UHGV virus genome: UHGV-0204897
Reading direction: 5' to 3' (one strand)
Source: a virus
DNA length: 49,111 nt
Shown: positions 1 through 49,111 of the stretch, one piece after another
How the letters are laid out: the number at the start of each line of letters is the position of its first letter
How positions within the stretch are numbered: the first letter of the stretch is position 1
Translations under genes and position numbers: made by a program
Notes under the pieces: generated by a model
The model's input: the letters and a program-made list of their open reading frames with translations, nothing else
What the model was told of the DNA's origin: nothing
The model's database searches: none

Positions 1-3
1 ATC

Positions 4-402
4 ATGCCCGTAAAAGGTATCAAGCGTGTTCAGATGAACACCCGCAAGGTGCTGAGTGATATCGCTGGCATCCGAACGGAGAAGGTTCTCTATGAAGTCA
101 TGAATGCCGGGGCCAACCATGCGGCGTTGATTACTCCGGTTGCGAAAACATCAGTTCTCATCAACAGCCAATACAAAAAACTCGAACCAATGCCATCAGG
201 AATGATTGGGCGGGTGGGGTATGCGGCTAACTATGCCGCCGCAGTTAATGCCGCAAGGGGCAAGCTGAAAGGCAAGCCAAGGCCAGACGGCAGCGGAAAT
301 TACTGGGATCCAGATGGCGAACCGGACTTCCTCCGCAAAGGCTTTGAGCGCGACGGCCTCAACGAGATTAAGGCCATCATCAAGCAAGGGTACAAAGTAT
401 GA
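4..402 (+). CDS. Tail completion / head-tail joining protein (HK97 gp10-like or lambda Z-like position). Its RBS 'gagggg' is supplied by the last bases of the window, so the window is circularly contiguous.
   Basis: 132 aa ORF sitting two genes upstream of the major tail protein. Family assignment rests on position and size only. Confidence 0.45.
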   Translation: MPVKGIKRVQMNTRKVLSDIAGIRTEKVLYEVMNAGANHAALITPVAKTSVLINSQYKKLEPMPSGMIGRVGYAANYAAAVNAARGKLKGKPRPDGSGNYWDPDGEPDFLRKGFERDGLNEIKAIIKQGYKV

Positions 403-785
403 CGCGTAGCGAAGTGTATGACGCGCTGAGAGCGTGGTTGCAGTCGCATGGCTTTGATGTTGGTTATCGCGTCCAGAAGCGATTCTGGAATGAATTGGAG
501 AATACCGAGGGGGAAAGATACCTTGTCATCCAGCAGAGCGGTGGCGGAAAGCCAGAAGAAGCGATAACCCGCGATTATTTCCGCATCCTCCTCCTGTCAG
601 GCCAGAACGACAGCAACATTAACGAGATTGAAGATCGCGCCGACGCCATCCGCCAGGCGATGATCGACGACTACAAAAGCGAATGCATCATTTCGATGCA
701 GCCAATAGGCGGCATCACCGCCATCCAGACCGAAGAAGGTCGTTACCTCTTCGACATTTCCTTTCAAACCATCATTTCCAGATAA
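399..785 (+). CDS. Tail terminator-like protein (lambda U position)
   Basis: 128 aa ORF immediately upstream of the major tail protein, and it overlaps the previous gene by 4 nt (translational coupling). Confidence 0.4.
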   Translation: MTRSEVYDALRAWLQSHGFDVGYRVQKRFWNELENTEGERYLVIQQSGGGKPEEAITRDYFRILLLSGQNDSNINEIEDRADAIRQAMIDDYKSECIISMQPIGGITAIQTEEGRYLFDISFQTIISR

Positions 786-802
786 CACGGAGATAAATCA
801 CT

Positions 803-1537
803 ATGGCGTGTGAATCGGGCGCTTTTACCGGGCGCGACGTCGTCGTTTATTACGCGATTGGATGCCCTGAAGTACAACCCACCGCCAGCGCTTACCGCCG
901 ACTCGGCATGATGCGCGGCAAAACAGTAAATGCAGAGTGGGAAACCGCAGATGCGACCGGCGACATGAGCGCTGCATTTACGCAAGAGAACCTCGTTACT
1001 TACAAGAACATTTCGTTCTCTGGTGACGGTGTGACCCGCAAAGAGGATGTTTATGCGCAGAACGCGCTTAAGCGTCACGTCTACAACCCGCCAGCAGAGA
1101 CCAGCAACCAGCCGTATGTATGGTTCAAGATCATCTCTCCGAACGATATCACCGAAGGGCCGTTCATGGTGACATCATGGGGCGATGAGGCGCCGCACGA
1201 CGACGTTGCCACCTGGTCTGTCGAAGCGTCCAGTGCCGGTCAGGTTGACGTGCGCGACGTTGGTGCAACTATCACCATCACTACCCAGCCACAGAATCGC
1301 ACGCTGACCGTTGGCGATACGCTGAACCTGTCGGTGGCTGCGACTGTGTCTGGCAATTCAGCACTGACTTACCAGTGGAAGAAGGGGGGTAGTGACGTCT
1401 CTGGCGCAACATCAGCAACATTCACCAAAGCAAACGTGGCTGCGGGTGATGCCGGATCATACAGTTGTCAGGTGTCTTCCTCCACAGCGGGCAGCGTGAT
1501 GTCCGGGTCTGCTACGGTTGTTGTCAACGCAGCGTGA
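803..1537 (+). CDS. V: Major tail protein with a C-terminal Ig-like (Big_2-type) domain
   Basis: RBS 'ggaga' precedes the ATG at 803. The C-terminal ~90 aa are Thr/Ser/Val-rich (TITITTQPQNRTLTVGDTLNLSVAA...YQWKKGGSDVSGATSATF...SYSCQV), typical of Ig-like domains on lambda gpV-type tail tubes. A strong terminator follows. Confidence 0.75.
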   Translation: MACESGAFTGRDVVVYYAIGCPEVQPTASAYRRLGMMRGKTVNAEWETADATGDMSAAFTQENLVTYKNISFSGDGVTRKEDVYAQNALKRHVYNPPAETSNQPYVWFKIISPNDITEGPFMVTSWGDEAPHDDVATWSVEASSAGQVDVRDVGATITITTQPQNRTLTVGDTLNLSVAATVSGNSALTYQWKKGGSDVSGATSATFTKANVAAGDAGSYSCQVSSSTAGSVMSGSATVVVNAA

Positions 1538-1542
1538 TATCA

Positions 1543-1566
1543 GGGGCTTCGGCCCCTTTTTTTGAG
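1543..1566 (+). terminator. Rho-independent terminator after the major tail gene
   Basis: Hairpin 'aggggcttcggcccct' followed by T8. Confidence 0.7.
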
Positions 1567-1573
1567 AGGTTTC

Positions 1574-2227
1574 ATGAAAGCAATAACCGATATCGGCCAG
1601 GCCGTTGTCCGCGCCAGTGGCAAAGAGGTATTCCTCAACCCTTCATTCCTCGCCATGTCTCGTATTGGGTCGCCGGAACAGATTGTTGATGCTTTCGTGA
1701 AGGTTCATGCCGGGCATTACCCGAAACACCGAATCTCCGATACTCAAATCCTGAAGGCGGCCAATGCCCGATGCTTTGCTGAAATGGCCGCATCGGCGGC
1801 AAACGTAGTACGGCATTGCTCTGAGGGTGATGTTGCAGAGTTGATTGGTTCGTACTCGGTGAACGCGGCAGGGCGACTGCTGTTCAAGCCTGGGGCTATC
1901 CCGATCGAGGATGTTATCCAGATTGCCCGCCACCTGATTCTGCATGGCGTAATGGGCGATCAGCCGCCGGAGGATTTCGAAGGAAAAAAAGGCGAATACA
2001 GTGACAAATTCGATGTACGGTCATTCGTCTACACCGCTGTTGCTCACCTCGGTATGAGTGAGTCGGATGCCTGGAACATGACAATGACCAGCTTCCGAGC
2101 TGCCATGAATGCCAAGTTCCCGCAGAAAGAGAAAGCCAGGGTGCCAACCCAGGAGAAATACGACGAGGTTATGGACTGGGCCGAGCAAATGCTGGCTATC
2201 GACGCGCAACGGAACGGACCGCATTAA
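1574..2227 (+). CDS. Tail assembly chaperone-like protein (gpG/GT position)
   Basis: Sits between the major tail protein and the downstream tape measure. ATG at 1574 follows RBS 'gagagg'. An A7 run (1983-1989) lies about 137 codons in. Function inferred from synteny only. Confidence 0.4.
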   Translation: MKAITDIGQAVVRASGKEVFLNPSFLAMSRIGSPEQIVDAFVKVHAGHYPKHRISDTQILKAANARCFAEMAASAANVVRHCSEGDVAELIGSYSVNAAGRLLFKPGAIPIEDVIQIARHLILHGVMGDQPPEDFEGKKGEYSDKFDVRSFVYTAVAHLGMSESDAWNMTMTSFRAAMNAKFPQKEKARVPTQEKYDEVMDWAEQMLAIDAQRNGPH

Positions 2228-2249
2228 CCATATATATGAGGAAAAGGTA

Positions 2250-2474
2250 ATGAAGCGAGTAAAAGTTGAATTCTCATCCGGTGGCATTGTTCTCAATAAT
2301 GCTGAGTTTCAGGTGTTGCAGGGTGATCGCGTACTGATTGAGGACTCTTTATCAGGGAAGATTTCTGGTGTGTTCATCCGTAATTACGATGTAAGCGCTG
2401 ATGGCGGCCCTGTGTCGTGTCGGTTCACTAAAGGTGATATCCCAGGCTTGAATGTGACTGCGACTCTATGCTGA
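2250..2474 (+). CDS. Hypothetical protein (74 aa)
   Basis: ATG preceded by RBS 'gaggaaaagg'. Lies in the +1 frame relative to the upstream chaperone-like ORF. Confidence 0.4.
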   Translation: MKRVKVEFSSGGIVLNNAEFQVLQGDRVLIEDSLSGKISGVFIRNYDVSADGGPVSCRFTKGDIPGLNVTATLC

Positions 2475-2542
2475 GCCAATGATCCTTGCCTTACCCATTA
2501 GCGGAGAAATAACATGCAACCTGGTTAACCAAGGAGATATGC

Positions 2543-2764
2543 ATGTTTGTAGCAGATGGATTGAAAGTAGACCCGGATAACAAAGGGTGGGTCTTGGGTT
2601 GGGGCGTGGTGCGCACTTCGCCCTGGCACCTTGTCGGTGTATATGCCACAAAAGATGTTGCTGAAACGAAAGCTGCCAATTTAGGCGTCGGGTACGATGC
2701 CGCTTACGGTAGCCATCGCGTTGGCAGCGATGACTTTGTGACCGGCACGCGTTTTCTGGAGTAA
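2543..2764 (+). CDS. Hypothetical protein (73 aa)
   Basis: RBS 'aaggagat' sits 4 nt before the ATG, and a terminator follows. Confidence 0.45.
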   Translation: MFVADGLKVDPDNKGWVLGWGVVRTSPWHLVGVYATKDVAETKAANLGVGYDAAYGSHRVGSDDFVTGTRFLE

Positions 2765-2769
2765 AGGTT

Positions 2770-2793
2770 AAGCCCACTCAGGTGGGCTTTTTG
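2770..2793 (+). terminator. Rho-independent terminator
   Basis: Hairpin 'aagcccac tcag gtgggctt' followed by TTTTT. Confidence 0.7.
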
Positions 2794-2918
2794 CATTTAG
2801 TGCTATCAACACATCTTCATATCTATTCATATTACCTGAGGGGTAATTTCTTCAGTTGTGACCCTATCTTTACGCACCAACCAGCGTTTTAATCACGCCA
2901 GTAGGTGCTCTTTAACAA

Positions 2919-3218
2919 TTATTTCTTCTTTTTGCCGCTGAGGTAATCGTTGGCTTCCATCATCAAAACCCTGGCAAGATTCAAAGCTGCTTTGAATTCA
3001 GGTGAGCTTTCATCCTTGTAGTTTTCACCAATTGATGGCTGATCTGGTAAAAGCGTTATCCCCTTACCATCGCTATCTAGCGCATCCTGAAGTATCTGAA
3101 CTATCTCAGAGTTCATAGACCTGCCATTAGTCTTGGCGCGTTCGGCTATGGCGTCGCGCATCCCGTCAGGGAGGCGGAGGTTAAATTTATCCTGCAACTG
3201 GCTTGGGTACTTCGTCAT
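2919..3218 (-). CDS. mnt: Mnt-like ribbon-helix-helix repressor (Arc/MetJ family)
   Basis: N-terminus MTKYPSQLQDKFNLRLPDGMRDAIAERAKTNGRSMNSEIVQILQDAL is almost identical to the P22 Mnt RHH segment (...NGRSMNSELLQIVQDAL). It is divergent from an arc/ant-like pair. Confidence 0.7.
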   Translation of the reverse strand: MTKYPSQLQDKFNLRLPDGMRDAIAERAKTNGRSMNSEIVQILQDALDSDGKGITLLPDQPSIGENYKDESSPEFKAALNLARVLMMEANDYLSGKKKK

Positions 3219-3326
3219 GGCGCATCTCATGATACAAATTTTTATCATAATAGGATTAACTTGACACCATGAGCAATGGTGTTAAATTAATACCACTAGT
3301 GTCAAATTAATCCCAAAGGAGGGGCG
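3219..3326. promoter_or_regulatory. Divergent promoter/operator region of the immI-like module
   Basis: Inverted repeat TGACACCAT-N5-ATGGTGTTA (3262-3284) and palindrome CACTAGTG (3294-3301). Rightward -35 TTGACA (3261-3266) with -10 TAAATT (3283-3288) at 16-bp spacing, so the repeat overlaps the promoter. Confidence 0.45.
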
Positions 3327-3494
3327 ATGCAAAGCAATACGAAGAATGAAGCGAAACTCACTTTACGCTATCCGCAGGAAGTGAAAGATGCATTCAAGAA
3401 GATCGCAAGGGAAGAAGGGCTTTCTGAGAATTCCGCACTGGTACAGGCTTTGGTCTGGGCTTTGAAGTTTCGGGAAGGAATGAATGCACGCTAA
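3327..3494 (+). CDS. arc: Arc-like ribbon-helix-helix repressor (55 aa)
   Basis: RBS 'aaggagggg', then MQSNTKNEAKLTLRYPQEVKDAFKKIAREEGLSENSALVQAL, which resembles P22 Arc (PQFNLRWPREVLDLVRKVAEENGRSVNSEIYQRV). It overlaps the downstream antirepressor start. Too short to appear in the ORF track. Confidence 0.6.
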   Translation: MQSNTKNEAKLTLRYPQEVKDAFKKIAREEGLSENSALVQALVWALKFREGMNAR

Positions 3495-4197
3495 AAACGA
3501 CGAAGCCCAGAAGTGCGCTAACACTCTGGGCCTCTTATCGAACAAATCCGGCAAGGAATCTATCGACATGAACAGTGTACATAACAACGAATTAACTTTC
3601 CAGCAGACAGAGTTTCACCCGGTATCACATGCGGGTGAAACATGGCTCACTTCATCTGAATTGGCAGCAGCCCTGGGTTACAAGAAATCAGATGCCGTTA
3701 CCCAGATATTCAGTCGGTATCACGATGAATTTACTGAACATATGTCAACGACCCTCAAAATGAGTGTCGTTAGAAAGACTGGTGCTGTTGATATTCCGGT
3801 TCGTGTTTTTTCGCTTCGCGGATCTCACTTAATTGCGATGTTCGCTACCACCCCGAAGGCCAAAGAGTTCCGCCGCTGGGTGCTGGATGTCCTCGACCGC
3901 GAGGTGGCGCAATCTCCAATCGCGAAGCAGTTCACCGACGATGAATTATGCACCCTGGCATATCTTTGGCGTTCGGCTGCGGTGATGTACGAGGCGTGCC
4001 GAGAAGTACATCCTCTACTGTTGGTTGCCGAGCATCGACTGGTTCCTCGGTTTAGCTCTATTGGCACAAATTACAACAGGGGGATCAATAAGGCTCGCGC
4101 CATTCTTAAGCGCGAAACAGATCACATCAAAGAACAACCATGGGGAGATAGTGACTGGAAAAACGTCTTCTCATACGGGAAAGGAATTTTGCAGTGA
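3484..4197 (+). CDS. ant: Phage antirepressor (Ant/Rha/Bro-N-like N-terminal domain)
   Basis: Follows arc in a P22 immI-like arrangement. Motifs ETWLTSSELAAALGYKKSDAVTQIFSRYHDEF and RGSHLIAMFATTPKAKEFRRWVLDVL are typical of antirepressor N-domains. An alternative start is M29 at 3568. Confidence 0.6.
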   Translation: MHAKNDEAQKCANTLGLLSNKSGKESIDMNSVHNNELTFQQTEFHPVSHAGETWLTSSELAAALGYKKSDAVTQIFSRYHDEFTEHMSTTLKMSVVRKTGAVDIPVRVFSLRGSHLIAMFATTPKAKEFRRWVLDVLDREVAQSPIAKQFTDDELCTLAYLWRSAAVMYEACREVHPLLLVAEHRLVPRFSSIGTNYNRGINKARAILKRETDHIKEQPWGDSDWKNVFSYGKGILQ

Positions 4198-5015
4198 TGC
4201 AAATAGAAAAGCCGACAGTTCGCACCTGCCGGCTTCCATTGAAACTTGTCAAAAGGATCCAACCAATGACAAAAGTAAGTTTACCAGGTAACGGGCATCT
4301 CGTCGAGAAAACCATTGATAGTCAGTATCTGCTGGAGATGGTCAATGACGCCCGTAAGCAGTGCGGTGAGAAGATGGTGCGCAACAATGACTTTGTTGAG
4401 CGCATCAAAGACGAGTTGGAAGGGGAGTTTTACGAAACTTTCGTAAAACCTGCCGGAAAGTCTGGCGGTCGTCCTGTCGAGGTCATCGGCATGTCCATCA
4501 AGCAGGCTCTCCGCGTGGCCGCCCGCGAATCGAAAGCTGTTCGTCGCTCTTTGGTCGATAAGCTGGAAGATATGCAGGCGCTCCCGGTAATGCCGAAAAG
4601 TAATACCGGTATCACCGAATACCGCCTGGCAAAAGCGGATCAGTTGAAAGCCCAGGCACTGGAGAAAAATATCGCCAGCGCCCGTGAGATTATGTCTCTT
4701 CTTCCTCGCCTGGATCCGATGGCTCACCAGACGCTGGCGGCATCACTGATTAACCCTCTGATTGGTTACGACGCAATCCCGCTGCCAGTGATTGAGGAGC
4801 ATTACCACACCGCCGGGGAAGTTGGTGAAATGCTTGGTGTATCAGCTCAGAAGATTGGGCGCGTAGCAAACGCAAACAACCTTAAAACTGAGCGGAATGG
4901 TAAGTTCTTCCTGGACAAATCCGCACACTCCAATAAGCAGGTTGAAGCGTTCCGCTACAACGCCGAAGGCGTGAAAACTCTTCGTCATCTGATCCGTGGA
5001 GCTGACGTGGCGTAG
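4197..5015 (+). CDS. Second antirepressor-like or Rha-family regulatory protein
   Basis: Start overlaps the stop of the upstream gene (TGATG), and an alternative start MTKVSL at 4263 has RBS 'aaaagga'. The C-terminal region resembles antirepressor C-domains. Assignment is tentative. Confidence 0.4.
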   Translation: MQIEKPTVRTCRLPLKLVKRIQPMTKVSLPGNGHLVEKTIDSQYLLEMVNDARKQCGEKMVRNNDFVERIKDELEGEFYETFVKPAGKSGGRPVEVIGMSIKQALRVAARESKAVRRSLVDKLEDMQALPVMPKSNTGITEYRLAKADQLKAQALEKNIASAREIMSLLPRLDPMAHQTLAASLINPLIGYDAIPLPVIEEHYHTAGEVGEMLGVSAQKIGRVANANNLKTERNGKFFLDKSAHSNKQVEAFRYNAEGVKTLRHLIRGADVA

Positions 5016-5043
5016 GTATTTCGATTTCCGCAACACCTTAATT

Positions 5044-5072
5044 CAAACCCGCTTAACTGCGGGTTTTCCTGT
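5044..5072 (+). terminator. Terminator-like hairpin
   Basis: Hairpin 'aacccgc ttaact gcgggtt' followed by 'ttcctgttg'. Confidence 0.45.
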
Positions 5073-5125
5073 TGCGGTGATACCTGATAGGATTTGTCTC
5101 ATCTTTTACTGATGGGGATAGGGAT

Positions 5126-5623
5126 ATGAAGAAGGCGCTTTTGTGGGCTTTAGTCATTGGAACATCGTTTTCTGCAAATGCTGGCGTAGAGAAATTCGGG
5201 TCGTGGATTACCAAGTCAGAGACAAATAAGATGACTGATCAGACTGACTTCGTGGCTATTAATACATCACCGGATATCTACAACAAAGCGGGTTCAAGTC
5301 GTGAGACAAGTCTCGTACTGCGTTGCAGTGACAATAAGACGGAAGTCTATTTATCGTTCAGCGACTATATGGGATCCGATAGCCCAAGAGTAACTATTCG
5401 ACTCGATGGTGGAAAACCAGTTAAGAAGGCCTGGGGTGGTGGGGAGGGCGGTGATGCGGCATTTGCTCCGCAGCCAATACAATTTATAAAGGAATTGGCT
5501 AAACATAAAAAAGTAATATTTGGTTTTGAACCTTACGGAACCACGATGCAAGTAGTTGAATTTGACCTGTCAGAAACAGATAAAGTTATGGAAAATTTAT
5601 CACAGGCTTGTAAGTGGAAATAA
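5126..5623 (+). CDS. Secreted or periplasmic moron protein of unknown function
   Basis: Signal peptide MKKALLWALVIGTSFSANA. AT-rich relative to its neighbours. Has its own RBS and a strong terminator. Carries two Cys residues (C67 and a C-terminal QACKWK). Confidence 0.6.
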   Translation: MKKALLWALVIGTSFSANAGVEKFGSWITKSETNKMTDQTDFVAINTSPDIYNKAGSSRETSLVLRCSDNKTEVYLSFSDYMGSDSPRVTIRLDGGKPVKKAWGGGEGGDAAFAPQPIQFIKELAKHKKVIFGFEPYGTTMQVVEFDLSETDKVMENLSQACKWK

Positions 5624-5641
5624 AAACACTGCCTTAATACA

Positions 5642-5668
5642 AACCCAGCGCTCGCTGGGTTTTTTTTG
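5642..5668 (+). terminator. Rho-independent terminator
   Basis: Hairpin 'aacccagcg ctc gctgggtt' followed by T8. Confidence 0.75.
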
Positions 5669-5683
5669 CCTGGAGAAAGTGAA

Positions 5684-7864
5684 ATGACCCAGAACGTCGG
5701 TGATATTGAATATGTGATCAAAGCCGATACGGCACAGTTGCTGCGTGCTGATAAGCAGGTTGCGACTGTAACTGATAACATGGATGCAGGGTTTAAGAAG
5801 GCCGACAACTCCGCCTCCAAGATGTCCATGGCAATAAGTAAGGTTTCCGCAGCTATTTCTGTTGCTCTGATTGTTGAATGGGGAAGGGCTTTTCTGTCTG
5901 CCGCCGACTCCATGAATCAACTCAACGCGAGGATTGAGAGGCTCACAGGGAGTGCGGATTCTGCATCGAATACAATGCAGGGGTTAAAGCGAATAAGTTC
6001 GGCTACCGGAGGTTCAATTCAGGATACCGCCAGGCTGTGGGAGACTCTCAGCACGGCGTTGCGCGATACCGGTGCATCTAACGGGCAGATCATCCAGCTA
6101 ACCGAAACACTTCAAAAAATAGGAAGTATCGGCGGGTCATCTTCCGATGAAATGGCGAATGCTCTTCGTCAGTTCGGTCAGTCAATTTCATCCGGCACTG
6201 TCCGGGCGGAGGAGTTCAACTCCATCCTTGAGCAAATGCCGGAACTGGCGCGCCAGATTGCCGACGGGATGGGTGTAAGCATCGGAGAGCTTCGTCAGCT
6301 GATGCTGGACGGGAAACTGACAGCAGAAGATGCTCTCAACGCCATTCAGAAGCAAACCAGTTCAGTGAATGCAGAGTTCGATAAACTTCCGCGTACGCTT
6401 TCTCAGGCCAATACCGCGCTGACAAACTCATTTCTTACTATGGTTGATGATATCAACCAGGCCACAGAGGCCAGTAACGGCATGGTTCTGGTTATAGATT
6501 CTCTTGCGGTTGCCATTGGCAGGCTTACCGGGCAGGCCGCCACAGCAAGTCAGCAAATAGCAGACCTCCGCTCTGAGGCTGAGATGTACGCCAGGCGAGC
6601 GCGGACATGGAGTTGGCTTGGTTTTGGTGACTGGCAGAAAGAGAACGAGGATAAATCAGCTCAACTGACAGCTGAAGCTTGGGAGAAGTCATCCAGGGCG
6701 GGGTGGGATGCAGCCCAAAAAGTAGCAAAAAATAGCAAGCCAATAACAATAAAAGCCACCATAGGGTCAGCAGAAAAAACAGGCATCAATAAGGCTAAAG
6801 CAAAGGGAAGCGCCGACGCCGCGGCCGAAGCAATATCAAAGCAACAGGCTGCACTATCCCGCCTCAACACCGGTTATGCCGAGGGTTCTTTGGAGCTGGC
6901 TCAATACGACGCCGTTGTTGCGCTAGGCAATAAAGCAACGGACGAGCAGATCGCCAAGGCAAGGTCTCAGGCCAAGGCGATATGGGAGGTGACCAACGCT
7001 ATTAAGAACCGCGCTCAGGCAGAGCAGGCTAAGCGCTTTACCGATCAGGAGATTGCCGCCAACAAAACCACCCCTGACGCTGTTACCGGCGCTGTGCAAG
7101 ACCCGACGGCTCAAATAGCGCTCCAGGAGCAGCAGAAGCTGGCGGCACTGCAACAGTACCAGCAAATGGGTGTTTTGAGCGTCCAGCAATACGAAGATGC
7201 CAAGACGGCCATTCAGGAGCAGGCAGCAAACGCCAGGAGGAAAATTGCTGTAGATGAGGCCAATGCACAAACTGAGGCGATAGGTTCCATTCTCGGCTCG
7301 GCATCGCAGGGCTTTGACAGCCTGGCGTCAATTATCGAAAACACGTCTGGAAAGAGCAGTGGTGCATATGTTGCCATGTTCGCTGCTGCAAAAGCATTCG
7401 CGATAGCGCAATCAACCCTGAGCCTTAACACGGCGATTATGCAGGCCATGGCGGATCCGACTGCTCTTACGCCAGCACAAAAAATGGCGAACTACGCAGC
7501 CATCGCCTCGGCCGGTGCTTCCCTGCTTTCGAATATTGCAAGTGTCACCATGAGTGGCGGTCGTCGCTACGGCGGTACGGTTTCTGCTGGTAACGCCTAT
7601 CGTGTCAACGAGGATGGCCGTTCTGAAATCTTCCAGACCGCCGGGGGTCAGCAGGCATTCATCCCGAACCAGTCAGGAAAGATTATTCCTGCTGATAAGG
7701 TTGGAGGAGGCGGTGGGGTGGTGCAGCACATCACTTTCGAAATCAACACCACTGGCGGCATAGACGATGCGACCATGGCTAAGATGGCGCAGATGATGAA
7801 GCAGGTTAGCCTCAGCACCATTCGTGATCAGCAGCGCCCTAACGGGTTACTACGGAGGTCATAG
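5684..7864 (+). CDS. H: Tail tape measure protein (lambda gpH-like)
   Basis: About 727 aa and Ala/Gln-rich with coiled-coil character. Sits directly upstream of the gpM, gpL, gpK, gpI and gpJ homologues. RBS 'ggagaaag'. Confidence 0.85.
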   Translation: MTQNVGDIEYVIKADTAQLLRADKQVATVTDNMDAGFKKADNSASKMSMAISKVSAAISVALIVEWGRAFLSAADSMNQLNARIERLTGSADSASNTMQGLKRISSATGGSIQDTARLWETLSTALRDTGASNGQIIQLTETLQKIGSIGGSSSDEMANALRQFGQSISSGTVRAEEFNSILEQMPELARQIADGMGVSIGELRQLMLDGKLTAEDALNAIQKQTSSVNAEFDKLPRTLSQANTALTNSFLTMVDDINQATEASNGMVLVIDSLAVAIGRLTGQAATASQQIADLRSEAEMYARRARTWSWLGFGDWQKENEDKSAQLTAEAWEKSSRAGWDAAQKVAKNSKPITIKATIGSAEKTGINKAKAKGSADAAAEAISKQQAALSRLNTGYAEGSLELAQYDAVVALGNKATDEQIAKARSQAKAIWEVTNAIKNRAQAEQAKRFTDQEIAANKTTPDAVTGAVQDPTAQIALQEQQKLAALQQYQQMGVLSVQQYEDAKTAIQEQAANARRKIAVDEANAQTEAIGSILGSASQGFDSLASIIENTSGKSSGAYVAMFAAAKAFAIAQSTLSLNTAIMQAMADPTALTPAQKMANYAAIASAGASLLSNIASVTMSGGRRYGGTVSAGNAYRVNEDGRSEIFQTAGGQQAFIPNQSGKIIPADKVGGGGGVVQHITFEINTTGGIDDATMAKMAQMMKQVSLSTIRDQQRPNGLLRRS

Positions 7865-8211
7865 TGCCAGAAACATTCACATGGACACCGCAGCGAGCTT
7901 ACCAAGTTGAACGTACCCCAAACGTAGCCGTTGTTAAGCTCGGTGACAGCTACGAGCAGCGACAGGTGAAGGGCATCAATCCACTAATGGATAAATACTC
8001 ACTGACCTTTCGAGGTGTAGGCGGCGCCTGCCAGAGTAATTCTGCCAAGGATGCTGAGGCGTTCCTTAAAGCCAGGGGCGCGGTTGAATCATTCTACTGG
8101 ACCCCATCAGATACCGGAGTCAGGAAGTTGTTTGTCTGCCGCTCATGGAATATGACAAAGACCGGGCCGCTGTTTGAACTGACGGCCACTTTTGAACAAG
8201 TACCACGATAA
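7864..8211 (+). CDS. M: Minor tail protein M
   Basis: GTG start overlaps the tape-measure stop and has RBS 'acggagg'. 115 aa, with gpM size and position. Confidence 0.75.
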   Translation: MPETFTWTPQRAYQVERTPNVAVVKLGDSYEQRQVKGINPLMDKYSLTFRGVGGACQSNSAKDAEAFLKARGAVESFYWTPSDTGVRKLFVCRSWNMTKTGPLFELTATFEQVPR

Positions 8212-8232
8212 GCCGAAAGGCGGGAGACAGTT

Positions 8233-8394
8233 ATGACTTTAGCTGAACGTGTAAAGAGAATTGAGAGCGAATTAAAAGATATTAAATCGCAACTCAATTC
8301 TGGTACCGATTCTAGGAAAACAGCAAAAGCAATGCCCTTATCCAGTCTTGCAAAAGAGGGAGGTATCCCTGGGGGGTTAGTTAAAAAATGTTAA
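8233..8394 (+). CDS. Small hypothetical protein (53 aa), AT-rich
   Basis: RBS 'gggaga'. It is convergent with the aspartic protease gene and overlaps it by 18 nt. Confidence 0.3.
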   Translation: MTLAERVKRIESELKDIKSQLNSGTDSRKTAKAMPLSSLAKEGGIPGGLVKKC

Positions 8395-8841
8395 CTCAAA
8401 TACTTGATTGGAAAAATCCATCGTAAGGGCGCCCATTTTAATTAGTTGCATTCCGAAAACGACTTGGAATTTTCTCCCGTTACTTACCAATGGCACTGAA
8501 GTCAATTCTGTTGAAAAAACTCTTTCGTCCTCAGTGAACGATATTACCGCATGCCGAACTGTAGTTTCTATTGTTGAGGTGGCTCCGCTCACAGTTGTTT
8601 TTTCCGCGATTGGGAGTTTTAAATCGTCAGCAAAGTCTGAATCCACATAGCAAAGATCTGCTCCGGTATCTATAAGTGCGTAGGCACCAGCCTTCAATCC
8701 ATTTGGTTTATAAACGTTTATATCTTTTGAGCTACTTGGCCATACTGTCAATGGAACTACGGGAATTGCATGCTCCGTGGGGGTATCTGATACCGATCCA
8801 TCAATAGGGGAAATAAACTTGATTTTTACTTTGGTGATCAT
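8377..8841 (-). CDS. Retropepsin-like (clan AA) aspartic protease
   Basis: Active-site motif ALIDTGADLCYV (hydrophobic-hydrophobic-D-T-G-A-D) plus a downstream GMQLIKMGALTMDF motif. 154 aa. AT-rich moron on the opposite strand between gpM and gpL. RBS 'ggaaaaagg'. Confidence 0.65.
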   Translation of the reverse strand: MITKVKIKFISPIDGSVSDTPTEHAIPVVPLTVWPSSSKDINVYKPNGLKAGAYALIDTGADLCYVDSDFADDLKLPIAEKTTVSGATSTIETTVRHAVISFTEDERVFSTELTSVPLVSNGRKFQVVFGMQLIKMGALTMDFSNQVFELTFFN

Positions 8842-8967
8842 CCTTTTTCCTTCGAAGAGTTATTCAGCCATTCCTCCTCTTTGCGTGAATCAGTGTCCCA
8901 CCACTGACGGGCTGAGCTTACACGTTAACCAGGGTTATCAGTAAGCAACATCCTGATATTCAAACAG

Positions 8968-8995
8968 TAGCCACCACTTGGTGGCTTTTTTTATG
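8968..8995 (+). terminator. Hairpin with T-tract upstream of gpL
   Basis: 'agccaccacttggtggct' followed by T7. No obvious upstream + strand gene, so it may belong to the moron module. Confidence 0.35.
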
Positions 8996-9005
8996 GGAGT
9001 TTGCC

Positions 9006-9710
9006 GTGCGCGACATACCAGCCAGTATGATTATTGATAGCGTCGACGCCGGAGTAGGCGCGTTTATCGACCTGTTCGAAGCCGACCTGCAACCCTTTGG
9101 CGGAGACCTTATCCGGTTCCATTCCGGCACCAATGGATATTACGGAAATGTGATCTGGAAGGGGAATCAGTATCAGGCATACCCGATAGCAGTCGAAGGG
9201 TTCGAGTCAAAGAACGAAGGCACATATGCCCGGCCAACAATGGTGGTGGCGAACGTCACGGGTTTACTGACGGGCATAAACCATGACTTCGACGACATGC
9301 TTGGGGTGGTGATCACCCGCCGTCAGGTTCCGGTGAAATACCTGGACGCGGTGAACTTCCCCAATGGCAACCCTGACGCAGATCCGACGCAGGAAGCGGT
9401 TTCCCGCTACGTTGTTGAGGAGATGACGGAAGAGACGTTCGAGCAGGTGACCTACACGCTGGCGACACCGATTGACTGCGACAACGCTATCATCCCGGCG
9501 CGAACCATCCTTGCCGACGTCTGCCAGTGGCTGTATCGCGGCGTCGGGTGCGGATATGACGGGCCGCCGGTTGCAGATGAGCGCGACAATCCAACCACTG
9601 ACCCGGCAAAAGATAAGTGCTCTCACCGCCGTAGCGGCTGCCGCTTCCGTTATCCACGACCGGAACCAATGCCAATCAGCAGCTTCCCCGGCTCTCAGAA
9701 GGTTTCATGA
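9006..9710 (+). CDS. L: Minor tail protein L
   Basis: Motif-level match to lambda gpL (...RPTMVVANVTGLLTG..., FLDAVNF(P/V)NGN, CxWxYRGxxCGYxGPxVADExD, KDKCS...SGCRFR). GTG start after RBS 'gggag'. Confidence 0.85.
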   Translation: MRDIPASMIIDSVDAGVGAFIDLFEADLQPFGGDLIRFHSGTNGYYGNVIWKGNQYQAYPIAVEGFESKNEGTYARPTMVVANVTGLLTGINHDFDDMLGVVITRRQVPVKYLDAVNFPNGNPDADPTQEAVSRYVVEEMTEETFEQVTYTLATPIDCDNAIIPARTILADVCQWLYRGVGCGYDGPPVADERDNPTTDPAKDKCSHRRSGCRFRYPRPEPMPISSFPGSQKVS

Positions 9711-10429
9711 TGCAGGAATTACTCGATTATGCGGCATCGTCGCAGGATGAGGTGTGCGGCTTAATCCTGGATGGCGGGCAGTTGTTCCGCTGTCGGAATG
9801 TTCACCCGGAGCCTGGAAAGCACTTCCGAATCAGTGATGATGAGTGGCTGGCGGCCGAGGAGGCTGGAGAGGTGACTGCGGTATTCCACTCTCACCCAAT
9901 GAACAGCCCGGTTCTGTCCGGCGCCGACCGTAAATGCCAGGTTGCATCGGGCCTTCCATGGGTGCTGGCCTGTAACGGGAAAATCAGAACGTTCAGGCCG
10001 GTGGATTACTTTTTGGGGAGGCGGTTCGAGCACGGAGTGACTGATTGTTACACGCTATTCCGTGATGCGTATCACCTGTGTGGCATTGACCTACCTGACT
10101 TCGAAAGGACGAATGGCTGGTGGCTGAGAGGGGAGAACCTTTATCTGAACAACATGTCGCGCAATGGCTTCAATCAGGTATCGCCGGGAGAAGCGCTGCC
10201 AGGTGACGTAATAATCAGGCAACCATTCCCCGGAGCTGACCCTTGCCACGCAATGATTCTGCTCGATGACAATATGGTTCTTCACCACGATTGCTCAGGG
10301 CATTTAAGCCGGAGAGAGCAAATGCGCCCGGCATACGTTAAGCAGATGCATTCCATATGGAGACATGAACAGTGCTCATCTTTAAATTTGCAGGGCATTT
10401 ACGCCGACATTTCCGCAAAGTCGAGCTGA
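9707..10429 (+). CDS. K: Tail assembly protein K (NlpC/P60 plus JAB/MPN domains)
   Basis: JAMM-like HSHP motif, an NlpC/P60 Cys in GVTDCYTLFRDAYHL, and gpK synteny. Confidence 0.85.
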   Translation: MMQELLDYAASSQDEVCGLILDGGQLFRCRNVHPEPGKHFRISDDEWLAAEEAGEVTAVFHSHPMNSPVLSGADRKCQVASGLPWVLACNGKIRTFRPVDYFLGRRFEHGVTDCYTLFRDAYHLCGIDLPDFERTNGWWLRGENLYLNNMSRNGFNQVSPGEALPGDVIIRQPFPGADPCHAMILLDDNMVLHHDCSGHLSRREQMRPAYVKQMHSIWRHEQCSSLNLQGIYADISAKSS

Positions 10430-10905
10430 GCGTTGATACCCCTGCCCAGGGCATTCGTCTTTTGCTTGCTCAGAATCATGAGTTCAAAAAAGCATTCCTG
10501 AACGCCAGAGTAAGAATGCGAGTGGCGGGTGAGGATGTTGAAACGTCTTCGGTGCAGTGGCACATGGATCGGCGCCTGAAGGATGGCTCTGTAGTGCTGT
10601 TTGTCCCGGTGATTGAGGGGGCGGGACTTGAGACCAGTACGATAGTTCTCATTGCCTCACTGGTGCTGTCTGCCGCCTCGGTTGCTTACTCCATCTACAT
10701 GTCCCGGAACATGAAAAGCAAAACTTCAGCGGAAGCGGCCGAAACAAACACCCTCACGAATAACTCGTTTACCAGTGCAGAAAACAGGGTCGGACAGGGG
10801 CATCCTGTCCCCATACTCCTCGGCGAGATGGAGGTCGGCAGCAACGTAATAAGTCTCGGGATCGACACATCTAATAATTCCGACTGGGAAGAATCAATCA
10901 GCTAA
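10372..10905 (+). CDS. I: Tail assembly protein I
   Basis: gpI position and size. The ORF overlaps the end of K by 58 nt, so the true start is uncertain. Confidence 0.7.
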   Translation: MLIFKFAGHLRRHFRKVELSVDTPAQGIRLLLAQNHEFKKAFLNARVRMRVAGEDVETSSVQWHMDRRLKDGSVVLFVPVIEGAGLETSTIVLIASLVLSAASVAYSIYMSRNMKSKTSAEAAETNTLTNNSFTSAENRVGQGHPVPILLGEMEVGSNVISLGIDTSNNSDWEESIS

Positions 10906-10914
10906 GGTGGCGCT

Positions 10915-13900
10915 ATGTCTTCAGGTGGCGGTAAAGCATCAACCCCAAAACTACTCGACGACAACCTCAAATCAAAACAATTCTATCGGGTACTGGATCT
11001 GATATCTGAGGGGCCAATCGCGGGCCCGGTGGATCAGGAGCACCTGTCTTCATTCAAGCTGAATAAGACGCCTATCACTGACTCGAACGGTAATGTCAAC
11101 GTGAACGGCATTAGTGTTGCCTGGCGACCTGGATCGGAAACTCAGGAGCCAATCAACGGCTTCTCTGCAATCGAAGCGACGACCATTGTTAACACTGAGG
11201 TCACTTACGATACCCCGCTGGTTAGAACCGTGACAGATCAGGACGTGACCCGCGTTCGTTTTAACATCGGCGTCACCGGGCTCATGGAGCAGGACTCCAA
11301 GGGTAACCAGAAAAACACCTCTGTAACGATGGTTATCGAGACCAGAACTGGCTCGTCGGGCTGGGTCATGGAGAAGACGGTGACGATTACAGGGAAAATC
11401 TCTGGCGAGTACCTTGAGGCGCACGTCATTGATGCCCCCGACACCAAACCGTTTGATATCCGCGTTCGCCGCATTACGCCTGACAGCAGCAGCGATTTGC
11501 TGTCAAACGGGACTGTTTGGAACAGCTACAGCGAGATCACCGACGACAACCTTAGCTATCCGTTCTCTGCTGTTGCCGGCTCAGTCATCGACCGTGACCA
11601 GTACACCGACACGCCGAGCCGCACATATCATCTTCGCGGGCTGATCGTTGACGTACCGGATAACTACGAGCCAATTGCCAGAACTTACTCCGGGCTGTGG
11701 ACGGGGGGCTTCAAAAAGGCATGGACTAACAACCCGGCGTGGCTGTTCCGTGAGCTGGCGAAAAACACCCGATTTGGCCTGGCGAAACGCGCCGGATACA
11801 TCGATGTTGACGATGGCGCACTCTACATTCTGTCGCAATATTGCGATCAGCTTGTAGATGATGGGTATGGCGGCAAAGAGCCACGCATGACGCTCAACGC
11901 CTACATCACAGAGCAGGCGAGTGCGCGAGACATTCTCGACAAGATAGCGAGCATGTTCCGTGGCATTGCGCTGTGGGACGGCCTGCGCCTGTCCGTAATG
12001 CTGGACGCTCCACAGGATCCGATTGCGACAATCACGAACGCCAACGTTGTGAATGGCGAGTTCAAACGAAGCTCTGTAAAGCGTTCAGAGAAATACAATG
12101 CGGTTGTAGTGTCCTGGACTGACCCCGACAACGGATGGGAGCAGGTGAAAGAGTACGTTTCCGACGATGAGATGATAGCCAAAGGGAACTACAACGAAAC
12201 CACTCTGGAGGCGTTTGGCTGCACCTCTCGCGGACAGGCATGGCGGGCAGGTAAATGGCTGCTGGAAACAGCAAAGCGTGAAAGCAGCAGACTGTCTTTC
12301 CAGATGGCACGCGATGCTATCCACTTCACGCCGGGTGATATCGTTGAGGTCATGGATAATGACTACGCAGGAACTCGCCTCGGGGGGAGAATTGTTTCTC
12401 ATTCCGGGAGGGTGATAACGGTTGACGCGGTTGATTCCTCGGTAGTAACGGACGGCTCCACTATGTCGATTATGGGGAGGGACGGAAAGTTCTCTCGCTA
12501 TGAGATTGATGGCGTTAACGGAAACAACGTCACACTCAAAAACGAACCTGAATGGGTGAGGGCGGGAACTGTATTTGCCATTTCAACCGCAAGCGTTGCG
12601 ATTCGCCTTTTCCGGATACTGAGCGTTGCCGAAACGGAAAACAACTCCGTATACAGCATAACGGCCTCATTGCACGACCCCAACAAACAGGCCATCGTTG
12701 ACGAGGGTGCAGTGTTTGAAGTTCCCAGCGATACGCTGAACGGCTACCGCGTGCCTAACGTGGAAAACCTGCGAATCCTGAACACAAACACCGAGACCGT
12801 CCAGGTTACAGCAACGTGGGAGACGGCAACCACTACTAAAAAACTGGTGTTTGAGCTGTACATCTACAGTGCTGATGGGAAGCTGGTATCTCAGTACGAA
12901 ACTGACCAGTTCCGGTATGAGTTTTACGGCCTTGCTGCCGGTAGCTACACGCTCGGCGTTCGTGGGCGCAATGAAAACGGGATGAAAGGCGCCGAAACTC
13001 AGGTGAGTCTTATTATAGGCGCGCCAAAGGCTCCTAACTCCGTTCAGTGGATACCCGGACCATTACAGGCCACTCTGGTGCCAGTTATGTCTGTAACGGC
13101 AACATCAGATACCTCTTTTGAGTTCTGGTACGCTGGCGAGACGCCAATCCCATTAACCGATGATATTGAGAACAAAACTCAATTCCTCGGAAGGGGGAAC
13201 CAGTGGACCATTCAAAAGCTCAAGTTTGACCACGTCTATTACGTTTATGTCCGGACACGCAACGCGTTCGGGGTTTCTGATTTTGTTGAGGCTTCAGGAA
13301 AGCCAACGGATGACTTTAGCGATATCACCAATGCAATCCTGGAGGAGATTAAAGAGACTGATACGTTCAAAGACCTGATCGAGAGCGCGGTGGAGAGCAG
13401 TGAAAAGTTCGCAGAACTGGCTGATGCAATCAAAGAGAATGCAAACGGTCTTGCAGCGGCGGTTGGATCGAATAAGCAGACAGCAGAAGCAATCATCGGC
13501 AACGCGCTTGCTATTGCTGATGTTGTCGTGCGGCAGACAGCCCAGCAGGGCGCTAACTCTGCGACCTTCGAACAGCTCCGGGAGGTGATCGCCACTGAGA
13601 CGGAGGCACGCGTCACGGATGTTACTCGTCTAGAAGCGAAAACTGCCCAGAATGAAGCGGGTATTACTGATGTTCGCCAGGCGTTAGCAACGGAAACTGA
13701 AGCTCGCGCTTCTGCGGTAAGTCAATTGACGGCTGCCACTCAGGTCGCATCTGACAAAGCTGATTCAGCAGCTGCTGTAGGTGCTCAGAATACAGCATCA
13801 ATCACTGACCTTAGCCAGGTTGTCACGGACCTCGATTCCTCAATGGCATCCCGTCTGGAGGAACTGGGAGCAAGGACAGATACTGCCAGCGGCGGCATTC

Positions 13901-14664
13901 AGAGTAACTCCATCGCGCTAATAACGAGTACGCTGGCGCAGGTTGATCAGCAGGTGAGACTCAGCGCGCAGTACGGTGACAGTAAGGCCAGCATCGATCG
14001 TATTGATAATGTTATGGCAAGCGACAGGGAGGCAACAGCGCGTTCGCTACTGAGTTTGCAGACTGACGTGAACGGCAACAAGGCAGCAATCAACAGCCTG
14101 AATCAGACGTTTTCCAATTATCAGCAGGCCACGGCCACGCAGATAAACGGCATTACGGCGACCATCAACGGGCACACTTCAGCGATCACCACCAACGCGC
14201 AGGCGATAGCAAACGTTAGTGGTGACCTGAAGGCGATGTACAGCATCAAGGTTGCCGTGGACGCGAATGGAAAGCAGTATGCCGCCGGAATGGGGATCGG
14301 TGTAGAAAACACTCCATCGGGCATGCAGTCGCAGGTGCTGTTCCTGGCGGATCGCTTCGCCGTCATGGCGCAGGCGGGGGGAGCGGTTACACTGCCGTTC
14401 GTTATCCAGAACGGGCAGGTGTTTATCCGGGAAACCTTCATTCAGGACGGCACCATCGGCAACGCCAAGATTGGCAACTACATCCAGTCCAATAACTATG
14501 TCGCTGGCTCAGTCGGATGGAGGCTGGATAAGGGAGGTACGTTTGAGAACTACGGTTCGACAGCTGGTGAGGGAGCCATGAAGCAGACTAATCAAACGAT
14601 CAGTGTCAAGGATGCCAACAATGTGTTGAGGGTGCAGATCGGGAGAATCACGGGAACATGGTAA
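10915..14664 (+). CDS. J: Tail tip / host specificity protein J (central tail fibre)
   Basis: 1249 aa. N-terminus MSSGGGKASTPKLLDDN... is typical of gpJ. There is a coiled-coil repeat region (ETEARVTDVTRLEAKTAQNEAG...) and a divergent C-terminus. RBS 'aaggtgg'. Confidence 0.9.
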   Translation: MSSGGGKASTPKLLDDNLKSKQFYRVLDLISEGPIAGPVDQEHLSSFKLNKTPITDSNGNVNVNGISVAWRPGSETQEPINGFSAIEATTIVNTEVTYDTPLVRTVTDQDVTRVRFNIGVTGLMEQDSKGNQKNTSVTMVIETRTGSSGWVMEKTVTITGKISGEYLEAHVIDAPDTKPFDIRVRRITPDSSSDLLSNGTVWNSYSEITDDNLSYPFSAVAGSVIDRDQYTDTPSRTYHLRGLIVDVPDNYEPIARTYSGLWTGGFKKAWTNNPAWLFRELAKNTRFGLAKRAGYIDVDDGALYILSQYCDQLVDDGYGGKEPRMTLNAYITEQASARDILDKIASMFRGIALWDGLRLSVMLDAPQDPIATITNANVVNGEFKRSSVKRSEKYNAVVVSWTDPDNGWEQVKEYVSDDEMIAKGNYNETTLEAFGCTSRGQAWRAGKWLLETAKRESSRLSFQMARDAIHFTPGDIVEVMDNDYAGTRLGGRIVSHSGRVITVDAVDSSVVTDGSTMSIMGRDGKFSRYEIDGVNGNNVTLKNEPEWVRAGTVFAISTASVAIRLFRILSVAETENNSVYSITASLHDPNKQAIVDEGAVFEVPSDTLNGYRVPNVENLRILNTNTETVQVTATWETATTTKKLVFELYIYSADGKLVSQYETDQFRYEFYGLAAGSYTLGVRGRNENGMKGAETQVSLIIGAPKAPNSVQWIPGPLQATLVPVMSVTATSDTSFEFWYAGETPIPLTDDIENKTQFLGRGNQWTIQKLKFDHVYYVYVRTRNAFGVSDFVEASGKPTDDFSDITNAILEEIKETDTFKDLIESAVESSEKFAELADAIKENANGLAAAVGSNKQTAEAIIGNALAIADVVVRQTAQQGANSATFEQLREVIATETEARVTDVTRLEAKTAQNEAGITDVRQALATETEARASAVSQLTAATQVASDKADSAAAVGAQNTASITDLSQVVTDLDSSMASRLEELGARTDTASGGIQSNSIALITSTLAQVDQQVRLSAQYGDSKASIDRIDNVMASDREATARSLLSLQTDVNGNKAAINSLNQTFSNYQQATATQINGITATINGHTSAITTNAQAIANVSGDLKAMYSIKVAVDANGKQYAAGMGIGVENTPSGMQSQVLFLADRFAVMAQAGGAVTLPFVIQNGQVFIRETFIQDGTIGNAKIGNYIQSNNYVAGSVGWRLDKGGTFENYGSTAGEGAMKQTNQTISVKDANNVLRVQIGRITGTW

Positions 14665-14665
14665 C

Positions 14666-14696
14666 GGGAGGCCTCTTACGGGGCCTATTTTTTTCA
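14666..14696 (+). terminator. Rho-independent terminator after J
   Basis: GC hairpin (aggcc...ggcct) followed by T9. Confidence 0.65.
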
Positions 14697-14706
14697 GGAG
14701 GACTGG

Positions 14707-15021
14707 ATGGCGGAATATGGTGTTCAGACATGGGACGCCTCAGGCAATGTTAATAATTATGGCGTTAAGCCTGTCAGCGTTTGTGGCTATCTCCAGCTGG
14801 CCCAGAACCAGAAAACAGGCTCTTACACCGTAGCGCTTCCACCGGGTTGCAGGCTGACCTATTTTCAGAGCATGAACGGCGATCAGTTTGGTACGAGTCG
14901 GAGGAAGATCACCATTTCGGGGGGAACAGCAACAGTGTCAGCAGCAGGTGATACCGACTACTCAGCAGGGACTGAGCCTGCGGCAGCGGCTTATCTCATT
15001 TTCCAGATCGAGAGGGCATAA
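14707..15021 (+). CDS. Hypothetical protein, MAEYGV repeat family (104 aa)
   Basis: RBS 'aggagg'. Begins MAEYGVQTWDASGN, and it is a paralogue of the next gene. Confidence 0.5.
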   Translation: MAEYGVQTWDASGNVNNYGVKPVSVCGYLQLAQNQKTGSYTVALPPGCRLTYFQSMNGDQFGTSRRKITISGGTATVSAAGDTDYSAGTEPAAAAYLIFQIERA

Positions 15022-15693
15022 ATGGCGGAGTATGGCGTTTTACTGACGACCACGAGCGGGGAAGTATGGGTGACCGCGAACAGCTCGCCAATCGCTCTTC
15101 AGGCGCGAAAGACAGCGGCACTTCAGGGAACATCGGGGTTCAATACCAAAGTGACGCACACATTCCCCGCAGGTCAGCCCGTTGTCGCGTTCGTTCATTG
15201 CACGGTTGAGGTTGAAATCACCCAGACGATAAGCGGGAACACCATCACGATTGATTTTCTCAGACCGAATGCAACCGGCACAGCGTACGTTTATTTTTTC
15301 TCTATTTTCCCGCAGACAAAGCCAGACTACGGGCTGGCCGTGTGGGATGCTTCAGGGACGCTGATTTTAACAAACGAAACGCGCACGCTGAGCGATGTTG
15401 TCACCCTCGGTACCGCCGGGGTGGATGCCAGCTCAGGATACAACATCAATACAACTCTGGCGGGGAAGTGGGCCTGTATGCCTGCCATGCTGGGGCTAAT
15501 TACCGGGGTTGTATCCGCCGGCGGTCAGCCGCAGCCCTACTCGGCCATATACAAGAGCATGGCAAAGCTTGAGGGAAGCAATACGCGGATATTCGCCAGG
15601 CCGCAGACAACCCCCGGCGGCAACCTTCAGAACGTTACGTATTCGAATCTGAGGAACGTGATTATGGCCATTAACTGCGCCAATTATGATTGA
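15022..15693 (+). CDS. Hypothetical protein, two tandem MAEYGV-type domains (223 aa)
   Basis: RBS 'gagaggg'. N-terminus MAEYGVLLTTTSGEVWV, and the internal stretch DYGLAVWDASGTLILTNE repeats the motif of the upstream paralogue. Confidence 0.5.
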   Translation: MAEYGVLLTTTSGEVWVTANSSPIALQARKTAALQGTSGFNTKVTHTFPAGQPVVAFVHCTVEVEITQTISGNTITIDFLRPNATGTAYVYFFSIFPQTKPDYGLAVWDASGTLILTNETRTLSDVVTLGTAGVDASSGYNINTTLAGKWACMPAMLGLITGVVSAGGQPQPYSAIYKSMAKLEGSNTRIFARPQTTPGGNLQNVTYSNLRNVIMAINCANYD

Positions 15694-15739
15694 TCGTTTT
15701 GAACGATCAATTCCGAATAATTGATCTACCAAATCAATT
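15690..15739. promoter_or_regulatory. Two inverted repeats with clustered GATC sites upstream of the lipoprotein gene
   Basis: TTGATCGTT-ttg-AACGATCAA (15690-15710) and AATTGAT-N7-ATCAATT (15719-15739), with three GATC sites within 35 bp. Confidence 0.35.
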
Positions 15740-15800
15740 ATATCCCGTTGATTCATATTGTTATTGTGTAGCTTCATGAATGCCCTGGGATATAACCACT

Positions 15801-16034
15801 ATGAAAAATATGATTCTTTGCCTGGCGGTAGCGGTATTGCTCTCCGGTTGCGCTGGCGTTATTGAGAAGCAGCAACCCTTATGCACCGGAACAGCCCTGG
15901 TCGGCGGACAGGAAAGCAGCGTCCAGATCTACGGAGTCCGTAAACAAAACAATCAGACGCAGTACCGCGCCGGTTATCCATTTAACTGGTCATGGGTGAG
16001 CGCCAACACGTTCACCAGCACCACCTGCCACTAA
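15801..16034 (+). CDS. Small outer-membrane lipoprotein, Cor-like superinfection exclusion candidate
   Basis: Lipoprotein signal MKNMILCLAVAVLLSGC (lipobox LSGC). About 77 aa and sits downstream of J, as cor does in phi80, N15 and HK022. Has its own terminator. Confidence 0.45.
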   Translation: MKNMILCLAVAVLLSGCAGVIEKQQPLCTGTALVGGQESSVQIYGVRKQNNQTQYRAGYPFNWSWVSANTFTSTTCH

Positions 16035-16052
16035 CCCATTCAGTTTTGAACA

Positions 16053-16079
16053 AACCCCGCTCCGGCGGGGTTTTTTATT
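16053..16079 (+). terminator. Rho-independent terminator
   Basis: Hairpin 'aaccccgc tccg gcggggtt' followed by T6. Confidence 0.75.
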
Positions 16080-16092
16080 GCCTGGAGAAAAC

Positions 16093-17220
16093 ATGATTTA
16101 TACTACTGGCACTATCGCCATCAGCGGAAACACCCTTACAGGTACCGGCACAAACTTCACTGCTGCTGGTTCTCTTATTCGTAACGGCTGTACCGTCATC
16201 GCACTGACCAGCCCCGCTCAGGTATTCCAGATCACTGCTATCGGCGGGGCAACAAGTCTCACAGTGACTCCTGCAGCAAGTCCTGCAATACCGGCGGGAA
16301 CGAAGTATTCCATTTTGCTGAGTGACAGCCTGAGCGTGGATGGCCTGGCGCAGGACATTGCTGAAACCTTCACGATGTACCAGCGCTACATGAGCGGTTT
16401 CGCTGATGTGATGAACGGTACTACAGACGTCACCATCACGATTAACGGTGTGGCCGTTACCGTGCCGGGCCAGAAATCACTGGCGAAGAAAGGGGCTAAC
16501 AGCGATATAACCAGCCTAAGCGGCCTGACTACCGCGCTCAGTATCAGTCAGGGCGGAACAGGTGCAAAGAATGCTGCTGACGCTCGCACAAACCTCGGTT
16601 TGGGTAGTGCCGCTACCAAGGATGTCGGCGCGAATACTGGTAATGTCCTGGGAGTTGGATATTTTGGTTTCGGAACTCCAACTATTAACGTTTTAGGAAG
16701 TACCGAATCAGGGTTTTATGGTATTGACAGTTCTGGTACTGCCTGGGCTCCGCAAGCAGGATCGGGAATTGTATGCGGGTATGACCCAGCTCGCCGACAG
16801 CAAATATTTACAGGATCATCCGGTAATCTTTTTGTAAGAAACCTCTCCGCATCTGCAATGAACACCTCATCATCCACAATACCGTGGACGCAGATGCAGG
16901 CGGTTGGGACATCTGATATCAACTTTAAGAAAGATATCACTGAACTTGATACGGAAATCGCGCTGGCAAACATCGATGCGATGGAGTTCGTATCGTTCAG
17001 GTATAAGGATGACGACAGTGAAGCAGTACGCCGTGGTGTAATCGCGCAGCAGGTTGAGAAGATTGACCCGCAGTACGTTCACAGCGCTGAGGGGGTGGGT
17101 AAAATGACCCTTGACCTTAACCCATTGCTTATGGATGCCCTAGCCGCCATCAAGGCACTTAACACAATGGTAGTGGAACTTCGTGGAGAAGTTGATGAGC
17201 TAAAACAGGGTGGAGCTTGA
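16093..17220 (+). CDS. Side tail fibre protein with a C-terminal intramolecular chaperone (Peptidase_S74) domain
   Basis: N-terminus MIYTTGTIAISGNTLTGTGTNFTA is typical of stf/L-shaped fibres. The C-terminal stretch SDINFKKDITELDTEIALANIDAMEFVSFRYKDD...VHSAEGVGKMTLDLNPLLMDALAAIKAL matches the self-cleaving chaperone domain of endosialidase and T5 pb1-type fibres. Confidence 0.8.
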   Translation: MIYTTGTIAISGNTLTGTGTNFTAAGSLIRNGCTVIALTSPAQVFQITAIGGATSLTVTPAASPAIPAGTKYSILLSDSLSVDGLAQDIAETFTMYQRYMSGFADVMNGTTDVTITINGVAVTVPGQKSLAKKGANSDITSLSGLTTALSISQGGTGAKNAADARTNLGLGSAATKDVGANTGNVLGVGYFGFGTPTINVLGSTESGFYGIDSSGTAWAPQAGSGIVCGYDPARRQQIFTGSSGNLFVRNLSASAMNTSSSTIPWTQMQAVGTSDINFKKDITELDTEIALANIDAMEFVSFRYKDDDSEAVRRGVIAQQVEKIDPQYVHSAEGVGKMTLDLNPLLMDALAAIKALNTMVVELRGEVDELKQGGA

Positions 17221-17256
17221 TATACCTGAAGACTACATATTGAAACGGCTTCGCTA

Positions 17257-17300
17257 AGAAAACCGCCGTCCGACTTAAGAAAGAACGGGCGGCGGTTGGT
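17257..17300. terminator. Bidirectional terminator between the tail fibre gene and the dinI-like gene
   Basis: 11/12-bp GC-rich stem 'aaccgccgtccg...cgggcggcggtt', with a T-tract on the minus-strand side. Confidence 0.55.
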
Positions 17301-17351
17301 TGCTCAGTGTTCATGCCCGAGCAAACGCGGGGAATATTACACGATAGATAG

Positions 17352-17618
17352 TTAAAGCCCAACCTGGCGAACAGTAGGAGACTCAGAGGTCAGCCACATG
17401 TCAGAATCTTCAAACATTTCCTCCAGCATTCGGTTCAGTTTTTCACGATCACTTTTGCTGGCGTTGCTGTTTAAGGCGTTCGCCTGCATCGGCTTAACCT
17501 TCACTTCTGCGTCAGGGAAAATCTGGTGCACCCGTTTCGTCAGCTCTGCCAGAATGATCTCTCTTGCCCCTGGTAGCCCTTCAACATTTCGCTTGTCATA
17601 AACCAGTTCAACAAACAT
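17352..17618 (-). CDS. dinI: DinI-like DNA damage-inducible protein
   Basis: Colinear with E. coli DinI (MRIEVTIAK...ELSRRIQYAFPD... against MFVELVYDK...ELTKRVHQIFPD...DMWLTSE). Confidence 0.8.
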   Translation of the reverse strand: MFVELVYDKRNVEGLPGAREIILAELTKRVHQIFPDAEVKVKPMQANALNSNASKSDREKLNRMLEEMFEDSDMWLTSESPTVRQVGL

Positions 17619-17672
17619 ACCGATCCCCTCTTAAGTGAAAATTGCCTGTGCTTGATCTGTTTTCATAAAAAT

Positions 17673-17692
17673 ACTACTGTATATGCATACAG
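17673..17692. promoter_or_regulatory. LexA (SOS) box
   Basis: TACTGTATATGCATACAGTT is a perfect CTGT-N8-ACAG. It lies about 55 bp upstream of the dinI-like start and 26 bp upstream of the divergent + strand gene. Confidence 0.75.
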
Positions 17693-17717
17693 TTAATGTG
17701 CGAATGAGGGTTCGTTC

Positions 17718-17957
17718 ATGCCTCGTCAACCGAATATTCGTGCTGCTTTTATTGCGGCCATAGAGCTTAACCCAAAGGGCTACCGCTACCTGAGAACAGA
17801 CCACTTCATACAAAAGTTGCGTGGTTTTAACTGGCACTTTACCCGTGACGATGCAAACAAGTGGATAGAGCGCAACCAACCTGGTTTCGCTGATAAAACG
17901 ACAGACGGTAGCGAAAACCGTTACTGGATCTTGCGTAACATGGGGAGGGTTCACTAA
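17718..17957 (+). CDS. Hypothetical protein (79 aa), first gene of the LexA-box operon
   Basis: RBS 'gaggg' followed by ATG. The stop overlaps the start of the next gene (TAATG). Confidence 0.5.
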   Translation: MPRQPNIRAAFIAAIELNPKGYRYLRTDHFIQKLRGFNWHFTRDDANKWIERNQPGFADKTTDGSENRYWILRNMGRVH

Positions 17958-18280
17958 TGGGATTTGCATCACCTGCGACTGATTACGTCGAGCGCCAGCT
18001 CACTCCCGAAATACTGTGTCACATGGGCGCTGATAGCAGGGTGCTTGAAACTGATTCAGGATTTGCAGTCATTGAGCCAGCAGTGAAAAAAACACCCGGC
18101 GATGTGTTACTTATCCTTTGCGACGGTCATACGCAGTTTGCTAAGTTGATGGGCAAGGCGCTTATTACAGATGATGGAGAGGCAATAGAAGGAAACGCAC
18201 TGGAAGAAGTAGAGGTACTGGGCCGCGTGACGTTCTTCATCAATCGTGCGAGGGATGACGATGACTGCCCGGTGATGTAG
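17957..18280 (+). CDS. UmuD'-like protein (HumD-like, lacking the N-terminal cleavable arm)
   Basis: MGFASPATDYVERQL... aligns with UmuD starting at the Cys24/Gly25 cleavage product (GFPSPAADYVEQ). A DSG Ser and an FAKL Lys are retained in S24-like positions. 107 aa, no adjacent umuC. Confidence 0.65.
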   Translation: MGFASPATDYVERQLTPEILCHMGADSRVLETDSGFAVIEPAVKKTPGDVLLILCDGHTQFAKLMGKALITDDGEAIEGNALEEVEVLGRVTFFINRARDDDDCPVM

Positions 18281-18458
18281 GAGGGAAATTACACAGCTAT
18301 ACCATTTGGCATGGCTGTGTACTCTCTGTGTCACAGTTGTGTCATGCATGGATGAATCAGAAGGAAATACGACAGCATGTAATGACACGTAATGACACAA
18401 ACGCGTTGCGAGCGCGGAAAAACCAATGATATTACAGTGCGTTAAATAGTACTCTACG

Positions 18459-18505
18459 TTCTTCTAAGCCGTAGGTCGTAGGTTCGAATCCTACAGGGCG
18501 TGCCA
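18459..18505 (+). tRNA. Partial tRNA-Arg(UCU) (argU-like), 3' portion only. Likely the attP core.
   Basis: Anticodon loop CTTCTAA, T-arm GTAGG-TTCGAAT-CCTAC, acceptor AGGGCGT-G-CCA. The 5' acceptor strand and D-arm are absent and the anticodon stem is disrupted upstream of 18459. Confidence 0.6.
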
Positions 18506-18520
18506 TTTAAAAACAGTTAC

Positions 18521-19684
18521 CTACGCCAGTTTCAAGCCAGCCTGATTTTCTCCTTGTGTCGTATTTGTGTCATGGTTGCCAAAAATGGCATCAATTTTCC
18601 GTGCGTGTTCGCTTAAGTGGTTCGGCGCCAGGTGAGCGTATCGACGTACCATTTCGATGGACTCCCAGCCGCCCATTTCTTGCAGAACGGACAACGGAAC
18701 GCCGGACTGAATTAACCAGCTCGCCCAGGTATGCCGGAGGTCATGAAAACGGAAGTCTTCTATACCCGCTCTTTCCAGTCCAATGCGCCAGGCGACATTG
18801 TCATCCACTCGCATTTTGCGGACAGCCGGAGTGACGGTTTTATCCGGGCGCGTTGATGGCTTCGTGTGAACGAATACCCACCTGGAACTTTTCCCGATCT
18901 GATCCCTTAACACCCTGCATGCGGTATCATTCAGAGCCACGCCGATAGCCTTGCCCGCCTTCGCGTTCTCCGGATTTACCCATGCAACCTTTCTCTGCAT
19001 ATCGACCTGCTGCCACTCCAGATCAATTATGTTGGAGCGGCGCAGGCCGGTTGCCAGTGCAAATATCACCACCGGCTTTATTGACTCCGGCATGCAGGCG
19101 ATAAGCCTTTCCGCCTCATCTCTGGTCAACCAGCGGATGCGTTTGCTGATCGGCTTTTTGGTTTTTATAACCGGGGCTGTTTTAATCCACCCCCAGTCAT
19201 TAGCCGCAGCCTTAAACAGAGAACGCATAAAAGAAAGATGCTGGCTCTTTGTGGCCTGGCTAACCGGTTTATCGTTATACGGCGGCGGCTCCTTTCCCCG
19301 CCGGATTGCCGCGTCCCTTCGTGACTCCCAGATCTGAATATGCTTACGGTTGACCATCTTAGAAACAGCCTCGTTAACCTGCTCGGCTGTGATGGTCGAA
19401 ATATCCCGCCCGGAGAAATGCCGCAGGAAGTATTCTATTTTGGTCTTGTCGTCATCAAGTGACCGCTTATGCTCCTTCTCGCGGATCCACCTGATGCAAC
19501 ATTCCTCGAATGTCCTCGTCGGAAGCTCCCCAATTTTATCCACCCGCCACGCTTCAGCCTTCAGCTTGTCGTGCAGCTCCTGCGCTTGTTTCTTGTCCCC
19601 CGTACCAAGAGATCGTCTAATTCTTTTCCCTGACGGCGTAACGAAATGACAGTGCCAGACGCCGCCTCTGAGGGTGATTGACAT
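18521..19684 (-). CDS. int: Tyrosine integrase
   Basis: HDLRHTWAS and VRRYAHL catalytic motifs. RBS 'aaggag'. Adjacent to the tRNA fragment. Confidence 0.9.
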
Positions 19685-19896
19685 AAAATTTCTCCTTTAT
19701 GTTCACCCGCGCTCGCGGAAACAGGATCGCGCGGGTCATGTAAATACGCAATACAGGCGACGTCGGTCGTCCGGTATTTGTTCCCGATTTTCTTCCCGGC
19801 CAGCTGCCCCGAGTCGATAAGACGGTAGACAGTTCTCGGTGAGACTTTCAGGAGTTTCGCTGCCTTTTGCGCAGTGAGTGGCTCTGCTGTAACCAT
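19561..19896 (-). CDS. xis: Excisionase / AlpA-family HTH protein
   Basis: [36 protein letters not shown] is an excisionase-family HTH. RBS 'ggaggtg'. The ORF overlaps the int start by 124 nt, so the true C-terminus is uncertain. Confidence 0.6.
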
Positions 19897-19904
19897 CTCA
19901 CCTC

Positions 19905-20105
19905 CTATGACATTGTTTTATAAAACTGCGGGCCGTCTGGTGTGGCCGCACGTAATTCGTTTTCCGAGTGCACTGAATAATTGCCGTCATCCCATCGCAC
20001 CCAGGCTTTCGGGTGATCGCCTTCTGGCTCCAGTTGGCTATCCACCACGCCATGTATACCGCCGGTCTTCTTCTGGACTAATGCGCCCACATTAAAAGCA
20101 GCCAT
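19905..20105 (-). CDS. DUF2158/YodC-like small protein
   Basis: MAAFNVGALVQKKTGGIHGVV...AWVRWDDGNYSVHSENEL. RBS 'aaggtg'. Confidence 0.5.
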   Translation of the reverse strand: MAAFNVGALVQKKTGGIHGVVDSQLEPEGDHPKAWVRWDDGNYSVHSENELRAATPDGPQFYKTMS

Positions 20106-20204
20106 TGCACACCTTCCGGTTCGTGAAGAAATGAGATGAGAGCGCCCAGCGCCATAAGTGCGGCGATGAGCCAGGTCATTGGGTTCGAATGCATGATTAA
20201 CTCC

Positions 20205-20234
20205 CAAAAGAAAACCCGCTCAGTGGCGGGTTCT
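20205..20234 (-). terminator. Intrinsic terminator (minus strand)
   Basis: AACCCGC-cactga-GCGGGTT followed by TTCTTTTGGG on the minus strand. Confidence 0.6.
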
Positions 20235-20265
20235 ATTTAGGTGAGACAGGGATGTGGCGAACGGT

Positions 20266-20463
20266 CTATTCGGGCATTAAAGCGAGGAAATCTTTTTTAT
20301 AAAGTTCTTTCAATTCAGACATAACCTCGGCAGAGGCCATTTCGTGGGTAAGCAAAGTTCTGCCCAGACGTTTCTCAGCATCCTGCTGAAAATCAGAAAA
20401 GCTCCCGATCAATACCCCAGTGTAGCCAGTTAGGATGGTGCACTGCTGTTGTGTCAGTTTCAT
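20266..20463 (-). CDS. Hypothetical early protein
   Basis: ORF within the early-left operon. Confidence 0.4.
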   Translation of the reverse strand: MKLTQQQCTILTGYTGVLIGSFSDFQQDAEKRLGRTLLTHEMASAEVMSELKELYKKDFLALMPE

Positions 20464-20547
20464 CTAATTCCTCCTTTATGATGACGGTATTCTATCGCAC
20501 TAAATTTTCGCACCCAATAGCCAGCTCGTAACTGGCTATCAGTTGCG

Positions 20548-20733
20548 TCATAGTTGACTGCGGGCGTTCTTCAGATAATCAGGGTCAGGCACGATCTCAT
20601 CACATACTTCTGGCTCTTCGAGAGCATCGCGAAATGCAGCTGCGACAATCTTCCCGCCCATAAACTCAAGCCCCGCACTGACTGGCGGCTCCTTGCCGTC
20701 TTCATACTCAAATACGAAAGTCATCTTTCCCAT
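20548..20733 (-). CDS. Hypothetical early protein
   Basis: ORF within the early-left operon. Confidence 0.4.
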   Translation of the reverse strand: MGKMTFVFEYEDGKEPPVSAGLEFMGGKIVAAAFRDALEEPEVCDEIVPDPDYLKNARSQL

Positions 20734-20742
20734 AATCTCTCC

Positions 20743-20982
20743 TCAATGCATCTGCATGGCTCTCAGCCGTTTAATGTGCTCGCTCGTTTCCAGTTCGGCG
20801 CGGATCTGCTCCGCCTCCCGATGGTCGAGCGGCTCGAAATCGTTAATAAATCTGTCGATTGACGCGGTGTTGATCCGCCCCTGTCGCCAGTAGCGGACAA
20901 CTTCTGATGTGGTGGAATGAATAATTACGGGCCAGCCGTGCTGGTCAGCGAATATCTGGCCGCGCTGGATTAGCTTGAACAT
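20743..20982 (-). CDS. Hypothetical early protein
   Basis: ORF within the early-left operon. Confidence 0.4.
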   Translation of the reverse strand: MFKLIQRGQIFADQHGWPVIIHSTTSEVVRYWRQGRINTASIDRFINDFEPLDHREAEQIRAELETSEHIKRLRAMQMH

Positions 20983-21310
20983 TGGCTGACTCCTGCAAAA
21001 GGAGGTAGACGATTGCCACGGCGCGAAGTGGGTTACGGTGAGTGGCGCTGATGCCAGATTCGTGCGATGCCTGCCAGACGGTCTTACCTGATGGGGTGAG
21101 GCCGATCCGGTGCTTCTTCATTGCCGGGAATAGCTCTTCGGCACGACGCAGCGGGAAATAACCAGTGTTCTGCACCGTGTTAAACCAATTCCACGACAAA
21201 TTGGCGCCGGTACTTTCATGCGGGTGAATGGTGGCGCTGTATTTTGGCTTAAGGAAATAGGCCAGCCTGACGCTGATTTCCCCATCACTCAGCTTGCTGT
21301 AATCCATCAC
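20945..21310 (-). CDS. Hypothetical early protein
   Basis: ORF whose start overlaps the downstream gene. Confidence 0.4.
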   Translation of the reverse strand: MMDYSKLSDGEISVRLAYFLKPKYSATIHPHESTGANLSWNWFNTVQNTGYFPLRRAEELFPAMKKHRIGLTPSGKTVWQASHESGISATHRNPLRAVAIVYLLLQESANVQANPARPDIR

Positions 21311-21507
21311 TCCTCCTCCATATACAGAGACCAGCCACTTATGGCGTCAACCCATCGCTTCGTTTTGCGTCCCAGGCCATGCGTCCCCATGCGAAGGATC
21401 GCCTCTTTCCCAGCAATATCGACAACTTTGTAGAGGAAACCTCGCGGCGACTGCCATACTTCGCCAACCTGGAAGCACTCACCCTGAATGACTTTTTCTG
21501 GCATCAC
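21307..21507 (-). CDS. Hypothetical early protein
   Basis: ORF with an ATGA-type overlap to its neighbours. Confidence 0.4.
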   Translation of the reverse strand: MMPEKVIQGECFQVGEVWQSPRGFLYKVVDIAGKEAILRMGTHGLGRKTKRWVDAISGWSLYMEEE

Positions 21508-21728
21508 ATCCCCCTCTGCTTATTCCTCAATTCGATAACACCCTGGCAACTGGCGCACGTCTTGCAACCGGGAACGGCAGCGCGCCGCGGCTCGGGAATT
21601 GGTTCGTCGCATTCTTCACAACGCTCAGCCGATACGGCATTGCGGTCGATGCGGTGAGCGGAAAGGGCAGCGTTACGCTGAAGCTCTTCAATCTCTGCTG
21701 CGGTATCGATGATATCGGCCATGGTCAA
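21504..21728 (-). CDS. TraR/DksA-family C4 zinc-finger protein
   Basis: CEECDEPIPEPRRAAVPGCKTCASCQ carries the CxxC-N17-CxxC motif. 74 aa. Confidence 0.7.
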   Translation of the reverse strand: MTMADIIDTAAEIEELQRNAALSAHRIDRNAVSAERCEECDEPIPEPRRAAVPGCKTCASCQGVIELRNKQRGM

Positions 21729-21770
21729 TGCTCCCGGAACTGTCGGTTAATTCGGTTGAAGGTGAATGCC

Positions 21771-21800
21771 AGCAATAAAAAAGGCCGCGATAGCGACCTG
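21771..21800 (-). terminator. Intrinsic terminator (minus strand). The same module recurs at 26640-26676.
   Basis: Minus strand AGGTCGC-tatc-GCGGCC followed by TTTTTTATT. Confidence 0.55.
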
Positions 21801-21813
21801 GTGATTAGTGGTT

Positions 21814-22005
21814 TCATGCTGCACCGCCTTCATTCTTCTCGGCTTCGACTGCCATCTGCTCTAGCCGTCGCGATAACTCGGCGGCCAGCGCCTGGAATTC
21901 TTCTTCGGTCGCCACCGGGATCGGCACAAAGCGAATCCCGATGTGCGCCAGTTGGTTGGCAATTTCGAGGCTTTTCCTCAAATCAACGGGTGAGGCTCGG
22001 TTCAT
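21814..22005 (-). CDS. Hypothetical early protein
   Basis: Start MNRASPVDLRK taken from inside the longer ORF. Confidence 0.35.
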   Translation of the reverse strand: MNRASPVDLRKSLEIANQLAHIGIRFVPIPVATEEEFQALAAELSRRLEQMAVEAEKNEGGAA

Positions 22006-22319
22006 GCTGCACCGCCAACGTTTCGCAGCCAGATGCAGACGGCGCCATCTTCCGTTTCGTGAATTGAACCGACAAACCAACCATCACCGGCTGGGGGTTC
22101 GGGCTGCCACGCTGAGATGTCATAACCTTCCACATCGGGATCGACATCATCCTCATCGCGGTACTCCACTTTCCACTCAAGGCCGTTCTTATCCAACCAG
22201 GCGTTAAATTCATCAGGTGAGATAGACTCGCGCCCATCGCAAAATTCATCGTAAAGCGGGTGAGTCCAGTAGCCGTATTGGTCGCGTTCGACGGGTAGGG
22301 GTTTAAATTCTGTTGTCAT
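22002..22319 (-). CDS. Hypothetical acidic early protein
   Basis: ORF only. Confidence 0.4.
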   Translation of the reverse strand: MTTEFKPLPVERDQYGYWTHPLYDEFCDGRESISPDEFNAWLDKNGLEWKVEYRDEDDVDPDVEGYDISAWQPEPPAGDGWFVGSIHETEDGAVCIWLRNVGGAA

Positions 22320-22534
22320 TGTTCGGCTCCAAACCGCCCGTTAAGGCGGCCAGTTTTGACGACGAACTCCAGGAGGCTAACTCCCAGAGCTTCAATTTTC
22401 TTGTGATGCTTGTTGATGATGGGAGGCACTGTTTCGTTCCAGTTAGGCTTTGGCTTCTTGCGCATGGCCTGCTGGATTTCCTCGGTGCAGCGGCGGCATG
22501 CGGTGCGGATGGCGTTTTCATTTGCTGGCGTCAT
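22316..22534 (-). CDS. Hypothetical early protein
   Basis: ORF only. Confidence 0.4.
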   Translation of the reverse strand: MTPANENAIRTACRRCTEEIQQAMRKKPKPNWNETVPPIINKHHKKIEALGVSLLEFVVKTGRLNGRFGAEQ

Positions 22535-23022
22535 GCGGCCTCCAGGCGGGCGATAAGTTTCGCCTTTCTTTTTCTGCTATCAGCATGCCTCTTTTTCATT
22601 CGCTCAGAGGTGCGGCTTCTGTTCTTTTCTGAGATGTAATTCAATCCCATGCGGTGGGCGTGTTTGTTGTTGTCCGCCATGGAGCACCACTCAAGGTTTT
22701 CAACTCTGTTATCCTTTTTGTTGCCGTTGATATGGTTTGCTACAAATCCATCAGGCGGCTCGCAGATAAAAGTTGAGGCCACAATTCGATGTACAAGGTA
22801 ATAAGTTTTGACGCCATTTTTGCATAGGCCTATCGAGCTATATCCATTCGAATGGTCGTACAGCTTTAATTGCTTGCCGAGGCGTACCCGGCCAAATCTA
22901 TCAAGCCTGTCAACTGAGCGAATTTCCCCGGATGAGCAAGCTTCGTAAAGACCCTCATAGCCATGAATTGGCTTCCAAATACGCTGATCCGCTGGCGTGT
23001 TGCTGCCGGTGTAATCGGTCAT
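22531..23022 (-). CDS. HNH homing endonuclease (NUMOD4 plus HNH_3)
   Basis: WKPIHGYEGLYEACSSGEIRS is a NUMOD4 motif. VHRIVASTF...ANHINGNKKDNRVENLEW is an HNH_3 motif. Confidence 0.75.
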   Translation of the reverse strand: MTDYTGSNTPADQRIWKPIHGYEGLYEACSSGEIRSVDRLDRFGRVRLGKQLKLYDHSNGYSSIGLCKNGVKTYYLVHRIVASTFICEPPDGFVANHINGNKKDNRVENLEWCSMADNNKHAHRMGLNYISEKNRSRTSERMKKRHADSRKRKAKLIARLEAA

Positions 23023-23246
23023 GATGCACCGCCGGGTTTTGGTTTCCATGTGAATTCCGGCGCGATAATCACATCCATGCAGGTGCCGCGTTCGTTATGC
23101 TGCTCAAGCATTTCTAAAATGTCTGAGTCGGTCTGGGTATCTCCGTAGCTCCCTACAATGCAGAGCAATTCGACAGGAGCACCGAGGTTTTGCATGGCGA
23201 TAGCAAGCTGCTTGGCTAGTGCCATCTTCATCGCTTCGTCTGTCAT
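23019..23246 (-). CDS. Hypothetical early protein
   Basis: ORF only. Confidence 0.4.
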   Translation of the reverse strand: MTDEAMKMALAKQLAIAMQNLGAPVELLCIVGSYGDTQTDSDILEMLEQHNERGTCMDVIIAPEFTWKPKPGGAS

Positions 23247-23391
23247 GCTGCCTCCTGCCTTTCCCGATATTCCTCAGCTAGCCGCTGCGCCTTTAATGGA
23301 TTTCTGACCACTTCACCCCATGGCATTAGCCAGCCGTTACCAATGAAGGGAAGGCTCAGATTACCAACCCTGATGTCGTCGTGAGCGTGAG

Positions 23392-23820
23392 TCATAGGAT
23401 GGACTCCATTTCGTCGATGTAGAGGCCCTGAGCAATCAGGCGGCGACGGCGGGCGGCACGTTCGATGCATTCCTGCCGCCTACCTTCCTGCGACTGCTCT
23501 ATGGCGCGCCGGGTGAACAGCCGCGATTTACCCTGCGGTGTTACGACCTTTGGCTTTGTGACCAGGTCGAAAGTCCGGTCGCAGATGCCGTCCTCGTTGA
23601 GCCATTTCTCCGACTCAACTATCTGCGCTATCTGCCCGGTGCCGCGGGTGATGCCGTTCGCGACCCGGTTAAACTCGATGAGCGTTACGCCAAACTTCTC
23701 AGCGATTTCACTACCGGTGACCGGGCGGCCGCGCGTCTGAATCATCCATATAACGCGCTCACGGAGGCCGGAGAATTGCCCGGTTCGCCCGGGCCTGCGG
23801 TAGAAGGGTGTACGTTTCAT
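23392..23820 (-). CDS. Hypothetical protein, possibly DNA-binding
   Basis: Basic 142 aa ORF. Confidence 0.35.
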   Translation of the reverse strand: MKRTPFYRRPGRTGQFSGLRERVIWMIQTRGRPVTGSEIAEKFGVTLIEFNRVANGITRGTGQIAQIVESEKWLNEDGICDRTFDLVTKPKVVTPQGKSRLFTRRAIEQSQEGRRQECIERAARRRRLIAQGLYIDEMESIL

Positions 23821-23828
23821 GACGGCAC

Positions 23829-24311
23829 CTACTTAATAATGAGTGAAGGTTTGCCGAGTTTTATTTGCGCACCAGGTACATCCACGCCAGCTTCGATTTG
23901 GTGTTTGATAGCCAATTTGTCTGGCTTGATGCTCGTCTCGTATTCGACGAATTCAGGAGGAAGCGCGCTGGCATCCGTAATTTCAACGGACTTAGACGGC
24001 GCGCGAACCGTTACCTGATGAATGCCTGCCTTCAGTGATTTCTTTCCCGCTGTTTCGAGGGAGGTAGCCACATAATCTTTCATGCTCGACACTCGGTTTT
24101 CTGCGGCTTTTGCGCGCTCTGCAAGACGCTTGCTTTCTTCTTTCAGCGCCTCGGCATAAGCAGATTCGTTTTTGCAAACAGCAAGAATCTGCTCGACCTT
24201 TGCTTCCAGTTCCCACTCAATGCCATCAAGGGTGTCGGCTATCATTTCAGGCTCCATGCCTGAATCAGTCAGCTTTGCGAAATCATTGGCGATCTGGTAA
24301 AGAGCTGTCAT
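23829..24311 (-). CDS. Siphovirus Gp157-family protein
   Basis: MTALYQIANDFAKL... Typical partner immediately next to RecT. Confidence 0.55.
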   Translation of the reverse strand: MTALYQIANDFAKLTDSGMEPEMIADTLDGIEWELEAKVEQILAVCKNESAYAEALKEESKRLAERAKAAENRVSSMKDYVATSLETAGKKSLKAGIHQVTVRAPSKSVEITDASALPPEFVEYETSIKPDKLAIKHQIEAGVDVPGAQIKLGKPSLIIK

Positions 24312-25228
24312 TGCGTAACCTCTTCGAATTTTGCTTTGCACTTGGCGTAGACGGCCTGCACCTCTTGTTGAAGCTGCATTCCGACCGTCATTTTGTAAGC
24401 TGCCTGGAAGTGGGTTTTGAGAGCATGCATATTTTTCGCCTGCTTCATGTCCTCACATAGTGACTGGATGGTGTTGGTAAGTTCCTGTTTTGCGTTTTCT
24501 TCTGACTGGATGATTTCGCTTTCTGGGGTGTATGGCATAACTGGCTCGGTGTATATGCCTTCGCTTTCGTTGAGCACATCGACGGCATTATCCAGACGGT
24601 CAGCACGCGGCCAGTATTTATAGGCTCTTTTGACGATCGTCTTCCTTGCCATCTCAGACCAGAAGTTGACCCATGGGCCTTTTGGTGATGTTCCCGCTTT
24701 GCTCACTTTCCTGATTTCTTCTATCTCAGCGAGACTCATCTCTTCAGTCAGATAGTCGCCATCAGCGGTTTTAACTGTGCAGTAGCCACCGATAACGGCG
24801 CCGCGAGCGTCAGGCGTGGCAAACGGGTTGTATTTATGAGCTGGCGCCTTATCGAGACCTAGTGTCTCGTAGTCGTCGCTTGCATGAACTAGCTTGCACT
24901 GACCCCACTTGATGACGCCAACTGACTGGGCGATGTGAAGAAGGCCCATATAGCTGATATCGAGGCAGACCATACCGTCGCGCGGAACCAGATAAGCCAG
25001 TTTGCTTGCAGGGTTCAGGCTAATGCCGACAGCTGCAACGTTGATAATCGCGTTCTGGGCGCTGGTGGGGTTGGCAATCGCCGTTTCTGCCAATTTTTGA
25101 TTACGCTGGAATAACTGGATAGCGAACTGGCATTCCTTTGCCCACGTCAGAGACTGGTCGGTAAGGGCACCGACAAACAGCGGCTCCTGCTCCTTAACGA
25201 ACTGAATCAGATCGAAGCTCATAATCAC
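24308..25228 (-). CDS. recT: RecT-family single-strand annealing recombinase
   Basis: 306 aa with RecT-family motifs (...GYCTVKTADGDY...KTIVKRAYKYWP...). Confidence 0.85.
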   Translation of the reverse strand: MIMSFDLIQFVKEQEPLFVGALTDQSLTWAKECQFAIQLFQRNQKLAETAIANPTSAQNAIINVAAVGISLNPASKLAYLVPRDGMVCLDISYMGLLHIAQSVGVIKWGQCKLVHASDDYETLGLDKAPAHKYNPFATPDARGAVIGGYCTVKTADGDYLTEEMSLAEIEEIRKVSKAGTSPKGPWVNFWSEMARKTIVKRAYKYWPRADRLDNAVDVLNESEGIYTEPVMPYTPESEIIQSEENAKQELTNTIQSLCEDMKQAKNMHALKTHFQAAYKMTVGMQLQQEVQAVYAKCKAKFEEVTQ

Positions 25229-25231
25229 TCC

Positions 25232-25510
25232 TTAAAACGGGCAGGGCGCTTGGCGCTGCCATTCTTCTTCGGCGCGGGCATGCGCGCAGGCCGATATGTA
25301 TTTGTTGTATGCCTCTTCGGCCCTTTCTCCGATAAGCGCAAACTGGGCTTCCTGGGGCAGGAACAAGCTGCTCATTTCCAGAGGTTTCGCAGGGAACATG
25401 GCGATCAGTTCTTTAGCCCGGTCGTCGATCCACTTCTCTTTCTCGTCGTCGAGTTGCTGTTCAACCCAGCGCCGATCTTCGATTCGGTCGTAAGTGAGGT
25501 ATGTGTTCAT
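25232..25510 (-). CDS. Hypothetical early protein
   Basis: ORF only. Confidence 0.4.
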   Translation of the reverse strand: MNTYLTYDRIEDRRWVEQQLDDEKEKWIDDRAKELIAMFPAKPLEMSSLFLPQEAQFALIGERAEEAYNKYISACAHARAEEEWQRQAPCPF

Positions 25511-25588
25511 GACTGAACTCCTGAAATTTGGATGTGCAGATCCCGCCCGCAGAAAGCCAGGCCGATCGGTTGAACAGGGTGGTTGGTA

Positions 25589-25795
25589 TCAGTGAACCAT
25601 TTGCTCGCCGCGCTCATTCAGCAGCACAACGACGGAATCACTTTTGATGATGGTTTTTTCGAAGATGTTGAAGGCGTACAGGCCTTTCTCAACGTTCGCA
25701 GAGGCGCGATAAGTTTTGCCGTGGTGTTGCAGCATTGTGCCCGGTAAAACCTCGCTACGTGGCACTGATGCGGTGCCGTAGTGCATTCCAATCAT
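25589..25795 (-). CDS. Hypothetical early protein
   Basis: Its start overlaps the stop of a small upstream ORF (ATGA). Confidence 0.4.
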   Translation of the reverse strand: MIGMHYGTASVPRSEVLPGTMLQHHGKTYRASANVEKGLYAFNIFEKTIIKSDSVVVLLNERGEQMVH

Positions 25796-25950
25796 ACCTT
25801 CACCTCTACCTGTACCAGGAGGCCAGCCATATGCATCTGCCAGCGGTTAAGCGTCAGCTTTTCACGCGGTGCCGATACGGACGTCAGCTGCCACTCGTTA
25901 TCGTTGAGCTTTTTGGCGGTGTACTTCTTTCCGTTATGGGTGACTGTCAT
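25796..25950 (-). CDS. Small hypothetical protein (51 aa)
   Basis: RBS 'gggagg'. ATGA overlaps with both neighbouring genes. Below the ORF-track size cut-off. Confidence 0.35.
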
Positions 25951-26195
25951 GATGCCTCCCGCTTTTCTTTGATGTCGGCGCGGAGGTGAATCTCTTTCCC
26001 ATCAGCTGTCGGGAATATCAGGATGTCATCGCGAACCGCGAGAAGATGGGCCACTGCAAATAGCGCCTCGTCTGTGACATCAAATTTCTCACCGGTGAAC
26101 TCGCGAACACCGGGCGCCAATTTGCTCGGCTTTGAACGACCCGCGAAAATTCGCTTCGTCAGGCCTGTAAAACCTACTGTGATTGGGTTGCTCAT
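25947..26195 (-). CDS. Hypothetical early protein
   Basis: ORF only. Confidence 0.4.
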   Translation of the reverse strand: MSNPITVGFTGLTKRIFAGRSKPSKLAPGVREFTGEKFDVTDEALFAVAHLLAVRDDILIFPTADGKEIHLRADIKEKREAS

Positions 26196-26317
26196 AAATC
26201 CTCTTGGCCTTATCGCGGCGAACGGAACGGTTAATACAAGACTTCTGCGCTAATGGGCGGTGGATGGCCGCCGGTTGTCATAAATGGGCAGACTCGAAAA
26301 TCTGCCTATGTATGGCC

Positions 26318-26345
26318 AATAAAAAACCCGCCGGAGCGGGTTAAT
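26318..26345 (-). terminator. Strong intrinsic terminator inside the early-left operon
   Basis: Minus strand AACCCGC-tccg-GCGGGTT followed by TTTTTATTGG. Confidence 0.7.
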
Positions 26346-26604
26346 CTTCTTCTTCTCTTTCAACCGCGTCGGCTAATGACTGATCAACTTCAATGGTCTG
26401 CATGAAACATTCGTCATCAACGTCTTCGTATTGCTCCCTGAAGCTATCGGCGAGAGTGGAAACTGGATTCCATCTCATACCGCCAGCTGCATGCTCCGCG
26501 TCACCATCTGATCCACAATCCCAAGTGGAACCATCAGGTTCTCGCTCTAAAAAACCGACACACTCTGTCTTCTGTGGATTCCAGACCAGAACAACTTTTG
26601 CCAT
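26341..26604 (-). CDS. Small highly acidic early protein (87 aa)
   Basis: Start MAKVVLVWNP follows RBS 'gagggtaagg'. Asp/Glu-rich (...DVDDECFMQTIEVDQSLADAVEREEED). Flanked by terminators. Confidence 0.5.
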   Translation of the reverse strand: MAKVVLVWNPQKTECVGFLEREPDGSTWDCGSDGDAEHAAGGMRWNPVSTLADSFREQYEDVDDECFMQTIEVDQSLADAVEREEED

Positions 26605-26639
26605 CGCCTTACCCTCTGTCGTTACCCGCTGACGGGCGT

Positions 26640-26676
26640 AAAAAAGGCCGCCTAAGCGACCTCTGGTTAATTCGAT
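26640..26676 (-). terminator. Intrinsic terminator (second copy of the GGTCGC...GCGGCC-T6 module)
   Basis: Minus strand AGGTCGC-ttag-GCGGCC followed by TTTTTTAC, then the GCCCG...CGGGT hairpin. Confidence 0.5.
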
Positions 26677-26876
26677 ACAACAACTCCCTGATACCATTTC
26701 TGGAAAATTACCTTCCTAACCTTGAGGGTTCCTAATTGGTAATTGTCACCAAAAAGACTGGTGCCAAAGAATTCAGTCCAGCCAATATTTCTTTTGGAAA
26801 CAGTTCTCAATTGGCCTTCATGCTCGACCGTTTCTCCCGGCTTTATTTGTGAGATGTGACACTCAACTATGCGCAT
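26667..26876 (-). CDS. Hypothetical protein (69 aa), AT-rich
   Basis: Preceded by the repeated CAACTTATTGAGG translation-initiation region. Confidence 0.4.
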   Translation of the reverse strand: MRIVECHISQIKPGETVEHEGQLRTVSKRNIGWTEFFGTSLFGDNYQLGTLKVRKVIFQKWYQGVVVSN

Positions 26877-26898
26877 ATAGACTCACCTCAATAAGTTG

Positions 26899-27033
26899 TT
26901 ACCCCCACCAGGAACCATTTTCATCTATCCATTCACACCATTGGTCAACCGTCCATTTAGATGAATCGGCATCAGGAACGCGGCATGAGTAAAGCCCCTC
27001 TCTGTAAAGTCGGCGCTTAGTTTTTTTCAGCAT
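26899..27033 (-). CDS. Small basic protein (44 aa, MLKKTKRRLYREG...). First ORF downstream of pL.
   Basis: RBS 'gaggg' within the second copy of CAACTTATTGAGGG. Below the ORF-track cut-off. Confidence 0.3.
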   Translation of the reverse strand: MLKKTKRRLYREGLYSCRVPDADSSKWTVDQWCEWIDENGSWWG

Positions 27034-27424
27034 ATTGCCCTCAATAAGTTGCCATTAACGCGAAATGCTTTGGCGATTGGATGGCCGGTGCTGATCTCCG
27101 GCATTGCCTACGTTAGCGGCCTTCAGACAGTTCATCCGCTCGCTTCCACGTCGCGCATCAGCCTGCGCATTCACCCAATCCCAAAACATTCCCTATATTG
27201 GTCAGCGCCAACTACCTGCCAGTGTTGCCCGTTCTCACGCCGTTCTCGCTCTCGCGCGGGGATACTCTCTCACCGACCGGATCGCACCCGGTGATACAGC
27301 ACGTTTTTCGTGTAAGGGTCTAAACAGGTCATTGACGCTGTAAATCTGCATGTTGTTAAAAAGCAGGCGACTTGCTGTCCGCCGCTGGCTAACTTCGCTC
27401 AGCTGTCGATGTTTCGTTTCGATG

Positions 27425-27475
27425 GATTGATAATCACATATTGTGTTTTATTGGTCAACACGAATTGTGATTAAT
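27425..27475 (-). promoter_or_regulatory. OL/pL: leftward early promoter with two repressor operators
   Basis: Operators CACATATTGTG (27435-27445) and CACGAATTGTG (27459-27469), the latter identical to the OR sites. Minus-strand -35 TTGACC (plus 27453-27458) and -10 GATTAT (plus 27430-27435) at 17-bp spacing. Confidence 0.55.
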
Positions 27476-27568
27476 GATGACAACAAAGCGTGTTGTTGCT
27501 GATTTGAAAGGGAATTTATTTTTTTAAATACCAGTGCTACGCTTAAAAAAACAGCAGGAGGGATGTGC

Positions 27569-27766
27569 ATGGTTCTGGATGAAGAGCGTATAAGCATGAA
27601 AATTCAGGCGATGGGGCGGGCGGTGATGGAATTGTCACTGGCTGATTTACCCATGACCCAGCAAAACATCATCGACAAGCTGAAGCAGTACCGGAAGGAA
27701 ACAGGAAACGTGATAGGGAAGGAGGTGAACAGGGATGCTGCGGAGATAGTCAGGAAAGGGCAATAA
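27569..27766 (+). CDS. Small hypothetical protein (65 aa), convergent with the rex-position gene
   Basis: RBS 'ggaggg' lies 6 nt before the ATG at 27569. The protein is soluble. Its stop abuts the shared terminator hairpin. Confidence 0.45.
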   Translation: MVLDEERISMKIQAMGRAVMELSLADLPMTQQNIIDKLKQYRKETGNVIGKEVNRDAAEIVRKGQ

Positions 27767-27788
27767 AAACCCGGCGCAGTGGCCGGGT
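27765..27788 (-). terminator. Terminator ending the cI-side transcript (minus strand)
   Basis: CCCGGC-gcagtg-GCCGGG hairpin with AAAAA on the plus side, which reads TTTTTATTG on the minus strand. Confidence 0.6.
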
Positions 27789-27802
27789 GGTGGTGAAAAA
27801 TA

Positions 27803-28666
27803 CTATTTGGCATCCACTATAAATAGCCTATTTATTTGCCCTTTTTTCACAGTGGCCTTTGCAGTTATTGTGAATATGGATGATATGTCGCCCTTCGTTG
27901 AGATATAGGCGCTAAGGGCATTGAGGTAGGGGTTGTTCTTTTTGCTTGCAGCAGGATCACTGATTTCAGAAGTTATTCTCTTCTTCGAATCATCTCCTTC
28001 AAGTATGATCTTTGCTGTCATATTCTGTGCGTCAAACTCCGTAAGGTAAGCTCGATACTCTCTTAATCCTACAATCTCATCATCTTCAAGCTTGTCTATC
28101 TGCTCTTTATCCGCCGCGTCCACCTTTAAAAGACACCCATCTTTGTTAGTGGAAATGCTGATTTGATCACATGTGTTTCCAATCGGAGAAACGGCCTGCC
28201 GAACTGCGGGGCGAAGTTCTACAGCCATCTTATCAATCACTGAGATTAACTTATCGATGGTTCCAGAGTCCTTGTTACCTAGCGCCTCTATGGCCTTTTC
28301 GAGAACCTGCTGTAGAGCTTTCATTTCATCTTTCTTGTTCGAATTTCTCGCAAATATATATTGAAGTATCGCACCCAGTATAGTTGCGGCGATCCCTGAG
28401 AACAACTGATTCTGAGTAACGAAATTTAGCGCAGCTTCTAAAGTGAAGCAATTTGCCCTTGCCTCTCTCGCATATACCTTAACGTCTTGATATGTGGATA
28501 TTTTGCTGTATTTCTGAGTGGCTGAAAATGATGCTGCTGTAGATAAAACTTTAGAGAATCCCTTTAGAGACTCCCCAAGGCAATTGAGATCAATTTCATG
28601 GTTTTCAGCGTCCTTACCGTCATATCTTAGTGATATCTTTATATCTTGTAATACCCCGTCATCCAT
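27803..28666 (-). CDS. Uncharacterised membrane-associated protein in the rex/immunity-accessory position. Candidate exclusion or abortive-infection protein.
   Basis: 287 aa immediately downstream of cI, as lambda rexAB is. Markedly AT-rich. One central hydrophobic helix ([19 protein letters not shown]) and a coiled-coil-like C-terminal half. No recognisable family. Confidence 0.6.
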
Positions 28667-28715
28667 AACTGCATCCTCAATTCATTGTCATTTGATCGTT
28701 CAGTTCACTCATCGG

Positions 28716-29357
28716 CTAAACCAGCCGCAGCTTCGTCTCTACAGCTACACCAATGATACGGCAGTTACCATTAATAGGCACGAGTGGCCATTGCGGGTTG
28801 AGGCCCTTCAGATACTTCTGTGCACCATCGATCACCAGTTTCTTAAAGGTCGCCTCGTTCGAATCGGATAGCTTAGCTATAACCAGACTGCCATTTACCG
28901 CATCTCTACCGGTGTCGAAAAGTACATAGGTTCCTTCAGGTATGCTCAAGCCAGTAGGGGCTGTCATTGACTCGCCCTCAACGAGCAACCAGAACGCCTC
29001 CCCCTGAATGTGAGCATCTGATTCAAGCCAAAGGTCGATATCTTTAAGGGTGTACGGCTCAACAGCTTCGCACCATGCTCCTGCCTGCACCTTGCTTATA
29101 ACTGGGTATTTATCACCTGGCTTGTAAGGGCCTTTGTAGTCATCGCCAAAAAGCAGCTCGGCAGGCGCAACCCCCAGCGCCTTAGCTATTACAGTTGCAT
29201 CATCAACGCTAACGCTCCTGGTGCCTGATTCGTAATTCCCTATGCGTGACTGCGAGGCCCACCCGCAAAGCTCTGCGAGAGCCTTTTGTGACAGCCCTTT
29301 ATCTTCGCGAAGTCGCTTAATGCGGCCCGCTATATCTTCGATTCTATTCATTCTCAT
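28716..29357 (-). CDS. cI: CI-type repressor (N-terminal HTH plus C-terminal S24 LexA-like peptidase domain)
   Basis: HTH GLSQKALAELCGWASQSRIGNYESG. An Ala-Gly (VQAGAW) cleavage-site candidate. S24 Ser in VEGESMTA and Lys in ATFKKL. Confidence 0.9.
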   Translation of the reverse strand: MRMNRIEDIAGRIKRLREDKGLSQKALAELCGWASQSRIGNYESGTRSVSVDDATVIAKALGVAPAELLFGDDYKGPYKPGDKYPVISKVQAGAWCEAVEPYTLKDIDLWLESDAHIQGEAFWLLVEGESMTAPTGLSIPEGTYVLFDTGRDAVNGSLVIAKLSDSNEATFKKLVIDGAQKYLKGLNPQWPLVPINGNCRIIGVAVETKLRLV

Positions 29358-29362
29358 TTTGT

Positions 29363-29432
29363 ATCACGCGCCGTGTTAAAAAGCTTTACACGAATTGTGT
29401 TGATTAATAATCACGAATTGTGTTTAATGATG
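29363..29432. promoter_or_regulatory. OR region: three operators with pR, and pRM inferred
   Basis: Operators CACGCGCCGTG (29365-29375), CACGAATTGTG (29390-29400) and CACGAATTGTG (29413-29423). pR -35 TTGATT (29400-29405) and -10 TTTAAT (29423-29428) at 17-bp spacing. Confidence 0.6.
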
Positions 29433-29460
29433 CTGAGTGACCATTCTTGAAAGGATCAGC

Positions 29461-29667
29461 ATGAACAATATCGCCAACGAACGTAAGAAGCTTGGCATCA
29501 CTCAATCAGAGTTAGCAGGTTCGTGCGGCTGGAACCAGTCCCGCCTTGCTAACTATGAAGCTGGCATACGAGCACCAGACCTGGATTCGTGCCGCCGCCT
29601 GGTTGACGCGATGAATAAGCTGGGGAGCAATACATCTCTCGATGCGTTGTTCCCACCAAAAAAATAA
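29461..29667 (+). CDS. cro: Cro-like HTH (XRE family) repressor
   Basis: RBS 'aaagga'. HTH LGITQSELAGSCGWNQSRLANYEAG. First gene from pR. Confidence 0.8.
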   Translation: MNNIANERKKLGITQSELAGSCGWNQSRLANYEAGIRAPDLDSCRRLVDAMNKLGSNTSLDALFPPKK

Positions 29668-29717
29668 TGCCGCCTGATTGGCGGCCATAACCAATTACAT
29701 CAGAGGAAGTATCGCAA

Positions 29718-29939
29718 ATGGAAACCTTAACGACACGCAACAAAGCGGAGGCACGACGAATTGAGAGTTGGGTGCAGCGTCAAATCGCTGATCTGGGTAC
29801 CGCCCGGATAGCCGAAGTAGCTGGCATCAACAAATCCACAGTCAGCCGGTGGCGGGAAAACCTGGTACCGAACATGTCGCTGCTGCTGGCCATCCTGATT
29901 TCGAACAGGGATGGAGTGAAGGGAGATTTTGAAGCATGA
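29718..29939 (+). CDS. cII: CII-like transcriptional activator
   Basis: 73 aa in the cII position, with HTH IAEVAGINKSTVSRWR. Confidence 0.5.
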   Translation: METLTTRNKAEARRIESWVQRQIADLGTARIAEVAGINKSTVSRWRENLVPNMSLLLAILISNRDGVKGDFEA

Positions 29940-30166
29940 ACGCAGAAATGGCGAAAGCCGCGGTGCTCGAACACCAACGGCTTTCTGGTGCAAAAACGAC
30001 AGTAGTTGCAGGAGGAATAATGGCAAAAAATCCACGCTATTACCATACCGCTGTACATAAAAACATAACCCGCGACCGCTTCATCCGCTCGGTTAATCCG
30101 ATTGTGGCGGAGAAGATGCGCGCCATCCTGGAAGAACTGAAACGTAAGGAGAGTGGCCGTGGGTAA
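29936..30166 (+). CDS. Hypothetical protein (76 aa)
   Basis: ORF between the cII-like and O-like genes. Confidence 0.35.
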   Translation: MNAEMAKAAVLEHQRLSGAKTTVVAGGIMAKNPRYYHTAVHKNITRDRFIRSVNPIVAEKMRAILEELKRKESGRG

Positions 30167-31244
30167 CCTCGCAAAAGTAATACCTTTCAGACCGTCTGTA
30201 ACGGTCGTGGAGCGTCAGGTGGCAGATATCGATGATGGGTATACCCGCATCGCTAACGAGCTGCTGGAAGCGGTTATGGCTGCTGATTTAACGGCTCGCC
30301 AGCTGAAGGTCGTTCTGGCGGTGATCCGCAAAACTTACGGGTTCGGGAAAAAGTTTGACCGCATTACCAATACCCAGATTGCAGCAATGACCGGCATTCA
30401 CCATACGCATGTCTGCAAGGCCAAGAACGAGATGATTGCAATGAACATCATCGTTACCAACGGTCTGGCGATCGGGGTGAATAAGGTGATTTCTGACTGG
30501 AATTTCAGCATTAGCCAAAATGGCAAATCATTAGCCGAAACAGCTAATGAAACATTAGCCAAGTCAGCTAATACCCATAAGCCAACTCAGCTAAACACAA
30601 AAGAAACTATTCAAAAGAAAGAAAGAAAAGATCCCCCTAAATCCCCCCAGGGGGAAAACTCACTCGCTCAGGAAGTGATGGATTACTTCAACGAGCTAAC
30701 GGGTAGTCGTTGTGCTGCACTGGCGCCTTTTGAGAAAGCTCTCTCCACGGTGAAGAGCAAAGACCAGTGCTACACCGCTGAAGAGCTGAAGCTGGTTATC
30801 CGCTGGGCCCATGTGAACTGGGGTCACAGCTTCAAGCCAGAGAACCTGTGCCGTATGACCCGCTTTGATGGATACCTGTCAGACGCCCTGATATGGGCAG
30901 ATGGTCATGGAAGCAACCCGAAAGCCTGTCCGCACGAAGAGATCATCAAGCTCTGGAATGAAAAATTCCCTTCGAAGGCCGTTTCACTGCATGAGTGGAA
31001 CCGCCGCCGTCCGGCCTATCGAGACCTGGAAGCTGTGTGGAACGGCAAAACCACCCAGGGCAACTGGCGAGAACTGAAGCACATGGGAATGGCCTTCGAG
31101 CTGATTAGCAAGTCTTCCCTGTTCGGCACCAGAGGCGATCAGCCATGGCTGACTCTCGACTGGATACTGAATCCGAAGAACTGGGGATCTGTCTACGAGC
31201 AGGCCATCAACGAGCACCGTGAGCGCAAGGGAGTCAAAGCATGA
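30153..31244 (+). CDS. O: Replication initiator (lambda O-like N-terminal domain plus conserved phage C-terminal domain)
   Basis: N-terminus ...DGYTRIANELLEAVMAADLTARQLKVVLAVIRKTYGFGKKFDRITNTQIAAMTGI.... Iterons lie inside the gene. The likely GTG start is at about 30159, after RBS 'aaggaga'. Confidence 0.75.
   Translation: MAVGNLAKVIPFRPSVTVVERQVADIDDGYTRIANELLEAVMAADLTARQLKVVLAVIRKTYGFGKKFDRITNTQIAAMTGIHHTHVCKAKNEMIAMNIIVTNGLAIGVNKVISDWNFSISQNGKSLAETANETLAKSANTHKPTQLNTKETIQKKERKDPPKSPQGENSLAQEVMDYFNELTGSRCAALAPFEKALSTVKSKDQCYTAEELKLVIRWAHVNWGHSFKPENLCRMTRFDGYLSDALIWADGHGSNPKACPHEEIIKLWNEKFPSKAVSLHEWNRRRPAYRDLEAVWNGKTTQGNWRELKHMGMAFELISKSSLFGTRGDQPWLTLDWILNPKNWGSVYEQAINEHRERKGVKA
30510..30650. 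repeat. Putative origin: iterons followed by an AT-rich tract, inside the O-like gene
   Basis: CATTAGCC repeated three times and CAGCTAA(T) repeated three times between 30518 and 30600, then aagaaactattcaaaagaaagaaagaaaag. Confidence 0.5.
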
Positions 31245-32614
31245 GCCGTTTTATTGATTTATACGTTGAGCAGGCCGTCATTGGCGGAATAATGCTTGCA
31301 GCAGGTCGCGCAGATGGCGCCGACATGGCTACCGATGCGATTGAGGGCCTGACTGAGGACCACTTCACAGCAACGCCCCATAAAGTGGCTCTGCGGTCCT
31401 ATAAGCGACTCAACGAATCCGGTTCGAAGATAGACCTGCTTACGCTGACCAGCGATCTTGAGCAGCTCGGGGTGCTTGAGAGTGCGGGTGGTTTCGCTTA
31501 CCTGGCTGAATGCAGCAAAAACACTCCGTCTTTCGCCAACCTTGCAGCCTACTGCGAAAAGCTTCGTGAAATGTACCTTGGTCGCCGTATGACCATGGCG
31601 TTACAGGTTGGGATCCAGAAGCTGTCCGAACCAACGACCGAGGGTATTGCTGACATCATTGGCAACATTCAGGCCGACATCTCTGGAATTGAGCACAGCG
31701 CTGACTACGGAACTGAACACATCACCACTGGCATCGACATGTCGCTGGAAACAATCCAGGCGATCATCAATGGCGACATCTGGAAATATAAAACAGAGCT
31801 CGGCATGTCGACCATCGATAGCGCTTTCGGAGGATTCAACAATACGGATTTTATCGTCGTTGGCGGGCGCCCTGGCATGGGGAAAACCATGTTTAGCACC
31901 ACAGTGACAGAAACCGTAGGCCTGAAAAACAAAAAGCCGGTGCTGTTCTTCAGTCTCGAGATGCCAGTGGAACAAATCTCTGAGCGAGTCGCTTTCCACC
32001 GGGCGCGGGTAAGCAAAGAAGACCTGCTGAGCAAGGTTAGCGGAAAAATGGACGAGGCATGGGGAAAGGTTAGTCACTGCATGAAGGAGTTCATCGACTC
32101 TCCGATCTACATCAACGACAAGCCATCCCTCAGCGTTCATCAGGTGCGAGCGGAAGCCAGGCGAATGAGCAAGAAACTGGGTGGACTTGGTGTGGTCATT
32201 GTCGATTACCTCCAGAAGATGCGCATGTCTGACCCTGAGAACATGAACCGCAGCGTAGGGGAGATCGCCACCGGCCTGAAGAACCTGGCGAAAGAGTTGC
32301 GTTGCCCGGTCATCGCACTGGCTCAGCTTAACCGTAAGGTCGAAGAACGTGCTAATAAGCGCCCGGTCGCAGCTGACCTCCGCGAGTCCGGTGTTATCGA
32401 GCAGGAAGCCGATGTGATTTTCATGATCTACCGGGATGAGAAATACAACCCGAACACCGAACTGAAAGGCATCACCGAAATCATCTGTGTGAAGTCCCGC
32501 CATGCGCCGGGGGCAGAAAAGACCTACCACTTCAGCAGCCGCTACTCAGGCCTGGACCCGGTAGATTTCACCTACAGCGGCCAGATGCAACAGGAGGCTG
32601 ACTATGAGTGCTAA
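31241..32614 (+). CDS. Replicative DNA helicase (DnaB family)
   Basis: Walker A GGRPGMGKT with DnaB-like N- and C-terminal regions. 457 aa. Confidence 0.9.
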   Translation: MSRFIDLYVEQAVIGGIMLAAGRADGADMATDAIEGLTEDHFTATPHKVALRSYKRLNESGSKIDLLTLTSDLEQLGVLESAGGFAYLAECSKNTPSFANLAAYCEKLREMYLGRRMTMALQVGIQKLSEPTTEGIADIIGNIQADISGIEHSADYGTEHITTGIDMSLETIQAIINGDIWKYKTELGMSTIDSAFGGFNNTDFIVVGGRPGMGKTMFSTTVTETVGLKNKKPVLFFSLEMPVEQISERVAFHRARVSKEDLLSKVSGKMDEAWGKVSHCMKEFIDSPIYINDKPSLSVHQVRAEARRMSKKLGGLGVVIVDYLQKMRMSDPENMNRSVGEIATGLKNLAKELRCPVIALAQLNRKVEERANKRPVAADLRESGVIEQEADVIFMIYRDEKYNPNTELKGITEIICVKSRHAPGAEKTYHFSSRYSGLDPVDFTYSGQMQQEADYEC

Positions 32615-32918
32615 GACGATGAAAGGCAAACAGGCAATTCTGCGTTATCTCGAAACGCACCGGACCTTCACAGCGAAGGATGTGGCCACAGAGTGTGGCA
32701 TGACCATCAACTGCATCACGAAGAACGCTATCGATCTGGAGCGGGACCGGAAGATTGTGCGCGTGAGCAAGGTCTGGCGAACGGTGACTTATCGCCTGGC
32801 GACGCCAGAAGAACAGGCTGGTACAGCGCGCAGCTGTACCAACGGAATATTTCAGGAGTGCCGCAACAGCGCGGCTATGAAGCGAGTATTGATGGTTTGG
32901 GGGAGGGTAGGGGTATGA
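32604..32918 (+). CDS. Hypothetical protein (possible winged-helix)
   Basis: ORF only. Confidence 0.4.
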   Translation: MSAKTMKGKQAILRYLETHRTFTAKDVATECGMTINCITKNAIDLERDRKIVRVSKVWRTVTYRLATPEEQAGTARSCTNGIFQECRNSAAMKRVLMVWGRVGV

Positions 32919-33367
32919 GCAACATCGACAAACGCGCACAGAAGGAACTCTATGCGAAAGTTGAGCGGCAGGCTCATTCGCTTCGCGGGAATCCTCGCGA
33001 ATACCAGGCAGTAACTGGCTTGTGTCCGGTAAACGTTATCGAAATGCACGCACAGAAAATTCAGGCGCTGCTGGATGAGCTGGAAGCCGCAGATGCGCTG
33101 AATAAACATTTGGAGTTGGCAATCCGAAGAGCTGAGGGTTGTAGCGAGGCGTTAAGGAGAAAACTAGAGGCCGCAGAGGAGCGCATTGCTGAACTTAGTG
33201 AATTACCCATGAAGTCTGATGTTGAAAAAAAACCTCAGAATACCTTGAGTGGCAGACCAGTTTACCTCGGCGATGGCAGTGACGCTAAGGAGACGCTGAT
33301 TGCAGGTAAGCGTGATATTCATCGCTACGGGAGTTTGATAACAGATAAAGCCTGGAAAGGAGATTGA
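32915..33367 (+). CDS. Hypothetical coiled-coil protein
   Basis: ATGA overlap with the previous gene, and the start MSNIDKRAQKELY lies inside a longer ORF. Confidence 0.4.
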   Translation: MSNIDKRAQKELYAKVERQAHSLRGNPREYQAVTGLCPVNVIEMHAQKIQALLDELEAADALNKHLELAIRRAEGCSEALRRKLEAAEERIAELSELPMKSDVEKKPQNTLSGRPVYLGDGSDAKETLIAGKRDIHRYGSLITDKAWKGD

Positions 33368-33368
33368 T

Positions 33369-33605
33369 ATGGCTCGTTTTATCGCAGTTATTCACGGGTG
33401 GTTCGTCGACAGCAAGGGTTTTGATGTGCATGAACTTAGCGCAACGGACAAGGAATCGGCCCACAACGAAGCGGTGCTGTTGAAGCATAAACGAGAAAGC
33501 ACTTTCTGCTCATGTGCCTGCACTGTAGTTGAGATTGCTGACAACGAAAGATTGCCACGCAAGTTAACTCTACGCGAACGTCTGACAGGGAGGACTAACC
33601 CATGA
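33369..33605 (+). CDS. Hypothetical protein
   Basis: ORF only. Confidence 0.4.
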   Translation: MARFIAVIHGWFVDSKGFDVHELSATDKESAHNEAVLLKHKRESTFCSCACTVVEIADNERLPRKLTLRERLTGRTNP

Positions 33606-34408
33606 TCACTATCACCAAAGAATTCACCAAAGAGCAGTTGCAGCAAATTATCGAAACTGACCACGTTCAATGCGGTGAGGCTTCTTCGCTGGCGCGTATC
33701 GCGCTGGCATCGCTCGAAGCGGAGCCTGTAACGGAATGGACCAACGAGCAGTGCCTGGAGTTCCTGTCGATCGCTTTCCGGCATGCGAAAATTAAAGGCG
33801 ACCTTGAGTTTGATGATATCCGCCTGGGTGTGAAGATGGTCAATTGTAGCCGCGCCGCCGTGCTTCAGGGTAAAGCCGAACTTGTTACCGCGCATCCAGA
33901 ACTAACTGTTTGGTACGGCTCAATGCCTGAAACGAACGGCAAAACAAACTGGACGGCAATGCTGCATCGTAAAGGCCATCACCCGTGGGAAGGCATCACA
34001 ATAGACCGCTCAGAGTATCCAGAGCGCGTGCGATATGAAGCTGACCGCATGCGCCATCTGATAGGTGAGCTGACTGATGAGCCGGATATTCTGGCTTATG
34101 ATGCCGACGCACACAGCGGGTATGCCGAACCTGTAAGCCAGCGTGATGAGTTGCCGTATGACCCGCAAATTGCCGCATACGAGAAAATCATGGAGCAGGC
34201 TATCCCGGATGGTTACGCACTGGTGCCGGTTGAGCCGACAGAAGACATGATTGTCGCGGGTTTTGAGTCCAGACCGGATGAGTCCTTCAGTAAATCGGAA
34301 GAATGGGAGGCCTACCAAAGAATGAGTGGGTGTGAACAGGCAGCGCACCGGTCTAAGTTGTGCTGGGCGGCCATGCTCAAAGCAGCACCGCAGCAGGAGG
34401 TGAAGTGA
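33602..34408 (+). CDS. Hypothetical protein (268 aa)
   Basis: ORF only. Confidence 0.45.
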   Translation: MITITKEFTKEQLQQIIETDHVQCGEASSLARIALASLEAEPVTEWTNEQCLEFLSIAFRHAKIKGDLEFDDIRLGVKMVNCSRAAVLQGKAELVTAHPELTVWYGSMPETNGKTNWTAMLHRKGHHPWEGITIDRSEYPERVRYEADRMRHLIGELTDEPDILAYDADAHSGYAEPVSQRDELPYDPQIAAYEKIMEQAIPDGYALVPVEPTEDMIVAGFESRPDESFSKSEEWEAYQRMSGCEQAAHRSKLCWAAMLKAAPQQEVK

Positions 34409-35070
34409 TGCCTTGGCACTCACCAGAAACTGACGCCATTCTCGAATCCATGCCGAGAAAACAGAAACGGCAGAAGTTGATCTACAACGTAGCCGAAAAC
34501 GACGCCGAGTTCTGCATAGGCGCAATCATGGACGGGAAAATAATTCGGCATGGAGCTTACGCAGCATGGATTAACATGCTTCAGCGCTGTTACGGCGAAT
34601 CATATCGTAGCGCACGTAAGCAATATCTTCAGGTATCACTCGACCCTGCCTGGCATAAGTTTTCTGCTTTCTACGCCTGGTGGAAGCCACGATATAGGAC
34701 CGGATGGCATCTCGATAAGGATCTCCTTATCCCAGGCAATCAGGTTTATGGGCCATCAACATGCGTCTATATCCCTAAAGAGCTGAATAACTTTACCGTT
34801 GGGCGAGACTGTAAACGAGGTGATTTGCCTATAGGGGTAAGCTGGGATAAGCAGCATGGTAAATACATGTCCAGAGCCAATGACAGCAAGGGGAAATATT
34901 TATTCCTCGGTCTTTACGATGATCCGATGGAAGCGCATGAAGCATGGTTCTTTAAGAAGCTTGAGATAGCTCTGGAGTATAAAGGGCTATGCGACAGTAT
35001 ACACCCCGATCTTTACCGAGGCGTTCAGAGAAAGTTGCTGTTTATTCACCGGGAACAGTTGGCAGCATAA
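34406..35070 (+). CDS. AP2-domain protein (homing-endonuclease-associated DNA-binding protein)
   Basis: C-terminal stretch LPIGVSWDKQHGKYMSRANDSKGKYLFLGLYDDPMEAHEAW resembles an AP2 domain. The N-terminal AYAAWINMLQRCYGESY motif is typical of endonuclease-associated proteins. Confidence 0.5.
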
Positions 35071-35263
35071 GCAGTGATTCTTGATAATCATTTTTCAAAA
35101 GTGATGTTATAATTAAGTCGCAGTCGGCCTGAACACCCGATTGTGACTTCTGCGCATTTAAGGGGACTTAAATGCGACCACAATCTGAACTCCTCAGCTT
35201 GTCACAGATGCAGAAATGCACCTGCGATTTTCTGCGTTCTGCGTTACCTGTCGGAGGTGGCGC

Positions 35264-35713
35264 ATGAAACAGCACTACTGCATCGTTAACGACACCGTTA
35301 AAGAGAACCTCATTGCGTACATTCGCACCCTGCCGGTAAACCCTCGCGCGCCGATGGTGGTCGAGGCCCGGGAAGAGACGCGAACCGATAAGCAAAACCG
35401 TCTTATGTGGCCGCTGCTGAAGGACCTGTCTGACCAGGTTGTCTGGCACGGCGAAAAGCTGACCCGCGAGGAATGGAAGGACCTCATCACCGTTCTGGTG
35501 AATCAGACTCAGGACCAGGAGCAGAAATCCGCGCCGGGCATCAACGGCGGCCGCGTTTATTTCGGCGTCCGCACATCCAAATCCAGCAAGCGCTACATGG
35601 TCGACGTCATTGAGGCGATTTACTGGTTCGGCACCGACCGCGGCGTGAAGTTCTCCGAAGCATCCAGTAAGCGCATCGCCTGGGCGCAAGAGTGGAGGGC
35701 TTCCCGTGGCTAG
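35264..35713 (+). CDS. ninB: NinB (Orf-family recombination mediator)
   Basis: MKQHYCIVNDTVKENLIAYIRTLPVNPRAPMVVEAREETRTDKQNRLMWPLL matches lambda NinB. Confidence 0.8.
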   Translation: MKQHYCIVNDTVKENLIAYIRTLPVNPRAPMVVEAREETRTDKQNRLMWPLLKDLSDQVVWHGEKLTREEWKDLITVLVNQTQDQEQKSAPGINGGRVYFGVRTSKSSKRYMVDVIEAIYWFGTDRGVKFSEASSKRIAWAQEWRASRG

Positions 35714-35876
35714 TCCTCTCGCACGCGTCATCACAAATCACATCTACAACGTTCCGGCGCGCCGCCAGCGTAAGCCCGCGGTTAAGCCGTCCGAAATCCC
35801 GACACTGAAGGGCTACACCGCCCGCCTGGTGGATCAGAAATGGCTGCGTCTCGCGGCGAGGAGGAACCATGCGTAA
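35706..35876 (+). CDS. ninE: NinE-like protein (56 aa)
   Basis: GTG start overlaps the ninB stop. C-terminus ...LKGYTARLVDQKWLRLAARR resembles lambda NinE ...NYTAHLWDIRWLRRRARK. Confidence 0.45.
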   Translation: MASPLARVITNHIYNVPARRQRKPAVKPSEIPTLKGYTARLVDQKWLRLAARRNHA

Positions 35877-36480
35877 ACCATCCCGCCGTAAGTGCAAAGT
35901 ATGCGGTGAATACTTCGCGCCGAAATTCCACGCCATCCGGATCCGCTGGTGCAGCCCGGAGCACGGCGCAATCCTCGCGATGGAAGAGCGCGAAAAGGAG
36001 AAGGTGAAAGCCGCGGCGAAGCGCATTAAGGAGCAGAAAGAGGCCGAGAAGGCAGGACGCCAACGGCGCGCTGCACGTCGCAATGAGCTGAAGCCGATCC
36101 GTCACTGGGTGCAGATGACTCAGCGCGCCTTCAACGACTGGCGGCGCGAAATGCTGCTGGCCGCCGGGCACGGCTGTATCTCCTGCGGAACCAAGACCGC
36201 TTTTGCCTGGCATGCCGGGCATTACCGCACCACGGCCGCCGCACCACAGCTTCGCTTTAACCCGGACAATATCTGGCTCCAGTGCTCCGCATGCAACGTT
36301 CACAAATCCGGGAACATCGAGGCGTACCGTGCCGCGCTGGTTGAGCTGATCGGCGAAGAGCGCGTGCTGGCTCTGGAATCCAACAACGAAACCCACCGAT
36401 ACACCCGTGAAGAACTGGACGGTATACGCGCCAAGGCCAGAGCAGATCTTCGCGCACTGAAGCAGCAGGAGGCAGCGTGA
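35869..36480 (+). CDS. ninG: NinG/Rap recombination protein
   Basis: MRKPSRRKCKVCGEYFAPK... with a Cys-rich HNH-like core (CISCGT...WHAGHY...CSACNVHKSGN). Confidence 0.8.
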   Translation: MRKPSRRKCKVCGEYFAPKFHAIRIRWCSPEHGAILAMEEREKEKVKAAAKRIKEQKEAEKAGRQRRAARRNELKPIRHWVQMTQRAFNDWRREMLLAAGHGCISCGTKTAFAWHAGHYRTTAAAPQLRFNPDNIWLQCSACNVHKSGNIEAYRAALVELIGEERVLALESNNETHRYTREELDGIRAKARADLRALKQQEAA

Positions 36481-36677
36481 AGACATTCACTCCAGTTGAA
36501 GCGAGAAGGTTCGTTGCCAGCACCTGGTACGAAACAACGCAGCTTTCGAAAAGAGAAAGGCTGTATGCGAAAGCCCGCGAGCTGATAAGCGGCGATCGAG
36601 CGGAAATTATCTGCCAGACAGATAACCCTGAATACAGAAAGTCCGCACGGGAGTGGTGGAATCATGACCAGAGCTGA
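36477..36677 (+). CDS. Hypothetical nin-region protein
   Basis: ORF coupled to ninG. Confidence 0.4.
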   Translation: MKTFTPVEARRFVASTWYETTQLSKRERLYAKARELISGDRAEIICQTDNPEYRKSAREWWNHDQS

Positions 36678-36776
36678 TTTCGAAAAGTACCAGGCCGAAA
36701 GCGTAAAGCGCGCCAGCATGCCGCCAGTAGCTAAGCACAGCCAGACCAAAACCAATCAGCCACATAAGGAAGCCGC

Positions 36777-37466
36777 ATGAACAGTCAGCAACTGGAATAC
36801 GTACGTCAGCAGCTCATTGTGGCGACCGCAGATCTGAGCGGGGCGACGAAAGGGCAGTTGGTAGCTTTCGCCGAGAACGCACAGTTCACAGCGACGGCGC
36901 GCAGCCGGGGCCGAAAAAAGGTATTCGACAAGGATAAGCAGCGCATGGTCAATCCTGACGGCCCGCCGATGAGTGGCAGTCAGTCGCGCGCCAAGGGATC
37001 ATCTATTGCGCTGGTGGGCCCGGTTGAGTTCGTGACCGCATCATGGCGCCGCGCTGTCCTGTCGCTGGAAGACCACCAGAAAGCTTGGCTGCTGTGGAAC
37101 TACAGCGAGAATATCCGCATCGAATACCAGGTGGCGATCACCCAGTGGGCATGGGCTGAGTTCCGAGAGCAGCTCGGCGCGAAGAAGGTGGCCGGCAAGA
37201 CGCTGGAGCGTCTGAAGAAACTTATCTGGCTGGCGGCGCAGGACGTCAAAGCGGAGCTGGCGGGAAAGGATGTGTATCAGCACCAGGACCTGGCGGCTCT
37301 GTGCGGTGTTAAACCTGATAACTGGTGCCATAACTACGCCGACTACTGGCGGGCCATGTGCGCCATCTTTAAACGACTTGATGACGACTCTCTTCGTTGC
37401 ACTGTGAGAACACGATCACAACAAAAGGCGACTTTTTCGAAGCAGGGTATTGCAAAAGTCAATTAA
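36777..37466 (+). CDS. Q: Late-gene antiterminator Q (candidate)
   Basis: 229 aa in the Q position. A strong terminator lies about 60 nt downstream, as expected for tR'. Confidence 0.55.
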   Translation: MNSQQLEYVRQQLIVATADLSGATKGQLVAFAENAQFTATARSRGRKKVFDKDKQRMVNPDGPPMSGSQSRAKGSSIALVGPVEFVTASWRRAVLSLEDHQKAWLLWNYSENIRIEYQVAITQWAWAEFREQLGAKKVAGKTLERLKKLIWLAAQDVKAELAGKDVYQHQDLAALCGVKPDNWCHNYADYWRAMCAIFKRLDDDSLRCTVRTRSQQKATFSKQGIAKVN

Positions 37467-37521
37467 ATAGCATACATTTCATGTAAATCTGATATCGTCG
37501 CCATAGCTTTGATTGTCGACA

Positions 37522-37558
37522 AAGAATTAAGAGCCCGAGGTTAACGCCTTGGGCTTTT
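37522..37558 (+). terminator. tR'-like terminator downstream of Q
   Basis: AGCCCGAGG-ttaacg-CCTTGGGCT followed by TTTTTTATT. Confidence 0.7.
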
Positions 37559-37678
37559 TTATTCCCAAATTTCACAAGCGCACCGCAATGCGCATTCAAC
37601 TACGTCGAACCAAACCCTTTGAAATGAGCCTTTGAGGAAGTCAGTTAGTGCTGGCGAGCCTCGACGGGCTGATTTCCT

Positions 37679-38221
37679 ATGCGGCAAAGGTTCATCTCAA
37701 AGAAGGCAAACGCCATGTTAAAAGATCCTTCCAAGGAAGAGATTGAAAAATACTTCTTTTGCGACCCAGATGTCGGGAGCATTGTCAGGATAGCCAACTC
37801 AAGTACAGCAAAGGCTGGGGAAAACCCAATTTATGTTAACAATTGTGGTTACCACATGGTCAGCGCGCTGGGTCAGTGTATTGGTCTCCACCGAATAGTT
37901 TGGATGGTAGCGAAAGGCTGTATTCCAGAAGGTATGGAAATCGACCATATCAATGGCGACAAGAGCGACAACAGAATTAGTAACCTGCGCCTTTGCACGC
38001 CGACACAGAACAGGCAAAACAAGACCAAATATAAAAACAACAAATCTGGCTTTAAAGGGGTTTACTACGAAACAGCTCAACGGGTTAAGAAACCATGGAG
38101 AGCAAGGATTGTTGTTAATAAAAAGGCGATCAGCTTGGGTAACTTTATGACCAAGCATGAGGCCCATCAGGCCTATCAAGATGCAGCAAAAAAATATTTT
38201 GGCGAATTCAACAGGCCCTAA
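37679..38221 (+). CDS. HNH endonuclease with a C-terminal AP2 domain
   Basis: HRIVW...IDHINGDKSDNRISNLRL is an HNH_3 motif. GFKGVYYETAQRVKKPWRARIVVNKKAISLGNF...EAHQAYQDAAKKYFGEF is an AP2 domain. Confidence 0.75.
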   Translation: MRQRFISKKANAMLKDPSKEEIEKYFFCDPDVGSIVRIANSSTAKAGENPIYVNNCGYHMVSALGQCIGLHRIVWMVAKGCIPEGMEIDHINGDKSDNRISNLRLCTPTQNRQNKTKYKNNKSGFKGVYYETAQRVKKPWRARIVVNKKAISLGNFMTKHEAHQAYQDAAKKYFGEFNRP

Positions 38222-38321
38222 CTTTCAGGTCCCGGGAACCATCATCGACACGCCTACTTGTTAAATCGTCCCGAGGGTCTGATCCCTTACTACAAACAGC
38301 ACCCCGTTTTTCGGAGGTGAT

Positions 38322-38639
38322 ATGGCTAAACGTATGCAAGATAAAGAAAGCATTGCCGGAGTGTCATGGCTGATTGTCCTTGCTCTGTCATGCTGGGGCG
38401 GTCTGGTCCGATACCTTATTGACGTTAAGCAGAACAAAGCCACCTGGAGTTGGATCAACGCGCTGGCGCAAATTGCAGTGTCCGGCTTTACCGGTCTTAT
38501 TGGCGGCCTAATTAGCGTTGAAAGCGGGCTGAGCCTTTACATGATTCTGGTTACGTCAGGTATTAGCGGAGCAATGGGCTCCGTGGCACTGACGTATTTC
38601 TGGGAACGCCTGACGGGAATGAAGAATGCAAACCAGTGA
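38322..38639 (+). CDS. Holin
   Basis: 105 aa with three predicted TM segments, immediately upstream of the lysozyme gene. Confidence 0.7.
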   Translation: MAKRMQDKESIAGVSWLIVLALSCWGGLVRYLIDVKQNKATWSWINALAQIAVSGFTGLIGGLISVESGLSLYMILVTSGISGAMGSVALTYFWERLTGMKNANQ

Positions 38640-39066
38640 TAAAGGCATTGCCCTGATCAAAGAGTTCGAAGGCTGCAAGCTTACCGCGTACCAGGACAGC
38701 GTTGGCGTCTGGACGATCGGTTATGGCTGGACTCAGCCTGTCGACGGGAAACCAATTCGCGCCGGGATGACGATTAAGCAGGAAACGGCAGAGCGTCTGC
38801 TGAAGACCGGGCTGATCAGTTATGAAAGCGATGTGTCTCGCCTGGTTAAAGTCGGCCTGACTCAGGGGCAATTCGACGCCCTGGTGTCGTTCACGTACAA
38901 CCTCGGCGCCAGGTCGCTGTCGACATCGACTCTTCTGCGCAAACTCAACGCCGGTGATTACGCTGGTGCTGCCAATGAGTTCCTGCGCTGGAATAAAGCT
39001 GGTGGCAAAGTCCTGAACGGACTCACCCGTCGCCGGGAGGCAGAGCGCGCTCTGTTCCTGTCGTGA
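38626..39066 (+). CDS. Endolysin (GH24 T4-type lysozyme)
   Basis: [24 protein letters not shown] catalytic Glu/Asp/Thr triad. Confidence 0.85.
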
Positions 39067-39536
39067 TTGGAGCTCTGGTCAGGCGTTACTGGTTCCAGGT
39101 GCTGGTGGCAGCGTTAATCGGCGTGCTGGCGTTCTTCGTTAACCACTACCGCGACAACGCCATCACCTACAAAGACCAGCGCGATAAAGCCACCAAGAAT
39201 CTCAGATTGGCGAACGCTACCATCAAAGACATGCAGACCCGCCAGCGTGATGTCGCTGCACTGGATGCCAAATACACGAAGGAATTGTCCGATGCGAAAA
39301 AAACCATTAACGATTTGCGTCGGGATGTCAATTCTGGCGCTAAACGGCTGCGCATCGCCGCAACCTGCCCTGGAGTGTCCAAAGCCACCTCCGCCACCGG
39401 CGTGGATGATGCAGGAGCCCCCGAACTTACTCCAGACGCTCGACGGAATTATTTCGATCACCGGGACGGAATCGAAACCGTTAACAAAATGATCCACGGC
39501 ATGCAGGACTACATCAAAGAGCAGTGCCTCAAATAA
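39063..39536 (+). CDS. Rz: i-spanin Rz
   Basis: N-terminal TM, coiled-coil body, and an embedded Rz1 gene. Confidence 0.8.
39292..39492 (+). CDS. Rz1: o-spanin Rz1 (embedded in Rz in the +1 frame)
   Basis: [20 protein letters not shown] lipobox followed by a proline-rich stretch ([12 protein letters not shown]). Confidence 0.65.
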
Positions 39537-39570
39537 ACAGGTGCTGAAAATCAACAAACAGGAGCAATAC

Positions 39571-39846
39571 ATGGCTAAGTTTTACCCGCGCATCTCCACT
39601 TTCCTTTCAGGGTGCTGGGCGTTTATCGCGTCCCTTTCGCTAAACAGCGACATCATCAGTCGCGCGGCGTTCTCACTGCGCCGGGTGGTGGATCGAGTCA
39701 TTTCCGCATTCGCTGTGAAAACCGCGCCTGAAAAGGCTGATTGGCGAATCGTAGAGCGAATGTGTAGCGAAAGTGTTCGAGAGAAGATTAACGTCTTTGG
39801 CCGACACCCTCGCAACACCGGCGCGCTGTGCAGTCCACTGCTGTAG
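39571..39846 (+). CDS. Hypothetical protein
   Basis: ORF downstream of Rz. Confidence 0.3.
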   Translation: MAKFYPRISTFLSGCWAFIASLSLNSDIISRAAFSLRRVVDRVISAFAVKTAPEKADWRIVERMCSESVREKINVFGRHPRNTGALCSPLL

Positions 39847-39993
39847 GCATTACAGAAGCTCTTCACTGAGGGGCTTCGATAATGATCTGTGTAACCCCGC
39901 AAGGATGGTGATCACATCTTGCTGACGGGTAAGCCGTAAGTGGCTAAGCACTTCTGAGAAGCAGGGCAACAGCTGCGACACGTGGAGAACAAA

Positions 39994-40197
39994 ATGGCTA
40001 CCGTCTACCGAATCACAATCACCAAAAAATCCAAAGAGACCTTCACCGGACTCATGACCCGCAGCCAGCCAGAAATCGTCAATGGTTTTGTCGCCCTGGC
40101 AATGGATGACGGCAAATGGCGCTACTTCAGCCAGGACAGCATTGATGATTTCCTGTTTGAGCCTGTAGAGCAGCCAGCAGAACAAACAACGGAGTAA
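39994..40197 (+). CDS. Hypothetical protein (67 aa)
   Basis: Start MATVYRITITKK with a weak RBS. Confidence 0.4.
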   Translation: MATVYRITITKKSKETFTGLMTRSQPEIVNGFVALAMDDGKWRYFSQDSIDDFLFEPVEQPAEQTTE

Positions 40198-40363
40198 CTA
40201 ATGAGCAAAACCGTAACATTCACATCAAAAGTATCTCTTCGTCCATGCATGAAGCCGATCCTGATGCTGTCAGCCTTACTTCGCTGGGACTGGTTGACTA
40301 ACAAGTGTTTCAAAATAGAAACCGTATCCAGCGAAACGGTGCAGCTATAAAACGGAGTAACCC

Positions 40364-41002
40364 ATGGCTAACGATGACGAGCGCAGGCCATATCCGCCAG
40401 TTAACTTCATCGCCTCCGACAACTGGCAACCATACACCAGGCTTATACCCGCTAACGAAGTGCATGAGTGGATAAGCCGCCAAATCCTCAGCGATACCGG
40501 CAGCATTCATAACCCTGACCACGGACACCTGTTAGAGGCCGATCTCTGCTTCATGTGGGCGTCCGATTCGTTCGCGAAGAAAGGGCGCTACGTCCTCGGC
40601 CAGGCCGAGCAGGTAATGCTCCGCGCCGGTGGTTGGCAGAAAGCCAGAATCGAACAGCAGATGCATGAATGGTTCGGGCGAATCCCGAAGTTCATCATCA
40701 CGCTGGCGGCTGATTACTGCTCACAATGCAGTGACCTAGAATTCTGCGCACTGGTAGAGCATGAGCTTTACCACATCGCACAGGCCACCGATGATTTCGG
40801 CGCGCCTAAGTTCAACAAAGAGACCGGGCGGCCAGTTCTCACACTGCGCGGCCACGACGTCGAAGAATTCACTGGTGTCGTACGTCGATACGGTGCCAGC
40901 AAAGAAGTACAGGAGCTCGTTGATGCGGCCAATGCGCCAGCAGAAGTGGCTCATATCGATATAGCCAGGTCATGCGGGACGTGCATGTTGAAGCTGGCGT
41001 AA
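40364..41002 (+). CDS. Putative phage metallopeptidase-like protein (HExxH)
   Basis: VEHELYHIAQ is an HExxH motif. 212 aa, upstream of the small terminase. Confidence 0.5.
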   Translation: MANDDERRPYPPVNFIASDNWQPYTRLIPANEVHEWISRQILSDTGSIHNPDHGHLLEADLCFMWASDSFAKKGRYVLGQAEQVMLRAGGWQKARIEQQMHEWFGRIPKFIITLAADYCSQCSDLEFCALVEHELYHIAQATDDFGAPKFNKETGRPVLTLRGHDVEEFTGVVRRYGASKEVQELVDAANAPAEVAHIDIARSCGTCMLKLA

Positions 41003-41033
41003 CGCTTTATTCAGATTGTCATGGAGGTAGCCT

Positions 41034-41489
41034 GTGGCAGCATTATCGGCAGAGGTTAAAGCCTTCATCGTTCAATCACTCGCCTGCTACGAGACCCCGG
41101 TAAAAGTCATTGAGCTTGTAAAGGCTGAATATGGCATTGATGTCTCACGACAGCAGGTGTCGCAATATACGCCAGGCAACGCAATGGCGGCCAAGTTGAG
41201 CCAGAAGTGGATTGACCTTTTCAACGCCACCCGTAAACGATTCCAGAATGAGATCGGTGACATTCCGATCGCAAATAAAGCGTACCGGTTGCGCGTACTC
41301 GACCGAATGGCGACCAACGCTGAAAAGATGAAGAACTACGGCATGACCTCGCAGCTTATCGAGCAGGCCGCCAAAGAAATGGGCGATGCCTACACAAATC
41401 GCCAGAAAGTCGAGCATACAAGCCCTGATGGCAGCATGACGCCGCAGCCGACAATCATCCAGCTACTACCCGTTGAGCCGAAAGCATGA
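41034..41489 (+). CDS. Terminase small subunit (candidate)
   Basis: 151 aa ORF immediately upstream of the large terminase and overlapping it by 4 nt. Confidence 0.55.
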   Translation: MAALSAEVKAFIVQSLACYETPVKVIELVKAEYGIDVSRQQVSQYTPGNAMAAKLSQKWIDLFNATRKRFQNEIGDIPIANKAYRLRVLDRMATNAEKMKNYGMTSQLIEQAAKEMGDAYTNRQKVEHTSPDGSMTPQPTIIQLLPVEPKA

Positions 41490-42733
41490 GTGAAGCCGTT
41501 CAACTGCCGATCCCCGCGAAGCTTGCGCCACTGTTCACCGCGGTGAATAAGCGTTACCGGTGCTCGCACGGTGGACGTGGTAGCGCCAAGACGCGCACAT
41601 TCGCACTGATGACAGCCGTAAAGGCGTATCAGTCGATGATGAACGGTGAAAGCGGCGTAGTGCTCTGCGCGCGTGAGTTCATGAACTCTCTGGAAGAGTC
41701 GAGCATGCAGGAAGTGAAACAGGCGATCTTGTCTGTTCCCTGGCTGGCCTCCAACTTTGATATCGGCGAGAAGTACATCCGCACCATCGACAAGAGCGTT
41801 AACTACGTGTTCTGCGGTCTGCGGCATAACCTCGACAGCATCAAGTCGAAAGCGCGCATCCTGCTGTGCTGGGTCGACGAGGCTGAATCAGTCAGCGAAA
41901 TAGCCTGGCAGAAGCTGAGCCCTACCGTTCGTGAAGAGGGATCAGAGATTTGGGTGACGTGGAACCCGGAGCGCGACGGCAGCGCCACGGATAAGCGTTT
42001 CCGCAAAGAGGCAGGCGACGACTGCATCACCGTTGAGATGAACTATACGGATAACCCCTGGTTCCCAGACGTGCTGGAAGGTGAGCGACAGAACGATCAG
42101 CGCCGACTTGACCCGGCAACATACGCATGGGTGTGGGAGGGTGCTTACCTCGAAAACTCTGACAAGCAGGTGCTGGCCGGTAAATACCGGATCGCTGAGT
42201 TCTCGGAAAACCTCTGGAAAGAAGCTGAGCGCCTGTTCTTCGGTGCTGACTTCGGATTCGCCAAAGACCCTAACACCTTGGTGCGCTCGTTCATCCTGCA
42301 CAACCGGCTGTACATCGAATACGAGGCATACGGTCAGCAGACAGAGCTAGACCACATGCCAGAGCTGTACGACACGATTCCAGGCGCGCGTGACTGGCCC
42401 ATCAAGGCCGACTCCGCTCGACCCGAGACTATCAGTTATCTCAAGCGGCAGGGCTTCAATATCTCAGCTGCTGAGAAGTGGCAGGGTAGCGTTGAGGATG
42501 GGATAGCACACCTTCGCGGTTTCGACGAAATCATTATTCACCCGCGCTGCAAGAACGTGGCGCGTGAGGCCCGCATGTGGTCGTACAAAACTGACCGCAT
42601 CACCGGTGAGGTGTTGCCGAAACTGGCTGATGGTGATGAGCATACGTGGGACGCCATCCGCTATTCCCTTGATGGACATATCAAACGTAAACAGCAGGGT
42701 GTCGGTATGATGATTCCGAAACGCCTTCGATAA
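41486..42733 (+). CDS. Terminase large subunit
   Basis: Walker A CSHGGRGSAKT, an ATPase domain, and a C-terminal nuclease domain. Confidence 0.9.
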   Translation: MSEAVQLPIPAKLAPLFTAVNKRYRCSHGGRGSAKTRTFALMTAVKAYQSMMNGESGVVLCAREFMNSLEESSMQEVKQAILSVPWLASNFDIGEKYIRTIDKSVNYVFCGLRHNLDSIKSKARILLCWVDEAESVSEIAWQKLSPTVREEGSEIWVTWNPERDGSATDKRFRKEAGDDCITVEMNYTDNPWFPDVLEGERQNDQRRLDPATYAWVWEGAYLENSDKQVLAGKYRIAEFSENLWKEAERLFFGADFGFAKDPNTLVRSFILHNRLYIEYEAYGQQTELDHMPELYDTIPGARDWPIKADSARPETISYLKRQGFNISAAEKWQGSVEDGIAHLRGFDEIIIHPRCKNVAREARMWSYKTDRITGEVLPKLADGDEHTWDAIRYSLDGHIKRKQQGVGMMIPKRLR

Positions 42734-42747
42734 TCAACGGACACGAC

Positions 42748-44100
42748 ATGAACGATAAATTACAGTTGGCGGTTAATCACGCGATTAACGACGCCAGGCT
42801 TGCTCGCGCCCGCATGGGGATGCTTAACCCTTCGATGGGGCTGGACGCCAAGCGTAATTCTGCGTGGTGCGAATATGGATTCCCTGAGCAGGTCACATAC
42901 GAAAACCTCTACGCCCTGTACCGGCGCGGTGGTATTGCTCACGGTGCCGTTGAGAAGCTCGTGGGCAAGTGCTGGCAGACTAACCCGGAAATCATTGAGG
43001 GTGACGATGCCGACGAGAGCGAAGACGAAACCGCCTGGGAGAAAAAGTCCAGACAGGTATTCACCAGCCGATTCTGGCGCTCGTTCGCAGACGCTGATCG
43101 CCGCCGTCTTGTCGGTCGTTATGCAGGCATCCTTCTGCACGTCAATGACTCCCTCGCCTGGGATCAGCCTGTAACGAAAGGCAAGATGCTCCAGAAGGTT
43201 ACTGTCGCATGGGCTGGCTCTCTGACAGTTGGCGACTGGGACACCGGCCTGAACTCGAAGACGTACGGACAGCCGAAGATGTGGCAGTACGCTGAACGGT
43301 TGCCGAATGGTTCAAGTCGCCGCGTCAACATCCACCCCGATCGCGTTTTCATCCTTGGTGATTACTCCGACGATGCCATTGGCTTCCTTGAGCCAGCTTA
43401 TAACGCCTTTGTGAGCCTGGAGAAGGTTGAGGGCGGTTCTGGTGAGTCATTCCTTAAGAATGCCGCGCGCCAGTTGAACATCAATTTCGATAAAGAAGCA
43501 AGGCTGGATGAAATAGCCAGGGCTCACGGCGTCGACTACAGCGAACTTAGCGAAATATATGACAAGGTGGCCCGAGAGATGAATATCGGGAATGACACGG
43601 TACTCATAACGCAGGGGGCTTCAGTTGCTCCGATTGTGGCCGCCGTGTCCGATCCTGCACCAACATATAACGTCAACCTGCAAACCGCTGCCGCCGGAGT
43701 TGATATCCCGACGCGCATTCTGGTTGGCAATCAGCAGGCCGAGCGCTCAAGCACTGAGGACCAGAAATACTTCAATACTCGCTGCCAGTCTCGCCGTGGC
43801 GACCTGTCATTCGAGATTGAGGACTTCTGCGACAAGCTGATCGAATTAAGCATCCTCGATCCGGTCATTCAGAAGACCGTTATCTGGGACGACCTCAACG
43901 CGCAAAGCGACAGTGAAAAACTGGATGCCGCTCAGAAGATGTCGCAAATCAACAGCGCTTCCATCGGCACGGGTGAGCAGGTTTTTACTGGTGAAGAAAT
44001 TCGCGTGGCCGCCGGGTATGAGGGTTCGCCCGAACCACTTCCAGAGGTAGATGATGACGAAGAAGAAATTGAAGTCACCGATACTTCCGGGAAACCTTAA
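42748..44100 (+). CDS. Portal protein
   Basis: 450 aa downstream of the terminase with an acidic C-terminus. Confidence 0.75.
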   Translation: MNDKLQLAVNHAINDARLARARMGMLNPSMGLDAKRNSAWCEYGFPEQVTYENLYALYRRGGIAHGAVEKLVGKCWQTNPEIIEGDDADESEDETAWEKKSRQVFTSRFWRSFADADRRRLVGRYAGILLHVNDSLAWDQPVTKGKMLQKVTVAWAGSLTVGDWDTGLNSKTYGQPKMWQYAERLPNGSSRRVNIHPDRVFILGDYSDDAIGFLEPAYNAFVSLEKVEGGSGESFLKNAARQLNINFDKEARLDEIARAHGVDYSELSEIYDKVAREMNIGNDTVLITQGASVAPIVAAVSDPAPTYNVNLQTAAAGVDIPTRILVGNQQAERSSTEDQKYFNTRCQSRRGDLSFEIEDFCDKLIELSILDPVIQKTVIWDDLNAQSDSEKLDAAQKMSQINSASIGTGEQVFTGEEIRVAAGYEGSPEPLPEVDDDEEEIEVTDTSGKP

Positions 44101-44983
44101 AGACCCGACGGGTGCCGACCGACTTGAGCGCGGGGCAATGAGCGAGTTCGCCAGGCGAATGAAGCGTATTGGTAAGGCGTACAAGGGCATTCTCGACCGC
44201 ATTCCTGCATCGCCATCAGTAAACCAGCGTTACACCTTCGACCTCGATTCCACCCAGCTATCAATGCTCCTCAGCAATGCCTCATTGCTGGTGGATGAGA
44301 TATTGGGTGCGGATAACGAGACGGAGTTCTGGTTCTGGACTGAATACGTTAACCCGGCGTATCAGCGCGGGACGGCGCAGGAGTTTGCCAATCTGGCGCA
44401 GCAATCAGCCGTGTACGCTGCCGGACAGGAAAGCGTATCGACAATCCTTCTCAGCGAACCGTACCGACGCAGGCTGATTCTTGTTCGCGCTCGTACCTTC
44501 GAGGAAATGAAGAACCTCAGCGCCGATGTGAAAGCGGATATGGCGCGGATACTGACCGATGGACTTGGGCGCGGACAAAATCCACTGGAGATAGCTAAGC
44601 GCCTTACTGAGCAGACGGGAATTGAGTCTCGCCGGGCTAATCGCATCGCCCGGACGGAGATCACCACCGCACTGCGCCGTGCGCGCCTGGACGAAGACGA
44701 CGAAGCCAGAGAGCGATATGGCATCCGTACAAAGCAGATGCACATATCAGCGCTCAGCCCGACGACCCGAAGCACCCATGCCGCGCGTCACGCCCATCTG
44801 TATACCGCAGAAGAGCAGCGGGAGTGGTGGGCTAAGGATGCAAACGGAGTGAACTGCAAATGCTCCACGATCGCGGTTATGGTCGATGAAAGCGGCAAGC
44901 CGTTAAGTGACACCATCATCGATAAAGCTCAGAAAACATTTAACACAATGAAAGCCCGTGGCTACCAATGGGCTAAGGGTTAA
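44051..44983 (+). CDS. Head morphogenesis protein (Mu F / SPP1 gp7-like)
   Basis: Position after the portal. The true start is possibly at about 44138 (MSEFARRMKR). Confidence 0.6.
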   Translation: MMTKKKLKSPILPGNLKDPTGADRLERGAMSEFARRMKRIGKAYKGILDRIPASPSVNQRYTFDLDSTQLSMLLSNASLLVDEILGADNETEFWFWTEYVNPAYQRGTAQEFANLAQQSAVYAAGQESVSTILLSEPYRRRLILVRARTFEEMKNLSADVKADMARILTDGLGRGQNPLEIAKRLTEQTGIESRRANRIARTEITTALRRARLDEDDEARERYGIRTKQMHISALSPTTRSTHAARHAHLYTAEEQREWWAKDANGVNCKCSTIAVMVDESGKPLSDTIIDKAQKTFNTMKARGYQWAKG

Positions 44984-44986
44984 CTC

Positions 44987-46252
44987 ATGTCAATGCAAGT
45001 TAATGTCACCTCGAAGGTGAACAGTAAGGCCATCCGGCGCGAACAGCACAACGGACGCGAGCACTGGGTTGTTCCTTCCTACACCCTTCCGGCGAACGTG
45101 GTCATGAACGGCGGCCTGTATCCGGCCAGTGAGATTGACCAGCACTACAGTGGCCTGGAGGGGACACTGGCACCGCTTGGACATCCACAGGTCAACGGTC
45201 AGTTTGTTTCTGCTTTTAGTCCTGAGGGGCTGAATGTGGGTTATGTAGGGGCATGGAACAAAAACGTCAAGAAGTCCGGCAACCGCGTCTACGTCGAGAA
45301 GTGGATCGACACAGAAGTGGCAAAGCGCACGGATGACGGAAAGCGCCTCCTTGAGCGCCTCGAAGCGCTGGAGAAAGGCGAAGATGTACCGCCAATTCAT
45401 ACCAGCGTTGCCGTATTCCTGGAAGAACTGGAAGCGAACGATGAGCAGAAAGCTCAGGGGGCTTCATGGGTTGCGAAAATTCACGCGATGGATCATGACG
45501 CCATCCTTCTGGATGAGGTTGGCGCAGCTACGCCAGAGCAGGGGGTAGGGATGATGGTAAATGCTGACCTTGCCACTCCACTGAAAGCTAATTCCGGCGC
45601 TCTGGTGGGGGAAACCTATCGCGAGCGTGAGCAGAGGCTGGAGAAGGCAGCGAAAGATAAATTCGCTCCCGGCGAGAAAGAATACGCATGGGTTGCTGAT
45701 TTCACTGACTCGCAAGCTGTAATCATCCGCAACGGCGGCAGCGCTGAGGTGTTTGGCTACAAGTCTGAGGGCGGCGTAATCACCTTCGACGATACCGGCA
45801 CCGCAGTAGCGCGCCAGGAGTCGTGGGTCGCAGTCGTCGCTAACAAATTCAAAGCTCTATTCACACCGCAGGAACAGCCTGCACCAAACCACAAAACGGA
45901 GGGCGACATGCCTTTAACCAAAGAAGAACTGGAACAAATCGGCAGCATGATCGGCCAGGCTGTTGCGACCAATACAGAAGCTGCTATTAAGCCTCTCGCG
46001 GAAAAGGTTGATGCGCTACATGCCAACCAGAAGCAACTCGCTGACACCCTGACCGCCAATTCACGCGCTGAAGAGAAAGCCAAGCGTGATGCGGTTGCTA
46101 AGGTCCATGGCGACATCGTGGCCAACGCGCTTTCTGGCGATGCCCTGGACGCAATGTTCAAGTCGCTGGGCGAAGCTGCTCCTCTGGGCACCAACAATGC
46201 TCAACAGCACAAAGAAACCGGCGCACCTGCCGCAGACGAACACTTCAAGTAA
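44987..46252 (+). CDS. Scaffolding or prohead assembly protein (candidate)
   Basis: 421 aa, Ala/Glu-rich with coiled-coil character, between the morphogenesis and capsid genes. Confidence 0.5.
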   Translation: MSMQVNVTSKVNSKAIRREQHNGREHWVVPSYTLPANVVMNGGLYPASEIDQHYSGLEGTLAPLGHPQVNGQFVSAFSPEGLNVGYVGAWNKNVKKSGNRVYVEKWIDTEVAKRTDDGKRLLERLEALEKGEDVPPIHTSVAVFLEELEANDEQKAQGASWVAKIHAMDHDAILLDEVGAATPEQGVGMMVNADLATPLKANSGALVGETYREREQRLEKAAKDKFAPGEKEYAWVADFTDSQAVIIRNGGSAEVFGYKSEGGVITFDDTGTAVARQESWVAVVANKFKALFTPQEQPAPNHKTEGDMPLTKEELEQIGSMIGQAVATNTEAAIKPLAEKVDALHANQKQLADTLTANSRAEEKAKRDAVAKVHGDIVANALSGDALDAMFKSLGEAAPLGTNNAQQHKETGAPAADEHFK

Positions 46253-46264
46253 GGAGCCGGAATA

Positions 46265-46714
46265 ATGCCACGTTATCGTCGCGTTAATATCGACGGTCAG
46301 TCTCTGTACAAGACCGAAACCCGCACCACGGCCGCCGCGTTGCTTCCTGGTACTGCGGCAACCATCAACTCATCCGATAAATTCGCTCAGGCCACCGCGC
46401 TAACCGGCCGCCTGTACATCATCGATGTCGGTTATCACCAGGGATTAACCATCACCGAATCAATCCCTGCCGGGGATTCGGCAGTAGGTAACTACGTCGA
46501 AGAAGGTCGTGAGCTGGCGCTGCGTTGCCTGCCTGGAGCGTATAAAAAAGACAGCCCGATCAAGCTGGGCACTGCCGGTCAGTTTACCCTGGCAACCGAT
46601 GACACTGATTCAGTGATCGGATACAGCCAGGATGAATACACCATCGCGGCCAGCACCACCGACTTCATCCGCGTGCGCATGCGCGTTGGCACTGTCGCCG
46701 CAGCTGGCGCGTAA
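46265..46714 (+). CDS. Head structural or decoration protein (candidate)
   Basis: 149 aa, immediately upstream of the major capsid gene. Confidence 0.4.
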   Translation: MPRYRRVNIDGQSLYKTETRTTAAALLPGTAATINSSDKFAQATALTGRLYIIDVGYHQGLTITESIPAGDSAVGNYVEEGRELALRCLPGAYKKDSPIKLGTAGQFTLATDDTDSVIGYSQDEYTIAASTTDFIRVRMRVGTVAAAGA

Positions 46715-46731
46715 CAAAAGGACAAACACAT

Positions 46732-47808
46732 ATGTACTTCTCTAAAGAGACGCTGGCGACAAACTCCCGCCTCGGCGGGCACTGGAGCGAGCTGTGGGCA
46801 AACCGCAACATGTGGAACCTGCAAAACGATTCCATCATCGCAGCTAACCGCGCAATCATGACGCCTGACATGCTTGCCTGTAACGCAGTTGGCGGTTTCT
46901 CCCGTGACTTCTGGGCTGAGATTGACAACCAAGTGCTGCAACTGCGGGATCAGGAAGTTGGCATGGAAATCGTGAACGACCTGATCGGCGTTCAGACGGT
47001 TCTGCCGGTCGGTAAAACCGCCAAGCTGTATAACGTGGTTGGCGACATCGCCGATGACGTGTCAGTTAGCATCGATGGTCAGGCGCCGTTCTCCTTCGAC
47101 CACACTGACTACGCGAGCGACGGCGACCCGATTCCGGTGTTCACTGCTGGTTACGGTGTTAACTGGCGTCATGCTGCTGGCCTGAACTCTGTGGGCATCG
47201 ATCTGGTGCTGGATTCGCAGATGGCGAAGATGCGCAAGTTCAACCAGAAGCGCGTTAACTACTACCTCAACGGCGATTCAAAAATTCAGGTTCAGTCCTA
47301 TCCTGCGCAGGGTATTAAGAACCACCGAAACACCAAGAAGATCAACCTCGGTTCCGGTGCTGGTGGCGCGAATATCGACCTTACTACTGCCGACATGACA
47401 GCGCTCTTTGCGTTCTTCGGTAAAGGCGCATTCGGTACCACCGCACGCACGAACAAAGTCGCCGCATACGATGTGATGTGGGTTTCCCCGGAAATCTGGG
47501 CAAACCTGGCGCAGCCGTACGTGGTGAATGGCGTTGTAAGCGGCACTGTATTGCAGGCGGTTCTGCCGTTCGCGCCGGTGAAAGAAATCCGCATGAGCTT
47601 CGCGCTGACCGGTAACGAGTTTATCGCGTACGTTCGTCGTCGTGACGTAATCTCCCCACTGGTGGGTATGGCTGTCGGGGTTGTTCCGCTGCCGCGTCCA
47701 CTGCCTAACGTTAACTACAACTTCCAGATCATGTCTGCTGAAGGTCTGCAAATTACCGCAGACGATCAGGGTCTGTCCGGCGTTGTCTACGGCGCTAACC
47801 TGGCGTAA
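46732..47808 (+). CDS. Major capsid protein
   Basis: 358 aa with an RBS. Position and size fit, and a strong terminator lies shortly downstream. Confidence 0.75.
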   Translation: MYFSKETLATNSRLGGHWSELWANRNMWNLQNDSIIAANRAIMTPDMLACNAVGGFSRDFWAEIDNQVLQLRDQEVGMEIVNDLIGVQTVLPVGKTAKLYNVVGDIADDVSVSIDGQAPFSFDHTDYASDGDPIPVFTAGYGVNWRHAAGLNSVGIDLVLDSQMAKMRKFNQKRVNYYLNGDSKIQVQSYPAQGIKNHRNTKKINLGSGAGGANIDLTTADMTALFAFFGKGAFGTTARTNKVAAYDVMWVSPEIWANLAQPYVVNGVVSGTVLQAVLPFAPVKEIRMSFALTGNEFIAYVRRRDVISPLVGMAVGVVPLPRPLPNVNYNFQIMSAEGLQITADDQGLSGVVYGANLA

Positions 47809-47817
47809 GGAAACAGC

Positions 47818-48111
47818 ATGGCTAAATACGAAGTTGTCCGCCCATGGTTCGGCGTGAAGGTTGGCGACGTGGTGGAGTTGAAAGAGCTTCACCCGGCGTT
47901 GAAGTCTAACGTCCGGCTGATGAAAGGCGAGGCTGGTGGTGAGCTGAAACCTGCGACACCTGATGCCGGTACCGGTGAGAAATCTCGCAAAGAGATTATT
48001 CAGGACCGCCTGACCCAGCTGGGTATTGAGTTCAAAGGCACCCTGGGCGCTGAAAGGCTCAGTGAGCTGTTGCCGGATGGCGAACTCGAAAAGCTTTTCC
48101 CTGCTGAATAA
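47818..48111 (+). CDS. Hypothetical head-associated protein
   Basis: ORF upstream of the terminator. Confidence 0.4.
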   Translation: MAKYEVVRPWFGVKVGDVVELKELHPALKSNVRLMKGEAGGELKPATPDAGTGEKSRKEIIQDRLTQLGIEFKGTLGAERLSELLPDGELEKLFPAE

Positions 48112-48112
48112 C

Positions 48113-48160
48113 AGCCGCCGCTAAGGCGGTTTTTATGCCCCGCTCCGGCGGGGTATTTCA
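48113..48160 (+). terminator. Tandem hairpin terminator after the capsid genes
   Basis: GCCGCC-gctaa-GGCGG followed by TTTTTAT, then GCCCCGC-tccg-GCGGGG followed by TATTT. Confidence 0.6.
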
Positions 48161-48171
48161 CGGAGTCGATA

Positions 48172-48573
48172 ATGGTAACTCTCGAACAGGCGAAGGAGTA
48201 TCTGGAGAGCCAGGGAATTACCATTCCCGATTTTGTTCTTCAGGCTCTCGTCGACCAGGCCAACAGCATACAGGAGTGTCTTGATGCGCATTATCCGGCA
48301 TCGACCGCGCTGCTGATTCAGCTCTATCTGCTGGCGCTTATGGGGCTGGCGCAAGGCGACAAGTATATCAGCTCGCAGACTGGCCCTAATGGTGCGTCAC
48401 GCTCATTCCGGTATCAGTCGTTTCCCGATCGATGGAAAGGGGCGCTGGCACTGTTGCGCGTCACCGATAAACACGGCTGCGCTAATGACCTCATCCCTCC
48501 AGACCCGACCAATACAGCTTTTGCTGGCATATGGATTGCCAGGGGTGGATGCATGTGTGGCGGGGGTCGGTGA
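48172..48573 (+). CDS. Head-tail connector or adaptor protein (candidate)
   Basis: Position only. Confidence 0.45.
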   Translation: MVTLEQAKEYLESQGITIPDFVLQALVDQANSIQECLDAHYPASTALLIQLYLLALMGLAQGDKYISSQTGPNGASRSFRYQSFPDRWKGALALLRVTDKHGCANDLIPPDPTNTAFAGIWIARGGCMCGGGR

Positions 48574-48752
48574 TGGGGTGGATATCGGTTAAGAAGCGGC
48601 TGCCGGAGCCTTTTGTCAAAGTCTGGGTGATGACCGACAGTGGTAAACGCGTTACCGGATACGTCAAAAGCAACGGTGACTGGTATCTGCTGTGCCGGAA
48701 GGTTGCGGCGGAGAATCCGGAGGTGATCCGGTGGGAGGATAACGGTGTCTGA
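48573..48752 (+). CDS. DUF551-like small protein
   Basis: WISVKKRLPEPFVKVWVMTDSGKRVTGYVKSNGDWYL. Confidence 0.4.
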   Translation: MGWISVKKRLPEPFVKVWVMTDSGKRVTGYVKSNGDWYLLCRKVAAENPEVIRWEDNGV

Positions 48753-49107
48753 AACAGCCGCATGGAGCTATACCAATGTTGCCACTGTTTACCCGCGCGT
48801 CTACGACGACTGGAACAGCACCTGGACAACCGGAACCCCCTACCTGATTGACTGCACCTGGACGGCAAACAATGAGGTTGCGGTAGATGCCAGCGGGAAA
48901 GAGTTCACCACGAACCTGATTTTCTTCACTGAACTGAAGCGCAATGGCATCGATGCGACCATGCCGAAGCGTGACTGGTATATCGCCAGAGGTGACACAA
49001 CGGCACAGGCCGATCCGCTGAAAGCTGGTGCAAACGTCATCAAGGCGGTGACGGAATGGGATATGTCACCATTCGGCGAGGAGCCAGACTACAAAATTCT
49101 GACGTGA
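48745..49107 (+). CDS. Head-tail joining protein (candidate)
   Basis: Position only. Its stop is followed by 'gagggg', which serves as the RBS for the ORF at position 4. Confidence 0.4.
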   Translation: MSETAAWSYTNVATVYPRVYDDWNSTWTTGTPYLIDCTWTANNEVAVDASGKEFTTNLIFFTELKRNGIDATMPKRDWYIARGDTTAQADPLKAGANVIKAVTEWDMSPFGEEPDYKILT

Positions 49108-49111
49108 GGGG

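Follow-up and report, generated by a model that had tools for sequence, protein, structure and literature searches.

An immI-like antirepressor cassette with a putative sar antisense RNA in the tail operon of an ES18/SPN3UB-like siphophage

The window analysed here, i.e. the whole stretch of 49,111 nucleotides from the virus genome UHGV-0204897, contains a group of small regulatory genes inside a cluster of tail genes. From position 2919 to 5015 it contains a leftward gene for a Mnt-like RHH protein, a control region, a gene for a 55-residue Arc-like protein, an antirepressor gene (ant) whose product combines a Bro-N and a P22_AR_C domain, and a further ORF of the antirepressor class. Upstream lie the major tail gene (803-1537) and a DUF6246 gene similar to ES18 gp17 (1562-2227), and downstream the tape measure gene (5666-7864). 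An earlier note, made from the sequence alone, had described a P22 immI-like mnt/arc/ant module in the tail gene cluster, between a tail-chaperone-like gene and the tape measure. This description is borne out: the flanks are as it described them and all ORFs are found at the coordinates it gave. The features are listed below.

2770..2789, plus strand: terminator-like hairpin, AAGCCCAC-TCAG-GTGGGCTT followed by TTTGCATTT (terminator scan, fold)
2919..3218, minus strand: Mnt-like RHH repressor, 99 aa
3247..3276, minus strand: candidate P_mnt, TTGCTC (3276>3271), 18 nt, TATTAT (3252>3247), read by eye
3255..3311, no strand assigned: three operator-like boxes GTGTYAANTTRAT, namely L 3255-3267 (inverted), M 3279-3291 and R 3299-3311
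3261..3288, plus strand: P_ant, TTGACA, 16 nt, TAAATT, with an extended -10 TG
3327..3494, plus strand: Arc-like RHH repressor, 55 aa
3495..3567, minus strand: sar-like cis-antisense RNA, with a 5' stem-loop, a 14-bp GC-rich terminator hairpin and a U-run
3568..4197, plus strand: Ant, 209 aa from the revised start, Bro-N at the N-terminus and P22_AR_C at the C-terminus, RBS AAGGAA at 3553-3558
3574..3602, minus strand: candidate P_sar, TGGAAA (3602>3597), 17 nt, TACACT (3579>3574), in the first codons of ant
4266..5015, plus strand: second ORF, 249 aa, two-domain winged-helix protein of the Rha/KilA/KilAC "antirepressor" structural class
5045..5066, plus strand: stable hairpin, AAACCCGC-TTAACT-GCGGGTTT, then UUCCUGUUG (fold z=-4.8)
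28716..29357, minus strand: CI repressor, HTH_3 and Peptidase_S24, 45% identical to P22 C2

The leftward gene encodes a member of the Pfam Arc family (E=2e-20) that is transcribed divergently from the other genes and whose RHH domain is homologous to both P22 Mnt and Arc. Its best match in P22 is Mnt (PDB 1mnt, E=3.5e-8, residues 6-45 of 1mnt), with 58% identity over Mnt residues 8-43 in tblastn. The 17-residue core that the earlier note had quoted as near-identical, NGRSMNSEIVQILQDAL, agrees with P22 NGRSMNSELLQIVQDAL at 14 of 17 positions; the assignment as a Mnt-like repressor stands. The C-terminal 48 residues have no match to the tetramerisation domain of P22 Mnt (residues ~50-82). The start at 3218 is backed by the N-termini of the homologs (MSKYPSQ or MSRFPSQ). 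A 109-aa version starting at 3248 was rejected, as the homologs begin where 3218 would be in the window and transcription from the candidate P_mnt would start only downstream of 3248. An identical Mnt protein is found in 259 blocks of the collection, and the neighbouring genes are alike in all eight places listed.

The 55-residue gene is the first of the rightward operon, in a position identical to that of arc in P22, and is preceded by an RBS, AAAGGAGG, at 3315-3322. Its product scores 29 bits against the Pfam Arc family (E=9.5e-7, cutoff 20.4 bits) and aligns to the P22 Arc structures at E=8e-5 to 3e-4, versus E=0.71 for Mnt. The proposal of an Arc-like RHH gene at this place is thereby confirmed.

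The overlap of this gene with ant, which had also been proposed, is probably an artefact of ORF calling. The ORF at 3484-4197 (plus strand) contains Bro-N and P22_AR_C (Pfam; P22_AR_C E=8.7e-13) and matches phrog_245, "anti-repressor Ant", at E=1.8e-52. The known ATG of P22 ant aligns with the ATG at 3568 of the window, together with the first codons and the RBS region. Upstream of 3568 the reading frame is open and contains an ATG at 3484, but this extension of 28 codons is not conserved as protein and has no ATG in P22 and several other loci. A sar homolog in the spacer between arc and ant, discussed below, likewise makes 3568 and not 3484 the most likely start, in which case ant probably does not overlap arc; some translation from 3484 is possible. 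Gene callers probably mis-annotate ant in related genomes in the same way, extending it by 28 codons across sar into an apparent overlap with arc. The N-terminal half of Ant is Bro-N and not P22_AR_N, hence orthology to P22 Ant does not hold over the full length and the target could differ. Among deposited Ant proteins the closest has 62% identity. Searching PDB, NCBIfam and, with permissive settings, Pfam with the sequences of both Ant and the second ORF yielded nothing useful.

The second ORF, at 4194-5015 (plus strand), matches phrog_1726, "anti-repressor", at E=1.7e-77; about 1900 enterobacterial homologs begin at the Met of 4266, which gives a protein of 249 residues. It has no sequence match in Pfam, NCBIfam or PDB. 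Its structural model (pLDDT 73) matches Antirepressor, KilAC and Rha proteins in BFVD (E=2e-8 to 1e-4), and it comes after Ant in about half of the related loci. The claim of a second antirepressor-like ORF is supported only at the level of fold class and annotation; in sequence the protein is unrelated to P22 Ant, and also to SPN3UB gp22.

In the control region, P_ant was called by the promoter scan with 10 of 12 consensus matches and lies at the same position relative to arc as the annotated P_ant of P22. It drives arc and ant, and probably the next ORF. On the opposite strand, the candidate P_mnt is a weak consensus match that may be the promoter of the mnt-like gene; it was not called by the consensus scan because its -35 is weak. 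Box L falls within its spacer, and in SPN3UB a similar element (TTGCGC-18-CATAAT) is found at the matching position.

The mnt-arc intergenic region contains a 15-nt inverted repeat (14/15 complementarity), which is well above chance (reached in 0 of 2000 Markov simulations), and a 20-nt direct repeat. The repeats behind the "two palindromes" of the earlier note are thus real. They are better described as three 13-nt GTGTYAANTTRAT boxes; the CACTAGTG core of the second palindrome is not conserved in the closest relatives. The 49-kb window has three copies of the box and no more, all of them within 3255-3311. Their centres lie ~23 and ~20 bp apart, and they overlap P_ant at its -35, -10 and +1. 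They are conserved in SPN3UB and in the related loci L012 and L030. Two comparisons suggest that these putative operators track the Mnt-type protein: SPN3UB keeps the beta-strand of Mnt and has a different Arc, and the boxes are kept, while locus L013 keeps the beta-strand of Arc and has a different Mnt beta-strand, and the boxes are replaced. An Arc operator was also looked for, and no motif is common to the window and L013, which share the Arc type. Control of ant by a LexA box was rejected, as there is no CTGT-N8-ACAG within 2780-3330. The sole nearby LexA-like match, at 3560-3575, has one mismatch, and such matches occur at chance frequency (19 observed, 15.9 expected).

The spacer between arc and ant is filled, exactly as in P22, by a sar-like element on the minus strand, whose 5' stem-loop lies opposite the RBS of ant; in an alignment to the annotated P22 sequence the order and spacing of the arc stop, sar and the ant ATG match. 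We conclude that 3495-3567 probably encodes a homolog of P22 sar, from the identical position, an Rfam match over the full length and covariation over 27 loci. The match to RF00262 scores 25.3 bits (E=0.0046 in a search of 301 nt), below the gathering score of 43, and was found in E-value mode only; the gathering threshold would have missed it. The homologous sites of P22 and SPN3UB score 97.8 and 48 bits, the latter also above the threshold.

The spacer folds with z=-4.4 to -6.9. A plain MAFFT alignment analysed with RNAalifold recovered only 7 pairs, those of the outer part, since indels had put the inner stem out of register, and was replaced by per-sequence folding and covariance-model alignment. 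In the former, 24 distinct homologs have the two-hairpin fold and the U-run in common, with 4-6 pair types at the levels of the inner stem. The covariance model finds exactly one antisense match per cassette, abutting the ant ATG, recovers P22 sar and has no match in ES18. In its alignment, which was fitted to the model's own structure, 99.5% of the cells are paired and 7 of 15 pairs show compensatory changes. None of 500 shuffles reaches the observed values, and in slid registers the paired fraction drops to 27-59%.

The candidate P_sar was not called by the promoter scan and is a weak match to the consensus (8/12). It coincides in position with the annotated P_sar of P22 (GTGTTA-17-TATACT), and nucleotides 7-12 of ant read A[G/T]T[G/A/T]TA in 31 of 31 distinct loci, i.e. 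TAnAnT on the antisense strand.

The hairpin at 2770..2789 closes the genes on the tail-chaperone side and is the left boundary of the cassette. The hairpin at 5045..5066 is absent from the output of the terminator scan and is the probable right boundary or terminator. Within the cassette the GC content is 0.43-0.47, less than the 0.52-0.56 of the flanking tail genes. The hairpin bounds, the low GC and the presence of other cargo in the same slot of ES18 are those of a moron, i.e. an independently regulated insert within a late morphogenetic operon. Near-identical DNA covering the cassette was found neither in complete E. coli genomes nor among deposited phages.

The earlier note had called the placement unusual, which does not hold within this lineage. 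The cassette lies between the DUF6246 chaperone and the tape measure in at least 20 of 43 related viral contigs as well as in SPN3UB and Klebsiella phage ST11-VIM1phi8.1. The identical Mnt is in this slot in 8 of 8 places listed, which stand for 20 of 24 contigs. The cassette type is also found in P22-like podophages, between genes 16 and 9. In two bacterial genomes (L053, L054) an IS element is present in the neighbouring region. P22 is published to keep immI inside its late operon as an "ant moron" that late transcription reads through (PMC2629481). A literature search found no published discussion of immI or sar in ES18-like siphophages.

Compared with P22 immI, the cassette has the same order of a divergent Mnt-type RHH gene, an overlapping region of promoters and putative operators, an Arc-type first gene, sar (putative here) and ant. 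In both, a cis-antisense RNA of ~70 nt, putative in the window, occupies the arc-ant spacer and extends to the base preceding the ant ATG, Ant has a P22_AR_C domain, the phage has a cleavable repressor of the C2 type, and the insert is bounded by terminators inside a late operon. However, the window carries it in a siphophage tail cluster (chaperone/tape measure), while P22 is a podophage with the insert at gene 16/tailspike. Ant begins with Bro-N instead of P22_AR_N, the C-terminal domain of Mnt is unrelated in sequence, and there are three GTGTYAANTTRAT boxes where P22 has one O_mnt and one O_arc of other sequences. The window also has the extra Rha/KilAC-class ORF after ant, and lacks sieA, hkcC and orf59a.

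The same slot is used in SPN3UB (NC_019545, gp19-gp22) and ST11-VIM1phi8.1 (MK448233), with the order major tail, DUF6246, ..., Arc-family (minus), Arc-family (plus), Bro-N Ant, another regulator, ..., tape measure. SPN3UB also shares the beta-strand of Mnt, the box motif and a sar above the Rfam threshold, but its Arc is of another type. In both phages nucleotide similarity to the window is confined to the tail genes and mnt (82-87%), Ant is just 53-62% identical, the gene after ant is unrelated, and the slot contains further accessory genes. ES18 has flanking tail genes 83-91% identical to those of the window and the same terminator-bounded insertion slot, between gp17 (DUF6246, the +1 frameshift chaperone) and the tape measure gp21. 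However, the cargo of its slot, the "possible morons" gp18-gp20, is unrelated (a DUF4041 protein and others), and it has neither an immI cassette nor a sar match.

We conclude with a probability of roughly 0.85 that 2770-5066 represents an "ant moron", i.e. a homolog of the P22 immI cassette carried in the late (tail) operon of a lambdoid siphophage similar to ES18 and SPN3UB. This conclusion draws on the homology, order and spacing of the parts, on the architecture of promoters and boxes and on the conserved structure of the antisense RNA. It is an ordinary copy of the classic P22 immI switch, a kind of system that is already known, and is more P22-like than the earlier note saw, as a putative sar is also present.

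The mechanism, including which protein binds which site and what Ant targets, is proposed by homology to P22. In the lysogen, the Mnt-like protein would be made from its own promoter and sit on the three boxes, across both the -35 and -10 elements and the start site of the strong P_ant, and would in this way keep the antirepressor off. Upon infection or loss of Mnt, P_ant would fire, and arc, ant and probably the next ORF would be transcribed. Arc would then build up and shut the promoter region again, limiting Ant to a burst. The sar-like RNA of ~73 nt, transcribed leftward from the promoter in the first codons of ant to the hairpin past the arc stop, would pair with the ribosome-binding site of ant and block its translation. 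It may also act on Q-antiterminated late transcripts that cross the cassette to the tape measure and distal tail genes. Ant would finally bind the C2-like CI, or repressors of co-resident prophages, non-covalently and inactivate them.

CI is the presumed target. It is, as had been proposed, of the LexA-like cleavable, P22-C2-like type, with its Ala-Gly site, GxSM serine and lysine all conserved. The two induction routes of the earlier note would then simply be the situation in P22, i.e. C2 cleavage and Ant. In LexA-controlled antirepressor systems (Gifsy-type phages, SPC32H) the antirepressor also provides a second way to inactivate the prophage repressor. In contrast to these, the ant promoter of the window has no LexA box, Mnt, Arc and sar homologs are found instead, and CI itself is of the cleavable type.

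Several other explanations have to be weighed. It is possible, although we consider it unlikely, that Ant and/or the 249-residue protein act on repressors of other prophages or superinfecting phages, or work as regulators that bind DNA, and do not act on the phage's own CI. The Bro-N domain of Ant and the two winged-helix DNA-binding-like domains of the second ORF fit this, as do homologs of Ant in the nin region of E. coli phages that are annotated as "Rha"; that one Ant type occurs together with many kinds of Mnt and Arc and on different phage backbones suggests a broadly acting effector. P22 Ant acts on heterologous repressors too. However, P22 Ant naturally targets C2, of which CI is a close structural homolog, and both Ant proteins contain P22_AR_C. 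The tight triple repression by Mnt, Arc and sar also fits best with a protein that induces its own prophage. The idea is also compatible with an immI switch. Much less probable is that the arc-ant hairpin is a mere terminator, attenuator or mRNA-stability element of the rightward transcript and that no functional antisense RNA is made. The Rfam score is below threshold and P_sar lies within coding sequence, so its conservation is confounded. But the U-run is found on the antisense side only (TAAAAA on the plus strand, which has no T-tract past the stem), and the 5' stem-loop covaries as well and in each locus starts exactly across from the nucleotide that precedes the ant ATG. The element is moreover homologous to P22 sar, an annotated antisense RNA, and the TAnAnT positions of the proposed -10 are invariant in all 31 distinct loci despite the codons GTA, ATA and TTA.

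We regard it as highly improbable that the cassette is a decaying, non-functional remnant gained by recombination. Published "ant morons" of P22-like phages are frequently degraded and turn over rapidly (PMC2629481), and the IS element of L053 and L054 lies in the neighbouring region, but here every ORF is intact and has an RBS, the promoter comes close to the consensus, the identical Mnt occurs in 259 blocks with the same neighbouring genes in the eight places listed, and the RNA structure is maintained through compensatory changes. A toxin-antitoxin or partition function of the RHH pair, to which the labels of phrog_795 and phrog_2685 ("partition protein ATPase") and weak FitA-like and HicB matches point, is in effect refuted by the gene content, as a toxin, ParA or centromere partner is missing and the downstream genes are of the Ant class. 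The label is also carried by P22 mnt in RefSeq, thus it is an annotation artefact.

The immI cassettes recur at one late-operon junction, gene 16/tailspike in podophages and chaperone/tape measure in siphophages. It can be speculated, though we think it distinctly unlikely, that this placement is functional rather than accidental and that the cassette is a valve for late transcription, which could be formed by its terminators, the repressor-bound promoter region and convergent sar transcription. Such a valve would control the share of Q-antiterminated transcription that arrives at the tape measure and distal tail genes and would thereby tune the stoichiometry of tail proteins; tuning of the tailspike level by the ant moron has been speculated for P22 (PMC2629481). 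A compatible addition, just as unlikely, is that the 249-residue ORF is a second antirepressor, co-transcribed with ant and directed at another repressor, which would make this a dual-effector cassette for cross-prophage induction.

The result is mainly a better annotation and not a new kind of system. The combinations of RHH repressors and operators, with at least five operator types, could serve studies of how RHH-DNA specificity evolves. The full P22 immI circuit, including its putative sar, would be a mobile cassette common to P22-like podophages and many ES18/SPN3UB-like siphophage prophages of Salmonella, Klebsiella, Enterobacter, Citrobacter and related genera.

The cassette inside the tail gene cluster (2770-5066) is a genuine and complete immI-type set. 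Judged by the integrase, CI/Cro, O/DnaB-type replication genes and Q found elsewhere in it, the window is a complete lambdoid temperate siphophage. All ORFs drawn in the earlier note were found where it had placed them. The features of the cassette and its flanks are:

803-1537: major tail protein, upstream flank
1562-2227: DUF6246 protein, ES18 gp17-like chaperone, upstream flank
2919-3218, minus: Mnt-like RHH protein, 99 aa
3276>3247, minus: candidate P_mnt, promoter of mnt (TTGCTC, 18 nt, TATTAT), a weak match read by eye
3261-3266 and 3283-3288, plus: predicted P_ant, a near-consensus sigma-70 promoter pointing at arc (TTGACA, 16 nt, TAAATT, with TG before the -10; promoter scan)
3327-3494, plus: Arc-like RHH protein, 55 aa
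3498-3566, minus: sar-like RNA, full-length match to RF00262 (Rfam scan, E-value mode)
3602>3574, minus: candidate P_sar, promoter of sar (TGGAAA, 17 nt, TACACT), located where P22 has its annotated P_sar
3484-4197, plus: antirepressor ORF as first called, Bro-N and P22_AR_C domains; phrog_245 'anti-repressor Ant', 1.8e-52
4194-5015, plus: second ORF as first called; phrog_1726 'anti-repressor', 1.7e-77
5126-5623: VasI-like secreted protein, downstream of the cassette
5666-7864: tape measure, downstream of the VasI-like gene

The place of the cassette had been called unusual, but for this lineage it is not. In the Salmonella phage SPN3UB (NC_019545), an Arc-like gene (-), an Arc-like gene (+), Ant and another regulator lie between DUF6246 and the tape measure; the layout is the same in the Klebsiella phage ST11-VIM1phi8.1 (MK448233), and ES18 has three 'possible morons' in this slot. 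DUF6246 lies upstream and a tape measure downstream in at least 20 of the 43 viral contigs that carry an Ant relative, including lineages where these two proteins are only 25-40% identical to those of the window. The identical Mnt protein occurs in 259 blocks of the collection, with neighbouring genes alike in 8 of the 8 places listed. Five contigs come from P22-like podophages, in which the cassette lies between genes 16 and 9. That arrangement is the classic 'ant moron', described as a fast-changing insert under its own regulation within the late operon, which late transcription must cross (PMC2629481). The GC content of the cassette (0.43-0.47) is lower than that of the flanking tail genes (0.52-0.56), and hairpins lie at its edges (2770-2789 and 5045-5066).

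Two small ORFs separate the DUF6246 gene from the cassette. In the 1562-2474 region, the DUF6246 gene is overlapped by a +1-frame ORF (2109-2474), and a 74-aa gene is called at this place in relatives. The arrangement fits the '+1 frameshift at 3' end' noted for ES18 gp17, and would then be the G/GT-like tail chaperone pair. The VasI-like (type VI secretion-associated) protein (PF11319, E=7e-9; phrog_1848, E=1.4e-65) has an N-terminal signal-like sequence. Its gene, together with a terminator of its own (5641-5662), forms a distinct moron (5126-5662) that separates the ant cassette from the tape measure, and it occupies the same place in most prophages with identical Mnt. The minor tail genes resembling gpM and gpL are separated by an inserted leftward ORF of 154 aa (8377-8841, minus), in a stretch of low GC (0.41-0.43). 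It has aspartyl-protease domains of the retroviral type (PF13650, E=1e-5; PF13975) and matches no PHROG family. The gene for the Q antiterminator is closely followed by an HNH_3 and AP2-domain homing-endonuclease-like ORF (37679-38221). In two bacterial chromosomes, L053 and L054 (CP056756 and CP055354), an IS3-family transposase (HTH_Tnp_1 and rve) is inserted beside the cassette; the tape measure and neighbouring genes are removed in L053 and the tape measure is truncated in L054, and these prophage copies are therefore defective.

RF00262 is sar, the antisense RNA of P22 immI (Rfam). The match in the window scores 25.3 bits (E=0.0046, 301 nt searched), less than the gathering score of 43; of the two controls, P22 sar scores 97.8 bits and the homologous SPN3UB spacer 48 bits, above threshold. 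It is placed exactly as in annotated P22: there arc ends at 15022, sar spans 15021-15090 (-) and ant starts at 15091, and here arc ends at 3494 and the match at 3566, while 3568 is the first base of an in-frame ATG that has an AAGGAA RBS. Direct DNA alignment shows the hairpin GAAGCCC...GGGCTTC conserved among P22, the window and SPN3UB, and these three spacers have similar folds (z-scores -4.4, -5.3 and -6.9). Spacers were also taken from the 43 contigs found with Ant; 24 distinct sequences all have a 5' stem-loop from nucleotide 1, a terminator stem of 12-15 bp and an antisense-side U-run, with 4-6 different pair types at stem levels 8-14. A covariance model built on eight of the 24 finds P22 sar again and gives exactly one match for the window and one for every locus with a cassette, always antisense and abutting the ant ATG; ES18 gave no match. 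On the alignment fitted to this model, which limits how the statistics can be read, 99.5% of cells are paired versus 88.1% in shuffles, compensatory changes occur in 7 of 15 pairs, none of 500 shuffles reaches the observed values, and the paired share falls to 27-59% in slid registers. Nucleotides 7-12 of ant read A[G/T]T[G/A/T]TA in 31 of 31 distinct loci, giving TAnAnT on the antisense strand, consistent with a conserved P_sar -10.

The same DNA alignment matches the P22 ant start ATGAATAGTATA with ATGAACAGTGTA at 3568 and with ATGAATATTGTA in SPN3UB. In relatives, the 28-codon extension that begins at 3484 frequently has an open frame. A start at 3568 is nevertheless better supported, because the residues of the extension shift radically wherever the hairpin covaries, and because P22 and several other loci lack an ATG equivalent to that at 3484. 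The overlap of arc with ant that had been proposed is therefore unlikely.

Both RHH assignments hold. The Arc/Mnt-family domain (Pfam PF03869, E=2e-20) covers the first ~50 residues of the 99-aa protein, whose best phage match among solved structures is P22 Mnt (1mnt, E=3.5e-8), ahead of Arc (8e-5). Its identity to P22 Mnt, 58% by tblastn, is restricted to Mnt residues 8-43, and the 17-mer called near-identical agrees at 14 of 17 positions. The 55-aa protein matches Pfam Arc (29 bits, cutoff 20.4) and P22 Arc structures (E=8e-5 to 3e-4), Mnt only at 0.71.

The control region contains a 15-nt inverted repeat (14/15) and a 20-nt direct repeat (16/20), levels reached by 0 and 5, respectively, of 2000 sequences simulated for the 108-nt region with a first-order Markov model. 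The unit behind them is a 13-nt box, GTGTYAANTTRAT, with exactly three copies in the 49-kb window even when one mismatch is allowed (3255-3267, inverted; 3279-3291; 3299-3311); these overlie the -35, -10 and start site of P_ant. The repeats noted earlier are real. L012 and L030, the closest relatives, have the Mnt and Arc types of the window and keep the boxes, but the core of the second palindrome of the earlier note, CACTAGTG, is replaced there by CAATGGTG. SPN3UB retains the boxes and the Mnt beta-strand KFNLRFP with a different Arc; the cassette locus L013 retains the Arc beta-strand (AKTTLRYP vs AKLTLRYP), but both its Mnt beta-strand (KFVVRFP) and its boxes (three copies of ATGATGGCAT) differ. 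These comparisons, two only and no proof, suggest that the boxes belong to the Mnt-type protein. In the wider family, palindromes around the TTGACA promoter are particular to each RHH type, and one type, CCCCACGGTGGGG, is similar to the P22 Mnt operator O_mnt. An Arc operator was sought and none identified. The position of the candidate P_mnt is conserved in SPN3UB. In five loci (L027, L038, L039, L040 and L044; ~5400-5900, upstream of the small RHH gene), an HTH and S24-like repressor of at least 200 aa (at most 200 codons read) replaces the divergent Mnt-type gene, while the small RHH gene, sar-like RNA and ant are retained; this control region appears to be a hybrid.

The second ORF starts at 4266 (249 aa) according to database gene calls and homolog N-termini. 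It has no Pfam family; its ~1900 homologs, all from Enterobacteriaceae, are nearly all 'hypothetical', two being 'KilAC domain protein'. In roughly half of the related loci, a homolog comes after Ant. The AlphaFold model (pLDDT 73) has two winged-helix-like modules with long helices between. Its top matches among predicted viral structures are named antirepressor, KilAC, KilA or Rha (E=2e-8 to 1e-4); in the PDB, a weak resemblance to RacA/BldC/MerR DNA-binding domains (E about 0.1) is confined to the C-terminal ~68 residues. In sequence it is unrelated to P22 Ant and to the SPN3UB gene after ant. 'Antirepressor-like', the term used earlier, describes its class fairly but does not stand for a demonstrated function.

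We suggest that the P22 immI logic best explains the cassette. Mnt would keep P_ant off in the lysogen, Arc would curb the burst after infection, sar would stop ant translation, also from late read-through transcripts, and Ant would inactivate a C2-type repressor. The main uncertainty is the target of Ant, since it has Bro-N as its N-terminal domain instead of the P22 type. The phage encodes the LexA-like cleavable CI recognized earlier (28716-29357, minus; HTH_3 and Peptidase_S24), 45% identical to P22 C2 with the Ala-Gly site, GxSM serine and lysine conserved. Directly downstream of CI, at the position of rexAB in lambda, lies a DUF7946 and DUF7947 gene (27803-28666, minus; E=3e-58 and 1e-16; phrog_5147) that may be expressed from the prophage and serve in exclusion or defence.

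That the hairpin is a terminator only, that the cassette is a decayed remnant, or that it is a toxin-antitoxin or partition system are all poorly supported explanations. A Gifsy/SPC32H-type SOS antirepressor is ruled out, since no LexA box controls ant. Elsewhere, a perfect LexA box, TACTGTATATGCATACAGTT (17675-17694), separates a leftward gene from a rightward pair (17352-18280):

17352-17618, minus: DinI-like gene (PF06183, E=7.5e-23)
17718-17957, plus: 79-aa ORF (phrog_3893)
17957-18280, plus: UmuD-like ORF (phrog_3469, E=3.4e-48)

This set looks like an SOS-controlled accessory unit beside the integrase, and by analogy with Gifsy dinI-gfoA the 79-aa protein might be a small LexA-controlled antirepressor.

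The immI-type cassette is already present in deposited phage genomes, where its annotation is incomplete. New here are the recognition of sar outside the P22-like podophages, the corrected start of ant and the definition of putative operator boxes.

Follow-up and report, generated by a model that had tools for sequence, protein, structure and literature searches.

A homologue of phi80 gene 40A downstream of cI in a lambdoid phage as a candidate single-gene anti-phage defence cargo

In phage lambda, exclusion genes are co-transcribed with the repressor and are located between cI and OL/pL. BstA, an experimentally validated abortive-infection protein of the Salmonella prophage BTP1, is encoded downstream of cI as well (PMC8585504), and in phi80 the corresponding slot between cI and the annotated OL/pL holds protein 40A (AFV29182.1; genes 40A/40B of X13065). 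We analysed a stretch of 49,111 nt (the window; UHGV virus genome UHGV-0204897), which contains a lambdoid immunity region with cI, cro and cII and carries a 287-aa ORF in the identical slot. An earlier note on this DNA had regarded this ORF, together with a small convergent one, as a candidate novel defence system.

The analogy to lambda RexAB and P22 SieB is purely positional (between cI and OL/pL). RexAB shows no likeness in sequence or architecture, as we find one gene with one hydrophobic segment here and no RexB-like protein with four transmembrane segments; neither Pfam nor PADLOC returned a match of the 287-aa protein that would suggest RexAB homology. BstA is comparable as a single-gene, lysogen-expressed cargo positioned directly 3' of cI, in the same slot in sister phages, but the two proteins are not homologous: BstA combines a KilA-N domain with the BstA C-terminal domain, whereas the 287-aa protein combines DUF7946 with an OB-fold, and neither Pfam matches to the BstA domains nor a PADLOC match to BstA were obtained for it. 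The closest described relative is phi80 protein 40A (PHI80_46), with 62% identity over 99% of the length (tblastn) and with the same slot, the same orientation and the same small convergent ORF as in the window. It represents a different allele (60-67% identity of the gene DNA), and the cI/operator specificity of phi80 differs from that of the window. The phi80 annotation of an "acetate kinase superfamily domain" found no support in Pfam and NCBIfam scans.

The 287-aa gene belongs to the DUF7946-DUF7947 family, founded by phi80 protein 40A, which is already catalogued in Pfam and the PHROGs and is not new to science, although functionally uncharacterised. The statement of the earlier note that the protein has no recognisable motifs does not hold, since residues 11-191 match the complete Pfam DUF7946 profile (positions 1-183 of 183; 197.1 bits, cut-off 27, 3e-58), residues 201-287 match DUF7947 (61.2 bits, cut-off 27, 1e-16), and PHROG 5147 covers the full length (residues 1-287 of 287, 6e-166). 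Homologues with 86-99% identity were found in Enterobacter and Klebsiella, those with 56-68% identity in Serratia, Raoultella, Rouxiella, Citrobacter, Proteus and Morganella, and one with 49% in Vitreoscilla. An exhaustive profile search yielded 499 representatives at 50% identity clustering, nearly all of them 265-320 aa long. Both domains are kept in every full-length member examined, and a search for other domain architectures with a profile of the N-terminal domain alone recovered only the same two-domain proteins. Among the conserved residues are R14, D16, G17, D19, A20, H23, S33, G36, C73, P161, G163, D237, P238 and Y247; a known catalytic motif or a catalytic or toxin domain was not recognisable in the protein.

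Other similarities of the 287-aa protein are weak and confined to its N-terminal domain. They comprise PADLOC PDC-S42 (22 bits, 2e-5, residues 9-136 against profile positions 4-130 of 302, and hence not over the full length), PADLOC PDC-M63B (residues 11-151, 0.0095), NCBIfam NF053583 ("LAPAL motif-containing putative phage structural protein", LAPAL_fam; sub-threshold, residues 11-196, 1e-8) and PHROGs 3243, 13337 and 28486 (residues 10-188, 1.6e-7). All of these stay below the family thresholds, differ in their C-terminal parts and are themselves functionally uncharacterised. When the family was compared with the PDB by sequence and by profile, no meaningful match emerged, the best being prefoldin (E 0.007), attributable to helical bias, and a BFVD search returned three uncharacterised phage proteins, nothing informative. 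HepS, svsR, SNIPE and DefensePredictor were compared and are unrelated to the 287-aa gene. In the literature we found no paper on the family, DUF7946, DUF7947 or PDC-S42, and no member with a tested phenotype.

An AlphaFold2 model based on a 99-sequence alignment reached a mean pLDDT of 90.3 and a pTM of 0.73. In the N-terminal domain it shows one strand (residues 10-16), then a helix (27-50), strands (62-82), a second single helix (87-108), further helices (112-158) and a beta-hairpin (168-182). Residues 197-287 constitute a five-stranded closed beta-barrel that can be superposed on known OB domains, and not the end of a coiled-coil-like C-terminal half as had been supposed, for which helical structure is available only at 112-158. 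A Foldseek search against the PDB with a first, weaker model gave sub-threshold OB matches only. The resemblance to OB small barrels, namely SilF/CusF, RPA, Ten1, YgiW and the anticodon-binding domains of tRNA synthetases, is at the level of the fold (4-14% identity) and does not permit inference of a ligand.

The single hydrophobic helix described earlier is present (residues 88-106; 19-residue Kyte-Doolittle score 1.85), but its assignment to the membrane is unproven: the score is marginal, and residues 11-191, which include the helix, form one Pfam domain. Across the family the maximum Kyte-Doolittle value has a median of 1.67, with 58 of 99 members at 1.6 or above and distant members being less hydrophobic. 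The apparent free energy of insertion of helix 88-106 amounts to about +1.6 kcal/mol, a hand sum of Hessa-scale values made without a tool. The modelled helix (87-108) is rich in small residues, which at S90/G91, A94 and G98 form a small-xxx-small pattern, and RNSNKK comes after it. The helix may anchor the protein in the membrane, may be a latent one that inserts there or, since its hydrophobicity is borderline and lower still in distant members, may simply be buried in the core.

The 287-aa gene (27803-28666, minus strand) is situated, as the earlier note had described, downstream of cI and upstream of OL. It starts 49 nt past the stop codon of the cI-type repressor gene directly upstream (28716-29357, minus strand; HTH_3 and Peptidase_S24 domains). 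The ribosome binding site of the 287-aa gene, GAGGA (28678-28674), precedes the ATG by 7 nt within the spacer (28667-28715). The spacer shows 100% conservation across immunity types, and our scan called neither a terminator-like nor a promoter-like site in it. The pRM promoter must lie in the cI-cro intergenic region, together with the OR operators ACACGAATTGTGT (29388-29400) and TCACGAATTGTGT (29411-29423); cro (29437-29667) and cII (29718-29939) follow on the plus strand. It is most likely that the 287-aa gene is co-transcribed with cI from pRM in the lysogen, as judged from this arrangement. At the other end, a hairpin with a 7-bp GC-rich stem (27788-27769) begins 14 nt past the stop codon of the 287-aa gene and is followed on the minus-strand RNA by the U-tract UUUUUAUU, together making up an intrinsic terminator of the cI-40A transcript (27761-27788, minus strand). 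On the plus-strand RNA the hairpin (27769-27788) is followed by GGUGGUGAAAAAU, which is no U-tract. The hairpin thus ends the leftward cI-40A transcript and is not the canonical bidirectional terminator, shared with the small ORF, that had been assumed.

Beyond the terminator, the 65-aa convergent ORF (27569-27766, plus strand; PHROG 3975) adjoins OL. A pL-like promoter (27430-27470, minus strand) comprises a -35 element TTGACC (27458-27453) and a -10 element GATTAT (27435-27430) with a TG, and is overlapped by two operators (27434-27446 and 27458-27470) sharing the core CACnAATTGTG with OR. This OL/pL cassette is immunity-specific and swapped between phages. An Rfam scan of 27300-28800 gave no match.

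The GC content of the 287-aa gene is 41.6% (GC3 41.3%), the window having 52.3% and cI 51.1%, and no other 864-nt stretch in the window has a lower value. The gene looks horizontally acquired, in agreement with the earlier suggestion, and an identical cassette occurs across immunity types. The exact 287-aa protein was found with five different repressors. In five loci the DNA from the spacer to the terminator is 100% identical to that of the window; for the small ORF, the same loci show 92-99% (3' half) and 66-100% (5' half) identity. Four of these five loci have a cI and OL unlike those of the window, with about 50% identity in the operator cassette and 54-64% at the 3' end of cI. Alongside 100% identity of 40A, only 78% is reached by the small ORF, inside which a recombination junction lies. 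Identity from spacer to terminator between diverging flanks implies that the mobile unit is a single gene with its ribosome binding site and terminator. The comparison indicates that the small ORF and the 3' end of cI act as flanking homology, and that spacer, ribosome binding site, gene and terminator (about 27761-28715) together form a self-contained cargo cassette of one gene, or "moron".

The slot is a hypervariable site. The earlier note had raised whether homologues sit at cI-adjacent loci in other prophages, which is the case: in 73 of the 79 loci with 40A homologues in IMG/VR the gene comes after a cI-like repressor of the same strand, at a distance of no more than 150 bp in 57 of the 73, and such placement was also seen in Morganella, Mannheimia and Vitreoscilla. 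The small ORF is encoded by 277 IMG/VR loci, of which the best 79 with enough flanking DNA were compared. A cI-like gene is located 0.8-1.9 kb from the small ORF in 77 of these 79, and between the two genes about 35 different cargo architectures occur in the 77 loci. Nine of these 77 sister loci carry BstA homologues with KilA-N and BstA domains. Other cargo includes HEC-04 (an OLD/Gabija/AriA-like ATPase), the PADLOC candidate systems PDC-M24A/B, PDC-S13 (Bro-N) and PDC-M66A/B (HipA_2 and DUF3037), toxin-antitoxin modules of the MqsA and SocA/Panacea types, as well as NYN, P63C and ParA-like proteins. The slot, from the 3' end of cI to the 65-aa backbone gene, spans phi80/HK639-like phages of Enterobacter, Escherichia and Klebsiella. 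With its many unannotated architectures it is a place in which to look for new defence genes, much like the P2/P4 hotspots.

Distant homologues (28-41% identity) from Alpha-, Beta- and Gammaproteobacteria have no repressor as neighbour. One of them, carried by a GPA-replicon element (L031), directly precedes Kiwa KwaA/KwaB and PDC-M36A, another adjoins RmrT and an IrrE-HTH gene (L027), and several are next to transposases. The 49%-identical copy of the Vitreoscilla prophage (L004) follows a cI-like repressor and is itself followed by a SIR2/PDC-S25 gene. Such neighbourhoods are what a stand-alone defence gene usually shows, which is an association and not a proof. In Erwinia, a protein with a Tlde1 domain adjoins 40A.

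As to the small convergent ORF, its existence and its strong ribosome binding site had been predicted correctly: AGGAGG is found 8 nt before the ATG at 27569, a start that the alignment of homologue N-termini favours over the first ATG at 27563. Pairwise dN/dS values among seven alleles are 0.10-0.36 (0.10-0.21 without the closest pair), indicating a real gene under purifying selection. Its promoter had been sought in TTGACG and TGtTAAAAA (27331-27361), but these elements were not called in our scan and overlap the position corresponding to the annotated nutL boxA of phi80. A better supported candidate promoter is the extended -10-like element TGcTACGCT (27535-27543, plus strand), which lies 34 nt 5' of the small-ORF ATG, just outside the immunity-specific operator cassette, and which recurs in the form TGnTAYGCT in 80 of 81 related loci with differing operator cassettes. 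An identity of the small ORF with YmgB/AriR was considered and rejected (PF10798 scores 13 bits, below its cut-off of 22.3, with E 0.08-0.09; no match to the PDB sequence of AriR).

Should the 287-aa protein and the small ORF be regarded as one system? The earlier note had envisaged a two-gene defence consisting of a membrane effector and the convergent 65-aa ORF as its small soluble partner. In favour of this, 40A and the small ORF are neighbours that face each other in the window, in phi80 and in loci L010-L014, and 40A loci of Klebsiella have a small convergent ORF at the equivalent position; the latter ORF, however, is not homologous. An obligate pairing is refuted by the co-occurrence data: a 40A homologue is present in only one of the 79 small-ORF loci (best 79 of 277, IMG/VR) and the small ORF in only 9 of 77 40A loci, with another 13 of these 77 carrying a non-homologous 67-aa acidic ORF in the same place. 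The 40A loci of Morganella, Vitreoscilla, Mannheimia and Erwinia were found to lack the small ORF. In HK639 (HK639_46) and Enterobacter phage ENT1 it adjoins pL next to unrelated slot cargo, and the divergence and recombination histories of 40A and the small ORF are discordant. We therefore give the two-gene reading hardly any credence, and the small ORF is, on these grounds, a phage backbone gene flanking the cargo slot and not a partner of 40A.

By itself, the 287-aa gene is a reasonable defence candidate in view of the other slot cargo and of the Kiwa, RmrT and SIR2 neighbours. A stand-alone, prophage-expressed anti-phage defence, acting by exclusion or abortive infection, is the most likely role and the best-supported hypothesis, and we rate its chances as somewhat better than even. 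The gene would be read with cI in the lysogen, the transcript ending at the gene's own intrinsic terminator. The C-terminal OB-fold could then serve as a ligand-sensing module that binds nucleic acid or a phage protein, and the helical N-terminal domain, whose marginally hydrophobic helix resembles a glycine zipper (S90/G91, A94, G98), as an oligomerising or membrane-perturbing effector. This division into sensor and effector is speculative, and we would not expect it to be correct. A more specific version, in which the DUF7946-DUF7947 family, phi80 gp40A included, is a new single-protein system of abortive infection or exclusion whose OB-fold senses a phage-made ligand such as ssDNA, RNA or protein and releases the buried glycine-zipper helix, which in turn oligomerises in the inner membrane and depolarises it, is unlikely. 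The helix could instead anchor a constitutive inner-membrane protein that blocks phage DNA entry in the manner of SieA/Sie2009. The one hydrophobic helix with its small-xxx-small pattern and the basic RNSNKK following it would suit such an envelope exclusion, as would the repressor-adjacent position, sie genes next to the repressor being a known arrangement. But the helix is only marginally hydrophobic, its hydrophobicity is not kept throughout the family, the protein has no signal peptide, the charge-implied N-out/C-in topology needs translocation of a charged N-terminal domain of 86 residues, and residues 11-191 come out as one domain spanning the helix in both Pfam and AlphaFold, which makes superinfection exclusion at the envelope rather improbable.

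Two further readings do without defence. A modulator of the lysogeny switch or of prophage physiology, binding nucleic acid through its OB-fold by analogy to the switch role reported for lambda RexA, would accord with the C-terminal fold and with the proximity to a cI-type repressor in most viral 40A loci (57/79 within 150 bp). On the other hand, one and the same gene accompanies no fewer than five unrelated cI/operator specificities, and family members exist outside immunity regions, adjoining Kiwa, RmrT and IS elements. The function should thus be independent of any particular switch, and we judge this role quite improbable. Cargo for lysogenic conversion or host fitness unrelated to phages (stress tolerance, competition or virulence) is also an unlikely explanation. 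Cargo that does not look like defence occurs in the slot, e.g. the Tlde1-domain protein of Erwinia, and a defence phenotype is not on record for the family; yet defence or toxin-antitoxin genes prevail in the neighbourhoods, and the family is spread over phages, satellites and IS-flanked islands, as is typical of defence genes.

If the family is indeed a defence system, a function would be assigned to phi80 gene 40A, a gene named 40A/40B since the early record X13065. Lysogens of phi80/Lula were reported to prevent T4 development completely and to reduce the P1 titre 10-fold, the determinant not having been identified (Rotman et al. 2010; PMC2885432). We considered 40A as the cause of the T4 block and rejected it as insufficient: wild-type T4 is routinely plaqued on DH5alpha (PMC7588440), in which the phi80 cI-40A-small-ORF region is intact, and the phi80 orthologue alone is therefore unlikely to explain the block. 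The phi80 copy of 40A is also present in DH10B and TOP10, so that the most widely used E. coli cloning strains carry it and the defence idea is cheap to test. The small ORF of phi80 is unannotated in JX871397 and has been called by PGAP in DH5alpha.

The slot between the 3' end of cI and the convergent 65-aa small ORF is a hypervariable cargo hotspot in the IMG/VR small-ORF loci (L041-L120): 77 loci together hold about 35 cargo architectures, made up of 55 protein clusters. Among the cargo are BstA, HEC-04, PDC-M24, PDC-M66, PDC-S13 and toxin-antitoxin modules; many cargo proteins are without a Pfam or PADLOC match, e.g. ORFs of 302 aa (L054), 344 aa (L053) and 320 aa (L065). In locus L021 from Erwinia sp., whose gene for the phi80 40A relative (40A) is 92% identical, the stretch at 3188-3933 between cI and the 40A gene encodes a 177-aa protein with a Tlde1 domain, alongside a hydrophobic ORF of 71 aa. 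Several cargo units can therefore stack in the slot.

The small ORF probably has its own promoter abutting the operator region OL, as suggested by an extended -10-like element (TGcTACGCT, 27535-27543, plus strand) that lies 34 nt 5' of the small-ORF ATG and is kept at this distance in 80 of 81 loci. Because there is no plus-strand terminator, the transcript would continue antisense into any cargo in the slot. In Rac-like prophages of Klebsiella (L015-L020), a 67-aa acidic helical ORF (4897-5100, minus strand) takes up the equivalent convergent site, with the shared terminator on one side and the operator region on the other; it was also present in 13 of the 77 IMG/VR 40A loci. This ORF is a positional analogue of the small ORF, like it in location but not homologous.

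Comparison of window positions 27300-27570 with five loci carrying 40A and the small ORF (L010-L014) and with L001 and L002 revealed an OL operator cassette of about 100 bp that is exchanged to fit each cI type. At least four different operator sequences occur among these loci, and the nutL leader on one side and the small-ORF promoter/RBS region on the other are conserved. With its fixed junctions, this cassette swapping neatly illustrates modular immunity exchange. The first leftward ORF past the nutL-like region (44 aa, PHROG 1871; 26899-27033, minus strand) has an arginine/lysine-rich N-terminus (MLKKTKRRLYR) and may encode a short N-like antiterminator, or else be an unrelated small early gene.

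Intact phi80 cI, 40A (WP_000432054.1) and small ORF (WP_000362427.1) are kept in E. coli DH5alpha (NZ_CP025520.1, 127164-129117; L040), and DNA matching the neighbouring phi80 OL-small-ORF stretch is present in DH10B, TOP10 and NEB strains. 40A is thus carried by cloning strains in common use.

A reverse-strand, low-GC ORF of 154 aa (8377-8841) separates the tape-measure gene from the tail genes downstream. This ORF, apparently a second moron, located in the tail module, gave no PADLOC match, contains a DTGA motif and is matched by Pfam Asp_protease_2 (26.7 bits, cut-off 24.3).
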